Source: an uncultured Planctomycetota bacterium
Lineage (GTDB): Bacteria > Planctomycetota > Planctomycetia > Isosphaerales > Isosphaeraceae
Length of the DNA: 64,000 bases
Assembly: GCA_963823665.1 (NCBI GenBank)
Contig: CAWGMQ010000004.1
Location: 2,784,001 to 2,848,000, forward strand
Direction: 5' to 3'
Shown here: positions 1-64,000 of the stretch, in pieces
How positions within the stretch are numbered: position 1 is the stretch's first letter
Layout of the letters: every line of letters starts with the position of its first letter
Translations under genes and position numbers: made by a program
Notes under the pieces: generated by a model
The model's database searches: none
Told to the model about the DNA's origin: nothing
The model's input: only the letters and a program-made list of their open reading frames with translations

Positions 1-152
1 CGCTTGCGTGAGAAAATCTTGTTTTGATTGGTGCAGAGCTTCTTGAGCAGACCGACGTCTTTGTAGTCAACGTAAGCGGGTCGCGGGCAGCCGTCGCGGG
101 TGCAGAAGCGACAGCGATTCTTGCGGTTACGACCAAATTTCTTCCGCGGCAT
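1..152 (-). CDS. rpsR: 30S ribosomal protein S18 (5' part, runs off window)
   Basis: Own translation: MPRKKFGRNRKNRCRFCTRDGCPRPAYVDYKDVGLLKKLCTNQNKIFSRK; CRFC and VDYKD S18 signature. Not in ORF track. Confidence 0.93.
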   Translation of the reverse strand, partial: MPRKKFGRNRKNRCRFCTRDGCPRPAYVDYKDVGLLKKLCTNQNKIFSRK

Positions 153-289
153 TTCCTGGCTTTCCTCTCATCGAACAGAATCGTGGATGTCGACGATCGC
201 GTTGTAAGCGTCACCGGCAGAGCCGGTCTTCGCGGTTCCGTCGGACCCAAGGTGGGAATCTGCAACTGTAATTCGATGCCCACGTTCCG

Positions 290-830
290 TCAAGCGCCCG
301 GCTGGATCGCACGATAGAATTCTCGCATCGACTCGACCTTGCCCCATTGCGGGTAAAGGGTTCCCCAAACGAAGACCATCACACCGCTGGCCGGAGAGCG
401 GGTACCGTGATCGAGTATTTCCGTGACCTGGGAGACGGGTACGGTCTCGCCCCAATCGGCGAGCTGGACGATCGGCCAGATCTTGATCCGTTCATCGGGC
501 AGGCCCTTGATGCCCAGAAATTGGCCGAGGGCTGCGGTTTGGCGGGAGATCCAAGCGGGATCAGCCGCGTGGCCGAACCGGGCGTGGTAGGGATGATCGA
601 GAAGACGTCGAGATACTTCGCCTGGGCTTTCAGGTCGATCGCCAGCTTGGCACGAATTGCACCGGCGAATTCGGTTTCCGACCACGGGCAGTGGAACGAG
701 CCGAGGAGCGCACCGGGTCGTTCCTGGTCCACCAGCTTGTCGCTCACGGAGGACGATCCGATCCAGATTGCGTTGATGCCGTATTCCTCACGACGGCGTT
801 AGCCTTAGCCAGACGGATCACTCTCGCCAT
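290..830 (-). pseudogene. Frameshifted, apparently internally deleted remnant of a TIM-barrel/glycoside-hydrolase-like protein
   Basis: Protein-like text switches frames: EYGINAIWIGSSSV..., GALLGSFHCPW...YLDVFSII, then PYHARFGH...WPIVQLADWGE...GVMVFVWG. Confidence 0.45.
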
Positions 831-1094
831 CGCAAGCCATCCTTCCGCTCATTCGGGCCGGTTCGATCGCGCTTGGTCAGCGCCTGAAGATAGCGTCTGA
901 CGGCGACCGAGGCAAAAGTGCTGTCGGATAAGCGACTGCGAGCCGGCAGTGTTGCAGTTGCATTCAGCGAGCGCCAGCAGACTTCCAGCGTGGCTCAGAG
1001 TCGGCCAGTCTTGTATCCTGAGATGCGGAGTGAATCCAAAGCCGTCTAAACGGCCGTTCGCGGTTCCGGGACCGCGATTCACTCCAGAATGGAA

Positions 1095-1189
1095 CACTCG
1101 CGAAGCCAGTGCCACCCGACCGGCAAGGTCGGCGGACGGCACACGGAGCGTGCCTGCTACAACGGAAAACTGGCAAAGCCAGTGCCACC
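1095..1189. repeat. Composite REP-like element, copy A
   Basis: Two cactggc(g/a)aagccagtgccacc-type units flanking gcggacggcacacggagcgtgcctgctac; aligns with 40130-40223. Confidence 0.85.
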
Positions 1190-1481
1190 TGCGGCGCAGT
1201 TGTTCGTCTTCGTGGTCGGTCGCATTGCCGATCTACTCGAGCTGGATTACGAGGCTCTTGGTATGACTACGTGGAGACGGCCCGACATGGACAAGGGGCT
1301 CGAAGCGGATCAATGCTACTACATCCACAACGCGGCGCTTGCCAGGGGGCGTGAGGAGTTGGAGCTGGAGGTCGATCCTCCGCCCGACCTGGCGATCGAG
1401 GTCGATATCAGGTCGAGCTCGCTCAATCGAATGGGCGTTCACGCCGGTTTGCGAGTACCAGAGTGGGAAACGAAGCCATGA
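1190..1481 (+). pseudogene. Uma2 (DUF820) family endonuclease fragment
   Basis: GLEADQCYYI...PPPDLAIEVDI...LRVPE motifs; N-terminus replaced by the repeat, C-terminus stops just after VPE. Confidence 0.75.
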
Positions 1482-2065
1482 CATTGCGGCTGGAAGAAGC
1501 CATGCGCTTCGCGGCGCAGGCTCAAGCCGGGCAATTGCGGAAGGGGAGCGACACACCCTATTTCGAACACCTCGCCGCCGTGGCGCTGATCCTCGATCGG
1601 GCGGGCTTCTCTGAAGACGTGGTGATCGCGGGCCTCTTGCATGACGTCGTCGAGGACACGCCCGTGAGTTTCGAGGAGGTGGCCGAACTTTTTGGCGCGA
1701 CGATATCGGACCTCGTCCGGCATTGTTCCGAGGTCAAGACCGACGAACTGGGCCACAAACGACCCTGGATCGATCGCAAACTGGACCACATTGACGCCCT
1801 GGCTACTGCGCCGATTGAAGCCCGCGGCATCATTCTGGCCGACAAGCTTCATAACCTGATTTCGATCGAGCTGGACCTTCGAGACGAGCGCCCTGTCTGG
1901 GGGCAATTTCACGCTCCGCGGGAGCAAGTCCTTTGGTATTATCACGCTACGATCGACATTTGCGGACAGGGTGATCCGCGGCTGGGGCGATTGGCGGTGT
2001 CATGTCGGGACGTGCTGGCGCGCGTTGAGGAAATTGGAGACGAGATACCGGACAAAGCGTGTTGA
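1478..2065 (+). CDS. HD-domain (p)ppGpp hydrolase-like protein (Mesh1/small alarmone hydrolase type)
   Basis: RKGSDTPYFEHL...AGLLHDVVEDT...LADKLHN motifs. Confidence 0.85.
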   Translation: MTLRLEEAMRFAAQAQAGQLRKGSDTPYFEHLAAVALILDRAGFSEDVVIAGLLHDVVEDTPVSFEEVAELFGATISDLVRHCSEVKTDELGHKRPWIDRKLDHIDALATAPIEARGIILADKLHNLISIELDLRDERPVWGQFHAPREQVLWYYHATIDICGQGDPRLGRLAVSCRDVLARVEEIGDEIPDKAC

Positions 2066-2308
2066 GGCAAAAAATCCGCGGGTCCGAAGCCATTATGGCT
2101 GCTGAATCAGTCATCGCGTCCGAAGCCGAACGTGACACTTTCGCGGCGTACGCTTGATCCTGCGGTTCCGGTAAGATAAATTGATCTTGTCGGTCGAGAC
2201 TTTGGTACGCATACGGCCGGCTTTCGTGTCGTGCTAGCGTGGCACGACGGACTAGAGCCCGCACTTGCTCGAGGCTGGTCTCTGGCGGGTCCGGGGAGGC
2301 TAGGAACG

Positions 2309-2462
2309 AAAGGAGGTGATCGCGTGTGTAGTGATAACCAGGGGCGGCTCGCCTAACGGCAGCCGACGGGTTGCCCGTCGGGCAGCCGCAACTCTTGACC
2401 ATAACCTTACGGTTGGGATCGGCCAGGTCTCTGGCCTTCGGGTTCGGGGCCTGGCTGAATCC
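2309..2462 (+). other. Extended Shine-Dalgarno + 10-aa ORF (MCSDNQGRLA, 2324-2356) + two hairpins
   Basis: aaaggaggtgatc at 2309-2321; stem ccgacggg/cccgtcgg after the stop; ggccaggtc...ggcctggct stem at about 2421-2456. Confidence 0.5.
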
Positions 2463-2514
2463 TTCATCGTGGGACTGAATTGACCGTGGTTTGAATTTGC
2501 AGAGGTTGATTTCG

Positions 2515-2634
2515 TTGCGTCACGCGTGCACAGAGAGTCTGTACGGTCTGTTTGCTTATCGCACCTGGCGGTGGTCCTGGGTGTTTACCAGGCTCACAAC
2601 CGTTCGCCGGGCCGAGGATGGAGTGTCACCTTAA
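2515..2634 (+). CDS. Aromatic-amino-acid-rich leader (attenuator) peptide
   Basis: TTG-start 39 aa MRHACTESLYGLFAYRTWRWSWVFTRLTTVRRAEDGVSP; 2 Tyr, 2 Phe, 3 Trp within 15 codons; gaggt 8 nt upstream. Confidence 0.75.
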   Translation: MRHACTESLYGLFAYRTWRWSWVFTRLTTVRRAEDGVSP

Positions 2635-2662
2635 CTCCACTCGACTTCCCAAAACACACAGT

Positions 2663-2704
2663 AAAGGCCCCGGCACCTTTCTCAAGGTTCCGGGGCTTTT
2701 TTTT
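2663..2704 (+). terminator. Intrinsic terminator/attenuator upstream of DAHP synthase
   Basis: gccccgg-c-acctt...aaggt-t-ccggggc stem followed by 8 T. Confidence 0.85.
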
Positions 2705-2782
2705 CGGGATGCATCGCCGAATGACTCCGACCGATTCGATGCGCGACGACTTATCCGCAAACGCCGCATCTCGCAGCATACC

Positions 2783-2858
2783 AACCCGAAGCGTCAGCGA
2801 GGTTGTGGCATGCAGGGCTGGTTTTTTCCTCCCAGATCCCTCGCTGGCGCTTCGGGTT
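2783..2858. repeat. REP-like inverted pair
   Basis: aacccgaagcgtcagcgagg ... cctcgctggcgcttcgggtt. Confidence 0.8.
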
Positions 2859-2910
2859 AGTGTCGGAACGAAGACTTTCAATCAGTAACCTTTTTGGAGG
2901 GCGGTCGACC

Positions 2911-3924
2911 GTGATCGTGGTCATGAAACCTGACGCGACAGCCGCACAGATCGAGCACATGGCAACACACATCGCCTCACTGGGACTTACGCCCCAGGTG
3001 ATCCATGGCACACACCAGACCGTCATCGCTGCACTCGGCGAGGAGCGACCGGGGCTGACCGAGGTCCTCGAGCCGGGTGAGGGGGTCGAAAAAGTCCTGC
3101 CCATCATGGCTCCGTACAAGCGAGCGTCTTCCGAGCTCAAGCACGAGCGCACCGTGGTGAAAGCCGGCGAGCTAGCGGTCGGCGGCACCCGGGTCGCCGT
3201 CATTGCCGGACCCTGCTCCGTCGAGAGCGAAGACCAGATCGTCAAACTCGCCCGCCAGCTCAAATCCATGGGAGCAACCGGTCTCCGCGGAGGCGCCTAC
3301 AAGCCGCGCACCAGCCCATACAGTTTTCAGGGACACAAGGAGCTTGGACTCAAGATGCTCGCCACTGCGGGCAAGGAGACCGGCCTGGCCATCGTGACCG
3401 AAGTCATGGCACCTGAGCATGTGCAGATCGTATCGGAATACGCTGACGTGCTGCAGATCGGCGCTCGCAACATGCAGAACTACCAGTTGCTCCAGGCCGT
3501 CGGCGATTCGGGCAAGCCCACACTCCTCAAGCGCGGGATGAGTGCCACCGTGGATGAGTTCCTGCTGGCCGCCGAATACATCCTCGACCGCAATAATCCC
3601 AACGTCATGCTCTGCGAGCGCGGCATCCGCACCTACGAGGATCACACGAGATTCACGCTCCCGCTGGCGACCGTTCCCTACCTGCACGACAAGAGCCATC
3701 TGCCGGTGGTCGTCGACCCGTCACACGGAACCGGCAAGGCACGGCTGGTCGCTCCCATGTCCAAAGCCGCCATCGCCGCCGGTGCCGACGCCCTGATCAT
3801 CGAGGTGCACGAAGACCCCGAGCACGCGGTGAGCGACGGTGCGCAGACCATCACGCCGGCGGCATTCAAGCAGTTGATCGAGCAGTGCCGGCGGATTGCG
3901 GAAGCGGTGGATCGGACGATGTGA
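2911..3924 (+). CDS. aroF: 3-deoxy-7-phosphoheptulonate (DAHP) synthase, class I-beta with N-terminal regulatory domain
   Basis: [43 protein letters not shown] start after ggagg. Confidence 0.95.
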
Positions 3925-4118
3925 TGTCGGTCCGAACGGGGAAGTGCAACACGGACCGGACAACTTCCAGGAGAATGCATGAGGCGCCCAGCGACACGTG
4001 ACTCCCGCTCCCACAAGCGGCTGCGGTTCCTACTTGCATCTGCCGATGGATTCCGGACACTTGTAAGATTGTGTGTTGTGCGTGTGGATCACGGGGTCGA
4101 TACGCTGGGGAGCATGCC

Positions 4119-5849
4119 ATGAGAAAGATCACGACCGGCGGCTCGGGGCGAGCCGCTTTTGCGTCCGCTTTCGGGCTGATCGTCGCGGTTTTCTTGGCAG
4201 GAGCGAATGCCCAGGAGCCGCCGCCGTTCGCGGTCTGGGACTTCGGCGCGGTTCCGCACCCTGCGCCACTCGGGGCGCTCCTGCGCTCGGAGAGCGTGCA
4301 AGCCGAATTGAAGATGAGCGACGCGCAGAAGAAAGAAAACGCCGCAATCTTGGAGCGGGCGACCAAAAGGTTTCAGCAACTGCGCGCCGAGATCAAGGAT
4401 GTGGCGAAGCAGAGAGAGGCACAGGAGGCGCACGCGAAGCAATTGCGTGCCGAGTGGCTGGCAAACCTCAGTCCCGAACAGCGCAAACGGTTGGACCAGA
4501 TCCAGCTCCAAGGGCAGGGTCCATTCGCGTTCGCGTTGCCTCCGGTGGCGACAAGCTGGCTCGTAGAATCGATGCTTGTCGAACGGCTCAAGCTGTCGGA
4601 GGAACAGGCGCGACGCGCGCGCGCGATCTACAACGCTGCCGACAAGGAAATCGAGAAGGCGGCGAGCTTCCCGATTGAGCTGGATGCGAAGAACGGCCGG
4701 CCGACGATGGACGCCATTCGCAATCTGGTCGATCGCCCGGAATTTCAGACCGCCAAACAAAAAGCCGCTGAGGCCGGTCGCAAGGCGAGTGCCGCCGTGA
4801 CTAGCCGCATCGAAGAGATTCTCACCGCCGAGCAACGAGAAGCATATCGCAAGCTGCTGGGCGACCCAATCGACCTCACCAAGCTGCGGCTTGGCCCCCC
4901 GGGAAGGGACGAACGGGAATTCGATGCTCAGCAGGTAGCGAACAAGCTCGGCGGCGGTGGAGGCGGAGGTGGAGGCGGCCAGCGGGCCGATCCCAATTTC
5001 AGCACGAAGGTGGCTCATCCCGCGTATGCGTCCGCACCCAAGCACCCGCGCGTCTTGTTCGACGAGGCCCATCACAACTTTCACACGGCCAGTGGGCGGT
5101 ACAAGCCTTTCGCCGACCTAATGGCAAGCGATGGTTACCAGATCATCCCGAACCCCGAGAAGTTCACGCGCGAGGTATTGAACAAGGGCGACATCCTGGT
5201 CATCGCGAACGCGTTAGGGGCTGAACGTATGGGCCAGCCCGGCGCCGCGAACCCGGCTTTCACCGACGCGGAATGCGAGGCGGTGCGCGGGTGGATCGAA
5301 GAGGGCGGCTCGCTGCTTTTCATCTCCGACCACGCGCCGATGGGCTCCGCTGCCGAATGCCTGGCGAAGAAGCTGGGCGTGAGCATGAGCAAGGGCGCTA
5401 CGTCGGATGCATCGCACTCGGAAGGCGGTGATACCTGGCTGGTGTTCACCCGGCAGAATCAACTTCTGAGCGACCACCCGATCACCCGTGGCCGCGACGA
5501 GTCCGAGCGGGTCAACCGTATCCAGACATTCACCGGCACATCGGTCAGGGGCCCGGAGGGGAGCGTGCCGATCCTCAAGCTGGCGGATACCGCGGTCGAT
5601 CTGGCGATGGGCGACGGGCAGCAAGCTTCCGCGGCCGGCAGAGCCCAGGGCGTCGCGTTCAGCCTGGGCAAGGGCCGCGTCGTCGTGATGGGTGAAGCAG
5701 CCGAGCTTTCGGCTCAGGTCATCGGCGCCGACGAGAAGTTTGGAATGAACGTGCCAGGGCTTGATAACCGGCAGATGGCGATCAACATCATGCACTGGCT
5801 GTCGGGGCTGCTCGAGCCGCGGCAGGTGCCGCTCAAGAAAGCGGGCTAG
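4119..5849 (+). CDS. Secreted protein: Spy/CpxP-like helical repeats + Gly linker + DUF4350-like domain
   Basis: Signal peptide; LSPEQRKRL/LTAEQREAY repeats; poly-Gly; VLFDEAHHNFHT, GGSLLFISDHAP. Confidence 0.7.
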   Translation: MRKITTGGSGRAAFASAFGLIVAVFLAGANAQEPPPFAVWDFGAVPHPAPLGALLRSESVQAELKMSDAQKKENAAILERATKRFQQLRAEIKDVAKQREAQEAHAKQLRAEWLANLSPEQRKRLDQIQLQGQGPFAFALPPVATSWLVESMLVERLKLSEEQARRARAIYNAADKEIEKAASFPIELDAKNGRPTMDAIRNLVDRPEFQTAKQKAAEAGRKASAAVTSRIEEILTAEQREAYRKLLGDPIDLTKLRLGPPGRDEREFDAQQVANKLGGGGGGGGGGQRADPNFSTKVAHPAYASAPKHPRVLFDEAHHNFHTASGRYKPFADLMASDGYQIIPNPEKFTREVLNKGDILVIANALGAERMGQPGAANPAFTDAECEAVRGWIEEGGSLLFISDHAPMGSAAECLAKKLGVSMSKGATSDASHSEGGDTWLVFTRQNQLLSDHPITRGRDESERVNRIQTFTGTSVRGPEGSVPILKLADTAVDLAMGDGQQASAAGRAQGVAFSLGKGRVVVMGEAAELSAQVIGADEKFGMNVPGLDNRQMAINIMHWLSGLLEPRQVPLKKAG

Positions 5850-5855
5850 ATCGGT

Positions 5856-5922
5856 TTTCGCGATTCTGGGTTGGCGATTGGCCCGGGCGTGGAGCACTGG
5901 CCACTGGTGGGGCCAGTGCCAC
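5856..5922. repeat. Composite REP-like element, copy B
   Basis: Aligns with 40084-40150; lies between convergent genes. Confidence 0.8.
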
Positions 5923-6035
5923 GTGCCGCCCGAAGGGCTTCGGTCTTGCAGAGGGCGGCGACCCTTCGGGTGCCCGGATACGCGCGCCCAACGAGAGTTG
6001 AATTTGCAGGCGTGCTCCAAGAGCCGCGAAGCGGC

Positions 6036-8525
6036 TCATTTCGGCCGGTAGGCGATTGCGCGGCGCACGGCGGGGGGCACGGGGGCATCTCTTCCCTTGA
6101 TCGCCCGCCAGAGTATTTCGTTTAGGTCGAAATCGTCGATCTTGTCGTACTCGTCGAAATTCATCTTGCTCGACCGATCGGCGCCGTAGGCACCAAGGGT
6201 GTTGACCTCGTTCAGATCGATTCGGGGTGGTTCGGGGGAATACGCGGCGAGAGACGGCGTGTTCGTGAACGAGGCGAACATCGGGCGGGCTGCTGCGTCG
6301 AATTGTGATAGTGGTGGTAATCCGAGAATCAGCTCGATGGTGCGAATCATGCTGACGGTGCTGTACTGGCTGCTGTCGAGGTGCTTTCGCTTGGTGTAGG
6401 GACTGATTACCAGGCCGACGGTGCGGTGGGCGTCGACGTGGTCGGGGCCGTTCTGGGCGTCGTCTTCAATGACGAAGATTGCGATCTGGGGCCAGTACTT
6501 GCTGCGGCTGATCGCCTCGACGATCCGGCCCAGCGCGAGGTCGTTGCTTGCGACGCAGGCTCTCGGAGTGTAAGTACCGGGCCTGGTGCCGGTCGTGTGA
6601 TCTTCGCCCAGGCTCATGACCATGAACCGCGGGAGTGAGTCGGTCTTTTCGAATGCCTCCAATTCCCGGATGAATGTTTCGGCGCATTCCGGGTCGCGGT
6701 CGCGGCCGCCGGTGCGCTTGGGAACCCCGAAGTCGGGGCACATGTGGCCCAGTAAACCGGGAACGGCGCCGTCGATTCTGAACGATCCGTCGGGCTGGCT
6801 GACGCGACGTCCGTACTCTCCATAGCTGCGGTAAGAAAGGCCGGCCCGGGCACAGGCATCCCAGAGATAACCGGAGGGTGCGTTCGACAAATCGCCATCA
6901 TCGTCGTCTTGAACGCCGGCCCGTCCTGAGTACGTCAGCGCCCAATTGCGGGCGATGTAGTCGGTGTTGTAAGCCATCGTCGACCAGGGATGGCCGTCGG
7001 CCGATACATGACCGTTGCAGTAAAGGTTGTCGAGCAGTACGAACTCTTCAGCCAGCTTGTGGTGGTTGGGGGTCACGTCGCGGCCGAACATCACGAGCGA
7101 GGGGTCGCCGTTGCCTCGCGTGAGGTCTCCGAAAACCTGGTCATACGTGCGATTCTCCTTGATGATGTATAGCACGTACTTGATCGGCGACGGGTCGCCG
7201 ACCCGGGTTGGAATGGCGGTTTTCTCGGGATAAGGAGCAGCCTCGAGCAGCTTGTCGGAGTATGGGCAATTCTTGTAGACCGTCTCGGTGTAGGCGGCCA
7301 GAGTCTTTTCGTCAGGTACGGGGACGATGGTCAGCGATCCGGAAAGGGTCGTGCCGATGTATGGGAACGGGAGGACGCGGCGCTTGGCGAGGTCGTCATT
7401 TGCCGTTTTCCTCTCGGTTTTTTCGCGCTCGATCGGGTTGGGTTTGGTCTGGTTTCCTTTGCCGACACCGACCAGCAATTGCTTGCTGTCCGGCGTGATC
7501 GCGACCGCGGTAGGATACCACCCGGTTGGTATAAATCCCTTGACTTGGCTCCGGCCTGGAGTGGCGACGTCGATCACGGCGATGTTGTTGTTATCGGCGT
7601 TGGCGACGAAGAGGGTCTTGCCATCGGGTGAAATGACCAGCGCGTCGGGCGTGCTGCCTTCGGGCGCTCGAGGGAAGAGGGCGGTGTGAATCGTCTCGGT
7701 CACGACCCCTCGCCTTGTGTCGATGACCGAGACCCAGTTGCTCGAGGCGCACGCCACGAAGATCCGGTCGTCGGTCGGGGAGACGGCGATCTGGTTGGGA
7801 TGGTCGCCAACGGCGATCCGGGCAACGGTGCGGAGATCGCCGGGGTCGATCACTCGCACAACCCGGCCGGCCCAGTCGGATACGAAGAGCTGGTTGCCGC
7901 TTCGCGAGAGGGCGACGTCGTAAGGCCGGCTGCCGGCCGGCGCGGATTTGAGTTCCTTATGGTCGTTGAGGGTGAGGGCCGAGATGGTTCCGGCGTCGAC
8001 ATCCAGTGAATAGAGGACCTTCCGAGGAGCGTCGAATGCGATGCCGGCGCGGAAATGGCGGGGCTCGCCTTTCCTCGAAGCCTTGCTCGGCGACTCCGGG
8101 CCGCTCGCGCGGGTGAGCCGGCTATCCTTTAGATCAAACGCGTGGAGCACATTGGCGCCACCGCCCGACCACCAGATGTGATCGCCAGCCGCAGTGGCGG
8201 CCAGGCCGAACCAGCTTTGATTGACGGCCTGGCGGTCGATGACTTTTCCTTCGTGAAGATCGATGATAGCGAGCTCGTGAGCGTTGTAGCCGGACGTGGC
8301 GGCAAGTGCATGGCGGTTGCCGGCCAGTGGGATGATGTTGAGAGGAAGATCGGCGAGGGCTACGGGCCTGCCGGCTGGTTTCAAGGTCCAGCCGTTCGGG
8401 AGCAGGAAATCGTGATCGGTCGAGCCTGCGTAGCGCGGCTGCTCCTGGGCCCGCGGAGCACTCACAGCGATCAAACTCCAAAACAGGAAAGCCGACGCCG
8501 CCAGGAACGCACGCTGCCTGGTCAT
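6036..8525 (-). CDS. YVTN/YncE beta-propeller + phosphoesterase (alkaline phosphatase superfamily) protein
   Basis: Signal peptide; GFIPTGWYP; IIKENRTYDQVFGD; EDDAQNGPDHVDAHR. Confidence 0.88.
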   Translation of the reverse strand: MTRQRAFLAASAFLFWSLIAVSAPRAQEQPRYAGSTDHDFLLPNGWTLKPAGRPVALADLPLNIIPLAGNRHALAATSGYNAHELAIIDLHEGKVIDRQAVNQSWFGLAATAAGDHIWWSGGGANVLHAFDLKDSRLTRASGPESPSKASRKGEPRHFRAGIAFDAPRKVLYSLDVDAGTISALTLNDHKELKSAPAGSRPYDVALSRSGNQLFVSDWAGRVVRVIDPGDLRTVARIAVGDHPNQIAVSPTDDRIFVACASSNWVSVIDTRRGVVTETIHTALFPRAPEGSTPDALVISPDGKTLFVANADNNNIAVIDVATPGRSQVKGFIPTGWYPTAVAITPDSKQLLVGVGKGNQTKPNPIEREKTERKTANDDLAKRRVLPFPYIGTTLSGSLTIVPVPDEKTLAAYTETVYKNCPYSDKLLEAAPYPEKTAIPTRVGDPSPIKYVLYIIKENRTYDQVFGDLTRGNGDPSLVMFGRDVTPNHHKLAEEFVLLDNLYCNGHVSADGHPWSTMAYNTDYIARNWALTYSGRAGVQDDDDGDLSNAPSGYLWDACARAGLSYRSYGEYGRRVSQPDGSFRIDGAVPGLLGHMCPDFGVPKRTGGRDRDPECAETFIRELEAFEKTDSLPRFMVMSLGEDHTTGTRPGTYTPRACVASNDLALGRIVEAISRSKYWPQIAIFVIEDDAQNGPDHVDAHRTVGLVISPYTKRKHLDSSQYSTVSMIRTIELILGLPPLSQFDAAARPMFASFTNTPSLAAYSPEPPRIDLNEVNTLGAYGADRSSKMNFDEYDKIDDFDLNEILWRAIKGRDAPVPPAVRRAIAYRPK

Positions 8526-8789
8526 GGAACCTGCCTCCAGCTCAACGAAGTCACAGGGCACGAGCCGCTACGGGTGCGCTCCATGCTGACGCTTGAGAAT
8601 CGGCGAGTCCAATGAGTTTTTGGTGTGGGTGTTATTTTGGCGGGTTTTGTCTGCGCTCGCGCGCGCTTACAGAATGAATTTTGCCCATTCATCGATCTGA
8701 GTGCTGGACCGCGGAATCTTTCTGGAAATTTCCCGGTCGACCGGGCGGCGAATCCGCAAAGTCGTGGCGTACTATAGACGAGGGAGCGC

Positions 8790-8965
8790 GCTGCGGGGCG
8801 GCGTTCTGCAGTCGGCGGCAGCACTGGCAGGTCGACACAGACTTGGCCGGCGTGCGCGAGCCCAAGGCAATCGGCGCACTCCCCGAGCCCGAGCGAGACG
8901 CCTGGCGCGCTCTCTGGAAGAATGTCGCCGACGCTCTGGCGAGGGCGCAGGCAGGCAAGTCATGA
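8790..8965 (+). pseudogene. C-terminal remnant of a planctomycete Ser/Thr kinase-TPR protein
   Basis: QHWQVDTDLAGVREPKAIGALPEPERDAWRALW resembles the typical kinase tail; no upstream coding body. Confidence 0.6.
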
Positions 8966-10791
8966 GACAGGAAGCCAGGCCAATCATTCCGCTGAAAATC
9001 TGGACGCTCTGTTTGCTAAACGGACTTTCGCGATTGTGGGAAAACGCGCCAGGCAGTGAGAGCAACGCCCGCGCCGCTCGGCGGGAGCCTCGCCCTCCCA
9101 GAATCACGGAACGCCATCTGGCCTGCGCCTTGCTGGTGCTCTGCGCTGTTTCGTCCGACGGCCTCCCCACCACCGCGCACGACCACGACCAAAAACCTCC
9201 TCCGCCGATCGCCTTTCAAGAAGTTGCGGCGCAGTCCGGGGTCAACTTCCAATTCCAGAACGGCTCGCGCGGTAAGCACGACCTCCCCGAAATCATGGGC
9301 GGCGGCGTGGCCCTGTTTGACGCCGACGGAGATGGCCTGCTTGACATCTACCTGTGCGACGGCGGTCCGATCGACGTGTCTCGAGGCAAGCCCGATCCGC
9401 CCTGCCGGCTGTTTCGCAACCGGGGCGAGTGGCGATTTGATGACGTGAGCCGGGAAGCGGCTGCGCCGGGCCCGAGCTATGCGATGGGAGCTGCGGCCGC
9501 GGATTACGACGGGGACGGACGGGTTGACCTGTTTGTCACCGGCTGGCGCGATCAGCGGCTCTATCGCAATCTCGGCGACTGTCGATTTGAGGATGTGACC
9601 GAGCGCGCGGGCTTGAAATCAGGCCTCTGGAGCACGTCCGCGGCATTCGCCGATCTTGACGGCGACGGTGATCTCGACCTGTACGTTGCGAATTATCTGG
9701 ACTACGACGCGAAATCCCCTCCTTTTTGCTCGGCCCCCGACGGCCGGCGAGACTACTGCGGTCCGGAAGATTTCGCTGCACAGCCCGATAGACTGTATCG
9801 TAACAATGGCGACGGAACATTCACGGACGTTTCGATTGCAGCCGGAATCAACGCGGGCGAAGGCCGCGGACTGGGCGTGTTGATTGCTGAGCTGACGGGT
9901 GACAATCGACCCGACATCTACGTCGCCAACGACGGAAGTCCCTGCTGGCTGTTTGCCAACCAAGGCAACTTGAGCTTCAAAGAGATCGGCGAGCGGGCGG
10001 GGGTGGCCCACGACGGGCAGGGGCAGGCCATGGCGGGGATGGGGGTCGCGGCAGGCGACTTGAATGACGACGGACGGTGCGAACTCGTTGTTTCCAACTT
10101 TTTCGATCGTTCAACCGTTGCGTTTGAGCAACTGCCTGGCCAGGCGGCCATTTATCGCGACGTCTCGGCCCGGCTGGGGCTTGCGGCAGCCACTCGTCAC
10201 GTGCTCGGGTTCGGGCTGGCACTCGTCGATTTCGACGGCGACGGCCACAACGACTTGATTCAGGCGAACGGGCACGTGCTGGACCGCGCCCGGCTGGGCA
10301 TTCCGTTCGCGATGCGTCCAACACTGCTGCGAAACATGGGTGGCGCGTTTCAAGATGTTGCCGAAGGAGCCGGTCCGTGGTTCGGACAGCCGGTGCTGGG
10401 GCGCGGGCTAGCGGTGGGCGATCTGGATGGCGATGGCAAGCCCGACGTCGTCGTTAATTGCATCGATGCCCCGGCCGCCCTGTTGCGGAACGCCTGCGAT
10501 GGGAATCATTTCCTGGTTCTGGATATGATCGACAAGGCCGGAAGGCCGGCCGTGGGGGCTCGAGTCGAGGTCAGGGCAGGGGGACGCCGGCAGGTGAAGA
10601 ATGTCGCGGCGGCCGGAAGTTATCTTGCGTCTGCGCCGGCGCGATTGTTTATCGGGCTCGGCCATGCCCAATCGGTGGAACGTATCGACGTGGCGTGGCC
10701 ATGGGGGGTTTCCGAATCGTGGAGATCAGTAGCGGTGCCCGGGCGCGGAGCAGTGCGGATCCGGCAAGGAAGTGGACGCCCCGCGCCGTGA
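8962..10791 (+). CDS. CRTAC1-family (FG-GAP repeats + ASPIC/UnbV) protein; start uncertain
   Basis: Repeated DxDGDGxxDL motifs; GSYLAS...LFIGLG C-terminal domain. Confidence 0.88.
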   Translation: MRQEARPIIPLKIWTLCLLNGLSRLWENAPGSESNARAARREPRPPRITERHLACALLVLCAVSSDGLPTTAHDHDQKPPPPIAFQEVAAQSGVNFQFQNGSRGKHDLPEIMGGGVALFDADGDGLLDIYLCDGGPIDVSRGKPDPPCRLFRNRGEWRFDDVSREAAAPGPSYAMGAAAADYDGDGRVDLFVTGWRDQRLYRNLGDCRFEDVTERAGLKSGLWSTSAAFADLDGDGDLDLYVANYLDYDAKSPPFCSAPDGRRDYCGPEDFAAQPDRLYRNNGDGTFTDVSIAAGINAGEGRGLGVLIAELTGDNRPDIYVANDGSPCWLFANQGNLSFKEIGERAGVAHDGQGQAMAGMGVAAGDLNDDGRCELVVSNFFDRSTVAFEQLPGQAAIYRDVSARLGLAAATRHVLGFGLALVDFDGDGHNDLIQANGHVLDRARLGIPFAMRPTLLRNMGGAFQDVAEGAGPWFGQPVLGRGLAVGDLDGDGKPDVVVNCIDAPAALLRNACDGNHFLVLDMIDKAGRPAVGARVEVRAGGRRQVKNVAAAGSYLASAPARLFIGLGHAQSVERIDVAWPWGVSESWRSVAVPGRGAVRIRQGSGRPAP

Positions 10792-10828
10792 GCATCACGG
10801 TGTCTGTCGCTTCGACAAATTTGAGGAA

Positions 10829-11695
10829 ATGACCCACATGACCGCTACCGAAGCTCTGGATGACCAGACATTGCAATGCATGGAGATCTGGGGCGGGTTC
10901 GAGCCGGTTGAGCGCAACGTATCAACCCCGGGCCTCGATTTGTGGGTTTACTGCCGGCCCTACCATGGCGACCAGCAAGGCGGCGACGTTTACTACGTGA
11001 CGCTTTGTGGCGGAGGAGTGATCACCCGAATGGTGGTCGCTGACGTCTCGGGTCACGGGGCGGCGGTGGCGGAGTTCTCGAAATCGCTACGAGCACTGTT
11101 GCGAAAGAACATCAATCAGAAAAGTCAAAGAAGACTCGTGGAGAGGCTCAACCAGCAGTTTATCGAGATGGCCGGGATGCAGCGGTTCGCGACCGCTCTG
11201 GTGATGACGTATCTTGCTTCTCACGATCGATTGTCCGTGTGCAATGCAGGGCATCCACGTCCGCTCTACTTCCGAGCGAGCGAACGGGCCTGGTCGTTCG
11301 TGTCGGGCCCCGCGAGCCTCGAGAAGGCCGGCGGCAACTTACCGCTGGGCCTGGACGAAGAGAGTGGCTACCAGAACTTCGACGTCGTGCTCGGCCGGGG
11401 TGATCTGCTCGTGTTTTACACGGACGCACTGAGCGAGGCGGCCGATCCGGGGGGCAAGCTACTCGGCGAAGAGGGATTGCTGGCGGCGGCCCGTCGACTG
11501 GACCTCTCGGACCCCCGCCCCGGCGTGATCGGCCCTGCCTTGGTGGAAGCAGTCTCGAGCCACCGCGAACATCGCGCCGCTGAAGACGATGTCACGCTTG
11601 TGGTCATCAACCACAACGCGTCAGCGACACCGCGGTTGTCGCTGGGTGAAAAGGTCGACGTTTATGCCAAGGTCTTCGGGCTGAAAGCGGTTTGA
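10829..11695 (+). CDS. Stand-alone SpoIIE/PP2C-type phosphatase
   Basis: GGDVY, ADVSGHG, NAGHP, YTDALSEA, EDDVT. Confidence 0.88.
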   Translation: MTHMTATEALDDQTLQCMEIWGGFEPVERNVSTPGLDLWVYCRPYHGDQQGGDVYYVTLCGGGVITRMVVADVSGHGAAVAEFSKSLRALLRKNINQKSQRRLVERLNQQFIEMAGMQRFATALVMTYLASHDRLSVCNAGHPRPLYFRASERAWSFVSGPASLEKAGGNLPLGLDEESGYQNFDVVLGRGDLLVFYTDALSEAADPGGKLLGEEGLLAAARRLDLSDPRPGVIGPALVEAVSSHREHRAAEDDVTLVVINHNASATPRLSLGEKVDVYAKVFGLKAV

Positions 11696-11825
11696 CGGAA
11701 TCGGTAAGATCTCCCCTCGTGGGTTCTCGATCGATTAATCTCACTTCCCGGCCATCCGCGGCGCTCGATTCACGGATGGCTTGCCTAAACGACGTGACTG
11801 AGTAGTTGCCTGGGAGTTTCCGATC

Positions 11826-14654
11826 ATGATCGGGTCGAATCTGCGCCGCGTCGGGTTATTCGTGCTGCTATTGAGTGGATACGTCAACGCCCAGGAAAGC
11901 AGCATCCCTCGGCCCGAGCATCCCCGGCCGGATGCCATGCGCAGTCACTGGTCGAATCTCAACGGGCGCTGGGAGTTCCGATTCGACGCCGGGGACCAAG
12001 GGCTCGCCGAGGGCTGGGAGAAGCCGGGCGCGGTGGGATACAACCAGACGATCGTCGTGCCCTTTCCGTGGGAGAGCGAACTTTCGGGAATTCATAAGAT
12101 CAAGGGCGCGCCCAAGGTGGCCTGGTATCGCCGCCGATTCAAAGTGCCTACCAATTTTCCTGCCGGGAATCGCGTCTGGCTCCGCTTTGGAGCCGTTGAC
12201 TGGCGGGCGGACGTCTGGGTGAACGGGAAAAAAGTTGCCGAGCACGATGGGGGTTACACGCCATTCGACGCCGACATCACGGACGCCGTCGACCGGGCGG
12301 ATGAGAACATCGTCGTCGTGCGCGCGTATGACCCGACTGACCCGGCGCTGCCGACTGGAAAGCAAGTCGGTTGGTACACGCCCAGCTCCGGCATCTGGCA
12401 GACGGTATGGCTCGAGGCCCGATCGAAGACTTACATCTCCGAGTTCCGGATCAACACTCGAATCAACCCAGCAGTCGTTCACGTGACGGCGTCGATCACC
12501 GGCTTCGATCGGTCGAAGTACGCTCTTGTCTTCAAGTCAAACGATCCGACTGTAAACTCTGCGTCGTCACCGGCCGTCGGGCCTGTCAACGCGGCCGGAA
12601 AGGGAAGCCAGGCCATCGAGCTTGAAACGACGGTGAAGGACGCGAAACTGTGGACTCCCGAAACCCCGGTGCTGTACGACGGCACCCTCGAGCTCAAGGA
12701 CGAAGCGGGCCACGTGATTGACACGGTCTCCACGTACTTCGGGTTGCGCACCATCAGCCGTGGCCGGTATGGCGATCTACCCTATGAGCGAATTCTGCTG
12801 AATGGGAAGCCGATCTACCTACGGGTGGCGCTCGACCAGTCGTTCAATCCCAAAGGGCTGTACACGGCTCCGAACGACGATTTCTTGAAGCGAGACATGA
12901 TCATCGCCAAGGAGATGGGCCTCAACGGCCTGCGGATTCACATCAAACCGGACGAGCCGCGCCGGCTGTACTGGGCCGATCATTTCGGCATCTTAATTCT
13001 CGAGGACATGCCCAATACGTGGCGGCAGAATGCGCAGGCGCGGCGGGCATGGGAGCAAACGATGCGTGAAACGCTTGCCCGCGATCGCAACCACCCGGCG
13101 ATCATCGCATGGGTTGCCTTCAACGAGACGTGGGGCCTGGGCAAGCCCGAAGACTACAAGAAGGACCAGAGCACCCAGGCCTGGGTCGGCAGCATGGTTC
13201 AGCTCATTCGCGGGCTCGATGGTCACGAACGGTTGGTCGAGGACAATTCTCCCTGCAATTATGATCACATTGCCGAAAACGACTTGAATAGCTGGCATTT
13301 CTATATCGACGACCATGAACAGGCCAGGCGCCACATTGAAGACGTCGTTAGCCAGACGAAGCCCGGCAGCAGTTTCAATTACTGTCCGGGCCAAGCGCAG
13401 ACGAACCTGCCGCTAATCAACTCGGAATATGGGGCGGTCTCAGCCGGAGGTGGCGACCGGGATATCTCATGGGGTTTGCGCGACTTGACGACGCAGCTCC
13501 GCCGCCAGCCGAAGATCCAAGGATTCGTCTACACCGAGCTCAGTGACATCGAATGGGAACACAATGGGCTCGTCAACTACGATCGCAGCCCGAAAGTCTT
13601 CGGTTACGACTCGTGGCTGTCGGACATGCGACCGAATGAGCTCCTGGGTGCAGATTTCATCGGCTACGACGCGCCGCCGGCGATCGTGGGCACACCGGGC
13701 GAGACGATATCCGTGCCGATCTTCGTGAGCCACTTTTCGGAGCGGTCGCACCCGGTGCAGGTGCGGTGGTGGGTCAGCGGGCACGATTCCAGGGCCGATA
13801 TCCGTACCGTGGTTCCACCTACGAGCTTTCCGATTCAATGGCGGCTTTATGATGTGGTCAACCTAGAGCCGCTCAAGATCACTCTGCCTGATTATCCGTT
13901 TGTCGGCGCAATCAATCTGACGTTGCGCGACGAGCAAAACCATCGCTTCGCAGCGAATTTCGTCAATCTGGTGGTAAAGCCCGACGGTCCGCTGCCCCGA
14001 ATCAAGAGGCGTAACGATCACGATGTCACGATACGCTTCGCTCCGGGCGATTTCGCGCGGCAGGAATGGTCTGACCGCGCGAAAGCGCCGGCGGGCAAGG
14101 TCTACGGCCGAGGGAAGGGCTACTTTGAATACCGGATCGAGCTTCCGCCGGCGGTCGTGAAAGCGCATCCTGAATCGTTTTATTACCTCTTCCAGGCTGG
14201 TTCCAAAGCCAAGCGTGAACGAGTCGACTGGCCGGAGCGTGAAAACCGGCAGGATTACCCTCAGACCGACCAGGCTCGGACTTGGTCCTCGACCCTGGCG
14301 ATTCTCTTGAATGGGCGACCCGTTGACCGGATCACGTTGCCGGATGACGCGGCCGACGCGCGGGGTGTCCTGTCGCACCTGGCCAAGGTTGAGCACGGAA
14401 GTCACGGAGAACTGGTCGACGGCATGGTGGTGATCACGGACAGAGACCGCGCTATCCTGGCCGCCGGTGGGCCCATGGTTCTCCGGCTGGCCGTGCCCGA
14501 TGACGCCCCGCACGCCGGAGGGCTTTGCATCTTCGGCGCGACGACCGGTGAAATGCCGCTGGACCCGACCATTGAGGTGCACACACGGGATGCCTTGCCC
14601 GCCGATCTGGCGGTTGATCCCAAGCGATCGCTAGCGATTCCGGCGGGGCCGTAA
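11826..14654 (+). CDS. Glycoside hydrolase family 2, secreted
   Basis: LRFGAVDW, HDGGYTPF, RDRNHPAIIAWVAFNETWG, NSEYG. Confidence 0.9.
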   Translation: MIGSNLRRVGLFVLLLSGYVNAQESSIPRPEHPRPDAMRSHWSNLNGRWEFRFDAGDQGLAEGWEKPGAVGYNQTIVVPFPWESELSGIHKIKGAPKVAWYRRRFKVPTNFPAGNRVWLRFGAVDWRADVWVNGKKVAEHDGGYTPFDADITDAVDRADENIVVVRAYDPTDPALPTGKQVGWYTPSSGIWQTVWLEARSKTYISEFRINTRINPAVVHVTASITGFDRSKYALVFKSNDPTVNSASSPAVGPVNAAGKGSQAIELETTVKDAKLWTPETPVLYDGTLELKDEAGHVIDTVSTYFGLRTISRGRYGDLPYERILLNGKPIYLRVALDQSFNPKGLYTAPNDDFLKRDMIIAKEMGLNGLRIHIKPDEPRRLYWADHFGILILEDMPNTWRQNAQARRAWEQTMRETLARDRNHPAIIAWVAFNETWGLGKPEDYKKDQSTQAWVGSMVQLIRGLDGHERLVEDNSPCNYDHIAENDLNSWHFYIDDHEQARRHIEDVVSQTKPGSSFNYCPGQAQTNLPLINSEYGAVSAGGGDRDISWGLRDLTTQLRRQPKIQGFVYTELSDIEWEHNGLVNYDRSPKVFGYDSWLSDMRPNELLGADFIGYDAPPAIVGTPGETISVPIFVSHFSERSHPVQVRWWVSGHDSRADIRTVVPPTSFPIQWRLYDVVNLEPLKITLPDYPFVGAINLTLRDEQNHRFAANFVNLVVKPDGPLPRIKRRNDHDVTIRFAPGDFARQEWSDRAKAPAGKVYGRGKGYFEYRIELPPAVVKAHPESFYYLFQAGSKAKRERVDWPERENRQDYPQTDQARTWSSTLAILLNGRPVDRITLPDDAADARGVLSHLAKVEHGSHGELVDGMVVITDRDRAILAAGGPMVLRLAVPDDAPHAGGLCIFGATTGEMPLDPTIEVHTRDALPADLAVDPKRSLAIPAGP

Positions 14655-14868
14655 TCATCTCGTTATAGCTCCTTCTCACCGCCGTCTGTGCATTGCTCCA
14701 CCCTCAGTTTCGCGGCCGATCGGATACGAGCCGCCTGTCTTGGTGTAGGGCACGAATCCTTCCGGCGGCGGTCGCGCGTGGGGGGCGGGGTCGGAGACCG
14801 GCGCCCGAGATTGCGGCCTCGCCGCGTTCGGAGAGTGTGCGCAGAGGGCTCGCCGGTGTTGCCCGTCG

Positions 14869-15135
14869 TTACTCGCCGTCTTGGAAGCGCGAGCCGTCTC
14901 CGGTCAGGAGCCAGTGCGGGTGGACTCGAGTCAGCTCGATGAAGCGCAGGATCGAGTGGGCGGGGATCGTGCAGCCGGATTCGTAGTTGTGCAACGTCCG
15001 GAAAGGAATTCCGAGCGCCTCGGCGAGTAGCGGGCCACCGTTCTCGCCGTAGAGCGCGACGCGGATCTCACGGAATCGCACCGCGACATCGGTCTTGATC
15101 GCCTGCCAGTCCGCGTCCGGAGGGATGTCGTCCAA
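14869..15135 (-). CDS. XRE-type helix-turn-helix protein; start uncertain
   Basis: [22 protein letters not shown]...[13 protein letters not shown] at 15135 after gagagg. Confidence 0.75.
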
Positions 15136-15669
15136 CTGCAGGCACCTCTCTGTGTGCGCACGGGCGACGAAGCCCGTGGGAAACTCATGGCGATTATGCG
15201 CCAGATTTGCCCGCAATTCCAGAGTGGGGAGCATGGATCGAAGCGCATGCCGTGGAATTTCGAGCCAAGATCGCGCGGGTCTGGAAATTGACCGTCGCCG
15301 TCGGCCGCTCGACGAAGCGTGAACTAGCGTTTGATCAGGGAGTTTCGCTGACGCAGGGAGCTGCTTCAAGCCGGCTTCTGCGAAACACCCAGCTCTGCAG
15401 CGCAGGGGGCAATTGGCTGTTGCTCTCGCATAACAACGCCGGATCGAAATTGTATAACATGAAGTTACATAATGTCTTACGATCAGAGCCATCGGGTTCA
15501 GCGCCACAGCGACCGGTGGGGTTTGCGGCGGACTCGGCGGGACTGGCAGATTGGAAATCCAAATTTCGAGGAATTTTTTGACGCGGAGGATTTGCGATTT
15601 CGGTCCTTGGGGCAGAGTGAAGTGAATTGATGGTAATCAAGAAACCGAAGCAAAGACCGAAAACGCAAA

Positions 15670-16302
15670 TTGAGGTTGAATGACGTGCGGTTCCCACCAC
15701 AGGCGGTGATCGAGGAGCTTTCGGGCCGGATTCAACAAGCTTATGGGCTGCGACGTCCTGACTGGCGCGGCGGGTGCTCCACAGACAGGGTTTGGGGTGC
15801 CGCGGCGGGACGGCTCTGGGCGGCGCATGCGGCGGACCCCACCCGGGTTCCACTGGATGCCGAGCTGTTCGTGGCGTCGCAGCCGATTGCCGTTCCGTTC
15901 GCAGATCCTTGGTCGGAGCTGGCCGGGCCTGAATCCGCGCGGCGCTACCGGTCGACGCTGCGCCGAATTGTGAGACGTCTGCGCGGCGAGTTGAAGCGAG
16001 AAATCGCCCGCGCGGAGCGGTTGATCAAGCGTGGCCGAGATATTCGCGAGGTGCTTGCGACGGCGGGGCGTATTTCTCCGCTGGGTTGCTTCATCGTCGC
16101 CATTCGGGCGGAACGTGAAGAGCTCGCGAACTCATTCGCCGAGGCGGCTGGGGCACAGCACCGCGCATGCCCGCTTTGCCGCGAGGCGAGCGATGCGCTT
16201 CTGGCGAGAGATCATTATCCGGTCGCGACGCCTTTTGCTCCACACGAGCCTCCGCAAGATCTGAAGCCGCGCGTCGACAAACTCTTACTATCGTTAAACT
16301 AA
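15670..16302 (+). CDS. Hypothetical protein
   Basis: 210-aa ORF with protein-like composition, divergent from the HTH gene. Confidence 0.6.
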   Translation: MRLNDVRFPPQAVIEELSGRIQQAYGLRRPDWRGGCSTDRVWGAAAGRLWAAHAADPTRVPLDAELFVASQPIAVPFADPWSELAGPESARRYRSTLRRIVRRLRGELKREIARAERLIKRGRDIREVLATAGRISPLGCFIVAIRAEREELANSFAEAAGAQHRACPLCREASDALLARDHYPVATPFAPHEPPQDLKPRVDKLLLSLN

Positions 16303-16650
16303 TGAACTACGATATTCACTCCTCGACGCGTACATAACTCCTTGCTGGTGGTCGTTCTGCAACGGTCGCCGGGTCGGCGGCGTCACTCTTGGATTCTCCC
16401 GCCCTCATGGGAGCGAAGCTTTCGACGCGCCGCCGATCTTGAATCGGGATTTCGCGCAGCCTCCAGTGCGAGCTGATGCGGCCTTCCGCTGGCTGGGCAT
16501 CAAACTCTCTTCCCCAAAAAGGCGGGGGGTTTGCCGACGTAATTGTCAAGCGCTCAACGAGCGGGTCCCTGCGCGCCGATTTCGTACGTACAACCGCAGC
16601 CGTTCGTTTCATCTCGCCGTTTTGCTTTCTCAAGTTCCAGGAGCTTCCCG

Positions 16651-16956
16651 ATGCGTGCGCGTCGTCAATTTCAACCGATGGTGGATGCATTGTCCTATCG
16701 GATCGCCCCCTCCGGCCTGATTGCCTCGCCGGCATTGTCGCTTTTGCTCAGCCACGAGACTTTCGCGACTCACGCGGTCGCTTCGAGCCACTCGGCCGTC
16801 TTGAGCAAACCGCTGTCCGTGAGCCACTCGGCTGCGTCGACCGCGAGCGGGCCGACCATGTCGGCGGCGGATACCGACATGGCGGAAACGGGCACGCTGG
16901 GGCTAATCCTGGCGGGGCCACCGCCTACAACCGGCGGCGGCACTCTGACGTGCTGA
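16651..16956 (+). CDS. Small protein with LEPRxLL-like planctomycete N-terminal motif
   Basis: caggag RBS then MRARRQFQPMVDALSYRIAPS; Ser/Thr/Ala-rich body, ends GGGTLTC. Confidence 0.6.
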   Translation: MRARRQFQPMVDALSYRIAPSGLIASPALSLLLSHETFATHAVASSHSAVLSKPLSVSHSAASTASGPTMSAADTDMAETGTLGLILAGPPPTTGGGTLTC

Positions 16957-17563
16957 GGTCCAGCAGGGAGTGTCTGATTCGCCAGACGAGAGATCCGGGC
17001 AGTTTGGATTTCATGGCTCTGTCGTGGGTTCGATCTTTTCCGTGAGCAGAGCGGTTGCGTCCACTGGCGTGGCCCGTTCGGTCTCTGTGTCACCCGGCAG
17101 GAATCAGCCAAGATGTCTGTATCGCCACAACAGAGAGCGAATCGTGCTCCAAGGGCGCGAAGTCGCTGTTCAGCAAGCTTTAAAGCGGCAGAAGATTATG
17201 GACCGTCGGGTCGGGATGTCCCATAGTGCTCGACACCTTGCTCCTCTGGACATGCATTTTTGGGCAGACTCGAAGGCAACAGCAGTTATAGAAAGGAATG
17301 CACCGTAGGACCGGAGCAGTGGTTTTACGGGAGTTCGGGCGATATCAGCCCGGCAAGTCAACTCATTTTACCCAATCTACGAACACTTTGGAGAGATCGT
17401 TCCCCTAGATTGCCTTTTTTAGGGTAGAACCCTGTTCCCCCCTGGCTTGCGGACGTTACAATCGATCGTCCAGGATGCTCTGTGCGGGGTTGGATTCCAA
17501 TTCCCGCGTGATGCGAATTGCATCCATCCGGCACAGCAGCATCGGAACAGGGGGGCATCCACC

Positions 17564-18155
17564 ATGACTGAGTTGTCACATCCAGAGCCGGCGCACGACA
17601 TCGGCAGCACCTGGGAAGAAGCGCAGAAGGGAGATCCGATCGCCTGGGAAGCACTGTTCAAGGAGTGTTATCCCAAGGTGCGGCGGGTCGTGCGCCGCAA
17701 GTTGAACCGATCGATGCGGTCGTTGTATGACTCGACCGATTTTGCCAACGACGCCATGGAGCGGCTCGCAGCCAACATCGATCTTGTTGCAGTTCCCCTC
17801 GTTCGGCTCATTAATTGCGTTTCTCGCACAAGTGGCCGAACAGAAGGTCATTGACGAGTATCGCCGTCAACACACCTTGAAGCACGACGTCTCGAGGGAA
17901 CGGCCCCTGTCGGCCAATGATGCGGGGCCGATTCAGGTGCCGTCGCACGATCCCAGCGCCAGTCAGCTTGCGCAGGCGAATGAGTGCCACGAGCGGTTGC
18001 TTGCGCGTGATGACGAGATCGAGCGGGTCATCATCGAGCTGCGGCAGCAGGGTTACACGACGGCGCACATCGCGGAAAAGACCGGTTGGAATGTTCGCAA
18101 GGTGCAGAGGTTCCTCAAAGACCTCCTTGATTCGTTGGATGAGCCCGGAGATTGA
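17564..18155 (+). CDS. ECF sigma factor (frameshift near 17790)
   Basis: GDPIAWEALFKECYPKVRRVVRR...YDSTDF then AEQKVIDEYRR...IAEKTGWNVRKVQRFL. Confidence 0.85.
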
Positions 18156-18157
18156 GA

Positions 18158-20845
18158 ATGAAGTCGCGCCGCGCCTCGGTCCGCATCGAACGGCGGACTG
18201 GATAGCGTGGACAGCGCCGTGCGGATGCTCGAGGATGAGTGGCGAAGACACGGTGACGTCCACTTGGAGAGCTTCTGGGCCGATCAGAACCGAATGGGAG
18301 CGGTCGGCGCTGTCGACTCGCTCGAGGTGCTCGTCGGAGCTCGTCAAGACCGACCTCAGACGGCGGTTTGATGCCGGACAGAGGCCGACGGTTGCGCGAG
18401 TACCTCGATCGGTTTCCCGAGCTGTCGGCTGCAGACAGCCGGGTACTCAGCCTGGTGTACGAGGAATTCTGCCTTTGCGAGGAGCGCGACGGCTGTGCCG
18501 ATGTCGACTCGTTCTGCGACCGCTATCCGGACTGGAAGAGCTCGCTCGAGTCGCAGCTTCGTTATCATCGGCTGATCAGCCAGGCGGCCGGGCCGCACCG
18601 AAGCACTGCCGCGGTTTCCGAAGGCGGGCGAGACGTTCGAGGAGTTTGAGCTGCTGTCGCTTCTGGGCAAAGGGGGGACGTCGCGGGTCTTCCTGGCCCG
18701 GGACCTTTCGCTCGGGGGCAAGCACGTGGCCTTGAAGGTCACGCTTGACCGGGGTCAGGAGCCGAAGATTCAAGGGCCGCTCGAGCATCCCCATATCGTC
18801 CCGGTGAATTCGGTCACGTATCCGGCGGAGGGCGGACTGTGCGGCTTGTCGATGCCTTATCAGCCGGGCCTGCCGCTCGACGAGATCATCAAGCGAGTGA
18901 CAGCCGTCCCGACGGCCGGCCCGGGCACTGGCCTTCTGGAGCTCGCTGTTCGGCGGGCCGAGCGTCGGCGATCAATCCCGGGACTCGGAATTGATCCCGG
19001 CTCTGGACGCCCAGGCTTTCCCGCAAGGCGATGGCTGGAACGGCTTTCCCACCCGCGGCACTTATTCGCAGGGTGCAGCCTGGATCGCGATGGTTCTTGC
19101 CCGGGCCTTGCATTACGCTCACGGGAGACAGATCCATCACCGCGACGTCAAGCCCGCCAATATTCTGCTCACGATCAATCACGGGCCGCAACTGCTCGAC
19201 TTTAACCTGGCCGAGTCGCCGCACTCGGCCGACCACGCGCAGGCGGCCCTGCGAGGCGGCACGTTGCCCTACATGGCACCGGAGCAGATCCGGGCGTTTC
19301 TCAATCCCGAGCTGTGGAGCAACGTGGGGCCGGTGCCGACATCTACTCCCTGGGGTTGGTGCTTCGCGAGCTCTTGACCGGCCAGATGCCCGACCTGCCC
19401 CGAAAGGGGCTGCCGGCGGCCCGCGCGATGAATGACCTGCTCGACCGCAGGCCCCATCTCGACACCGCCGTCCGCGCGATTCAATCCCGCGATTCCACCG
19501 TCGCTCGAAGCGATCGTGGTGAAGTGCCTGGCACTCGATCCCGGTGATCGGTATGCCGACGCGGAGTCGCTTGCGCCACGACCTTGAGCGATTCCTCGAA
19601 TCATCAGCCCCTGCTCGAGGCCGGCAACCCGTCGCGGCGCGAACGGTTGACGTAATTACTGGATGCGACAGCGACGGAGAGTCTCACGCGCAGGGTATCG
19701 TCGCAGCCGGCATACTTGCCATGATGGCGGGGCTTGCGTATCCTGCGAGGGAATGGCTTTGGCCGCGAGAGCCGTCGTCGGTGCTGGAGTTTCAGTCCGC
19801 CGTCACGGCTGTTGAGCAAGGCAATACCAGAGAGGCCGCAGAAACCTTCAAGCGAGTCGTGAAGGACTTTCCGCGGTCGTGCTTGGCCCGCTTTTATCTT
19901 GCCTTCTCTCGTGGACGATACGCGGCAGGGTGAATTTGACGCCAAGCGCTATCTGAGAGAGGCGCTTGGCGGTCGTCGGACGTTGAGAAAACGGTGCTCG
20001 ACTGGTCCGAGGAAGCACCCCGAATTCTGCGCACTTCTCGTTGATTGCGTCGAGCGAGGCATCGCCCGCGCCGACGAGTTCGTGTATAAATACGATAAGG
20101 ATGATCCAGCACGTGAGGTCGAGCTCGATAGCGAGCTTCGTCTGCCAGGTTATGGCGACTTCCGACAGGCTCTCCAGCTCGCGGAGAAGCTCGATCCGAC
20201 GTCGCTGAAGACTCAATATCTTCTCGCCAAGACGGACGCAGTTTTCGGAGACTACCAGACGTCGTACGAACGGACTTCAGCCGTGATCGACTCCCTGTCG
20301 AAGGAGTCGGAGATTAATGCGAGTTTTCTGCTCTTCAGTACGCACCTCCGTGGTCGGGTCGCGTTTCTGCTCGTCGAGCAGCAACGACAACGAGGTGACA
20401 AGATCGACCGAGCAGACCGTGACGCTGCTCGAGCGGGCCGTGCGCGAACTCGAGCATTGCAGCAGGGTATTGAACGCGATTGGCTCTAATTCACCTCATG
20501 TAATGAAAGTCTACCGCGTCGTCCATGACCATTTGAGAGCGACGCTGAATCTGGCCGAAGTTGAGATGGATCTGCAACGTCCGGACGAAGCCGGCTTCCA
20601 ACTCGATTCCTCAACGAAATTGATGACGACGCTCAAGAAGAAGGCTCGCTCTGCTGGGCTGGACGTTTCCGCAGTCAACAGTTTGAATCGCCGGCTCGAA
20701 GAAGCATACGATCGCCACAAGAGAATTCAGGGAATTGCAAGCGCAGCCTCTGAGCCGCTCGCACGCGGAACTCAACGATTTGCTCACGAACGAGCCAAGA
20801 TGGAACAGCCAACCTCGGCTATCGGTCGCTGTCCCATTTCCGTGA
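18158..20845 (+). CDS. Ser/Thr protein kinase with C-terminal helical/TPR region (multiple frameshifts, end approximate)
   Basis: [49 protein letters not shown] spread over several frames. Confidence 0.8.
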
Positions 20846-20896
20846 CCTTGCGAGGTGCTTCCGAGCGCGGCCGGCTATCCGTCCCGAGGACCTTGC

Positions 20897-21209
20897 ATGA
20901 CCGACCTGATCACCGAGATCTGGGCTGGCCTCAAGGACGCCGGGATGCCGGACGTGATGCTTTACCTTCCCGATGGCTCGGCGTGCCGCTGCCACTGGGA
21001 TGAGACGGCGCTCATCGGGGACGTGCGAGTGGCCTTGCTGGCGGACCAGGATCGGAAGATCGTCCGGATCATGCCGATCCACGAATGCAAGGGGATCGGA
21101 ATCGCCAGCCCCAAGGGGACTGATCCGGCCGGCTATCGCACGGTCGTGCAGGCCAAGCTCAAAGAGCAGTTCGAGGGCGAGCCGTGCCGAGCAATCGCCC
21201 GAGACTTGA
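20897..21209 (+). CDS. Hypothetical protein (end uncertain)
   Basis: gagga [30 protein letters not shown]...; the 3' extension in the ORF track overlaps xerD. Confidence 0.55.
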
Positions 21210-22169
21210 GCACGCCTGTATCTGTCCTCTTCCGACACGGGGTCGGCCTGGCTCCGGGGGTGAAAGCGCGCATGGACCTCGCGGAGCCGGCTCAGCTCGA
21301 CCCGCGTGTAGATCTGCGTCGTGGCAATCGACGCGTGGCCGAGCATTTCCTGCACGACGCGGAGATCGGCTCCCCCGGCAAGCAGGTGGGTGGCGAAGCT
21401 GTGCCGTAGCGTGTGCGGGCTCACGTCGCCGCTGGCAGCCGCTGGCCCGAGCGTGGCGCTTGACGATCGACCACAAGCCAATCCGCGACAGCGGCCGGCC
21501 TGATTTCGCCACGAACACCACATCGGTTTCCGGCCTGCGCGCGACGAGCGCGGGCCGGTCCTGGCTGAGGTAAACCGAAATGGCCGCGATCGCGCTCGAG
21601 CCCAGGGGAACTTGCCGCTCCTTGTCCCCCTTGCCGACGCAGCGGGCCGTTCCTTTCCTGAGATCCAGATCACCGGCCGCAGCCCGACGACCTCGGAGGC
21701 GCGGCAGCCGGTGGCATAGAGCGTCTCGAGCAGCGCACGATCGCGGCGGCCCAGCCGCGTCGCCGTGCTGGGGGCAATCGAGCAGTCGCAGCGGTGGCGG
21801 CCGGGCTCAGGACCGTCGGCAAACGGTCCCAGACCACCGGGGCGATCAACAGCTTGGCGACGTTCTCGGTGACCTTGCCTTCGAGCACCAGGAAGCGGAA
21901 GAACGTCGAGAGGCTCGCCAGGTGCCGGCATACGCTGCTCGCCGAAAGAAGCGCGCAATTCAGCGAGTCGACGTAGTCGCTCAGCGTGATTGCATCCAGT
22001 TTCGAGAGTTCGACGGGCGGCTTGATTTGCGCCATCGCAGGAACCGCATCAGGTCAGACCGGTAAGCCGCCAGTGTATTGGGCGAAACGCCGCATTCCGC
22101 CATCAGATAATGCAAGAACGGGCCGACAGGATCGCGCTGTGGAGCGGGTTTTCGTGGGTCTCTTGTCAT
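21159..22169 (-). CDS. xerD: Site-specific tyrosine recombinase XerD (several frameshifts, end approximate)
   Basis: [70 protein letters not shown]. Confidence 0.88.
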
Positions 22170-22437
22170 GGACGGTTACCTTGATGATTTGGCGGATGCT
22201 CGTGTTTGAAGCATCGGCTGTTGGGCGACTGGGCCTTGACGGGAGGTACCGTCCGTCATGTGGCGTGGCAACCATTCCCCGGTAGATTTGTGCTGGGGCA
22301 GGGGTCTCGGGCGGCGCCCTTGGAGGCCATGACCGTCTTTGGTAGGGTGTGGGCCATTCGCGGCGTCGCTGCGTTCCCGTGCCTTCCACTCCGCGAGAAA
22401 ATGGTGGTGTTCCTGTGTTCTCGAGGGTATCGCGATC

Positions 22438-23022
22438 GTGGAAACTGTGGCGGTTCGTTACGAGCGTGAGCGGTTGATCGAGCTGCTGCAACGAGATGCG
22501 CTCAAACGAGGTACATTCACACTGGCGAGCGGCCGCACCTCGCATTATTACGTCGATGGTCGCAAGTTGACCCTTTCGGCAGAGGGTGCGGCATTGATCG
22601 GTGCGGGCGTGCTGGAGCTGCTTGCCGGAGAGTTCAAGGTTGATGCTGTCGGCGGTCTGACGATGGGGGCTGATCCGATCGTCGGGGCAACACTCGCCCT
22701 TGCGTCGGCTGCTGGCTTGGGCCATCTACGCGGGTTCCTGGTTCGCAAAGAGGCCAAAGCCCACGGAACAGGCAAGCTGATCGAGGGCCCGCTCGAGATG
22801 GGCTCGACCGTGGCGATCGTCGACGACGTGGCCACCACCGGCGGATCATCGATTCAGGCGGTTCAGGCCGCGGAGGCGATGGGCTGCAAGGTTGCGGTCG
22901 TGATCGCCGTGCTTGATCGACTCGAAGGGGCTGGCGCCGCCTTTGCCGCGCGAGGGTTGCCGTTTCGGGCACTTTTGACCATACGCGACCTGGGTGTTGA
23001 GCCGTTGCCGCCGGCTGACTGA
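22438..23022 (+). CDS. pyrE: Orotate phosphoribosyltransferase
   Basis: FTLASGRTSHYYVD, RKEAKAHGTG, VDDVATTGGS. Confidence 0.95.
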   Translation: METVAVRYERERLIELLQRDALKRGTFTLASGRTSHYYVDGRKLTLSAEGAALIGAGVLELLAGEFKVDAVGGLTMGADPIVGATLALASAAGLGHLRGFLVRKEAKAHGTGKLIEGPLEMGSTVAIVDDVATTGGSSIQAVQAAEAMGCKVAVVIAVLDRLEGAGAAFAARGLPFRALLTIRDLGVEPLPPAD

Positions 23023-23098
23023 ATGCGTGCGTGCTGGGCGCAAGATCGGGTGATCGGTTTCTTGCCGCATGACGCGGCGAATCGGGGTGGACGGAGCC

Positions 23099-23758
23099 AT
23101 GGAGACCAGCCTGCATCGTGCGCTCAAGGATCGGTACGCATCGGGTGAAGACGACCGCCGGGAGGTGCGAATCGCGGGATTTCGGATCGATGCGATTGAT
23201 GAAACGGGGCGACTGATCGAGATCCAATCGGGGGCCCTTGGCCCACTTTGCGGGAAATTGCAGCGATTGCTGCCAGAGCATCGCCTGCGAATCGTCAAGC
23301 CGGTCGTGCTGTCGCGGCGGCTGCTTCGCACCTCGCCGAGGGGCGGATCGGTTCTGTCGGTGAGGCAAAGCCCGAAACGAGGTGCGCTGGTCGACGTATT
23401 CGACGATCTGATGGGAGTGGTGCGAATCTTCCCACATGCCAACCTGGACATCGAGGTGCTCGGCGTTTCGATCGACGAAGTGCGCATTCCGCGACGGCGC
23501 CGGCCGGGGTATACGGTCGCCGATCGGCGCCTGGGCCAGATTCAGGAATCGGCCACTCTGGCCCGTGCCGGCGACCTTTGGAGCCTCTTGCCCGCGGCCT
23601 GTGACAGCCGTACTTTCACCACGGCTGATCTGGCACGGCGGCTCGATCGACCGGTCTGGTTTGCCCAGCGCGTGGCGTATTGTCTGCGCAAGACGGGGGC
23701 AGCGCGCGTTGTCGGCAAGGCGGGGAATCGGCTTATTTATATTCCGCAGTGTGGTTAG
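23099..23758 (+). CDS. Hypothetical protein with PD-(D/E)xK-like N-terminus and HTH-like C-terminus
   Basis: METSLHRALK...IDAIDETGRLIEIQ...FTTADLARRL. Confidence 0.65.
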   Translation: METSLHRALKDRYASGEDDRREVRIAGFRIDAIDETGRLIEIQSGALGPLCGKLQRLLPEHRLRIVKPVVLSRRLLRTSPRGGSVLSVRQSPKRGALVDVFDDLMGVVRIFPHANLDIEVLGVSIDEVRIPRRRRPGYTVADRRLGQIQESATLARAGDLWSLLPAACDSRTFTTADLARRLDRPVWFAQRVAYCLRKTGAARVVGKAGNRLIYIPQCG

Positions 23759-23810
23759 GCTGTTGATGTGGCTACGTGCAACCGACGACAGGATCAGAGA
23801 ACGGAGAGCG

Positions 23811-24947
23811 GTGATGGTTTGTGGATGGCGAGCTGTGAATCTGCGAATTGCGGCGACGGTCGCGGTCGTGTTTCTCTTCGGGACGGGATTGACCTGGGCC
23901 CAGGTCGTGGACTCACGGCCGGGTGAGCCTGCGAAGATGCCGCCCAATTCACCAGACGAGGCGGTGCGTCCAGCCGCGTCGCTGGCTGGCGCCGCCACGT
24001 TTTTGGACAGTGTGGCGCTTGACTGGACTCGTGCGCGGAAGTGCGGGACTTGCCACACGAATTATCCCTACATGGTTGCACGGCCCGCGCTCAAAGAGGC
24101 GGCGTCACCGGCAATGGCCGAGATTCGCGCTTTTTTCGAGAAGCGCGTGGCACACTGGGACGACGCCGAGAAAGACGCGAAACCGCGGTGGGATGCCGAA
24201 GTGGTGTCGACGGCGGCCGCGCTGGCGATGAACGACGCCGCGACGAGCGGGAAGCTGCACCCGCTGTCGCGCCAGGCCCTCGACCGCGTATGGACAGTTC
24301 AGAAACCCGACGGCGGGTTTGACTGGCTGAAGTGCGGCTGGCCGCCGTACGAGCATGACGATTATTACGGTGCGATTGTGGCGGCGCTTGGCGTGGGACA
24401 CGCGCCCGGCGGATATGCGGGCACTCCCGCCGCTCTCGCGGGCGTGAAGCGTCTGCGTGCTTATTTCTCGAAGAACCCTGCCCCGAGCTTCCACCATCGG
24501 GTCATGCTGCTCTGGGCTTGCATGCGGGTCGAAGGCTTGATGGCCGCAGACGAGCGAAACGCCACGATTGCGCGCCTGCGCGAGCTCCAGCGGGCCGATG
24601 GCGGGTGGAATCTTCCCTCGCTGATCGAATGGAAGCGCCATGACGGCAGTGCCAACGACCTCCAGGCTGCGAGCGACGGATACGCCACGGGGCTCTCGGT
24701 TTTCGTGCTCCGCCAGGCGGGAATTCCCGCATCCGACCCGTGCCTGAAGCGCGGTGTCGCGTGGCTGCTTGCGAATCAACGTGTTTCAGGTCGCTGGTTC
24801 ACTCGCTCGCTGAGCACCGACAAGCACCACTTCATCACCCACGCCGGAACGGCATTCGCCGCGCTCGCCTTGCAGGCTTGCGAGATCAACGGCGAACAGA
24901 CGGCGGGCATCGAGCGGGAGCGTTCCGAAAGCTCGCCGCGGCCGTGA
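23811..24947 (+). CDS. Secreted prenyltransferase/squalene-cyclase-repeat protein
   Basis: CGTCHTN; QKPDGGF, QRADGGW, QRVSGRW repeats; SDGYATG. Confidence 0.85.
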   Translation: MMVCGWRAVNLRIAATVAVVFLFGTGLTWAQVVDSRPGEPAKMPPNSPDEAVRPAASLAGAATFLDSVALDWTRARKCGTCHTNYPYMVARPALKEAASPAMAEIRAFFEKRVAHWDDAEKDAKPRWDAEVVSTAAALAMNDAATSGKLHPLSRQALDRVWTVQKPDGGFDWLKCGWPPYEHDDYYGAIVAALGVGHAPGGYAGTPAALAGVKRLRAYFSKNPAPSFHHRVMLLWACMRVEGLMAADERNATIARLRELQRADGGWNLPSLIEWKRHDGSANDLQAASDGYATGLSVFVLRQAGIPASDPCLKRGVAWLLANQRVSGRWFTRSLSTDKHHFITHAGTAFAALALQACEINGEQTAGIERERSESSPRP

Positions 24948-25532
24948 TCATCGCTTTTCGCTTTCAGCCAGCCACCATAGGAGGCCGCCGGCGCAGACTC
25001 CGTGCTCAATCTCGCCTTGCTTGATCAGGTCGAAGATTTTCGAGACCGGAACGAGCTCGACCGTCAATTCCTCGGTTTGGTCGGGTGCGGGCTCGGCAAT
25101 ACGCGTCGCGTTGCGAATGACGATTGTTGAGATGCGTTGAGCCAGAAGCCCCGGATTCGGGGATAACGTGCCGAGAAGCACTGGAGAGTCGCCCGCGTAG
25201 CCGGTTTCTTCCAGAAGTTCTCGGGCGCCGGCGTTCAGAGGGTCTTCCCCGTCTTCAACCAGACCTCCGGGCGTCTCGAGGCTGTCGCGATGTAATCCGA
25301 CACGAAACTGTCGAACCATCACGACTTGATCGTCGGGAGTCAGCGCCACGACGTGCACGCCGTCCTTGAGATAGGCGACGAAGAAGTCGTGGATCTTGCC
25401 GGTCGTTCGCGATCGAAACCGCTCGCGGCACAGGCGAAGCAGCCAGTTATGCACGAGTGTTTCATCGCAAGTCCCTCCGGCTTCGCTCGTCCATGAGGAT
25501 GGGGAGTCGCGATTGACGGGTTCATCGGGCAC
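24948..25532 (-). CDS. NUDIX hydrolase (ADP-ribose pyrophosphatase-like)
   Basis: PGGLVEDGEDPLNAGARELLEETGY Nudix box. Confidence 0.9.
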   Translation of the reverse strand: MPDEPVNRDSPSSWTSEAGGTCDETLVHNWLLRLCRERFRSRTTGKIHDFFVAYLKDGVHVVALTPDDQVVMVRQFRVGLHRDSLETPGGLVEDGEDPLNAGARELLEETGYAGDSPVLLGTLSPNPGLLAQRISTIVIRNATRIAEPAPDQTEELTVELVPVSKIFDLIKQGEIEHGVCAGGLLWWLAESEKR

Positions 25533-25550
25533 GCTATTGGTCCTTCCAGG

Positions 25551-25636
25551 GGGATGTCAGGCTGAAGCCTGACTTACTTGGGATGTCAGGATGAAGCCTG
25601 ACCTACTTGGAATTTCAGGCTGGAAGGCTGAGCTAC
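25551..25636. repeat. Tandem 29-bp palindromic repeat x3
   Basis: gggatgtcagg(c/a)tgaagcctgac(t/c)tactt twice plus a degenerate third unit. Confidence 0.85.
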
Positions 25637-26512
25637 AGCAGGACATTTTCGACGAGTTGAGCCACACCGTCCTCGTCATGGCCGCCGGTGACGAGATCGG
25701 CGGCGGCGATTACTTCGGGACGGGCGTGGCCCATGGCAACGCCGAGCCCCGCATTGCGGATCATCGGGATGTCATTCACGTCGTCACCGACGGCGCAGAT
25801 TGCGGACGGATCGATCCGCCAATGCCGCGATAAGTGCAAGATCGCGGCCCATTTGCCGGCATCGTGACGCAAGATCTCGCACATTGTTCCGCGGTATTTC
25901 GGGCTGCGCTGGACGAACGTCTGAATGTGCCCGTCGAGCCTGCGGTGGGTGGCCGCTTGAAACTCGAGCATCTCCGTACGGGTTCCGATCGCACAGATGT
26001 GGAAGATCGGGTCGCCGCCGCCATCGGATGGGTTCTCGTGATTCCGATGCGTTTGCCTCAGGTGCCATTGTTCGTTGATCTCGGCGTGCTCGTGGTTCTG
26101 GCCGACATATTCGTCGAAGTGGTCGCGGCCGGTCGGGTATGCGGCGACGATGAAATCGGGCTCGTGCGGGCCGCGGTCGGTGAAGACAACGGCCGGCTGG
26201 TCGTGGCTCTGAAACACATCGAGCACCAGGGCGGAGAGAGAGCCGTCAAAGTCGGCTCTCCAGATGGTGCGGCCGTTGGACGGATCTTTGATGATAGCGC
26301 CCGAGTTGCAGACGAGCGGGGCGTCGATCTGGAGGTCGCGGGCAATTGGCCAGGCGCGGCGGTAGCGACGGCCGGTGCAGAGCACGGGGCGAATTCCTGC
26401 GCGGGCAGCGCGCAGCGACGGCTTCGAGTGTACGGGGACGCAGCGTGCCATCGGGATCGAGCAGCGTCCCGTCAACATCGAGAGCCAGGATTTGAAAGCG
26501 ATGCGCGGTCAT
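25633..26512 (-). CDS. Cof-type HAD hydrolase (frameshift near 26410)
   Basis: LALDVDGTLL, CTGRR, VGDDVNDIPM, GVAMGHA. Confidence 0.88.
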
Positions 26513-27423
26513 TTTGCTTCCGCGAACGCGTCGTCCTCCGGGAGATATCCCAGGAGCTCGGCGGCTTCGGAAAGGTCCCAGCGCATTCCGTGGTTGCGAG
26601 ACATGCCGTTTACCACGACGTACGAGCGGTCGTCGATCTCGGCCTCGACGGCACAATCGAAGAGTCGGATGAGGTCGGCGTTGGACAGCCACATCTGGCG
26701 GGCCCATTCGTCGGGTAGAGTCTCGGGCCGATTCGGTCCTTCCTGAATGTGGCCCAACCGCAGCGCGATGAAAGTCATGTCGAAGGCCCGGCCCAGACTT
26801 CGGCCCAATCGCTCGCCGATCAGCTTGGTGACTGCGTAGGGGCCGTCAGGCATCGGAATCGAGTCGACGTCGATCGGCTCGTTGTCACTCTTGTGCCGGC
26901 CGCCCATGACGTGGTTCGAGCTCGCGAAGATAACCCGTTCGACGCCGGCCAAGGCCGCGGCGTGAAAGACGTTTGCCAGGACGTCGATGTTCGGGCCGAT
27001 CAGGTCGTCCCAGGGGGCATGCTCATCCGTGTTGGCCGCCAGATGAACGACGGTGTCGACCCCGTGAAAGTGTGTGATCCATTCGTCGTCGAGGATTTCC
27101 AGGTCGGCGGTGATGATTTCGGGGTCGTCGGGATCGTCAAGGCGATCGATGAGCACGAGGTCGTAAACGTCGGCCCAGGCTCTGCGAAGTTTGCGGCCGA
27201 TATTGCCACAGGCACCGGTGATGAGCACGGTACGAGGCTCGTCTTCGATCGAGTCCAGCAGCGATTCATCCTCGGTATCGAGCTCGTCCTCGTCATCGAC
27301 GTCGGAATCGAGCAAGTCATCGTCTTCCGGCTCATCGCTTGACGGAGGCACGCCCGCGAGAGGCTGTGCTCGCTCGGACTCTTCACCAGGCTCGTTGTGT
27401 TCTCGTGATCGATCGGGAGACAT
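26509..27423 (-). CDS. NAD-dependent epimerase/dehydratase (uronate dehydrogenase-like) with acidic N-terminal extension
   Basis: ITGACGNIG, FASSNHV, YAVTK. Confidence 0.85.
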   Translation of the reverse strand: MSPDRSREHNEPGEESERAQPLAGVPPSSDEPEDDDLLDSDVDDEDELDTEDESLLDSIEDEPRTVLITGACGNIGRKLRRAWADVYDLVLIDRLDDPDDPEIITADLEILDDEWITHFHGVDTVVHLAANTDEHAPWDDLIGPNIDVLANVFHAAALAGVERVIFASSNHVMGGRHKSDNEPIDVDSIPMPDGPYAVTKLIGERLGRSLGRAFDMTFIALRLGHIQEGPNRPETLPDEWARQMWLSNADLIRLFDCAVEAEIDDRSYVVVNGMSRNHGMRWDLSEAAELLGYLPEDDAFAEAK

Positions 27424-27570
27424 GGTCAATGTCCTTGCAGCTTGAGCCACTTTAGCGCGCTTTGCCTCGCCATTTCGAGCGCGAGCCATAGTGTAACACG
27501 TCACGGGAAAACTGCGAGACTTCAAGCGGGAAGCGGGCCAATCCCGTTCAGGCGAAGCGCTTGCGCGGCG

Positions 27571-28719
27571 CTATGCCTCAGTTTCGAGGGCAGGCCTGCT
27601 TAGGACCTTGTCGAGGGCTTCGAGGAAGAAGAAATCGCCCCACATGACGGATTCGTCCACCCCCAGCTTCTTGTGGAAGTGATAGACGCCGTGCTTCAGG
27701 ACTCCTTCCCAGCCCGGTGTGGTCGTTGCGAGGTACTGGTCGGTGCAGAGCGTGTCGAGAATCGCGAGCGCGGCGTCACGGTATTGCACCGCCCTGGCAG
27801 GTTCGCGCGAGTCCAGAATCGCGGCCAAATCCCACAAGCCGGAAGCAGCGATCGCTGCGGCAGAGCTGTCGTCGATCCGGTCTGGTCCGGGCGGGACATC
27901 GAAATCCCAGGGGGGAACGAAGCTCAGTGGGCACCGGCCGAGGAAATAGTCGGCGTTGCGCACGGCTACAGCCAGGTCGCTATCACGGCGGGTGAAACCG
28001 AAAACGGTGGTGAAACCGTAAAGCGACCAGGCCAGGCCGCGGGCCCAGGCCGAGCCCGGGTGAAGCCCCTGATGAGTCGACTGGCGGAGGAATTCGCCGG
28101 TCGCGAGATCAAAGATGCCTTCATGAGCGGTTGAGCCGTCGGCGCGGACGAGCGTCCTTGCGGTGGTGTCGCAATGGGCCCGTGCCCGTCGATCGAGCTC
28201 CGGGTCGCCGGAAGCCGCCGCCGCGTAGAAGACAAGCGGCACGTTCATCATGATGTCTATGAACAGGCTCTCGGGCGCGACGAACGAGCGAAGATACCGC
28301 CCCTTTTCGTTAAATCGCAGCGCGAGCGTACGCCCCGCCGTGATCAACACGTCGCGCAGGCGCGGGTCGTCGGTTGAGCGATACCAGGGAAGATACGTGT
28401 TGAGAAAGATGAAACCCAGGTCGTGGACGTCGCGGTCAAACTGCTTGTGTTCGAGCAGATGCGTGTAGTGGATGGCGTGCTGCCGCCACTCCTCTTCTCC
28501 CGACCTCTGCGCCAGGAGCCACATCATCCCGGCGTGGAACCCCGCGCACCAGTCGGTCCAGCCTTCGCCGTCATGCCGCCAGCGACCGTTTCGAGTGTAG
28601 ATCGGAAAAAAATCCGGATCGCGCTCGATCAGCCGCCCTACCTGGTGAGCCGCGAAGTCAAATGCTTGCTCGAGCCGCGGCAGGAGCGATTTCACGTCGA
28701 TTTTTCGAGGCTCTGCCAT
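27571..28719 (-). CDS. Glycoside hydrolase family 88 (unsaturated glucuronyl hydrolase)
   Basis: DVHDLGF, IDIMMN, THQG, WARGLAW, DSSAAAIAASG, WGDFFFLEAL. Confidence 0.9.
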   Translation of the reverse strand: MAEPRKIDVKSLLPRLEQAFDFAAHQVGRLIERDPDFFPIYTRNGRWRHDGEGWTDWCAGFHAGMMWLLAQRSGEEEWRQHAIHYTHLLEHKQFDRDVHDLGFIFLNTYLPWYRSTDDPRLRDVLITAGRTLALRFNEKGRYLRSFVAPESLFIDIMMNVPLVFYAAAASGDPELDRRARAHCDTTARTLVRADGSTAHEGIFDLATGEFLRQSTHQGLHPGSAWARGLAWSLYGFTTVFGFTRRDSDLAVAVRNADYFLGRCPLSFVPPWDFDVPPGPDRIDDSSAAAIAASGLWDLAAILDSREPARAVQYRDAALAILDTLCTDQYLATTTPGWEGVLKHGVYHFHKKLGVDESVMWGDFFFLEALDKVLSRPALETEA

Positions 28720-28895
28720 CCCGGGATTTCCGTAGAAAATAGAATAGAGTTAATTCTTTTATGTGTGTGTATGATCATCACGCGGCCCCGGCCGCAGAGA
28801 ATAGGATAACTCAAGCGGCTTTGCTAGAGTAATGTCCTCGGCGAGTCGCGTGTGTGAGGTGTCTCATGGATTTCGACGAGTTGAACCGGTAGCCG

Positions 28896-30362
28896 ATGGC
28901 CACGAATCAAGAAAGGCTGGCAATCGCCTGGAGAATGATCCAGGCTGGAGATCTTCCGGGCGCCCGCGGGCATCTCATTGGGCTGACCGCGGTTGATCAG
29001 TCATTTGCGCAAGCGTGGTACTTACTGGGCTCGGTCAACCAGCTTCTGGGAAACACCACCGAATCTCTGGCGAACTACGAGCGGGTGCTTCGACTCGAGC
29101 CCGATCATGTCGCAACACTGAACAACGTGGGAGTTGCGCTTCAGGCACTGGGAATGCCCCGGGAAGCGGCGGCCAGCTTGCGAATCGCCATCCGGAACAA
29201 ACCCGACTACGCCGAGGCGCACAGCAATCTCGGCAATTCCCTCAAGGACCAAGGCGATCTCGAAACCGCGGTCGCGTGCTATCGGCGGGCCATCGAGATC
29301 GATCCCAACTATTTTGACGCCTACAACAACCTGGGTAACGGTTTGCGCGCCCAGGGAAATCTGGCGGAATCGGTAGCGTGCTACGAGAAGGCCCTCGAGC
29401 TGAAGCCGGACAATCCCGAAATGCACTTGAACCGGGCACTCGCCTGGCTGCAGATGGGCGACTTCGAGCGCGGATGGCGCGAGTACGAGTGGCGTCTCTT
29501 ATGCAGGGACTTCGCGATACCGCCAATTGCGGCACCGCGGTGGGAAGGAAGTCCGCTCGAGGGTCAGACCATCTTGCTGTACGCCGACCACGGCTTCGGC
29601 GACACGATTCAGTTCATTCGTTACGCGCCCCTGGTCCGCGAGCGCGGGGGGCGAGTGATCGTGGCGTGTCAAAAACCGATTGCACGCGTGGTGGCGAGCT
29701 GCCCGGGCGTGGAGCAAGTTGTTCCGGAAGGCTCGCTCCTGCCCGAATTCGCCGTTCACGCGCCGCTGATGAGCTTGCCGCTTGCGTTCGGAACGACGCT
29801 CCGCTCGGTGCCGGCTAGCATTCCCTATCTGTCTGCGGACGCCGCGCTCGTCGGCCTTTGGCAGGCTCGACTGGGGTCATCGCGCTCGTTCAAGATCGGG
29901 GTTGCCTGGCAGGGCAACCCGACTTATCGGCGCGATCGGGAGCGGTCGTTTCGGCTTGCGGAGCTTGAACATGTGGCGAGGACTCCGGGCGTCGAGCTCG
30001 TGAGCTTCCAGCGCATTCACGGGGTCGAACAGCTTGGCGAGGTCCAGGACAAGTTCGCAGTGACCTCGATCGGCGAAGAACTGAACGACTTCCTGGACAC
30101 GGCGGCAGCCATGCAATCGATCGATCTGATGATCACTCCGGATACGTCGCTGGGACATCTTGCCGGGGCTCTTGGCGTTCCGATCTGGCTGGCGCTGTCG
30201 TTCGCAGCCGACTCGCGATGGCTGGAAAGCCGGTCGGACAGTCCGTGGTATCCTTCGATGCGACTGTTCCGGCAAGCGCGCTGGGGGGAGTGGGGGCCGG
30301 TCTTCGAGCAGATGGCGGCGGAGCTGCCCGGCTTGATGGCGGCGTGGGAAACGCGCGTGTGA
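28896..30362 (+). CDS. TPR-repeat glycosyltransferase-like protein
   Basis: TPRs (AEAHSNLG, DAYNNLG); GFGDTIQFIRY; DTSLGHLAGALG; SPWYPSMRLFRQ. Confidence 0.88.
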   Translation: MATNQERLAIAWRMIQAGDLPGARGHLIGLTAVDQSFAQAWYLLGSVNQLLGNTTESLANYERVLRLEPDHVATLNNVGVALQALGMPREAAASLRIAIRNKPDYAEAHSNLGNSLKDQGDLETAVACYRRAIEIDPNYFDAYNNLGNGLRAQGNLAESVACYEKALELKPDNPEMHLNRALAWLQMGDFERGWREYEWRLLCRDFAIPPIAAPRWEGSPLEGQTILLYADHGFGDTIQFIRYAPLVRERGGRVIVACQKPIARVVASCPGVEQVVPEGSLLPEFAVHAPLMSLPLAFGTTLRSVPASIPYLSADAALVGLWQARLGSSRSFKIGVAWQGNPTYRRDRERSFRLAELEHVARTPGVELVSFQRIHGVEQLGEVQDKFAVTSIGEELNDFLDTAAAMQSIDLMITPDTSLGHLAGALGVPIWLALSFAADSRWLESRSDSPWYPSMRLFRQARWGEWGPVFEQMAAELPGLMAAWETRV

Positions 30363-30379
30363 GACTCAATCGATTTTTT

Positions 30380-30796
30380 TCAATCGACGGCGCGGCGCAG
30401 CAGTTTGATTTCCTTCTGGCGGCGCAACTGGCGAGCGGTTGATTCTTCCCACTCGATGGCCTCGGTTTCAAGCCAGTCGATCGCACGTTTGAGCCAAGCA
30501 CGAGGGATCGCAACGCCGAGCTCAGCGTGACGCACCACCACGCCTGCCAGCGCAAGACGGGCGGTCTCATCCCACTCTTCGGGCGGGTCTTTGAGAGCGA
30601 GCGACTCCTGCAATGCCGTGATTGCCGCTTCCAGAGTCTGGGTGGTGGCGAGACGCGCTTGAACTTGCTCGAACAAAAGTGGATTGCGGTCGTCCATGAG
30701 CTGTTCATAGACCGCACCGTGCACGCGATCAAAGCCGGCATCGAGGGCATCGCCGCAGTCGTCGTTCTCGTAACTTTTGACGCCCCAGTAATTCAT
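30380..30796 (-). CDS. Hypothetical protein (DUF4259-like N-terminus)
   Basis: MNYWGVKSYENDD start motif. Confidence 0.65.
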   Translation of the reverse strand: MNYWGVKSYENDDCGDALDAGFDRVHGAVYEQLMDDRNPLLFEQVQARLATTQTLEAAITALQESLALKDPPEEWDETARLALAGVVVRHAELGVAIPRAWLKRAIDWLETEAIEWEESTARQLRRQKEIKLLRRAVD

Positions 30797-30834
30797 TTGT
30801 CCGTTATCAGTTGTTAGTTGTCAGTTGCTGGGTG

Positions 30835-31629
30835 TCATTTTGCCGCGAGCGGGCGTGCCATGGCTTGGAGAGCGGTTAATCGCTGCGGGGCCGCTATGAA
30901 TGTCGGAGTCCTGATCGGTGTGCGGCGGATCATTTCGGCGGGAGTGAGGCGTTCACCGGCCAGGTTGCCGAATTCGCAGCCGGCCTCACTTGTGATGACG
31001 ACGCCCGCAGCTATGTCGTGCTCGTGCTCGCCAAGCAAGATGGAGGCTTGCAGCCGGCCGGCTGCTACGAACGATTGCTCGCAGCAGGCGCTTCCCAGGT
31101 CGCGAAGGCGGCCGGGAAGGGAGCGCGGATCGACGGCCCGGAGGGCATTTGTCGAAATGCAGACGTTATCTTGATCGTGAAAACTTGACGCATCTCGGGC
31201 GTGGAGCCTGTCGCCGCCGCGCCAGGCGCCGGCCCCTTTGATTGCCCAGAACAGTTCGTCGAGCGGCGGGATGACAATTACACCCAGCATCGGCTCGCCC
31301 TGGACGATCAGACCGATGCTGATCGACCACAGCGGCAGCCCGTGCACCAGGTTGCCGGTGCCGTCGATTGGATCGATCGACCAGCGCCGAGGTCCTTTTC
31401 CACCGGAAGCAGCGTATTCCTCGCCGCTTAATGCGTCGTCGGGAAAACGGTCGGCAAGGCGCTCGCGGATCATCGTTTCGAGGTCGTGATCCAGGTCCGT
31501 GACGTAGCTCAGATTCGCCTTCTCCTGAGGCGTCACATGATGGCACCGCCGTTTCGCCTCCGTGGCGGCGTGGGAAGCCAGAGCCTTGGCAAATTCGAGC
31601 TCGGGGGCGAGGTCTGTCTTCTCAGTCAT
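30835..31629 (-). CDS. Inositol monophosphatase family protein
   Basis: GEE, WSIDPIDGTGN, GSA, HDIAAG. Confidence 0.9.
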   Translation of the reverse strand: MTEKTDLAPELEFAKALASHAATEAKRRCHHVTPQEKANLSYVTDLDHDLETMIRERLADRFPDDALSGEEYAASGGKGPRRWSIDPIDGTGNLVHGLPLWSISIGLIVQGEPMLGVIVIPPLDELFWAIKGAGAWRGGDRLHARDASSFHDQDNVCISTNALRAVDPRSLPGRLRDLGSACCEQSFVAAGRLQASILLGEHEHDIAAGVVITSEAGCEFGNLAGERLTPAEMIRRTPIRTPTFIAAPQRLTALQAMARPLAAK

Positions 31630-31651
31630 GAGCGGACGCTTCTCGACGGTT

Positions 31652-32365
31652 TCAATAAAACAGTTTCGATTTCGTTACAAGAAAATACGCGCCAACCGCC
31701 AAGATCACAAGCAGAGCAATCGGAGGCACGATCAACAAGAGCAACGAATTCAGGGCTCTCCAGGCCGAGAATCGCTGCACCTCGCCGAGCGTCTTCACCG
31801 TTACCACCATCCACCAAATCTGCAGCACGAACTCGAGGATGACGGTCGCGGCCAGAGTGTATGCGAGCCCGACATTGCTGAAAAGGCTCGGTTTCTCAAA
31901 GACGAACAGCTCCCTGCCCAAGAGCACCGAGCGCATGATCCAGATTGGAAACGTGGCCAGGAGGGGCACGGAAGACCACGCGAGCGCCGCGCGGACCTCC
32001 CTGGAATCAGCACGGCCGCGCAAGATGCGACAACTCAGGTCGACGAGCCAGGCGCCGACGTACAAGAGGATCACTCCTAGCGGCGGGCCAACCACGACCG
32101 AGATCAACCAGATTACCGGAACGGAGAGCTGGGCGCCCGCGCCGAGCATGGCTTCAAACTGCACCGCCTCCAGGATTCCGCCCAACATCGCGATCGGCAG
32201 CACCAGGAAGGAGGGATTCGTGTCGATGATCGAGCGCATCGTGGCCCGAGGGCGCGTCCAGATGGTCAAGAACGGGCTTGCTCGCGACAGGTCGATCTTC
32301 GGAGTGTCTTTCACCTTCGTCGAAAATCCTCCCACTTGATTCCCGGGCGCCACATCGAGATTCAC
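31652..32365 (-). CDS. Yip1-family membrane protein
   Basis: TIWTRPRATMR, VRAALAWSSVP, EVQRFSAWRA; multiple TM segments. Confidence 0.8.
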   Translation of the reverse strand: MNLDVAPGNQVGGFSTKVKDTPKIDLSRASPFLTIWTRPRATMRSIIDTNPSFLVLPIAMLGGILEAVQFEAMLGAGAQLSVPVIWLISVVVGPPLGVILLYVGAWLVDLSCRILRGRADSREVRAALAWSSVPLLATFPIWIMRSVLLGRELFVFEKPSLFSNVGLAYTLAATVILEFVLQIWWMVVTVKTLGEVQRFSAWRALNSLLLLIVPPIALLVILAVGAYFLVTKSKLFY

Positions 32366-32469
32366 CGGTGCCCTTGGTTCTTGTCAACCCGCATGTTAGA
32401 GTTTCGCGCGGGCGTGAAAGCGACTGTGAAGCCGAGTCCGATCAGCTTCTCGTGACCGAGAGTGGGTAA

Positions 32470-33390
32470 ATGGTCGACCTATCGCTGACGCTGGGCCGCA
32501 TTGCGCTCAGGAACCCGGTGCTGGTCGCCTCGGGGACGTTTGGTTACGTGCGTGAGATGGGGCAGTTCGTCCGGATTGAGCGGCTCGGGGGCGTGATCCC
32601 CAAGACTGTGACCTTCAAGCCGCGCGCGGGCAATCCCACGCCGCGCACCGCCGAGACGGCGTCGGGATTGCTGAATGCGATCGGCCTGGACAACGACGGC
32701 ATCGAGCACTTCATTGCACACCACCTTCCGTACCTGCGCACGATCGGCACGGCGGTGATCGCCAACATCGCCGGGGAAGACGAAGACCAGTTCGTCGCCA
32801 TGGCCGAGATGCTGGGTTCCGAGTCGGGTCTGGCGGCGATCGAGCTGAATATCTCGTGCCCCAACGTGAGCCACGGGCTGGATCTTGGAGTCGAGCCGAG
32901 GACCGTCGGTAAGCTGGTGAGCCGCGTTCGAGCGGCGTGCGGACTGCCGATCATCGCCAAGCTTACCCCGAACGTGACCGACATCGTGCCGATTGCCGCG
33001 GCCGCCGCCGAGGCCGGGGCTGATGCGATCAGCCTGATCAACACGATTCGCGGCATGGCCGTGGACTGGCGCAGGCGCCGGCCGATTCTCGCGTATGACG
33101 TAGGAGGGCTCTCCGGGCCGGCCATCAAGCCGATCGCCTTGCGGATGGTCTGGGAGGTGGCCAAGGCGTTACCTGGGCTGCCGATCATCGGAATCGGCGG
33201 CATCGCCACGGCCGACGACGCACTCGAATTCATGGTGGCGGGCGCGTCAGCCATCCAAGTGGGAACGGCCACCTTCTACAACCCCACCGCGTCGGAGCGG
33301 ATGATTGACGACCTGACGAGGCGACTGGACGAAGCGGGCGTGACCGACGTGCGGCAGATCGTTGGGACGCTTCGATCGAATCGGGGATGA
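32470..33390 (+). CDS. pyrD: Dihydroorotate dehydrogenase, family 1
   Basis: ASGTFGY, NAIGL, ELNISCPNV, KLTPNVTD, GGLSGPAIKP. Confidence 0.95.
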   Translation: MVDLSLTLGRIALRNPVLVASGTFGYVREMGQFVRIERLGGVIPKTVTFKPRAGNPTPRTAETASGLLNAIGLDNDGIEHFIAHHLPYLRTIGTAVIANIAGEDEDQFVAMAEMLGSESGLAAIELNISCPNVSHGLDLGVEPRTVGKLVSRVRAACGLPIIAKLTPNVTDIVPIAAAAAEAGADAISLINTIRGMAVDWRRRRPILAYDVGGLSGPAIKPIALRMVWEVAKALPGLPIIGIGGIATADDALEFMVAGASAIQVGTATFYNPTASERMIDDLTRRLDEAGVTDVRQIVGTLRSNRG

Positions 33391-33391
33391 A

Positions 33392-34150
33392 TCAAGCCCC
33401 TGGCCGGGTCACCCGGTAGACGGTTCCTTCGATCGAGTGGCCACTGTCCTGGCTGCTCTCTACGAGCTCAGCCTGGCACGAAAGACCTGCCGCTCTCACT
33501 GCGATCGGGAAAGCTTCGGCAGCGACGCGGTAGGGGGTGGCGATCAAACCTACGCCGTCGGGAGCAAGCAGCTTGGCGAGTAGATTGGCCACAAGGGGGA
33601 CGAGGGGTCGCTCGTAAATGACGTCTGCTCCGAGGATACGCGGAAAGTGCTCGCCGGGGAGGTCGCGCCAGTCGAGCCGGCGGACAGCAAAGCGAGTGGG
33701 GTCAAAGCCATTCTCCTTGGTGCTCCGGACGACGAAATCGAGCGGCGCGTGGTCGTAATCCGTGAAAAGTACGTTGTGCCCTTGTGCCAGAGCCACAAGG
33801 CCCGCCAGGCCCAGCCCGCAGCCGATTTCGAGGGTGTCAAATGAAAGAACGGTTCCTGACACCTTTTCTGAAGGAGAAAAGGTTCCTGACACCTTTTTTA
33901 GGAGGGTTTCGGCCAGGAGATAGGCGCCGGGCCAGAGATAGGCCCAGTAGGGCATGTAATCGTCGCGGCGGTTCCAGTCTAGCACGGCTGGATCATCCAG
34001 AAGGCGATCCGGGTCAGCCGGGCGCACGACGCGAATCGCGCGACCGCCGATCTCGATGCTCGTGACCATCACCGGTCCTTGATACGCGGTCTCATCGGGA
34101 TCGCCGGGAGGGAGGCCTTCCGATGCGTTCAAGATGCGCTCCAGATTCAT
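33392..34150 (-). CDS. Class I SAM-dependent methyltransferase (METTL21/lysine MTase-like)
   Basis: PYWAYLWP, LEIGCGLGL, TDY, GADVIYE. Confidence 0.85.
   Translation of the reverse strand: MNLERILNASEGLPPGDPDETAYQGPVMVTSIEIGGRAIRVVRPADPDRLLDDPAVLDWNRRDDYMPYWAYLWPGAYLLAETLLKKVSGTFSPSEKVSGTVLSFDTLEIGCGLGLAGLVALAQGHNVLFTDYDHAPLDFVVRSTKENGFDPTRFAVRRLDWRDLPGEHFPRILGADVIYERPLVPLVANLLAKLLAPDGVGLIATPYRVAAEAFPIAVRAAGLSCQAELVESSQDSGHSIEGTVYRVTRPGA
33843..33899. repeat. Direct repeat inside the methyltransferase CDS
   Basis: ggttcctgacacctttt at 33851 and 33881 (30-bp period), encoding KKVSGTFSPSEKVSGTVLS. Confidence 0.8.
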
Positions 34151-34227
34151 CGAGCCAGGTTCGAACACCCGAGAATTGACTGTAGTCGGCGCAAAACAGA
34201 AAGCCAGACTTCACGTGGTCACCCCAG

Positions 34228-34286
34228 TTGACGGGTTCCTGAAGGACAGACTATAATCTTATTGTAATTGAGACTCAATCTCAATT
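34228..34286 (+). promoter_or_regulatory. Sigma70-type promoter with downstream Fur-like operator
   Basis: TTGACG (34228) -18 bp- TATAAT (34252); perfect inverted repeat AATTGAGA-N5-TCTCAATT at 34266-34286. Confidence 0.8.
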
Positions 34287-34348
34287 GCGATCCGATGTGC
34301 GGACTTTGGGGTTGTGCGTGCATGCGTCTGAAGAAAAAGAGCACGGCG

Positions 34349-36732
34349 ATGGCTCGGAGGCAATATCGGTGCTGTCGGAAGGTTCTGGCGCTTCTGGGCG
34401 TCGCGTTTTTCTGTGTGGGTGCGCGCGAGTCTGAAGGGTCTGATGTATCGGGCGTGATCCGTATGCCGGACATATGTTCGCCGGCTGCGAGCCCGGCGGT
34501 GGTTTATTTGACGCCGGTTGCTCCGAACGGCGCGGGCGTGCGTTCAGAACCGCCGGCGATTCCAGTTGCGGCAAGTGACGCACAAGCTGCTGAACTCGTG
34601 CTCGTGAATCAGCGGGGGCTCCAATTCGTGCCGCGGGTGCAGGCGATCGCGCTGGGACAAACCGTTCGCTTCACGAACCAGGACAGTGAAACGCACAATG
34701 TGCACGTCGTCTCACCCTGGTTCTCGCTGAATCAGGCAATGGCGCCTGGACAGCCTCTGGATTTCAAGCCGACCCATGCGGGTGTGATGAAGCTTGCGTG
34801 CGATATTCATCACCACATGCGCGGATATGTGGTTGTCAGCCCGAGTCCCTGGTTCCGGATCTGTGATCGAGACGGACGGTTTCGACTGGCCGGAGTGCCT
34901 GCGGGGCGTTATCGGCTCACCGTCTGGCATGAGATGGGCGAACCGTTGCGAACCGATATCGTGGTCGGTGATAAGGAAGTTGTGCTAGCGCCGCTGTTAT
35001 TGACATTGCCGGCCGGCATTAGCGGCACGCCGGGCGGGCCCGCGAGCCGAAGCGTCGCGCCGGTGCGGCCCTGGGCCGAGGTTCTCGATCGAATCAGCTT
35101 GAAGCTTGTTGAGAGCCGCGACGCAGCCGTGCATTCCGCGATACGAGGAAGGCGTTGCAGTTGGCCGACGACGCCTACTGGGTCGAGTTTGAGGCATCCG
35201 ACCTCGAAACGGCCGTGCAGAGGTATTTGGGCTTCAGCCGGAAAGGCGAGCTGGAAAGGCAGTTCCGAGCGATCCGAACAGCCGTCCGGCAGGTCGGCGC
35301 GACCAAGCGCCGCGACGCGGCCGAGCTCACGGAACTGTGCGATCGATGGATGGCCAGTCTGGTCGCAGTGACGAAGGAGCTCCATGACAAAGGCGTGACG
35401 GACGGGTCAAAGATCGACGCCGTGAGCGTGGCCGCGCCCGGCTTCGGTGATCCCACGGACCTAGCGCCTGGTGGAGATCCCGAGCACCTTATGCAGGAGC
35501 TGAAGCGCGGTTTTGGGCGAGTTGAGCAGGTCGCCGGCAACGACGGTGCGATGGAGGCGGCCTCGGAGCTAACGACGGTGTACATGACGGATTTCGAGCC
35601 ACTTGAGCGCTATCTTCTGGGTCGCAGGCCGCAGGAGGTTCGTCCGCTCGAGATTGAGTTCAATCAACTCCGCGGCGATGTGTCCGCGGGATTGAAAGGC
35701 GATGCGCTATCGGCCCGCCTCGACCTGCTCTCGGGGGAAGTGGAGCGTCTGGTTACTCACCTCGAATCTCAGCCGGCCGGCCAATTTGGCTCGGCCTTCG
35801 CGGCGTCGTTGATCACGATTGTACGCGAAGGCGTGGAGGTTATCCTGATCGTTGCCATGCTGCTGGCACTGGTCGGCAAGGCGACGAGCGCGGCCTTACT
35901 ACGAGGGTTCGCTGACGGCGGCGGGGCGGCGTTGGCCGAAGGAGCTTCACCTGATCAAGGCGACCTTGCCCGCGCGCTCAACGAGGTGAGGTCGCGTTCG
36001 GTCCGAGCGATCTGGTGGGGGGTTGGAGCGGCCGCCCTGGCGAGCGCCGTCACCGCGGTTGCGCTCAACTTGTTGATCGCAAGCGCAGCTGGCGCGGCCC
36101 GGGAAACGCTTGAGGGAGCCGTGATGTTGGTGGCCGCGGCCGTGCTGTTCTATGTCAGCTACTGGCTCGTTTCACGATTCGAAGCGAAGCGGTGGACAGA
36201 TTTCCTGGCCGAGCGAGCGCGTCGCGGCATTGCGCTGGGGGGGCAGGGCACGCTGGCTCTGACCGCGTTTCTCGCCGTGTATCGCGAAGGGGCCGAGACA
36301 TCCCTTCTGTACCAGGCGCTTCTGGGTAGCGAGGGGCGGACTCGCCTGGGCCTTCTCGGCCTGGCTGCCGGCATTGTCGTGGGCGCAGCCGTTCTGGCGC
36401 TTGTCGCTACGCTCATTCGAGCCACTAGTGTGCGGCTGCCGATTCAGCTCTTCTTCAAGGTTTCGGGCCTATTCCTCTTTGTCCTGGCGATCGTGTTTGC
36501 CGGCAACGGAGTCTTCGAGCTTCAGAATGCAGGCGTCCTGATCACGACGAACCTCACGTGGATGGGCCGGGGCCTGCCGTGGGCCGGCGTTTTCCCCAAT
36601 CTTCAAGTCCTGTCGGTGCAGGGGCTGCTGCTCTTCGGTGCCGTCGCCGCGTGGCTCGTCGTACCAAGGTCGGCGCTGGGACCTGGCGCGAGTAAACCTC
36701 CTGGCATCAAGCTCGCGGCCAAGCGCGGGTGA
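34349..36732 (+). CDS. Cupredoxin-like + helical + FTR1 iron permease fusion (frameshift near 35138)
   Basis: HNVH...CDIHHHM in 5' frame; REGVE and REGAE motifs with TM helices in 3' frame; one added base joins them. Confidence 0.8.
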
Positions 36733-36757
36733 ACAGAATCAGGTGGGGAGGCTCGCA

Positions 36758-37400
36758 GTGGCCCAGCGGTGGATCGGTCCGAGCGTGGTCGCCGTGATCC
36801 TCGCGAGCGTGGCGGGTGTCCTTGCCTTGAACCTGAACTGGAAGGGCTGGGGCGGGGGGCCCAAGTCGTCGAAGAGCCCGCCGGAGCCTGCTCAAAATAC
36901 CGCCGGTGCCGGCCACCGGCCGCCGGCGGGCTTCCGCGAGTATCCGATCGGCGAAGAAGTCGAGAAGAATCAGATCCGGATCGCCGCCGTCTATCTTCCG
37001 CCGGTCGAAATGGAGGGCATGCCAGGGCCGAGCCTCGCCATCACTGATCCACCTCGAGGCTGATATTCATGCGACGGAAGGCAATCGCAATGGCTTCCCC
37101 AAGGATGAATTCGTGCCCTATTTGATCGTGAAGTACGTGATCGAGCCGATGGACGCCTCCGCGAAAGCCGGATCGGCCGGGCCGATCGGAGGCCGGATGA
37201 TGCCCATGATGGCGCGAGACGGGTTGCATTATGGCGCCAGCATCGAAATGCCCCATGCCGGCCACTACAAGCTCACTTATTCGATTGCGATCGAGCTGGG
37301 CCGGCACGCCGACCGAGCGACCGGCGTCGACCCCTGGTGGAAACCGTTCGAAGTCTCGTTCGACTGGGATTATCCCGGCCCTCCGAAGGCCCAGGATTGA
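36758..37400 (+). CDS. p19/Tp34-family periplasmic iron-binding protein (frameshift near 37040)
   Basis: EYPIG, IAAVYLPPVEM, IHLEADIHA, PMMARDGLHYG, GRHAD...GVDPWWKPF. Confidence 0.88.
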
Positions 37401-37443
37401 CCGCCAGTTCGAATCAATGAGCTGCATTCCGTACAATTGGAAT

Positions 37444-37471
37444 GGAGCGGGCCGTTCGAAGCGGCCCGCTC
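37444..37471. terminator. GC-rich hairpin between convergent genes
   Basis: ggagcgggccg-ttcgaag-cggcccgctcc; a second hairpin follows at about 37503-37532. Confidence 0.6.
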
Positions 37472-37569
37472 CCGAGAGTCTCAACTTCGGGTTGTGACTG
37501 GAGCCGGTCCCTGGTATCCGCCGGGGACCGGCCCTCCCACTGTCAGTGAACGCTGACGTTGCTGTTGCT

Positions 37570-37776
37570 TCAGCCGCAGCAGCACGTCTTGTTGCAACAA
37601 ACCGGGCTACCGCAGCAGTCTCCACTGCATGAGGAACCGCAGCCGCAGGTATCACCGCAGCAACAAGCCTCGGGTGCCTTCACGACGTTCGACTTCTCGA
37701 CGGCGCTTGCAGCAACGCCCAGAACGGTGGCCAGCGCCAGCGCCCCGACCATGCCCAGTACTCGACGACGATTCAT
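37570..37776 (-). CDS. Exported Cys-rich metallothionein-like peptide
   Basis: MNRRR + hydrophobic signal; 13 Cys in the last 31 residues; ggaga RBS. Confidence 0.8.
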   Translation of the reverse strand: MNRRRVLGMVGALALATVLGVAASAVEKSNVVKAPEACCCGDTCGCGSSCSGDCCGSPVCCNKTCCCG

Positions 37777-38003
37777 GATTTATCTCCCAACTTCACGACC
37801 TGAGAATCGGCCGCACGCACGTTGCGGACGGCGCTCTCCCGCTCCCTGAACAGGGACGGGGAGGACGATCCGGCGCGGGGGGACCGCCTTCCTCGCCCCC
37901 GGCATCGGGGCGAAGCCCGCGCGGCGCGGCACTCAGACCCAGATCGGGCCGACGTACGGACGCCGCACGCACGAGGCTCGGAGACCTCGATGCAGCGGTC
38001 GTT

Positions 38004-38453
38004 TCAAATCAGAAGCCGGGAATTGCGGAGATAGAGAGGAGATTTCCGCGGAGGGCTGATTGTGGGCGGTGCCGGACTGGTAATTGGCCGGGAAACGCTG
38101 GCGATTTCGATCCAACCTGCTGCTGCGTCACGGCCCGGATCGAGACGGCTTTCGTTAGCACGCTGTTCCCTGGGTTCGGGGGCGGTCGGAGCTTGCGGAC
38201 GACAATGACATCCCGGGAGATCCGGACACACATTCCCGTTCTCGAAGGGAACGTCTTGACCGACCGTCGCCGCTGTCGCGATCCGAGTCGGCGTGGCCGA
38301 TTCGGATGCCTTGCAGCAGCACACTGCCCGACATCCTGCGGCGTCCGACATCGACGTACAGGATGCGAATGCATCGCCGCTCATCAGCGACGCACCCACG
38401 AACGCCGCGAGGGCGATCGCTGAGATACGCAGCTTGCTGAAGGCAATCGACAT
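38004..38453 (-). CDS. Exported Cys/Pro-rich protein, possible regulatory leader
   Basis: Signal peptide (AFA), CRAVCCC, CPDLPGCHC, tail PAPPTISPPRKSPLYLRNSRLLI. Confidence 0.7.
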   Translation of the reverse strand: MSIAFSKLRISAIALAAFVGASLMSGDAFASCTSMSDAAGCRAVCCCKASESATPTRIATAATVGQDVPFENGNVCPDLPGCHCRPQAPTAPEPREQRANESRLDPGRDAAAGWIEIASVSRPITSPAPPTISPPRKSPLYLRNSRLLI

Positions 38454-38651
38454 GGTTCCTGCTCGGAATAGCCTGCGATGTGCTTTCGATACACTCGCAC
38501 AGTTTATCGTAGGCGCTCAGAGCTTCGAGGACAAGCTGAACGTGCCGTTTGCCGCAGATGGAGCGTATGGGTCTTGCAGGATTACCTATTTTTTTGTATA
38601 GTAGTATCCGATTGATATCCTGCTCACAGTTTTTCCAGGAAAGGCGAAGCA

Positions 38652-39209
38652 ATGACGGCGAGATTGGTGCTGGGGTTTCTTTTTATCTTAACGGCCGCAG
38701 CCGGCTCCGCCTGGGGATATGCGGATGACGATCCCTGGAAACCCTATGAGTTTCTGATCGGGCAGTGGACAGGAGATGGCGGTGGTGAACCGGGCAAAGG
38801 GTCGGGAGAATTCTCCTTCGCGTGGGACTTGCAAAAGAAGGTGCTGGTGCGAAAGAACCGCGCCGACTTCCCGGCGGCCGGCGGCCGGCCGGCGTTTTCG
38901 CACGAAGACCTCATGGTCATCTACCAAGGCGAGCCCGGCGGGCCTGGCAAGGCGATTTATTTCGATAGTGAAGGCCACGTCATCAATTACGCGGCGAGCG
39001 TATCTGATGACAAGCGGACGCTGACGTTTCTGAGTGAGGCGGCCGCGGCGGTCCCTCGGTTTCGATTGACCTACACGAAGGAAAAGGAGGACACGGTTCA
39101 CATCAAGTTTGAAATCGCACCGCCTGGAAAACCAGATGAGTTCAAGACCTATGTTGAAGGTGGCGCGCGTCGGAAAGATATGCCGAAGCCAGGGGACGCA
39201 GCAAAGTGA
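38652..39209 (+). CDS. Secreted hypothetical beta-rich protein
   Basis: Signal peptide; FLIGQWTG, AIYFDSEGHVINY. Confidence 0.75.
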   Translation: MTARLVLGFLFILTAAAGSAWGYADDDPWKPYEFLIGQWTGDGGGEPGKGSGEFSFAWDLQKKVLVRKNRADFPAAGGRPAFSHEDLMVIYQGEPGGPGKAIYFDSEGHVINYAASVSDDKRTLTFLSEAAAAVPRFRLTYTKEKEDTVHIKFEIAPPGKPDEFKTYVEGGARRKDMPKPGDAAK

Positions 39210-39979
39210 ATCACATCATCAGTTCCGACCGTTCTCATTCGCAGAGTGCGCGCGGGCGTGTTCTGCTGCTGGTGGGTGCCGGCCTTCCGGTTCTTGGAAT
39301 CATCGCGTATGCCGTGCAGATCAGCCTCGGACGACTGACGGTGCCCTGGTACGTGCCGGTGCTGGCATCGCTCGGCGTTGGTTTCGTCGTCATCTCGCTC
39401 TGGACGAGACCGACCTTGTGGCGCGTGCTCGCGCTCATCGCGGTGGCGGTTGTCGCGGCCGGGGAGTGGGGCTTGTTGTTCGCGTTCCGACTGCCGCGGT
39501 ATACCGGGCCAATCGTTGCGGAGGGAGCGTTCCCAGGGTTTGAAACGTCGCGCGCCGACGGCACTGTATTCTCGCGGTCTGATCTCGTGGGCGCTCGAAA
39601 CAACGTGCTCGTCTTCTTCCGCGGACGTTGGTGACCGTTTTGCATGATCGAGCTGGTTCAGCTCGAACGGCACCATGCAGACTTCGAGAAACGCAACGCG
39701 CGCGTGCTGGTGGCCTCGATGGAAGAGCTTGACGATGCGCGGAAAACGCAGGCGCAGTTCCCGCATCTGGTTGTGCTGGCGGACCACAGTCGGAAGCTGT
39801 CCGAGGCGGCCGAGCTTGTTCATCCCCACGCTGGGCCTCTTGGCCGGGACATCGATGTTCCCACCACGATTCTGATTGATCGGCAGGGGACTGTGCGCTG
39901 GGTGTATCGTTCGCCGGCGGTTAATGCTCGGCTTTCGCCGGAGGAAGTTCTGCGAGAGATTGACCGGCGCATGCCCTGA
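39206..39979 (+). CDS. Membrane-anchored AhpC/TSA (redoxin) selenoprotein, Sec at TGA 39632-39634
   Basis: Two track ORFs share a frame; junction reads LVFFRGRW-TGA-PFCMIEL (UxxC); later PTTILIDRQGTVRW. Confidence 0.85.
39635..39670 (+). promoter_or_regulatory. SECIS-like hairpin
   Basis: ccgt...acgg lower stem; tcgagctg/cagctcga upper stem with gtt loop, G at +22 from UGA. Confidence 0.75.
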
Positions 39980-40083
39980 GCGTGCGGATCGCTTCGAGGC
40001 CGGATTCGCTCAGTCGTGGTCTCCTTCATTTGACCGGGCGGTCCGCGTCATCCCGGGAATTCACGAAGGCCGACTAAGTGGCG

Positions 40084-40223
40084 TTTCGCGATTCCGGGAT
40101 GGCGATTTGCCCGGGCATGGAGCACTGGCCACTTGCGAAGCCGGTGCCACCCACCGGCAACGTCGGCGGACGGCACACGGAGGGTGGCTGCTACACCGGA
40201 GCACTGGCGAAGCCAGCGCCACC
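40084..40223. repeat. Composite REP-like element, copy C (joins copies B and A)
   Basis: 5' half matches 5856-5922, 3' part matches 1095-1189. Confidence 0.85.
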
Positions 40224-40253
40224 CACCTGAGTCGCGTGATTGTGCAATGCTAT

Positions 40254-41846
40254 TTAGATCTTTCCGGAGGGCGCTGTCAGTTTCTTCAGGTGGGATTTCT
40301 GGGTGTCCGTGGCGCCCTCGCGGAGCTCGAGCTTCCATTTTTTCTTCGGTGGTTGCTTCGCCTCCGGATCGGGGGGCGGGTCGGGAGCGAACTGCAATCC
40401 GAACCAGTCAAGTGCTTCGGTGTAGTCGAGCTCTTTCGTTGACGAGATGTTCTTCTGGTACCATTCTTTGAGGTCGACGCCGGCGATTTCTTGGGCGGTC
40501 ATTCGGAACTGGTCGGGTGTGAAACCGCGCTCGCCTGCGTAAAGCCTGTAAGCTTGCCGCATGACATCGTCCAGGCTCCTTTTGCCTGCTGTAGCCCGCT
40601 GAATCCGGGCGTCGAGCAGGAAGCCGACGATCGGCCCCTTGGCGTAGTAGTCGACCGTCTTGTTGCGATCGCGACGCACGCCGGAGACACCGGACGACCA
40701 GACGTCGAGCGAAGACTGCTCGAGCGATTGCAGCAGGCGGCCCGGCGAGTTTTGAACCTGATCGATGTGTGAGGACAGAGAGGCGAGAAAATCGTCGGTC
40801 GTGCCCAGGCCCGACCGCGCGACGATCAGCTCGCCGTAGTAGCTGGTGAAGCCCTCGGCGATCCAGAGGCTGCTGGTCTTGGGTGGGTGCTCGAAGTCAA
40901 ACGGCCCGAGCTCGACCGGCCGGAGCCTCTTGACGTTAAAGGCATGGAAATACTCGTGGCTCACGAACGAAAGCCACCGAAAGTTTCTCGGGGCATAAGC
41001 CACTCGGGGCGGTGCGGCCGTGAGCAACGTCGAGTCTTTATGCTCGAGGCCGCCGCCGCCCCGGCGAAAGACGTTCAAGAAGACGTATCGCTTGAACGGG
41101 AGGAAGCCCCAGAGCCGGCGGTTTTCCTCCGCGAGTTTCTGGAGCTCCTTCGCGGCAAGAGCGCCGTTCCAGGGGCCGGTTTCGCCGATGTCGACCAGAA
41201 GATGCTTGCTGCCGTCAACCTCGAATTCGTGGACCGAAGGGTTCCCCGCGACGACGGGTGAATCGACGAGAGTTTCGTAGTCTGGCGCACGGTAATGATG
41301 AGTCGCGTGATCGGCTGCGGGCTCGAGCGCGGTCATCGTCTGTTTCCACGCTGGTGGCAGCACGAATCGGATTTCGTGGGGGCGCGTTGCTTGCTCCACA
41401 AGGGTGATGAACGTCGGCGCGCCGTTGAACACGGCGAACGACTCACCGACGTAGTCGGAGGTCACAGACGAGCGATCGCAAACAACACGATAGGTCACGG
41501 TGACCTTGGCCTTGCCGCCGGTCTCGATTCGCCAGCGGTTTTTCTGGGGATGTTCGACTTTGAGCTCAGTGCCGTCAGGCGCTATCGCTTTCAAGTCTGC
41601 AACCCGGCCGGCGTAATCCTCAACGACATAAAACCCGGGTGACCACACAGGCATCATGATCTCGATGGCCGGCCGACCAGAGGTGGGGACTACAGCTTCG
41701 ACCTCAGCCGCGTGCGACTCGGGCTTGGAGATCTTGACCGTGTGGACGATCGGCTCGAGCGTCTGTGCGCGAGTGGCCGTGGCCGAAGAAAACACCGCGA
41801 ATCCCAAGCAAATCCACGACAAACCCGACATCGCTCGGCGATGCAT
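40254..41846 (-). CDS. M61 family glycyl aminopeptidase
   Basis: GGGLEH, SHEYFHAFNVKRLRP, LWIAEGFTSYY, YYAKG. Confidence 0.93.
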   Translation of the reverse strand: MHRRAMSGLSWICLGFAVFSSATATRAQTLEPIVHTVKISKPESHAAEVEAVVPTSGRPAIEIMMPVWSPGFYVVEDYAGRVADLKAIAPDGTELKVEHPQKNRWRIETGGKAKVTVTYRVVCDRSSVTSDYVGESFAVFNGAPTFITLVEQATRPHEIRFVLPPAWKQTMTALEPAADHATHHYRAPDYETLVDSPVVAGNPSVHEFEVDGSKHLLVDIGETGPWNGALAAKELQKLAEENRRLWGFLPFKRYVFLNVFRRGGGGLEHKDSTLLTAAPPRVAYAPRNFRWLSFVSHEYFHAFNVKRLRPVELGPFDFEHPPKTSSLWIAEGFTSYYGELIVARSGLGTTDDFLASLSSHIDQVQNSPGRLLQSLEQSSLDVWSSGVSGVRRDRNKTVDYYAKGPIVGFLLDARIQRATAGKRSLDDVMRQAYRLYAGERGFTPDQFRMTAQEIAGVDLKEWYQKNISSTKELDYTEALDWFGLQFAPDPPPDPEAKQPPKKKWKLELREGATDTQKSHLKKLTAPSGKI

Positions 41847-41945
41847 AAGAGTGTTCCTCAGTTGCGTAAGGACCGGGATTCATCGCGCCCGGTCGTTTTG
41901 CTCCAGCCTTGTTCGGTTTGGCTCGAGCGGGGCATTGGAATACGG

Positions 41946-43277
41946 TTATTTCTTGTCGAGTCTCGGTTCGTAAAACGTCGTCGTCAAATGGAACGGAATG
42001 CCGTTCAACTGGTACTCCACTTCGCCGAAGAGGGCGAGACGGCCGGTGCTCGGGGCCTGACCGTGGAAGCTGATCGTTTCGCCGGGCTTCAGGGGAGAAT
42101 CACTCCATTTTGACTCACGGAAATCGCGGTTCTCGGAGCGGGCGGTCCAGATGCGTGCCGCTTGAGGCGCCGGATTCGAGCGAATCGTGACGTGAAAATC
42201 ACCGCCGGCTCCTTCGGCGAAATCCCAGGTGAGCTGCGGCATCGGGCGATTCAGCACGACGTGATGGAAGAAAGCTCCCAGGCCCGAGGTTGCCCAGTCG
42301 CGGTTTACCTTCAAGTCGTGGCCGGCATTCGGCAGCTCGACCAGATACTTCGGCCCCTGCAAGTCTTTCCAGTAAAGGTCGAGCGCGTCGAGTGTCCAGT
42401 AACGGTCGTTGGCGCCGTTGATCAACATCTTGGGCTTCAACAGCCGCTGGCGATAAGTAAACGGGTCGACCATTTTCCAGAGATTCGTGCCGGTTTCCGT
42501 TGCGACGGTTTCCATCAGTCCGCGCTCGACGTAATCGTGAATCTGCTCGCTGTACTGGCCCCAGACCTTGAGCTGGTTCGGGCCTTGCGGGCCGAGATTG
42601 AGCATGACGATCACCATGGGGGCGATCGCGATGACGCGGTCATCCACCGCACCCGTGAGCCAGGTTGTCCAGCCACGCTTCGAGCCGCCGGTCACGACGA
42701 AACGCGACACGGGCTTGCCGTTCTGCCTGGACCACGCCTGGACGGCGTCCATTGCGCGCACGGCGCTTTTGACCATGGGAAAGAGGAGCGGCCAGTTCTC
42801 ATCTTTCGACTGGAGATAGCGGACGAATGTCTCGGCGATCAACTCGTCCTCGGTCTTGCCGCCGAGCAGGGGCTGATTGGGCACCTGGGGCAGCACGGCA
42901 ACCCGAGCGCCGCAAACCCTGGCCAAGCCAAACGCTTGCTTGTGGTCGTCTTCGGATGCCTTGCGACTACTGTCGCCGCCGGTGATGAATAGAAGCATCG
43001 CATCGGGATGGACGATTTCGCGCGGCTCGTAAACCCTCAGGTCGTGAGTCCAGGTAATGCCCTGCCACTCCTGGGATGTGAGCTTGATGCTCGTGACTAC
43101 CCCGGCAGCGGTGCTCGCGGTTCCGGTCTGACTCCACGCGAATGCCGGATCAGCCTTTTTGATGTACGCGTCGAGATCGGCGCGCGCGATGCGCGGAAAG
43201 GCGGTCGCGCCCAGCGCGATCAAGACGAGCCCCACACCGGCTCGAACGGGGATTGAAGGACGGTGCTTTGTCGACAC
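41946..43277 (-). CDS. PqaA-type (PhoPQ-activated pathogenicity-related) alpha/beta hydrolase-like protein
   Basis: LLFPMVKSAVRAMD, GGSKRGWTTWL, VDPFTY, PNAGH. Confidence 0.88.
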   Translation of the reverse strand: MSTKHRPSIPVRAGVGLVLIALGATAFPRIARADLDAYIKKADPAFAWSQTGTASTAAGVVTSIKLTSQEWQGITWTHDLRVYEPREIVHPDAMLLFITGGDSSRKASEDDHKQAFGLARVCGARVAVLPQVPNQPLLGGKTEDELIAETFVRYLQSKDENWPLLFPMVKSAVRAMDAVQAWSRQNGKPVSRFVVTGGSKRGWTTWLTGAVDDRVIAIAPMVIVMLNLGPQGPNQLKVWGQYSEQIHDYVERGLMETVATETGTNLWKMVDPFTYRQRLLKPKMLINGANDRYWTLDALDLYWKDLQGPKYLVELPNAGHDLKVNRDWATSGLGAFFHHVVLNRPMPQLTWDFAEGAGGDFHVTIRSNPAPQAARIWTARSENRDFRESKWSDSPLKPGETISFHGQAPSTGRLALFGEVEYQLNGIPFHLTTTFYEPRLDKK

Positions 43278-43400
43278 GACCGGGGCTCCTAACTCTGGGC
43301 GATGTTGTAGCCGGCACGGCGAGGTTCGGCTGCGCCGAATGCACGGCCATTCTCACGCTCGACAAAAACGTTAACATGACCCGTCGGCGAGCTGCAACTT

Positions 43401-45165
43401 TCAAGAAGGCGTATCGACGCGAATGGTCTTCTTCGCACGCGGGAGGCCGAATTGTTGATGTTGGAACGTGCGGATTGCGTCCAACGAGTCGAGCACGCCG
43501 CCGGGGCCGTTCAAGTTTTCCGTGTCGCCGGTTACCAGGAAACGCTCGGCTGCGCGAAGACCGCCGAGCTGGCTGGCCTGTGCTTCGCGGAAAGCGCTCA
43601 GCACCTTCTCGAGCCGCGGGTCGGCGATTCTCAATCGGCGCACGGCGTTCTGGTCCGCGCGGGCACGTTGGATCAAAGTCCGGACGGTCGCGAGATGACC
43701 GGCCTGAGCCTCCGGGTCGCTACGATCCCTGCGTAGGATCAGCGTGCTTGGAGCTTCCGCCGCGATTGCATTGAACTCTTGGAGAGCAAGCTGGAGCCAC
43801 TCCTGAACTGCTTGAAAACGTACAGCCGGCGTGGCGAGTGCCCGGCGCGCTGACGAGCGCTGCAGTGGCGGTCAATGCGGCGACGATCAGCAACGTTGCG
43901 CCGAGACGGCGCAGAGCAACCCACCGGCTCGACACGACTGGCCACGGTCGCGTGAGCAAGAGCCCGCTCACGAACCCGGTGGCGAGTCCGCCGAGGTGGG
44001 CCTGGTGATCGATGTTAGGCACAAAGTATCCCAGAATGGCCATCAAGATGGCGACGGAAATCAAGCTGGTGTAGAACGACATGAGTATCGACTTGGCTAT
44101 CGCGTGGCGATGAACGATCAGGAAGGCTGTGAGCGCGCCAAGAATTCCGCAGATCGCTCCGGATGCGCCGACACCAATACGACTCGGAGATGCCGCGAGA
44201 CTCGCAAGGGCACCTCCGACGCCGGAGGTGAGATAAATGACGACGAACGCCGGACTGCCATAGAGCCGCTCGACGAGCGGCCCGACCACGTAAAGGCTCC
44301 ACACATTCATCGCCAGATGGATCGGCCCACCGTGCAGAAACACTGTGACGGCCAGCCGCCAGTATTCGCGAATGAGGACCACGTCGATGCCGCAGCTTGC
44401 GCCCCAACGGAGCAATTGATAGGGTGAAGGCATCCGCCAGGGCACACCTGTCGCGACCATGGCGGCGTACGCGAGGACGCACGCACACATCAAGATTGGA
44501 GTCACGACCCCGCGGTGTGCGGTCGAGTGGATCGCTGTGCGGAAATCGATAAGATCCTGGCCGAAGGCTCGCGCCTTCGCCGTCACGTTGACCACGGCCG
44601 GAAGGGCCCGGGCAGCCCGGCTGGCAAGATCCGCATCGATCGCGCCTTCCGGCAGTGCACCCGCGCGGACCGCGCTTCGCATCGCCTCCAGATAACGCAG
44701 GAGGGCCAAGGCCAGTCCACCGTCGTCCTGTCCAACCGCGATCATCGAGGAGTTGCCCAGCTCGATTCCATAGGATCCGTCCGCTGCCTCGACGACTCGC
44801 ATGTTTCCTGGCAAATCAGCGTAGGCGGCAGAACGAGCCATCAATTCAAGTGTGCGTGATCGGAAGCGCGATTGCACACCTGCTCGCTTGTGTGGCTCGG
44901 GCGGATTGATTTTTTCGGTCCAATACACGCGGCGGGTTGTGAGCGCGCAGGAGCGAGTGGGTTGGCGACCACCGGAATCTATGATCGCGAGCAGAACCTC
45001 GTCATCTGCCAATGGAAGGTAGTTGACCAGAGCCGAGTTCAGGACCTCCGGTGGAATTCTCGGGGCGAGATGGGCGCGAACAAAGGGGCCCAGCGGTGCT
45101 GCGGACGCAAGGGCGAATTCGTCCCATCGCCCGGTGGCCTGCTGGAGGCCCTTCTCTGTCGACAT
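43401..45165 (-). CDS. Rhomboid intramembrane serine protease with soluble extensions (frameshifts near 3' end)
   Basis: WRL...FLHGGPIHLAMN, GASG, AHLGG; ORF 43401-43676 reads as the helical C-terminal continuation. Confidence 0.82.
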
Positions 45166-45386
45166 GACTTGCTTTTCCTTAACGGCAGGATCGCGAGTGC
45201 TGCGAATGGTGAGACTATCCGAGATCGTGTGGTGATCTCAAGCGCCGGAACGATGTGGCGGAACGGGTTGATGAAATCGGTCACGCGAAAATAGGATGAA
45301 TCAGGCGAATCGAGCGGACTCGCCGTTCGAGAAAAGCGAGTGCCGGCCTGCAAATCGTCGGCCGGCAGAGGCGGGGAGGGCCAGGC

Positions 45387-46154
45387 GTGCTCGGGCTTGT
45401 TGAATTTGGCCGCCTGGTTGATTTCTGCGTGCGTGCGTGCGCAAGTGCACCCGGGGCTCTGGTGAACAAGCCGGGAGAGGTGATCGCGCAGTTCGAGAAA
45501 GTGGCAGTGAGGAGCCTGCCGATAGTAATAGGGGCCGGTTTAAGCGTGGGCATGGTCACCTGGCTGCAGACGTACCGGCTGCTGGCGGCACACGGTGTGG
45601 AGTCGACGCTCCCGAGATTTCTGTCGGTGGCGCTGTTCGTTGAGCTTGGTCCGCTTCTGGCAGGCTTGCTGGTTGCGGGCCGTATGGGTGCGGGCTTGGC
45701 CGCTGAGCTTGCTTCGATGGTGCAGAACGAGGAGATCGATGCTCGCGTGGCGCTTGGCACCGACCCAATCGCAACTCTGGTTTCACCGCGGGCGATCGCG
45801 TGTGCGCTGGCCGTCCCGTTATTGACAGTGATCATTGATGCTTCGGCGCTTCTGGGAAGTTTGGCTGCGGAGCTGGCCGCCGGGAAGTCGACCGCAGCCC
45901 TGTTCTGGAGAGAGTCACTGGTGTATCTACGGCTGACGGATGTCATCCCTGCCACACTGAAGACGGCAGTCTTCGGGCTGCTGATCGGGCTCTCTGCCTG
46001 CTGGACGGGTCTGGTCGCCGGCACTTCGCCAGAGGCGGTGGGCCGCGCGGCCACTCGCGGGGTCGTGCGCGCGACCCTCGTTGTATTTGCCGCCAATCTT
46101 GTGATGGTTCCGCTGATCCAGGCCGCCGTGTCGGCGCTGGAATGGACTCAATGA
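45387..46154 (+). CDS. mlaE: MlaE-family ABC permease
   Basis: ELGPLLAGLLVAGRMGAGLAAELASM...EEIDA; VGRAATRGVV. Confidence 0.88.
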   Translation: MLGLVEFGRLVDFCVRACASAPGALVNKPGEVIAQFEKVAVRSLPIVIGAGLSVGMVTWLQTYRLLAAHGVESTLPRFLSVALFVELGPLLAGLLVAGRMGAGLAAELASMVQNEEIDARVALGTDPIATLVSPRAIACALAVPLLTVIIDASALLGSLAAELAAGKSTAALFWRESLVYLRLTDVIPATLKTAVFGLLIGLSACWTGLVAGTSPEAVGRAATRGVVRATLVVFAANLVMVPLIQAAVSALEWTQ

Positions 46155-46189
46155 GATCCCGTTGTCTTGTCTCCTCGAGGTGACTCACG

Positions 46190-47305
46190 ATGTTACGCGA
46201 GATCGGGCGATGGCGGGCGCTGGCCAGCGCGTGTTTTGCGCTTGCGGTTCTGGCGCTGGGTGGCTTCGGGCTCTACGAGGTTGCCGGCCGCCAATGGCGG
46301 GTGCAGCCGACGTTCCACGTGCGGGCGCGGTTCGAGACGATCAGCGGCGTCGAGGCGGGGCACCGCGTCCGAATTCAGGGAATCGACGCGGGGGTGGTCG
46401 CCCGGATCGTCCCGCCGAGCGAGCCGGGCGGGCCGGTTGAGCTGGTCCTGCGGCTCGACCAGCGCTTGCACGGCCTGGTGCGGACTGACGCCGTTGCGCG
46501 GATCGTCTCGGAGGGCCTGGTGGGCGCGAAGGTGATCGAGCTGACGCCCGGAACGGCGGGGTCTGCTCAGGTCGCCGAGCTGGCGATGATCGCAAGTGAA
46601 AAGCCGGTCGAGATGAACGATTTGATGGCGCAGGCTACTGCGTCGCTGGCGCGGCTGGACGCGGCGACCACGGCGGCCGAGCAAGGACTGGCGGAGGTGA
46701 CCGCGATCGCCAACTCGATCCACAAGGGCGAAGGGAGCCTCGGCAAGCTTGTCCGCGACGACTCGCTTCACACCAGTCTGACCGAGCTGGCGCACCGGAG
46801 CGAGCAAACACTGACCTCGCTGGATGAGAACCTGGCGGCACTCAAGGAGACGTGGCCGCTTTCCCGTTATTTCGAGCGGCGGGCCTATCAAGATCGCGAT
46901 CGGACGGTCTTCCAGCCCGGGTCGTCGCGGAATTGCCGGGTGCTCGCGGCGGACGATCTGTTTGAATTGGGAAGATCGGTCCTTACTCCCGTCGGACAGA
47001 CACGGCTCGATGAGATCGCGCGGTGGTGCAACTATGCGGGGCGGCCGACCACGCAGATCGTGATCGCGGCGTACACAGATGACCTTTCCAACCGTGAGCG
47101 GGCCGAAATCTTGACGCAGGAGCAGGCGGACTCAGTTCGCAAATACCTGGTCGCGAAGCATGCGATCCAGTCTGCGGGGTGGTTCAAGTTGCGCAAAGTT
47201 GCGGCGGTGGGATTTGGGGCGCACGTTCCGCGCACGCTCGAGGCGCCGCCTGCCGGTGCGCCCTCGCGGCGGGTGGAGATTATTTTGTTCACGCCGCAGA
47301 CGTGA
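46190..47305 (+). CDS. mlaD: MlaD/MCE protein fused to an OmpA-like domain
   Basis: GVEAGHRVRIQGIDAG, EGLVGAKVIEL, GEGSLGKLV; C-terminal LFELG...RRVEI. Confidence 0.85.
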   Translation: MLREIGRWRALASACFALAVLALGGFGLYEVAGRQWRVQPTFHVRARFETISGVEAGHRVRIQGIDAGVVARIVPPSEPGGPVELVLRLDQRLHGLVRTDAVARIVSEGLVGAKVIELTPGTAGSAQVAELAMIASEKPVEMNDLMAQATASLARLDAATTAAEQGLAEVTAIANSIHKGEGSLGKLVRDDSLHTSLTELAHRSEQTLTSLDENLAALKETWPLSRYFERRAYQDRDRTVFQPGSSRNCRVLAADDLFELGRSVLTPVGQTRLDEIARWCNYAGRPTTQIVIAAYTDDLSNRERAEILTQEQADSVRKYLVAKHAIQSAGWFKLRKVAAVGFGAHVPRTLEAPPAGAPSRRVEIILFTPQT

Positions 47306-47373
47306 AGGTCCTATTGGTTCTCGGTGACAGTGCCGCGGCAGGCCGACTGGACGCCCATTACCGCGAGGCCTAT

Positions 47374-47685
47374 TTAGCAGAATTCCACCGAACGGCCGGG
47401 AACTTGCTCGAAGTCCTTGGGTTCAGCGTCACGGGCCTGGTAGATATCCTCACGAATCTGCGTAAGACTCGGATCGTCGCGGTATTTTCCCGCAAATGCC
47501 GCAATGCCTTGATGAGGCGTCTCGACGAACACCAAATCCCTGTGGAGAACTCTTGCTTGCAGGATCGTCCGGATTTCAGCCAAGGCTTCCTCACGGGTCG
47601 GGGCGGAGACGCGTACGTCTGGCGAGCCGACGAGAGTTGCCACAAAATGAGCGTTGTCTTGATGAATGAAAACAGGTAACGACAT
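47374..47685 (-). CDS. HicB-like small protein (orphan antitoxin-like)
   Basis: FVATLVG...SAPTREEALAEIR; ggaggga RBS. Confidence 0.6.
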   Translation of the reverse strand: MSLPVFIHQDNAHFVATLVGSPDVRVSAPTREEALAEIRTILQARVLHRDLVFVETPHQGIAAFAGKYRDDPSLTQIREDIYQARDAEPKDFEQVPGRSVEFC

Positions 47686-47886
47686 TCTTCCCTCCGTCTG
47701 ATCCCGCTTGCGACCCCGTCGCGTTGTTATTGTACGGGCTATGCCGCCTAAGAAGCTCAAGGACGAAGTGCGATGAATAGCTTGATATTTAGGCGTTCGC
47801 AAAGGTTCTGGCCGGGTGCATGATAACGGATTGCGGGCGACGGCGTGAGTATGTAATCGTCTGGCCTAGCAAATTGAGGGACGCGA

Positions 47887-48306
47887 TTACTGCCGCCAGT
47901 TGACCAGGGCGAGGGGGTAGCCGAGCTGCTGGGTGCGTTGATAATGCGAGATGTTGCCGGTCGCCAGCACGAGGCCATGAGTGAGGGCCACGGCCGCAAT
48001 CATCGGGTCCGCAAAGCCGAGCGGTTGGCCGGTGCGGTCCAGGTCGCCCCAAATCCGGCCAGCCAGTTCGGCTGCGGGTTGGGCAAAGTCGATAACTTCC
48101 TCGGAAGCAACATAGCTGAGCAAATCGGTGATTTTCTGCGGTCGCTGAACCTGCTGGAAACCTTTGACCATCTCCATGACGGTGATGACAGAGAGCGTGA
48201 GAACGCCATAGGTCTGGCGGTAGGAGCGGGCGTTGGCAACAACGGTGGTCTTCACTGCCCGGAGGATTTCGGAGTAAATGTCCGTGTCGAGGAGCGTCTT
48301 ACTCAT
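47887..48306 (-). CDS. vapC: PIN-domain toxin
   Basis: LLDTDIYSE, E in TVMEM, DPMIAAVAL, LATGN. Confidence 0.9.
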   Translation of the reverse strand: MSKTLLDTDIYSEILRAVKTTVVANARSYRQTYGVLTLSVITVMEMVKGFQQVQRPQKITDLLSYVASEEVIDFAQPAAELAGRIWGDLDRTGQPLGFADPMIAAVALTHGLVLATGNISHYQRTQQLGYPLALVNWRQ

Positions 48307-48562
48307 CCGGCGGGAGCGTTAACGTCCGTGTCTCTCGGCTGTGCATAATGCCGTGGGTGATTTGCTCGAGGAGCTCGGCGTCGTCGTGCATGGCTCCGAT
48401 CGACCCCATGTCGGATGGCTTGGCGGTGAGCTGGTTCTGTGGCTTCTGTCGGAGGAAAGCCCGCACGGCGGCAGCGACCAAGTCATCCTCGCTTGCGAAA
48501 TGACCACCGAGCACCTCGGCACGGACGGAGCTTTCCAAGTCTTTGGGTAAATTGATGGTCAT
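48299..48562 (-). CDS. RHH-type antitoxin
   Basis: MTINLPKDLE...GHFASEDDLVAAAVR; overlaps the toxin start. Confidence 0.8.
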   Translation of the reverse strand: MTINLPKDLESSVRAEVLGGHFASEDDLVAAAVRAFLRQKPQNQLTAKPSDMGSIGAMHDDAELLEQITHGIMHSRETRTLTLPPDE

Positions 48563-48942
48563 AGCACGATTCTCATTTACATTCTTTAGCCTAGCATACC
48601 CCGAAGGTTGTGCCAAGCGATTGTCTGTAATGCCGGCCTGGCGATAGCGGTGGCGATGCGATCAATCGCGCCAGCACTTGCCGGTCACACGCTGGTGGGC
48701 TCGCATCGAGAAGCTGAACAAAGGCCGCCTCATGGGCTGATTCTTCGCCGCCAGTCGCGCGCCTGCGAGAAGTTGCCGCCCATCTGGGGGTCCATCACCT
48801 GGCCAATCTTGCCGGTTGCCCGGCGCGATAACGGACCGCTGCCATCAATCGCAAAACGCTCGCGTCGCACGCGGTACACACGGTATTCGCTGCTGCCCTG
48901 GTCGAGCGCATTCATCCAGATTCCGGGTGATTCAGCACGCCG

Positions 48943-51158
<2,216 letters not shown>

Positions 51159-51172
<14 letters not shown>

Positions 51173-52085
51173 GGTATTGGCTGACGTCGACGTCCTCCAG
51201 GACTCCGAGCGCGTCCTGGGTGAGGACCGCGATCGAGCAGTACAGTGAGATCAAGTAAGAGGCAATCGCCTTGTGGTCGATGCCCATGAAACGGACTGTG
51301 AGGCTGGGCGACACTTCACCCGCGAGCCCGGGCTGGAAGAGTCCGACGACGCCCTGCTTTTGCTCGCCCGTGCGTAGCAGCAGCATGCTGGTCTTTTCTG
51401 CTTCCACAGGGAACTTGTCACAAGGCACCAGCGGGATTCCCCGCCAGGTCATAAACGGGGAACCGAACAGGGTCACGATCGGGGGTGGAACACCGCGGCG
51501 AGTGCACTCGCGTCCAAAGGCGGCAATGGCCCGCGGGTGCGCAAGGAAAAATGCTGGCTCCTTCCAAACCCTCGCGATGAGCTCGTCCAGATCGTCGGGC
51601 GTGGGTGCGCCCTTCCTGGTCTTCAAGCGCATGTCAGCCGCAACGCTGCTGAGCAGACCGTACTCCTTGTTGTTGATCAACTCTCGTTCCTGGCGTTCCT
51701 TGACCTTCTCGATGATCAGGCGCAGTTGCTCACGTATCTGGTCATGAGGGCTCCGATACAGATCGGAGATGCGGGTGTGCACATCGAGTGTGGTCGTCAC
51801 CGCGCTCAATGTGTATTCACGAGGGTTCTCTTCATAATCGACGTAAATCTCGGGCAGCAAAACTTCTTCACCGGGGCTGCACTCAACCGTGCGAGTCCCG
51901 GGGGCAGTCGGCTTCACCTTGTTGACACGGTACCTGCCGGCTTCGACGGGCACCCACGGCAGAAAACTGATCAGCCAGCGCGGCGTGATCTGCTCCATCA
52001 TGGGCACGGTCTTGGTGACGACGCCGAGTTGGCGTGCCGCCTCTACGCCCAGTGTGTGACGAGTCGGGGTTGTCCCTTCGGCCAT
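51159..52085 (-). CDS. Family 2A encapsulin shell protein (SrpI-like)
   Basis: ITPRWL...LPWVPVEAG, VDYEENPREY, PTPDDLDELI, AFGRECTRRGVPP, WRGIPLVPCDK. Confidence 0.95.
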
Positions 52086-52108
52086 GGGATTAGCTCGCTT
52101 CACGCAAC

Positions 52109-52141
52109 AAAAAAAAAGGCACGGCATGCCTCTCGCGTGCC
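52109..52141 (-). terminator. Intrinsic terminator in the encapsulin 5' leader
   Basis: Minus strand ggcacg...cgtgcc then 9 T, 23 nt before the ATG. Confidence 0.7.
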
Positions 52142-52200
52142 GGCCCACCTCAGCCCAACCAGGGATTGCCTAACAAAGGCAACCCCCCCTACAAATTTTT

Positions 52201-52229
52201 AACCTATCAGGCCGCGACTTGCCCGTCAA
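52201..52229 (-). promoter_or_regulatory. Putative sigma70 promoter for the encapsulin operon
   Basis: Minus strand TTGACG -17 bp- TAGGTT. Confidence 0.55.
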
Positions 52230-52397
52230 CGTACCGGAGCCGAATGCCAGCGCGCTTCTTTTCAACGATGCCGTAACCGCGCAACACCGGGTGTTTTCCG
52301 GAGGTAACGTAAGACGTTTTTCACATGATGCATGGCGTCACTAGCAGGATTCGGGCGATCGGTTAGACTACGCCGTCGATGAAATGAAATCCACTGC

Positions 52398-52791
52398 TCA
52401 ATGTGCGAACGGGTCGGCCGGGAAGCCCGGGTCATAAAGGATCACCGCCTCGGCCTCGTTCCGAAGGAGCCGGATCTCCAGTTCGTCCCAGAACTGGGAG
52501 GAATTCTCGCTCGGCGGCCGGTTACGGAGCCGGTCGAGCCATCGCCGGGCCTTGTCGCGATGCCCGAGACGATGGTGAGCCATGGCCAGGAACACCCAGT
52601 CCTGGGGTAGGCTCTCTCAATTCGGCCTGCAGTGCGGGTCGGCCCTCGTGGGAGACGTCGACCAGATAGTCGTCGATGCGCGGTTGGCGCCCCTCCTGCC
52701 AGTGGGCCTCGAATCGCCGGCAGATCTCATCGATCCGGCGGGCCATTTCGACATCCAGGCCGTCGAGGTTGTTGCTGGATCGGTCACTCAT
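52398..52791 (-). pseudogene. Ser/Thr kinase remnant: N- and C-termini joined, kinase domain absent
   Basis: RRIDEICRRFEAHWQEGRQPRIDDYL...LQAEL abuts QDWVFLAMAHHRLG...FPADPFAH. Confidence 0.75.
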
Positions 52792-53528
52792 CTTGATTCG
52801 GTCTTAGGTCCGAGGTGCATCGCCTGCTGGCCGTCTGCACTGGCCTGTCGAGGCCAAACTACGACAACTGACTTCGAGGATGATGTCCGTTTCGCGTGCG
52901 ATTGTGACATCGCGTCTGCGAATTGTGAGTTCGCGGGTCCGAGGCTGTTCATCGCTTTCCTGGGCCCAGCCGCGCGCATCGACGACGATACGGCCTTGGC
53001 CAGACGCCAAAACCGGTACTGATCAACGCCCGGCGGATTCGATCCTGTGAAGGTACCGCCAAGATTGCTGCGAGAATAGGGCCTGACGCTGTGTGCGACT
53101 ACTCAGATCGAAAACAATCACTGAAGTGCCTTCCTTTGCTTGTGAACGTCCTTCGGAAGAACCGGGTATAACCCGAAACGAAATTCGAGGTCACTGCTAG
53201 GCGTGAGCCTCGAGTAGAGAGCGCGTGGGCTCGCTCGCAGATTGAACTTGCGTCGCTGAAGTTGATGAGGCTGCTGGCGTGGGCGGAGCGAGTTATTTTC
53301 CTGCTTTGCCAGGCAAGATACGGCGGACGGAGACGACCTTCGTGCCCGAATCGATTGCGTCGAGTCTGAAACCGGACGAGGTGGGGGCCTCGGTCGCGTC
53401 GGAGAATCGCCGGAGGAGGCCAAGCGGTCGGTGGCCGAAGCGTTCACCTCGGCGTGCTCGAGGGCGAGGGGGACGAACAAGCCGTATGGCGTTGAGGAAG
53501 GCTCTTGGCCCTCGTCTGGGGGCAGCCC

Positions 53529-53579
53529 GCAAAAGGGGACTGGCAGCGGCGTCCTTGGCCGGAGCCAGTCCCCTTTTGC
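53529..53579. repeat. 16-bp perfect inverted repeat (REP/MITE-like)
   Basis: gcaaaaggggactggc ... gccagtccccttttgc. Confidence 0.8.
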
Positions 53580-54416
53580 TCCCGCGCGGAGCTCACGCGA
53601 CGGGGGTTGGGTGTTTTTCTCGGTGTGTGTGATGCGACTCAGTCGATAAGGATGAATTACACATCTTTTGCGCAAATGGATCGGGGCTTTTGTAGATCAT
53701 CTCTATAGGGGCCCATGAGTGCGCCGGCGGGTCGGCGCGCGAACCGGGGCATTTGACCCCGACAACATCGAACTCGAGGAGCAATTCGTTCCGGTGCCTG
53801 GCTGAATGGCTGATCTATAAGAGCGTCAGGCTGAGAGCCTGACCTAGTCGGGATGCGTTACCGCGCACTCCTTCGTCCAAATCCAAGCCGTGCGAGAAAC
53901 GAGCATGTTGCCACCTTCGTCGAGTGAGATTTCGTCGGGCGATGGACGAAGCCCAGTGGGCACTGCCGAGAGCGGGCAATTTACAGTAGTGTACGGATGC
54001 TGGAAGGCCCTCGTAATATTGCCACTTTTTGCCATTTTTCGACGGGTGCGGCAATTTCTTCGCGCAGATTGATTGCTCTGTAAGTTCAATGAGCATATTG
54101 GAATAGGATCACAGCGATGCGTTTTTCGGCGGTGGCAACAGCTCTTGGCACGTGCCGCGCAAAATTGCCACGGCAAATCGCCGGTGCTGTTCACTATGTT
54201 TTTAGACCCTTTTTTCACGGCACTGTAAGGGAGATCGGCGCTGCCTGGGGTGCGCGGTCTTCCGCGCGCAAGCCTCATCGGCCGCCTGCGGCGGCACACC
54301 TTCGCTACAAGGGCGGCCGACGCACTTTCGCGGAGCAAAAGGCCACAATGGGCAGGCGGGGACCGTTCGGGTTTGATGAAACGCCTGCTTGCTGCGGGAA
54401 AATGGGGGAGGCTGGC

Positions 54417-54542
54417 AAAAGTGCCGTCAGGCGTAAGCGTCATGGGCGAAAAGAGATGTGTCAAAATGGCGTTCGGGGACCTAGTGGTGTCGTCAGACGT
54501 AAGTCCAATCGCAGTAGGGCGCTGACGGCATGACGGCACTTT
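54417..54542. repeat. Array of oppositely oriented TGACGGCA motifs with 12-bp outer inverted repeat
   Basis: aaagtgccgtca / tgacggcacttt; direct repeat gtg(c/t)cgtcag(g/a)cgtaag at 54421 and 54487. Confidence 0.65.
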
Positions 54543-54760
54543 CGGGGGGGACGCGTTCGTGTTGCTGCCTCAACGCGGCGGGCCGGGTGTCAGGCGGCAC
54601 GGGAACGGATCAGGCCGGGAAACTTTGCTGGCCTCCCTGTGCGCGAACCCCCTCCGCCGCCTGCGGCACCTCCCTGAACGCGGCGGAGGTCTGCGGAGGG
54701 TCCGTTCCCTTAATCCTTATGGGGAAAGGACGCGCGTCGAATATACAAAACGAACATAAA

Positions 54761-54799
54761 GCGGAGGACGGAGAGCGGAGGACGGAGGGCGCAGGACGG
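54761..54799. repeat. 14-bp tandem repeat x3
   Basis: gcggaggacggaga gcggaggacggagg gcgcaggacgg. Confidence 0.7.
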
Positions 54800-55053
54800 C
54801 GACACGAGGATGTCATCGTCGAGCGCGCCGAGGAGCGGCATGGGGGGACGTTCGGACTTGGAGCATCGGAACGAGAGCGGCATTGAATGCGACATCCGTG
54901 GCGCGATCCACCGACACGCGCAAAAGTTGACGTGCCCTCCAACGACCGGGCGCGAAAAATGGCGCCCGGAGGGGTTGGATCTTCCTTACCAGGTGTGGTA
55001 AGCTGCCGAACTCCTGGGATGATGTCGATGTACACGCATGGATTGCGCCTGCC

Positions 55054-57513
55054 ATGTCGCAGAAGGTGTCTTGGAAGACGTCAGCTTCGGCCGTACCCTC
55101 AGGGACCGCGATGCGGCACGAGGTCGAGAAGCTGATCCGGAAAGAGCGGCTCAAGGATGCGGTGAAACAGGCGAAGCTTTTGTTCAAGGACGAAAGCACG
55201 CCGGAGAATCACCGGCTGCTCGAGAACGCCTATTTCTTGCGGGCACGCCAGCTTCTCGAGCTATCCATGCCGGATTCCGCGATCGAGGTGGCCCGGCATC
55301 TTCTGGAATTCGGATTGACCTCCGCCGAATGGACCGACGAATTTGTCCGGCTTTTGATCAAACTGGGGCTGGCTGACGAGGCGTTTGAGATTCAGGCGCG
55401 GTTGGGCAGTCCGGAGCTGAAAGACCAACTGGTCGAGCTCGCCGCCGATTCTGCGGTGATTCATCCCGAACGGATGCAGGATCTCTCGGCGGAGATGGCG
55501 CGAGAGGCGAGCTTGATTCGCGAGTCGCTCGAGAAGGTAACGGCCGGCGATGCGGAGAACGGGCTGGCATTGCTCCGCGACTTGCCCCGGAGCTCACCGC
55601 TATCGGATTGGAAGTTCTTTGTGCGGGGGCTGGCGGCTTACTATCAAGGGAAGTCTGAAGAGGCCCAGACGAACTGGAGCCGGCTGGACGCCAAGCGCAA
55701 GGCCTTTGCTATTGCGACGCGGCTGGAGCGGCTGGCGGGTGGCGGCGAGAAGAACGCTGGCGATGCCGATTTTGGCGTGCTCGAGAAGTTCGCGTTCGGT
55801 GAACCGGTCCTTGAGCGGCTCGCCAGCCTGCCGCGGTTGGTGGCCGAGCGCGACTGGGACAAGGTAAACCGCCTGATGGTCTCCTTGCGCTATCCCCTGC
55901 GCCGCTTTGATCCGAAGCTCGCTGAACGGCAGACGGTGGTACTCATTGGATCGGTCCTTCACGAGGCTTCCGAGCTCGATTTCGATGACGCTGAACGGCT
56001 GCTGAAATCGTTTTCGCGAGTCGCGGAGCCGATGGCGATCGACCCGAACTGGAATCGATACTGGGCTCTGGCAACCAATCTGGCAGAGGCCGATCGGGAA
56101 ACAGTTCGTGATTACTGGATGCAGTATATTCACGATCTCGAGACGATTCCGGCGTTTAGCCCCGCCGAACGTGGACTGGCCCAGGCGATGGTCTGGAACC
56201 GTGTGGCCATGCTGTACTGCGACGACGCGGTGGAGCTCGAGAGTCCGGATTCGGCGTTCGATGCGCTATCGCGAATGTTCGCCGGCCCGTGTGACCAGAC
56301 CGAGCTGAATGAGCTCAAGCAGAAAGCCGTGCAAGGCCTGGAGCGCAGCCTGGCACTGGCGCCGCTGCATCTTCCTACATACCGGTTGCTGATCGAAATT
56401 CAGAAATCCTGGAAGAACAAAGTGGGAGTGGAGGCGGCTGCGCAGCGGCTGCTGGAGAAATTCCCGGATGACGTGGAAACGCTCCAGCTCTTGCTGGATT
56501 CGGCGTTCGCGCAGGATCGGCTTCCGGAGGCAATGGCCTGCGCTGGGCGGATCCGTGCGCTGAAACCGCTCGACCCGGAAATCCGGGAGCAGGAAGCTGT
56601 GATTCGTATCGGGCTGGCGCGCCAAAGCGCTTTGGCCGGCCGTTGGGAAGAGGGGCGAGACCACTTCCGGGCTGCGGCGGAGCTGTCGCCGGAGCTCCGC
56701 GGGCACTATACATTCCTCGCCCGCAAGAGCCTGTTCGAGGCGAAAGCGGGCGGGCGTGACGAGAGCGACCGATTTTTGAAGGAGGCCCAAGCGTCGCTGC
56801 CGGAGCCAGCCTCGCTGTGGCTGGCCCTCGCCATCGAGTCCGGCCGCTATCAATTGAGTGATGCCACGACGAGAGGCTATGTCGCGCTCTGGACGTCCGA
56901 GCTCAATAAAAAGTGCCACAGCCAGGCGGCCGGCGAGATGGCGGCGCTGCTCAATGCGTATCTGGAGAGCGACGTCGACTATCCGGGCCGTAACTGCCAG
57001 ATCCAGCAGCTCGTGGCGTATTTGAAGCGCACGAGCCGGCTCAAATATGGGCAGACCGACATCGAGCGGGTTTGTGACTTTTTGGCGTGCTTGCGCGATC
57101 ATAGAGAGCTCCTCCGAAAGCTCGCGACAAAGGGGGCCAAGCTGTACCCCGGTTCGGCTCGGCTGAACTTTCTGGCTGGACTCGCCGAAGTCGGCAAAAG
57201 CCTGCCGAGTTGCATATCGCCGGTCGGGATGCGACACCTCGAAAAGGCACTGCGGATTGCGGAGACATCAAGCGTGCCGGGCGAAGTCCGGATCTTGCCG
57301 GCTATCCGGGAGATGCTCACGTCTTTCAAAGAGCTGCGCACCCGGATGGGCGGCTCTTCGTTTGGCGGCGGCCCGTTTTCGGACTGGGATCTTGACGATC
57401 CTGACGACGATGACTGGGACGATGACGATGTGTTCGACGACGAATTTGACGTCCCGCGGCAGAGTGTTCCCCAACGCGCAACAGCGAAGAAGAAAAAGTC
57501 CAAGACACGGTGA
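55054..57513 (+). CDS. Large TPR-like helical protein (alternative start 55111)
   Basis: 819-aa all-helical ORF; acidic D-rich segment and KKKKSK tail. Confidence 0.8.
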   Translation: MSQKVSWKTSASAVPSGTAMRHEVEKLIRKERLKDAVKQAKLLFKDESTPENHRLLENAYFLRARQLLELSMPDSAIEVARHLLEFGLTSAEWTDEFVRLLIKLGLADEAFEIQARLGSPELKDQLVELAADSAVIHPERMQDLSAEMAREASLIRESLEKVTAGDAENGLALLRDLPRSSPLSDWKFFVRGLAAYYQGKSEEAQTNWSRLDAKRKAFAIATRLERLAGGGEKNAGDADFGVLEKFAFGEPVLERLASLPRLVAERDWDKVNRLMVSLRYPLRRFDPKLAERQTVVLIGSVLHEASELDFDDAERLLKSFSRVAEPMAIDPNWNRYWALATNLAEADRETVRDYWMQYIHDLETIPAFSPAERGLAQAMVWNRVAMLYCDDAVELESPDSAFDALSRMFAGPCDQTELNELKQKAVQGLERSLALAPLHLPTYRLLIEIQKSWKNKVGVEAAAQRLLEKFPDDVETLQLLLDSAFAQDRLPEAMACAGRIRALKPLDPEIREQEAVIRIGLARQSALAGRWEEGRDHFRAAAELSPELRGHYTFLARKSLFEAKAGGRDESDRFLKEAQASLPEPASLWLALAIESGRYQLSDATTRGYVALWTSELNKKCHSQAAGEMAALLNAYLESDVDYPGRNCQIQQLVAYLKRTSRLKYGQTDIERVCDFLACLRDHRELLRKLATKGAKLYPGSARLNFLAGLAEVGKSLPSCISPVGMRHLEKALRIAETSSVPGEVRILPAIREMLTSFKELRTRMGGSSFGGGPFSDWDLDDPDDDDWDDDDVFDDEFDVPRQSVPQRATAKKKKSKTR

Positions 57514-57519
57514 GAGGCG

Positions 57520-57816
57520 ATGGCAGACCCCTTTGAAGTTCTGGACCTTCCGAGACACGCCGGCGAAGGAGAAATTCGCAAGCGTTATCTCGAGCTGGTG
57601 CGTGCCTTTCCTCCGGAGCAGGCGCCGGAGCGATTCGCAGAGGTGCATGCCGCGTATCAGGCACTGCGCGACCCGGCGGCGCGGCTCGATTCGCAGCTCT
57701 TCGGCTTCGGTTGCACAAGCGACTCGCTTGAATCGCTCGCCGCCGACCTTCGCGAGCGGCTGCGTCACGTGCGGCTACCGGTCGAAACTTTGTTGTCACT
57801 GGCGGAGTCTTCATGA
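57520..57816 (+). CDS. Small J-domain-like protein (PPE in place of HPD)
   Basis: DPFEVLDL...EIRKRYLELVRAFPPEQAPERFAEVHAAYQALRDP. Confidence 0.85.
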   Translation: MADPFEVLDLPRHAGEGEIRKRYLELVRAFPPEQAPERFAEVHAAYQALRDPAARLDSQLFGFGCTSDSLESLAADLRERLRHVRLPVETLLSLAESS

Positions 57817-58682
57817 ACGATCGAGTCGATGTCGACGATATCGTCGACCGCTTTCGCGAGTGGCTGGACGCGGCGCGCGCGGAGGGCGGCGACCTAGAGA
57901 ACTTCGAGGCGAGCGCGAGCGATGAGTCGGCCGTTGGCCGCGAATTCGGCATTATCGATCTGGTTGAAGAATTCACGGCATTGCGGCACGAGGTGAAACT
58001 TCAGACCAAGAGCGGCCGGGGGCTGTCGGAACAAACCGAAGCCACGCTCGAGGCGCTCAGGCAAGCCGTGGTCGAGATCCGGTCGGTTGTTCCCAAGGAC
58101 GCCGAGGCGGTGTGGACGGCGGGTAAGGCGCTCGCGGAGGGCCTGGCCGATCTGGATGGAGCTCTGCAACGGGGCGAGCGCGAAATCGAGCGGGCGCGCG
58201 AGCAAATCGCCGAGCGATCTCCAGCGGCGCTTGAGGCATCGCTGAACGGGCTGTATCGCAAACAGTCGTGGATTCGCCGGTGGCTGCTCCGCAGCTACCA
58301 CAGCGAGATCATCGCCATCATCGGGCGAGACAGTGTGAACCGGCACGAGCTGTTCGAATCGTTCCTGGAAGGATACGGCTTGATCCAGAAGCGCCTGCGC
58401 CGGGTGATGGCAGCCGAGCAAGTGCAGAGGATTTCGTGCGAAGGACTGCCGGTGAATCCCGAGCTCATGACCGTGCTCGAAGTGATCGACGTGCCGGAGA
58501 AGCCCGCGGGCACGGTCGTCAAGGAGCTCAGAAGCGGCTACACGTGGCGAGGCCGCGTGATTCGCTACGCCGAGGTACAGGCGGTGCGGTCCGGCTTGAC
58601 GCTGCCGGCGGCGCCTGATGGCCTGTCCCCCGGCGGGCAACCAGGGGCAGGAACGAACTCGACACCAAGTCCTTCGAACTGA
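57813..58682 (+). CDS. Divergent GrpE-like nucleotide exchange factor
   Basis: Coiled coil then GLPVNPELM...GTVVKELRSGYTWRGRVIRYAEVQAV. Confidence 0.85.
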   Translation: MNDRVDVDDIVDRFREWLDAARAEGGDLENFEASASDESAVGREFGIIDLVEEFTALRHEVKLQTKSGRGLSEQTEATLEALRQAVVEIRSVVPKDAEAVWTAGKALAEGLADLDGALQRGEREIERAREQIAERSPAALEASLNGLYRKQSWIRRWLLRSYHSEIIAIIGRDSVNRHELFESFLEGYGLIQKRLRRVMAAEQVQRISCEGLPVNPELMTVLEVIDVPEKPAGTVVKELRSGYTWRGRVIRYAEVQAVRSGLTLPAAPDGLSPGGQPGAGTNSTPSPSN

Positions 58683-58735
58683 CGACTTTGCTAGACAACG
58701 AGCGACCGGACGAACCAGGAACAGGAGTCAAGGAA

Positions 58736-60555
58736 ATGGATTCGCCGACGATCATTGGAATCGATCTGGGAACGACCAACAGCGAGGTGGCGGTCATCAA
58801 GGACGGCCGGCCGATCGTGCTGGAAGCGGATGGCGAGGCGATCCTGCCGTCGGTGGTGGGCCTTGACGGGCAGGGTCAACTGCTGGTCGGCAACGCGGCG
58901 CGCAACCAGTACGTGCTGGCCCCGGAACGGACCATCCGGTCGATCAAGCGGAAGATGGGACAGGAAGTCACGGTCGACCTGGGGGGCAAGGCCTATTCTC
59001 CGCAGGAGATCTCGGCGATCATCCTGAGGACGCTGAAGCAGCGTGCCGAGAAAGCGCTCGGGCACGCCGTGTCGAAGGCGGTGATCACGGTGCCGGCGTT
59101 CTTCAACGACGTCCAGCGCCAGGCCACGCGTCAGGCGGGTGAGCTTGCGGGCCTCGAGGTCGTGCGGATCATCAACGAGCCCACTGCCGCCGTTCTCACT
59201 TACGACCCGCACCCAACGGAGCTCGAGCGGCTGCTGGTCTACGACCTAGGCGGCGGCACGTTCGACGTGTCGGTGGCTCAGGTCGAGAACGGCGTTGTCG
59301 AGGTCATGGCCAGCCATGGCGACACGCAACTGGGCGGCGACGACTTCGATCAGTTGCTACTCGACCACATTTGCGAATCGTTCAAGAGCAAGCACGGCAT
59401 TGACCTGAGGGAAGCGGCAACTTCGAAGGCCCGCGTGCTGCGTGCCGCGGAAGAGGCCAAGAAGCGACTTTCGTTCGACCCGGTGACGACCGTCGAGGAA
59501 GAGTTCATCGTAATCAAGGGCGGAAAATCGCTGAACCTGGTCATGGAGATCACGCGGCTCGATTATGAAGAGCTGATCCGTCCGCTCTTGCTCAAGACCT
59601 TGACGTGCCTGGACGACGCTCTCTCCGACGCCATGCTGCAAGCGAGCCAGATCGACAAGGTTGTGCTGGTTGGCGGGGCCACTCGCACACCGCTGGTTCG
59701 TCGCCTGCTCGAAGAGCGGCTGGGGCGCCCTGTCCATTGCGAGATCGAGCCGGACCTGGCTGTCGCGATGGGTGCCGCCGTGCAGGGCGGGCTGATCTCC
59801 GGGATCGATGTTGGCCCGATCCTTGTTGACATCACACCCCACACTCTGGGCATCAGCGCACTCGGGGAACTACACGGTTTCAGCATCCCGGCATGCGTTC
59901 TCGCCTATCATCGAACGCAATACACCGTTGCCCGCCTTTCGGACCGAAATTTACTCGACGGTCTACGACGATCAGGATGCCGCGGAAATTCGCGTATTTC
60001 AGGGCGAGAACGACGACACCCGGTTACAACACCCTGGTCGGCGAGTTCCGGATTGAAGGGCTTGCGGAGGTGCCCGCCGGGAATGAAATCCTGGTTCGAC
60101 TCGATCTCGATTTGAACGGAATCCTCAAGGTAACCGCCACCGAGCGAGCGAACCGGGCTCGCGAAGCATGTCGTGATCGACAACGCCACGGAGCGATTTC
60201 GCAAGCAAGAGCGGAGCAACGCAATCGAACGCCTTGATGCCTTCACGGAAGTTGGGACGAAGGCGCTCGTCGGGCCGCCGGCGGGACTGGCCAGTCCGCT
60301 GCCGGAAAACGATGACGCAAGCGGAAGCGCGCGCCGACGCGCTGCCGGGCTCTCTGCGGGAAGCGATTGCGTCGGCAGATGCCCTGTCCAGTCAAGCGCA
60401 GCGCGTGCTGGCGATCGCCAACGCCCAGGACGCGGACGAGCTGCGCAGCGCTGCTTGGCGACCTCGACACCGCAATCGCTCGCCAGGACGAGGCGGAACT
60501 CCGGTCGATCCTCCAGAAGCTCGAAGACCTGGTTTTCTACCTGCAGGACGCCTGA
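58736..60555 (+). CDS. Hsp70-family chaperone, not the housekeeping DnaK (frameshifts after 59890)
   Basis: IGIDLGTTNS, TVPAFF, INEPTAA, YDLGGGTFDVS, LGGDDFD, VGGATR, ILVDITP linker; ends EDLVFYLQDA. Confidence 0.9.
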
Positions 60556-60631
60556 GCGATCGACACGGTCTTGTTCAGGAGACCTGCAAGCCATATTCAT
60601 ACTCGGAACCGTAAGCTGAGAACGGATTGAT

Positions 60632-60947
60632 ATGTCAACTATGCCGGAGGACCTCATGCGCTGCCCGACATGCGGCGCGACGCAGGAATGGGCGGATTGG
60701 TGCCGTCGCTGCCGCTGCGATTTACGCTTGATCCGCGCCGCTGTTCGAGCGCGGGACATTCACAGGCGGGAGTGCTTGAATGCGCTCGAGAACGGCTGGA
60801 CGCGGCGGGCGCACGCACCACGCGCGCCGGCGCGACGAACTGCTCCCGGACACCGGGTCGCACCGGCTCCTGGCGCTTTGCAACTTGATGAGCGAACGAT
60901 GGCTCGACGCACTCGAAGAGGCCCGATGCGCGGGAGAATCGACTTGA
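60632..60947 (+). CDS. Zinc-ribbon + short helical protein (frameshift near 60815)
   Basis: CPTC...CRRCRCDL; continues as HRLLALCNLMSERWLDALEEA to TGA 60945. Confidence 0.7.
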
Positions 60948-61152
60948 ACGCACCTGGATGGCGTGGCAGTCCGCACGCCGTTCGGCGAGAAGGAATTGTC
61001 GGTGCAAAGGAGGGATATGCACTGGGCTCGATTGGTTCGTCCGTTGCGCGAGTTTCTTGACGCTTCCTCGGGTGTGCGTTAGCCTAAGAGCGGCCAGCAG
61101 ACGCTAGGAGAACAGGCGACGTTGCGTCGTTAGCCGAGGAGAAAATGACCTC

Positions 61153-62858
61153 GTGGCCTCCTTGTTCGTGATCCAAGGGGCCGACCAGGGAAAGCGGTTC
61201 GAGTTCACATTCAGTCCCGTCGCCCTGGGCAGGGATGACTCGAACGCCATCCGGCTCCATGATACCGAGGTCTCCCGCCGCCACGCCGAGCTTCGGCTGG
61301 AGAAGGGGGCGTATTGCATCCTCGATTTGAGCTCGGCCAACGGCACTTTCGTCAACGACCAGCGCGTCGACCAGAGCATCTTGAACTCGGGTGACCGGAT
61401 GCAGCTCGGCCAGACCGTGCTGCTCTACAATGAGGGGACGAGCCCGCGGCGCGACCTGACGAACCGGGTTGACATGCTGACCAGGAGCAGCCCGGAGGAC
61501 CGTTCCGCGATCTTGAAGAGCATGCCGTCCGACGAGGGCTCGCGGGTCTTGAAGTCCCCCGATGCCGCCGGCGGGTGGCTGCGCGAGCGGCTGGTGAACC
61601 TGTCGGTGATGTACAGGGCGACCCAGGCCATCAGCAACGTCCTGGATATCGATGCGTTATCGGCCCAGATCCTCGAACTGGTGTTCGAGTCGATCGGGGC
61701 GGATCGTGGCGCGATCCTGCTCAAGGATCAAGCAGGCCCTCTGCTGCCCAAGGCGGTGCGGTGGCGCGCCGTGGCCGAGCCCGACGAACGGATGACGATC
61801 TCGCAGACGATCGTCGACTACGTGCTCCAGAAGGGGGAGGGGGTGATCACCACCGATGCGCCGACCGACAAACGGTTCAGCCCCGCACAGTCGATCGTCG
61901 ATTACCAGATTCGCCAGGCGATCTGCGTTCCGATTCAGGGAAGGCATACGACGCTGGGTGTCCTCTACGCCGATATCCAAGCCGACGTGGCCCGAGCGAT
62001 TGCGGCTGGCGATAAACCCAATGAGCGAGGCCGCTTCAGCGAACAGCAGCTTACGCTGATGGTTGCCATCGGGCACCAGGCCGGGCTGGCGATTGAAAAC
62101 ACAATATTTTACAACGACAAGATCCAGGCGGAGCGACTTGCGGCCGTGGGCCAGACCATTGCGACGCTCTCGCATCACATCAAGAACATATTGCAGGGCA
62201 TCCGCGGGCGGCAGCTCGCTGATCGATCTGGGTCTCAACGACAAAGACGAGATGATCGTCCGGCGCGGCTGGACGATCGTCGAGAAGAACCAGACGAAGA
62301 TCTACAACCTCGTGATGGACATGCTCTCGTTCTCGAAGGACCGCGAGCCGGACCTGGAGCTCGCGGACTTGAACGAGACGGTCGGCGACGTAGTCGAGCT
62401 GATGCAGTCGCGCGCAGAGGAGCTCGGAGTCGAGCTCGACTGGAAGCCGGGCCCTGCGCTTCCTCGAGTGATGATCGACACGGAGGGAATTCACCGGGCT
62501 GTCTTGAACATCGTGACGAATGCGATCGACGCCTGCGAGGGCTCTCATAACGCGCGGGTCTCGATCAAGACCGAGTGGGATGCCGAGACGCCGCTGGCTC
62601 GTATCAGCATCAGCGACAACGGGGTCGGGAATCGAGGAGGCCGACATCCCGTCGATCTTCCAGTTATTCGCCTCTACCAAGGGTTCTCGTGGCACCGGAC
62701 TGGGATTGCCCGTCACGCAGAAAATCATCCGCGAGCACGGAGGGAAGATCTCGGTCACGTCCCAGCCGGGGCAAGGCTCGACCTTCGTGATCGAGCTGCC
62801 CTCGACCAGGCGCGGCGAGGCGAAGGGGACGTCGGAAGGGCCTACGATGATCGAATGA
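61153..62858 (+). CDS. FHA-GAF-histidine kinase (frameshifts near 62210 and 62630)
   Basis: LGR...VSRRHA...SANGTFVN; GAF ICVPI; LSHHIKNIL, NAIDA, DNGVG, GTGLGL. Confidence 0.88.
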
Positions 62859-62879
62859 CTGGCACGGGAATGCGTGTGC

Positions 62880-64000
62880 GTTATTGCCTTCGCGGCATTT
62901 TCGGCCGATTCGTCTTCGATCTCCTTTGCGGTGTCCAGCTCCTGCTGCGCGGCTTTGAGCTCCTCGAAGACGCCGCGAGGCGAGCTGATGAAAAGCAGTC
63001 CGTCGTGCACGCAATAGGCGAGGTCCAGTTGTTTGAGCATCAGCCGTAGCGTGGTCTTGAGGGGGATGCCTTCGAGCTCCAGGCCCTTGATGGTGCCGGT
63101 CGCAAGATTTCCCTGGACGTCCTCGAGACCCTGGGGGTCGACGTAAATGGGAATGCCCCCGTACGTTTTGGACGTCGTGGCCTGCTTGATGTATTTGAGG
63201 ACATCCTCGAGCGGCGTTTCCGCGAGGAAGGACATCGAGATGGGCTCATCCAGCGCCTTGTGGATCATCTTGCTCTTGGGATTCTTGTCACGGATTGCAA
63301 ATTCGGTGGCGGCGCTGACGATGGCGAGCGATAGGGCGCTGCCGCGGGCTCCGCCGGGGCCGCCCTTGCCGTCCATCATCGCCGCCATACCGCCGGCCAT
63401 ACCGCTGCCCATCACGCCGGCTTGACCGGCAGCACCGGGCTGCGCGGCCATGCCGCCGGCAGCACCGCCTGCGCCGCCACTTTCTGAAGCCTGACCGCCT
63501 GCGGAGCCTCCGCCGCCCGCGCCCATGGCTGGTGCCTTTACGTCGACACCGCGCCGGCCGCCGGGAGGCATGCCCATCATTCCGCCGCCCATCATACCGC
63601 CGCCCATCATTCCGCCGCGATTCGGGCGGCGTTGCATGGACCGCATCTGCTGCTGCATCATTTGCTGCATCATTCCCATTCCAGCAGCGGGCCTTGATGG
63701 TTCGGTCGCGAGCAGGCCCTCGGCCTCATCGAGTTTTTCGCGGGCGGCTTCTGCACTCACCGTCTGGTTCTGAGCGGTCGGCGGGAGCGCCTTGATCTTG
63801 TCGTGGAGCTTTTTCATCCGGTCGCGGTGGGCAGTTCGCACGGCGTGTTCTTCGCCCTCATTGGCGGCGACGACCAGCTCGGCCGAGAGCATCAGGCTCG
63901 ACCAGCGGCTCAATCGCTCGACGGTATCAGCAGAATCGTCGATCGGCTCCGAAAGCATACGATCAAACAATTGATTGATGGCGGCGGATTGGGATTTGCC
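62880..64000 (-). CDS. 3' part of a protein with Gly/Met-rich linker and C-terminal STN/secretin-N-like domain; ends approximate
   Basis: ETPLEDVLKYIK...IPIYVDP...LEGIPLKTTLRLMLKQLDLAY; runs off the window. Confidence 0.7.

Follow-up and report, generated by a model that had tools for sequence, protein, structure and literature searches.

A conserved leader open reading frame and terminator upstream of DAHP synthase in planctomycetes, a probable attenuator for tryptophan, phenylalanine and tyrosine

The stretch of planctomycete DNA analyzed here (the window, 64 kb in full) carries, at positions 2911 to 3924 of the forward strand, a gene with a GTG start that encodes a type I-beta DAHP synthase of 337 amino acids. 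The original prediction had placed a DAHP synthase downstream of a leader peptide, and profile and structure matches bear out this identification: the protein matches PRK08673 above the cut-off, has an N-terminal ferredoxin-like (ACT-type) domain (PF18152) and can be aligned from end to end with the Thermotoga enzyme 1rzm. Among named relatives, the closest are from the Isosphaeraceae. DAHP synthase catalyzes the step from which synthesis of all three aromatic amino acids begins, and the enzyme encoded here contains no Trp residue. The regulatory domain of the Thermotoga enzyme, which is of the type found here, binds Tyr according to PMC5493349. At the positions where the Thermotoga enzyme has H29 and S31, 83 of 84 homologues have Q29 together with I31 or L31, the window enzyme being Q29/I31. 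We take H29 and S31 to have a Tyr-binding role, so that their replacement makes Tyr feedback on the enzyme uncertain.

Upstream of this gene, the ORF list and the sequence contain a 39-codon ORF with a TTG start and a TAA stop (2515 to 2634, + strand). A Shine-Dalgarno-like site, AGAGGT (2501 to 2506, +), lies 9 nt 5' of the TTG at 2515; it was assigned from its duplex energy and from the position of the start in relatives. The duplex of AGAGGT with a canonical anti-Shine-Dalgarno motif has an energy of -9.6 kcal/mol. The ORF thus has a ribosome-binding site and a start of its own. Between 2542 and 2586 (+) it carries the putative control codons Y10, F13, Y15, W18, W20, W22 and F24 (YGLFAYRTWRWSWVF), identified from the sequence and from relatives, so that seven aromatic codons, three of them Trp, fall within 15 codons. 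At least seven W, F or Y residues occur in only 3 of 95,863 stop-free 15-codon stretches in the six frames of the window, namely, the leader itself and two overlapping stretches at one other site. That site (37763 to 37716, - strand) is the only other one in the 64 kb with seven aromatic residues per 15 codons. Base shuffles of the leader ORF reached at least seven in 6 of 20,000 cases. Codons for the end products of the pathway are enriched in frame.

Between the leader and the gene lies an intrinsic terminator, consisting of a hairpin (2667 to 2696, +; -20.8 kcal/mol) that is conserved in relatives and a U8 tract read directly from the sequence (eight T residues, 2697 to 2704, +). The ORF with its aromatic run and the U8 terminator after it are thus present as had been described. 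A consensus scanner missed the terminator at 2667 to 2704, returning 0 terminator sites and 0 promoters. The terminator ends 214 nt from the gene in the window and 27 to 352 nt from it in relatives, which argues for termination of transcription and not for masking of the gene start. In this interval the window has a long inverted repeat (2778 to 2863; -49.9 kcal/mol for 2766 to 2870), which resembles a repetitive extragenic palindrome; it is missing in the congeneric locus L002, and short RNA-library contigs fit its arms.

To place these features among relatives, we compared 110 homologue loci, which, minus 3 without upstream DNA and 23 duplicates, gave 84 distinct upstream regions including that of the window. 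An aromatic leader was found in 73 of the 84 (four of them, L021, L056, L069 and L091, called by eye) and was missing from 11, so the aromatic cluster is conserved among close homologues. A hairpin search that was blind to the peptide recovered the terminator in 72 of the 84 regions. Of these, L026, L029 and L097 were set aside because the cluster was missing at the usual distance, and L030 was treated as belonging to another family, leaving 68. When the frame was set by the G-run of the antiterminator alone, an open frame with at least three aromatic codons was present in 59 of the 68 loci; the other nine were misanchored, and leaders are visible there too. In 57 of the 59 leaders a Phe codon stands 9 or 10 codons before the end of the antiterminator, and the codon used is TTT in every one of the 59. 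Because the anchor was selected as a Phe that has Trp upstream of it, its presence follows in part from the selection, but its being TTT does not. In the gene, TTC outnumbers TTT by 268 to 31, and the uniform TTT of the leaders could reflect a constraint at the RNA level. In 44 of the 58 relatives that have a start, the one best backed by a Shine-Dalgarno sequence is 21 to 23 codons upstream of the fixed Phe; the start is TTG in 30, GTG in 19 and ATG in 9 of the 58.

Only the composition and position of the aromatic cluster are kept in these leaders, not the peptide sequence nor the last residue. Arrest peptides of the TnaC type have a fixed C-terminal residue and a conserved peptide sequence; with 13 different last residues among 59 leaders, the leader does not fit a TnaC-type peptide arrested by free Trp. 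Cultured carriers of the leader include Singulisphaera acidiphila (L072), Aquisphaera insulae (L108), Tundrisphaera (L063 and L089) and Tautonia (L092). Ten loci (L026, L028, L061, L097 to L100, L102, L105 and L106) have lost the aromatic leader and keep a small RNA that lies further upstream; L097 keeps the terminator without the aromatic cluster. Two of the ten, L098 and L105, come from records titled Candidatus Kuenenia, have an Isosphaeraceae-like DAHP synthase (74 to 75% identity) and are possibly mislabeled bins.

The original prediction had also proposed three alternative pairings. All three exist in the window sequence, but only one is conserved in relatives. In that one, gccgggcc (2606 to 2613, +, within leader codons 31 to 33) forms the 5' arm of a putative antiterminator, assigned from duplex energy and covariation, and its alternative partner is the 5' arm of the terminator (-17.4 kcal/mol for the duplex); in most relatives this arm reaches about 7 nt further 5'. 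The structures were evaluated on 39 thinned family sequences and were taken from the consensus, which favors them. The terminator was 88.8% paired with 18 two-sided changes, and the antiterminator was 88.5% paired with 11; for each, 0 of 500 shuffles did as well and slid registers were worse, although kinship among the relatives means that the shuffle counts overstate significance. Both stems thus covary. Antiterminator arms also pair better with their own terminator arm (-22.0 kcal/mol) than with swapped (-19.5 kcal/mol) or shuffled (-14.3 kcal/mol) ones in the family, and the corresponding values in other families are -19.2, -15.1 and -11.6 kcal/mol.

The other two pairings did not hold up as conserved elements. 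The helix of ctgggtgttt (2577 to 2586) with aaacacacag (2652 to 2661), for which 9 of 10 pairs can be read directly in the window, was 56% paired in the alignment and equaled by 63 of 500 shuffles. The small hairpin over W22 to T25 (2576 to 2592, +), in which cctgg (2576 to 2580) pairs with ccagg (2588 to 2592) at -7.8 kcal/mol, was 51% paired in a single fixed register and did better in a slid one; it is a possible pause or protector whose register is not conserved. A 1:2 protector duplex is possible in the window sequence (-19.6 kcal/mol). In the predicted folding of family leaders the protector had a mean probability of 0.35 without a ribosome and at most 0.06 with one, and in the family alignments no conserved 1:2 protector hairpin was found, the candidate helices not being kept in register.

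The position at which the ribosome would decide between the two stems was examined by folding 39 leader transcripts truncated at the terminator loop, with the ribosome masking 12 nt past its A-site codon. The predicted probability of the antiterminator was 0.72 to 0.79 as long as the ribosome stood no more than two codons past the fixed Phe and fell further on to 0.47, 0.24 and 0.04, so that covering of the antiterminator arm by the ribosome is predicted by folding. For the window sequence itself the predicted drop came at codons 27 to 29, with a dip to 0.1 to 0.5 around Y15 to W18 in some settings. Folding with ribosome masking, which had been put forward as a check, thus gave a predicted switch two to three codons past the last Phe of the cluster; with the full terminator included, equilibrium folding gave none, the terminator winning at every ribosome position. 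Control must therefore be kinetic.

The mechanism that we propose is as follows. A ribosome would start at the weak TTG and race RNA polymerase. While charged aromatic tRNAs are in good supply, it would pass F24 and cover 2600 to 2613 before the terminator is complete; with the arm covered, 2667 to 2696 would fold and transcription would end at the U8 tract. If Trp-, Phe- or Tyr-tRNA were scarce, the ribosome would lag at or before F24, 2606 to 2613 would pair with the 5' arm of the terminator, and polymerase would continue into the gene. The fixed Phe would mark approximately the last stall position that leaves the antiterminator arm free. As every aromatic codon precedes this switch point, delays at Tyr, Phe and Trp codons would add up, and in the leader of the window the three Trp codons would give the largest share of the delay.

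Which amino acids the leader reads can be judged from the codons that relatives keep. Family leaders carry on average 2.98 Trp, 2.39 Phe and 1.36 Tyr codons; these and the following counts are descriptions and not P values, since kin sequences are not independent. Of the 59 family leaders, 51 have all three amino acids; thinning to below 75% identity leaves 39, of which 34 have all three. Tyr accounts for 80 of the 1,180 codons from 16 before to 3 after the fixed Phe and for 7 of the 812 in the N-terminal part of the leader that precedes this region in frame, so that its density around the cluster is approximately 8-fold higher. Compared with codons of the same composition, TAC occurs 36 times versus 1 to 11 and TAT 44 times versus 2. 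Tyr is missing from the whole cluster in 8 of the 59 leaders, and in the tight region from 7 before to 3 after the fixed Phe it is present in 25 and absent from 34. Tyr is thus kept in the family but is loosely placed and upstream, mostly 9 to 15 codons before the fixed Phe, like Y10 and Y15 in the window.

The same counts bear on a different reading, in which the leader is an attenuator but effectively a sensor of Trp, or of Trp and Phe, in this family, with the Tyr codons adding little and Tyr and Phe acting mainly through feedback on the ACT-type domain. About three Trp codons per leader stand in a fixed block while Tyr is scattered upstream, the enzyme has the type of domain that binds Tyr in Thermotoga and no Trp of its own, and the Corynebacterium aroR leader did not respond to Tyr (PMC11802643). 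Against this, Tyr is enriched near the cluster above codons of the same composition, a ribosome stalled as early as the Tyr codons still permits antitermination in the predicted folds, and the Q29/I31 substitution leaves Tyr feedback on the enzyme in doubt. We regard this restricted sensor as improbable. For the Isosphaeraceae-type family, three-way sensing of Trp, Phe and Tyr is likely on these sequence comparisons, with Trp likely the strongest input, and in the genome of the window all three amino acids probably contribute. The idea of a single leader integrating all three therefore stands insofar as all three codon types are kept, but the cluster is weighted toward Trp and Tyr enters its tight region in fewer than half of the leaders. 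Our guess is that a Trp-weighted leader could complement Phe or Tyr feedback on the enzyme.

A further possibility is that the leader reads the general decoding speed of U-starting codons, through tRNA A37 modification by MiaA/MiaB or through wobble, over amino acid supply. All of the control codons begin with U, the wobble codons TTT and TAT are favored in the leaders against the usage of the gene, and loss of MiaA derepresses Pseudomonas trp leaders (PMC13434334). Yet the cluster consists of codons for the three products of the pathway and occurs only before orthologous DAHP synthase genes. We give very little credence to decoding speed as a replacement for amino acid sensing; it is more likely to be an added input.

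The leader also extends beyond the family: of 40 loci belonging to other planctomycete families and classes, 28 have it; these 40 are the best-scoring matches, and 89 of 121 genomes had no match at the strict cut-off and stand outside the count. Within the same class, 14 of 18 loci from other families have the leader and the terminator, and in 13 of those 14 Trp, Phe and Tyr stand in one compact run, such as WFGFYFTW (L030) or FFSYWHFYF (L121). In other classes the leader is present in 14 of 22 loci (one of the eight without it is cut by a contig end), with all three amino acids in 10 and only Phe and Tyr in the cluster in 4. Overall, 23 of the 28 leaders outside the family have Trp, Phe and Tyr within approximately 18 codons. 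Between families, the leaders have composition and position in common but not sequence. Four loci of one family (L142, L145, L148 and L150; f34) have a cluster of Phe and Tyr codons from which Trp is missing, making them natural two-input variants, and three of these have a stop codon inside the antiterminator arm.

The leader was absent before all 5 paralogues at approximately 50% identity, one of them from the genome of the window. Other genes of that genome were inspected one at a time, and two trpE-like genes, trpB and pheA had no aromatic leader immediately upstream; these may not be operon heads. In one locus (L199, G000:C6:946370-947762), a trpE-like gene lies in two frames, split near model position 365 by a frameshift or an assembly error.

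The DNA upstream of the leader contains a second conserved element, a structured small RNA (2189 to 2462, +) that was recognized from folding, covariation and its single copy in the genome of the window. It folds much more stably than its shuffles (z score of -5.1), two-sided changes occur at 19 of 36 predicted pairs among 32 sequences, and its 5' hairpins covary. It contains a perfect extended Shine-Dalgarno sequence (2309 to 2321, +), a 10-codon ORF (2324 to 2356, +) whose consensus in relatives ends NQ-R-LA and which is 9 to 11 codons long there, with synonymous changes and in-frame insertions, and a closing hairpin predicted at about 2409 to 2462 (+). A loop, GGCTGGWC, is invariant in 77 of 77 small RNAs and is complementary to CCAG in the ORF; a pseudoknot around the start of the ORF is possible from this complementarity. 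In 77 of the 81 regions scored, the small RNA precedes the gene, and 10 of these 77 have no aromatic leader; its pattern matched 22 of 23 other family genomes; in 100 genomes across the phylum the strict pattern gave 4 matches versus 7 control matches, which is the level of chance. In two other families it stands apart from the gene with a U-tailed hairpin of its own, so that it counts as an independent gene. In L003 its 3' part is partially duplicated in tandem upstream of the leader. An Rfam search assigned it to no family (weak likeness to CC2171, 21 of 75 bits). It is not a tmRNA, since ARAGORN gave no tRNA or tmRNA in the 64-kb window, and it bears no resemblance to the Rhodopirellula-1 motif among the alignment rows compared (PMC2864571). 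No report of it was found in the literature searched, and it is the least explained part of the locus.

A promoter-like sequence, TTGATC-N17-TAAATT (2154 to 2182, +), was read from the sequence just upstream of the small RNA; it was the sole promoter candidate found for the unit and is below the threshold of the scanner. The pattern TTG-N16-18-TANNNT precedes the small RNA in 72 of 75 relatives versus 1 of 756 control windows, and no promoter-like pattern was found between the small RNA and the leader in 56 of 56 loci, leaving the aromatic leader without an evident promoter of its own. In the 20 RNA runs, each of which held less than one-fifth of the words of the stretch, the data are contigs and so give neither transcript ends nor levels. 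Contigs of relatives pile up on the small RNA, with a summed word depth of 47,000 to 707,000 at 2317 to 2347 in four metatranscriptomes, which, though no measure of expression, suggests an abundant RNA. Contigs of relatives lie on the leader in all 7 runs compared, and summed contig depth, which is unfit for ranking, reaches about 340 on the leader and about 20 at the start of the gene. Contigs or joints run from the last hairpin of the small RNA into the leader in runs X1, X2, X4 and X10, from four studies. A contig spanning two elements is not the same as one transcript, so read-through can be called likely and no more. One contig ends within the U tract, too little to count. Judging from these patterns, the leader transcript probably starts at about 2189 and is reached by read-through from the small RNA.

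This arrangement raises the question of whether the terminator merely ends the transcript of the small RNA, the aromatic ORF being a small peptide or an accident. In nearly all scored regions the small RNA is upstream, and only 22 of 56 copies have a separate U-run, as this explanation would have it, but the same leader-terminator design occurs in other families with its own promoter and no small RNA, and in 4 family loci without the small RNA. The leaders, moreover, keep composition and position but not the peptide, and the antiterminator covaries. We consider this explanation highly improbable. On the comparative sequence evidence, the leader-peptide device very probably attenuates across the phylum, and the conserved leader ORF with its overlapping antiterminator and terminator is probably a ribosome-mediated attenuator in which delays at the codons for Trp, Phe and Tyr add up, Trp being likely the strongest input in this family. 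More speculative, and unlikely in our estimate, is a two-tier ribosome-read control on one transcript in the Isosphaeraceae, in which the apparently abundant small RNA, with its perfect Shine-Dalgarno sequence and 10-codon ORF in long-range pairings, would set onward transcription and the trivalent attenuator would then set entry into the gene. Just upstream on the same strand (1463 to 2065, +) lies a gene for a stand-alone HD-domain protein (PF13328, RelA/SpoT hydrolase-like), possibly a small alarmone hydrolase adjoining an amino acid starvation switch.

Escherichia coli controls DAHP synthase by three isoenzymes and two repressors. Multivalent attenuators are known from other pathways, thrL responding to Thr and Ile and ilvL to Ile, Leu and Val. 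The leader described here resembles them in that a single leader has codons for every product at the ends of a branched pathway, although pathway and amino acids differ. There is no sequence relation to them (Thr_leader scored 17.4 bits versus an Rfam cut-off of 55), and the Rfam Trp_leader and Phe_leader models gave no match at E values up to 5, the best score being a subthreshold His_leader at 20.9 of 49 bits. The T-box riboswitch model likewise gave no match at E values up to 5. With the E. coli attenuators trpL-trpEDCBA, pheL-pheA and pheST (PMC11802643), the leader described here shares an ORF with cognate control codons, a terminator and an antiterminator that exclude each other, and a U tract. 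It differs in that each of those responds to a single amino acid and governs a terminal branch, and in that no conserved 1:2 protector was found here. The original prediction of a DAHP synthase attenuator of the trpL/pheL type is thus supported by anatomy, conservation, codon enrichment and covariation, though not in the form of equal three-way sensing.

The closest precedent is the aroR-aroF attenuator of Corynebacterium glutamicum, in which a mixed aromatic leader peptide likewise controls transcription of a DAHP synthase gene. This leader, first noted in PMC4046766, has a Phe-Tyr-Phe run and responded to Phe but not to Tyr (PMC11802643); compared by description, it has no Trp, unlike the leader in the window with its seven aromatic codons including three Trp. 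The Acholeplasma uORFC-13-1 motif before aroF is similarly a predicted uORF with a terminator before 3-deoxy-7-phosphoheptulonate synthase but carries only a Phe-coding U run, with 24 examples from Acholeplasma and environmental DNA (PMC8632094). Also on record are a Corynebacterium ilvB uORF (PMC11109978) and the listing of Shewanella aroF and aroH as possibly attenuated (PMC2659441). In a mostly open literature that included the accessible parts of PMC4833913 and PMC3937554, with the attenuator survey of Lopatovskaya et al. (2010) outside its scope, we found no planctomycete report of an aromatic leader and none of any leader reading Trp, Phe and Tyr together. The novelty first supposed is accordingly narrowed: no planctomycete report was found, but a mixed aromatic leader attenuating DAHP synthase is already known in Corynebacterium. 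The proposed mechanism is classical attenuation, and the three-input form and the phylum are the parts for which this literature gave no report.

If the proposed reading is true, one leader would add up scarcity of Trp, Phe and Tyr, giving the aromatic pathway its equivalent of the multivalent thr and ilv leaders, and classical attenuation would extend across a phylum for which we found no report of it. The natural variants, Trp-heavy here, balanced in other families and Trp-free in four loci of one family, suit tests of codon number and position as input weights, and the leader would offer a ready design for a one-piece biosensor of aromatic amino acids.

Follow-up and report, generated by a model that had tools for sequence, protein, structure and literature searches.

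Peroxiredoxin-like (Prx-like) proteins with a UxxC active site, in which the first position is selenocysteine (Sec), have been catalogued since 2008, and the protein described here is a further member of that kind. The GOS survey recorded 225 'Prx-like 1' sequences with the pfam00578 domain and a UxxC motif (PMC2398784), Table 1 of a 2026 catalogue includes the 'Prx-like thiol:disulfide oxidoreductase' (PF00578, UxxC/UxxU) as a predicted selenoprotein family (PMC13188914), and a PF00578 UxxC family is likewise among the predicted families listed in PMC9312934. 'Prx-like 1' of the GOS survey is the 'Prx-like thiol:disulfide oxidoreductase' of the 2026 catalogue (PMC2398784; PMC13188914). Viewed by eye and unaligned, the '#Prx-like 1' section of GOS Dataset S1 contains proteins with three hydrophobic segments before FFRAHWUPYC (e.g., JCVI_READ_1092955113646), as well as further full-length proteins of about the size of our query (PMC2398784). 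Because neither 'membrane' nor 'transmembrane' occurs in the main text of the GOS paper, the anchor goes undiscussed there, and because RGRWU has no match in Dataset S1, the planctomycete subfamily itself is not in the GOS list (PMC2398784). Use of Sec by planctomycetes has already been published (PMC4807772). Our literature searches turned up no description of a Prx-like selenoprotein with three helices; the main texts of deep-Sep and BSepDB contain no matches for Prx or membrane terms, and the BSepDB entries and deep-Sep supplements may list the subfamily. Caulobacter PrxL (cd02969) is a periplasmic Prx-like protein that is reduced by ScsB and has no detectable peroxidase activity (PMC3322552).

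We analyzed a 64,000-nucleotide stretch of DNA (hereafter, the window) from an uncultured planctomycete of the order Isosphaerales (contig CAWGMQ010000004.1 of assembly GCA_963823665.1, positions 2,784,001 to 2,848,000). From 39206 to 39979 on its forward strand runs a single frame of 257 codons plus a stop, whose sole internal stop is a TGA at codon 143, within FFRGRW*PFC; this is the first redox position (RGRW-U-PFC, 39632-39634), as a preliminary description of the locus had noticed. Read as Sec, the codon yields U143-P-F-C146, the Sec-first UxxC motif by which members of the PF00578 UxxC Prx-like family are recognized. Also as described earlier, the gene is split by the ORF caller: translation table 11 returns two ORFs, 39206-39634 (142 amino acids) and 39644-39979 (111 amino acids). 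The public protein collection holds the 142-residue fragment as a separate entry (P0003), and the subfamily as a whole is present in databases as 'hypothetical' membrane proteins of 135-165 amino acids ending in FFRGRW, plus a separate C-terminal piece. We predict, with moderate confidence in the combined picture, that one gene encodes a 257-residue selenoprotein in which a three-helix inner-membrane anchor carries a periplasm-facing UxxC domain that would act as a thiol-disulfide oxidoreductase. The features to which we refer are as follows.

38652..39209, + strand: upstream ORF of 185 amino acids with a signal-peptide-like N-terminus and a GTGA overlap; adjacent here, not a conserved partner (ORF calling, homologue loci, Pfam)
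39206..39979, + strand: whole gene, 257 amino acids with TGA as Sec; three predicted transmembrane helices and an AhpC/TSA thioredoxin-fold domain (translation, Pfam, AlphaFold2, full-length homologues)
39260..39316, + strand: predicted transmembrane helix 1, residues 19-37; N-terminus predicted cytoplasmic (hydropathy, AlphaFold2 model, K+R counts)
39350..39406, + strand: predicted transmembrane helix 2, residues 49-67, preceded by a PWYxP motif conserved in the close subfamily (hydropathy, model)
39425..39481, + strand: predicted transmembrane helix 3, residues 74-92; the preceding loop is Arg-rich and predicted cytoplasmic (hydropathy, model, K+R counts)
39527..39901, + strand: AhpC/TSA (PF00578) domain, residues 108-232 (Pfam; Foldseek to BCP, 1-Cys Prx and ResA)
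39632..39634, + strand: in-frame TGA, inferred Sec143, position 1 of U-P-F-C (translation, homologue column)
39641..39643, + strand: Cys146, second position of UxxC, invariant and aligned with the peroxidatic Cys of Prx/BCP (homologue alignments)
39648..39666, + strand: SECIS-like hairpin within the coding sequence, with an 8-bp stem and a GUU loop 21 nt past the UGA (folding, family conservation)
39860..39862, + strand: Pro219, a thioredoxin-type proline (presumed cis) at the place of the catalytic Arg of peroxiredoxins (alignment with 2cx3; 100% in 42 close homologues)

The supposition that this organism decodes Sec is borne out by its genome (G000; 16.46 Mb, 91.9% complete), where selA, selB, selC and selD are all present: profile searches returned selA (503.6 bits), selB (364.1 bits) and selD (381.1 bits), each over its curated cut-off, together with a tRNA-Sec (selC) of anticodon tca (75.2 bits). 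These genes are scattered and do not form one operon (selA at C5 470408, selB at C5 568623, selD at C4 2294119, tRNA-Sec at C10 877840). Among 121 genomes of the window's order, the family profile matched 20, its own included (E <= 1e-30), and a TGA lies within the match in 18 of the 19 others, the remaining match being partial; an even sample across the phylum, with 6 candidates scored per genome, gave matches in 24 of 401 genomes at 1e-25.

Homologues were compared at the codon column in a close and a distant set, a check that the preliminary description had proposed. The close set comprised 70 loci examined by script, the 36 weakest metagenome matches (L107-L142) being left out; 8 loci were without the motif, and once duplicates and two off-frame motif matches had been removed, 55 distinct motif-bearing sequences, the window's own among them, showed TGA in 50 and Cys in 5. 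The distant set, from 23 other genomes of the phylum, divided into 21 TGA and 2 Cys. Wherever a stop occupies the column (71 sequences), it is TGA and never TAA or TAG, and comparison with homologues showed coding conserved on both sides of the TGA in a single frame. A public DNA contig (run X1, 402 bases, 39269-39670) likewise has TGA rather than TGC or TGT, with no differences across the codon, a match that is not independent because the contig may come from the source sample. Among the sequencing runs listed for the sequence, none is of RNA, an absence uninformative about expression. Among 22 carrier genomes, selA exceeds the cut-off in 19, is in pieces in two (G018, G030) and was not found in one that is 74% complete (G009); it is also present in G146, a carrier of the Cys form. 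A quick tree of 91 rows, from which L062, L160, L161, L163 and short fragments were excluded, contains 10 Sec/Cys changes at the column, at least 4 of them forced by well-supported branches, with no direction claimed for them. It is very likely that the UGA of codon 143 is read as Sec and that the gene encodes a selenoprotein. In a few homologues, L030/L161/L163 (G033), L062, L160 and L162, the reading frame is shifted or a further stop lies away from the active-site codon, owing either to assembly error or to decay.

Downstream of the UGA lies the hairpin reported in the preliminary description, with its 8-bp upper stem and G-first loop: positions 39648-39655 pair with 39659-39666, enclosing a GUU loop (39656-39658) that begins 21 nt from the UGA. 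The published bSECIS model prescribes a loop of 3-9 nt with G in one of the first two places, a stem of 4-16 bp, a spacing of 16-37 nt and an MFE <= -7.5 (PMC13188914), and the query hairpin (GUU, 8 bp, 21 nt) conforms to it in our own script of that model, which we used in place of bSECISearch. The single hairpin alone is weak evidence. Its folding energy has a z of -2.24 over 56 nt and of -1.00, -1.05 and +0.59 over three other spans of the same region, and the test is permissive, passing 59 of 120 random 60-mers from the window; the z values are mostly unremarkable, and it is the family comparison that bears the weight. In the same test, all 50 close TGA forms pass, as do 20 of the 21 distant ones (70/71), versus 1 of 5 close and 0 of 2 distant Cys forms (1/7). 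Throughout the close set, the loop begins at nt 20-21 in all but one sequence. Synonymous choice within the hairpin is also restricted, in counts that are not p-values because the sequences are kin and not independent: Glu149 is GAG in 49 of 49 distinct TGA forms as against 130 of 226 (58%) elsewhere in the same genes, and Leu153 is CTC in 49 of 49 as against 31% of 455. The loop codon starts with G in all 49, and hairpin position and synonymous codons are kept in the Sec forms only. Covariation was absent from the first 11 aligned SECIS sequences, in which six of the eight pairs are invariant, and a G-C/C-G swap of the top pair is visible only in the set of 49 (G-C in 35, C-G in 6, open in 8). 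In the mechanism that we propose, SelB-GTP-Sec-tRNA would bind the GUU-loop hairpin 21 nt downstream and Sec would be inserted at codon 143, failed read-through leaving a membrane piece of 142 amino acids.

The soluble part of the protein matches Pfam AhpC-TSA at residues 108-232 with 63.2 bits against a cut-off of 26, Redoxin being matched as well, and PF00578 is matched by 29 of 29 family members (E <= 0.01). Among PDB entries, the best matches were BCP and 1-Cys peroxiredoxins, followed by ResA; in the Foldseek run, which aligned the soluble domain only, identity in the leading matches is about 17-24%. The query stays below the cut-off of every NCBIfam model: SelL-related NF040769 comes nearest (51.8 of 120 bits), and with the Prx models it falls far short. 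When the query is aligned with BCP 2cx3, the Pro, Thr/Ser and Arg positions of peroxiredoxins are occupied by Arg139, Sec143 and Pro219, and Cys146 falls on the peroxidatic Cys, such that the PxxxT/SxxC motif and catalytic Arg by which peroxiredoxins are recognized are both absent. In thioredoxins, the arrangement is a nucleophile first, then a resolving Cys, then a cis-Pro. The triad-less UxxC together with Pro219 amounts to a thioredoxin-type arrangement, and because the Prx triad is missing and the arrangement is thioredoxin-like, we favor thiol-disulfide exchange, with Sec143 as the nucleophile, over peroxide removal as the probable function. The Sec143 selenolate would attack an oxidized cysteine, whether a disulfide or a sulfenic acid, in an envelope protein or a small thiol near the membrane, Cys146 would resolve the mixed bond to give a Se-S ring, and a carrier of the DsbD/CcdA/ScsB type would re-reduce that ring. 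Caulobacter PrxL provides a precedent for such a function, although from another CDD family (PMC3322552). The genome encodes two PF02683 (DsbD_TM) genes; this family exceeds its cut-off in 10 of 14 control genomes and is so widespread that the DsbD link is one of co-occurrence only.

The same selenoprotein, in the same orientation, might instead scavenge peroxides. On the outer face of the inner membrane, its selenolate would react with H2O2 or lipid hydroperoxides, with Cys146 as the resolving residue and the helices holding the protein at its lipid substrate or presenting that substrate to it. We consider this rather unlikely but a fair rival, because a selenolate may not need the triad and because Arg139 and Arg242, which are invariant or nearly so across the wide family and could stabilize the selenolate, are conserved. 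In both sequence and fold, BCP and 1-Cys peroxiredoxins are the solved structures nearest to the query, a three-helix anchor would seem to exceed what tethering needs, and PprX is a known case of peroxides being removed in the periplasm with ScsB feeding the reaction (PMC3322552). The absence of the Pro/Thr/Arg triad speaks against peroxide removal, as do the Cys forms, which are common and would have neither triad nor selenium, and the lack of peroxidase activity in the related triad-less PrxL (PMC3322552).

The three hydrophobic helices that had been noted ahead of the thioredoxin fold are found by two approaches that agree: hydropathy peaks at residues 19-37, 49-67 and 74-92, and an AlphaFold2 model (15-sequence alignment; mean pLDDT 85.9, pTM 0.74) places helices at residues 10-40, 49-67 and 71-93, then the thioredoxin fold. 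Across 42 close homologues, the frameshifted L062 having been dropped, mean K+R counts are 2.26 for the N-terminus, 1.07 for loop 1, 3.31 for loop 2 and 1.05 for the linker after the helices. Inside counts exceed outside counts in every one of the 42 close homologues and in 26 of the 29 from the wide alignment, the other 3, all distant, showing the opposite bias; three hydrophobic peaks likewise appear in 26 of 29 sequences of the wide alignment. Because the N-terminus and loop 2 are positive (inside) and the helices number three, we place the catalytic domain in the periplasm, a prediction from hydropathy and charge counts alone that we hold to be quite likely; the protein would insert N-in, C-out. 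The reverse orientation, with a cytoplasmic catalytic domain drawing on the thioredoxin system at the surface of the inner membrane, would accord with the lack of a signal peptide, with a topology that is itself only predicted and with the existence of anchorless soluble paralogue types (L055), but the positive charges on the N-terminus and loop 2 (2.26 and 3.31 versus 1.07 and 1.05 K+R), consistent in all 42 close homologues, make it improbable.

The membrane part has no conserved Cys among close homologues, and so is presumably not a redox module of the VKOR/DsbB kind, and the N-terminal 142 amino acids match no Pfam family (best Bax1-I, E 0.54). An anchor of this sort had been called unusual, which did not hold: of 488 representatives at E <= 1e-30 against the family profile, 149 from the top 150 were examined for segments, and 65 of these 149 top-scoring proteins place 3-4 hydrophobic segments ahead of the motif, which is CxxC in 63 of the 65 (19 of the 149 have no recognizable motif), while three-segment UxxC proteins occur in the GOS 'Prx-like 1' list. 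Conservation of Gln38, PWYxP, Arg73 and LPxYxGP extends through the close subfamily but not through the wide family. Speculatively, and with a slim chance of being right, the module could be a lipid-facing pocket rather than a mere tether, with UxxC sharing one membrane face with Gln38, the PWYxP loop and the LPxYxGP linker, in an envelope selenoenzyme reducing membrane lipid hydroperoxides or a lipid-borne disulfide. If true, a GPx4-like job would be performed by a Prx-like fold, planctomycete-wide, in an unnamed subfamily cut in two by annotation pipelines.

Least tenable is the reading of the TGA as a genuine stop or as an error of sequencing, leaving either two genes (a 142-amino-acid membrane protein and a 111-amino-acid piece from Met147) or a pseudogene: an ATG 9 nt after the TGA, the 95% conservation of Met147 and the separate listing of the halves in databases would suit it, but a single domain would then be broken within its active-site motif, homologues with Cys are intact, all 71 sequences with a stop at the column have TGA, and the hairpin accompanies TGA forms in a genome with Sec genes, so that this very improbable reading is largely refuted.

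The Sec-containing gene starts at a GTG (39206-39208) that overlaps the stop (39207-39209) of the upstream 185-amino-acid ORF by GTGA. This overlap with the ORF for a secreted protein (38652-39209) is real, as had been described, but a functional tie between the two genes is not supported. Homologues of the upstream gene occur in 7 of 20 related genomes searched, and we rejected it as a partner: in 6 of 6 genomes with both genes the two are unlinked, lying on another contig in 4 and 0.25-1.7 Mb away in 2. Across 62 loci, many of which have flanks of only about 1.5 kb or less, no counterpart of any of 8 window neighbors turned up outside the window's own locus. The Cys-rich ORFs, an M61 peptidase, a PhoPQ-related protein and the iron-uptake genes were likewise rejected as partners, being absent from those loci with their short flanks. 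All-against-all ORF clustering of 55 loci produced a largest shared neighbor cluster spanning 3 loci, and the surroundings of the gene thus give no hint of a substrate or reductant. Of the earlier suggestion that the enzyme could perform envelope thiol chemistry for its Cys-rich neighbors, the envelope role fits the predicted topology, but the part on the Cys-rich proteins finds no support, no tie to a neighbor being conserved in the 62 loci. A promoter scan returned no sigma-70-like sites, and the terminator-like matches do not lie downstream of the selenoprotein gene.

The neighboring genes have features of their own. The secreted-looking 185-amino-acid protein has a faint match to a THAP4-like heme-binding beta-barrel (E 0.036). 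Two small ORFs at 37570-37776 (-) and 38004-38453 (-) have signal-peptide-like starts and many Cys, the one of 68 amino acids ending in a run of CC/CGC motifs, and neither matches a Pfam family at E <= 1. At 34268-37400 (+) is an iron-uptake-like cluster of a cupredoxin-like protein, an FTR1/EfeU permease and a P19-like Fe2+ transport protein, in which ORFs overlap at their ends, suggesting that either the assembly or the genes contain frameshifts. Farther along, at 49052-51172 (-), a long Pro/Ala-rich N-terminus is fused to a SufS-like cysteine desulfurase sequence that is apparently frameshifted and that presumably resembles encapsulin-cargo desulfurases.

Two paralogues occur elsewhere in the same genome. 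L055 (G000:C4:2628942-2632145; TGA locus 1597-1599, -) is a second Prx-like gene, with FFRGHW-TGA-PYC and no membrane helices; it is of the soluble Prx-like 1 type and by eye has a similar GAGCU-loop-AGCUC hairpin. The third paralogue, L052 (G000:C6:1669106-1672657; about 1500-2070, +), starts with a signal-peptide-like N-terminus and carries FYRSADW-TGA-PYC, a motif resembling that of exported GOS Prx-like 1 sequences; it lies about 15 kb from the DsbD_TM gene at C6:1685680. In a Pirellulales bacterium, P0008 (MEX2121249.1) combines the three-helix module with a first domain whose U/CxxC is replaced by SxxC. The start of the domain is then repeated as far as FFRGRW, where a second domain may have been truncated at a UGA. 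P0304 (MEX2121251.1), from the same cluster and with a near-adjacent accession, may be a second copy.

With Sec at codon 143, the annotation of a subfamily currently held as two pieces, for which no NCBIfam model covers the query at cut-off, is corrected. The repeated Sec/Cys switches in the tree offer natural pairs for asking what selenium adds in an oxidizing envelope, and the literature that we examined seems not to discuss either the multi-pass anchor of this class or its outward-facing topology.

Compared with described systems, the query resembles ResA, TlpA, CcmG and ScsD in its TlpA-like fold (Foldseek ResA, E 1.5e-8), its W-C/U-x-x-C motif, a proline at the cis-Pro position, and a predicted membrane anchor with a domain that would face outward. 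Those proteins have a single membrane anchor, whereas the query has three helices and Sec for the first Cys. It scores far below the cut-offs of ResA (19.9 of 170 bits) and DsbE (15.6 of 359 bits), and no cytochrome c maturation or scs genes were seen linked in the homologous loci. Peroxiredoxins (BCP/PrxQ, 1-Cys and Sec-Prx) provide the best sequence and structure matches and align their peroxidatic Cys with Cys146, but their Pro, Thr/Ser and catalytic Arg are replaced by Arg139, Sec143 and Pro219; in the TxxU Sec-Prx, Sec is peroxidatic, whereas that of the query is at the Thr position (PMC13188914). Caulobacter PrxL, likened here by description, is also an exported Prx-like protein without the Prx triad and is kept reduced by the DsbD-class ScsB, but it belongs to cd02969, has a signal peptide instead of three helices, and has no Sec reported (PMC3322552). 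PRX_like2 (cd02970), again matched by description, shares a CxxC-type motif and a Prx-like sequence lacking the triad (PMC3514251), and NF040769 (SelL-related) is the best NCBIfam match of the query and is matched by 29 of 29 family members, although at 51.8 bits against a cut-off of 120 the query is not a member; the three-helix N-terminus lies outside both models. The GOS 'Prx-like 1' family, which is predicted only, has PF00578, UxxC and the FxRxxW-U-PxC motif in common with the query.
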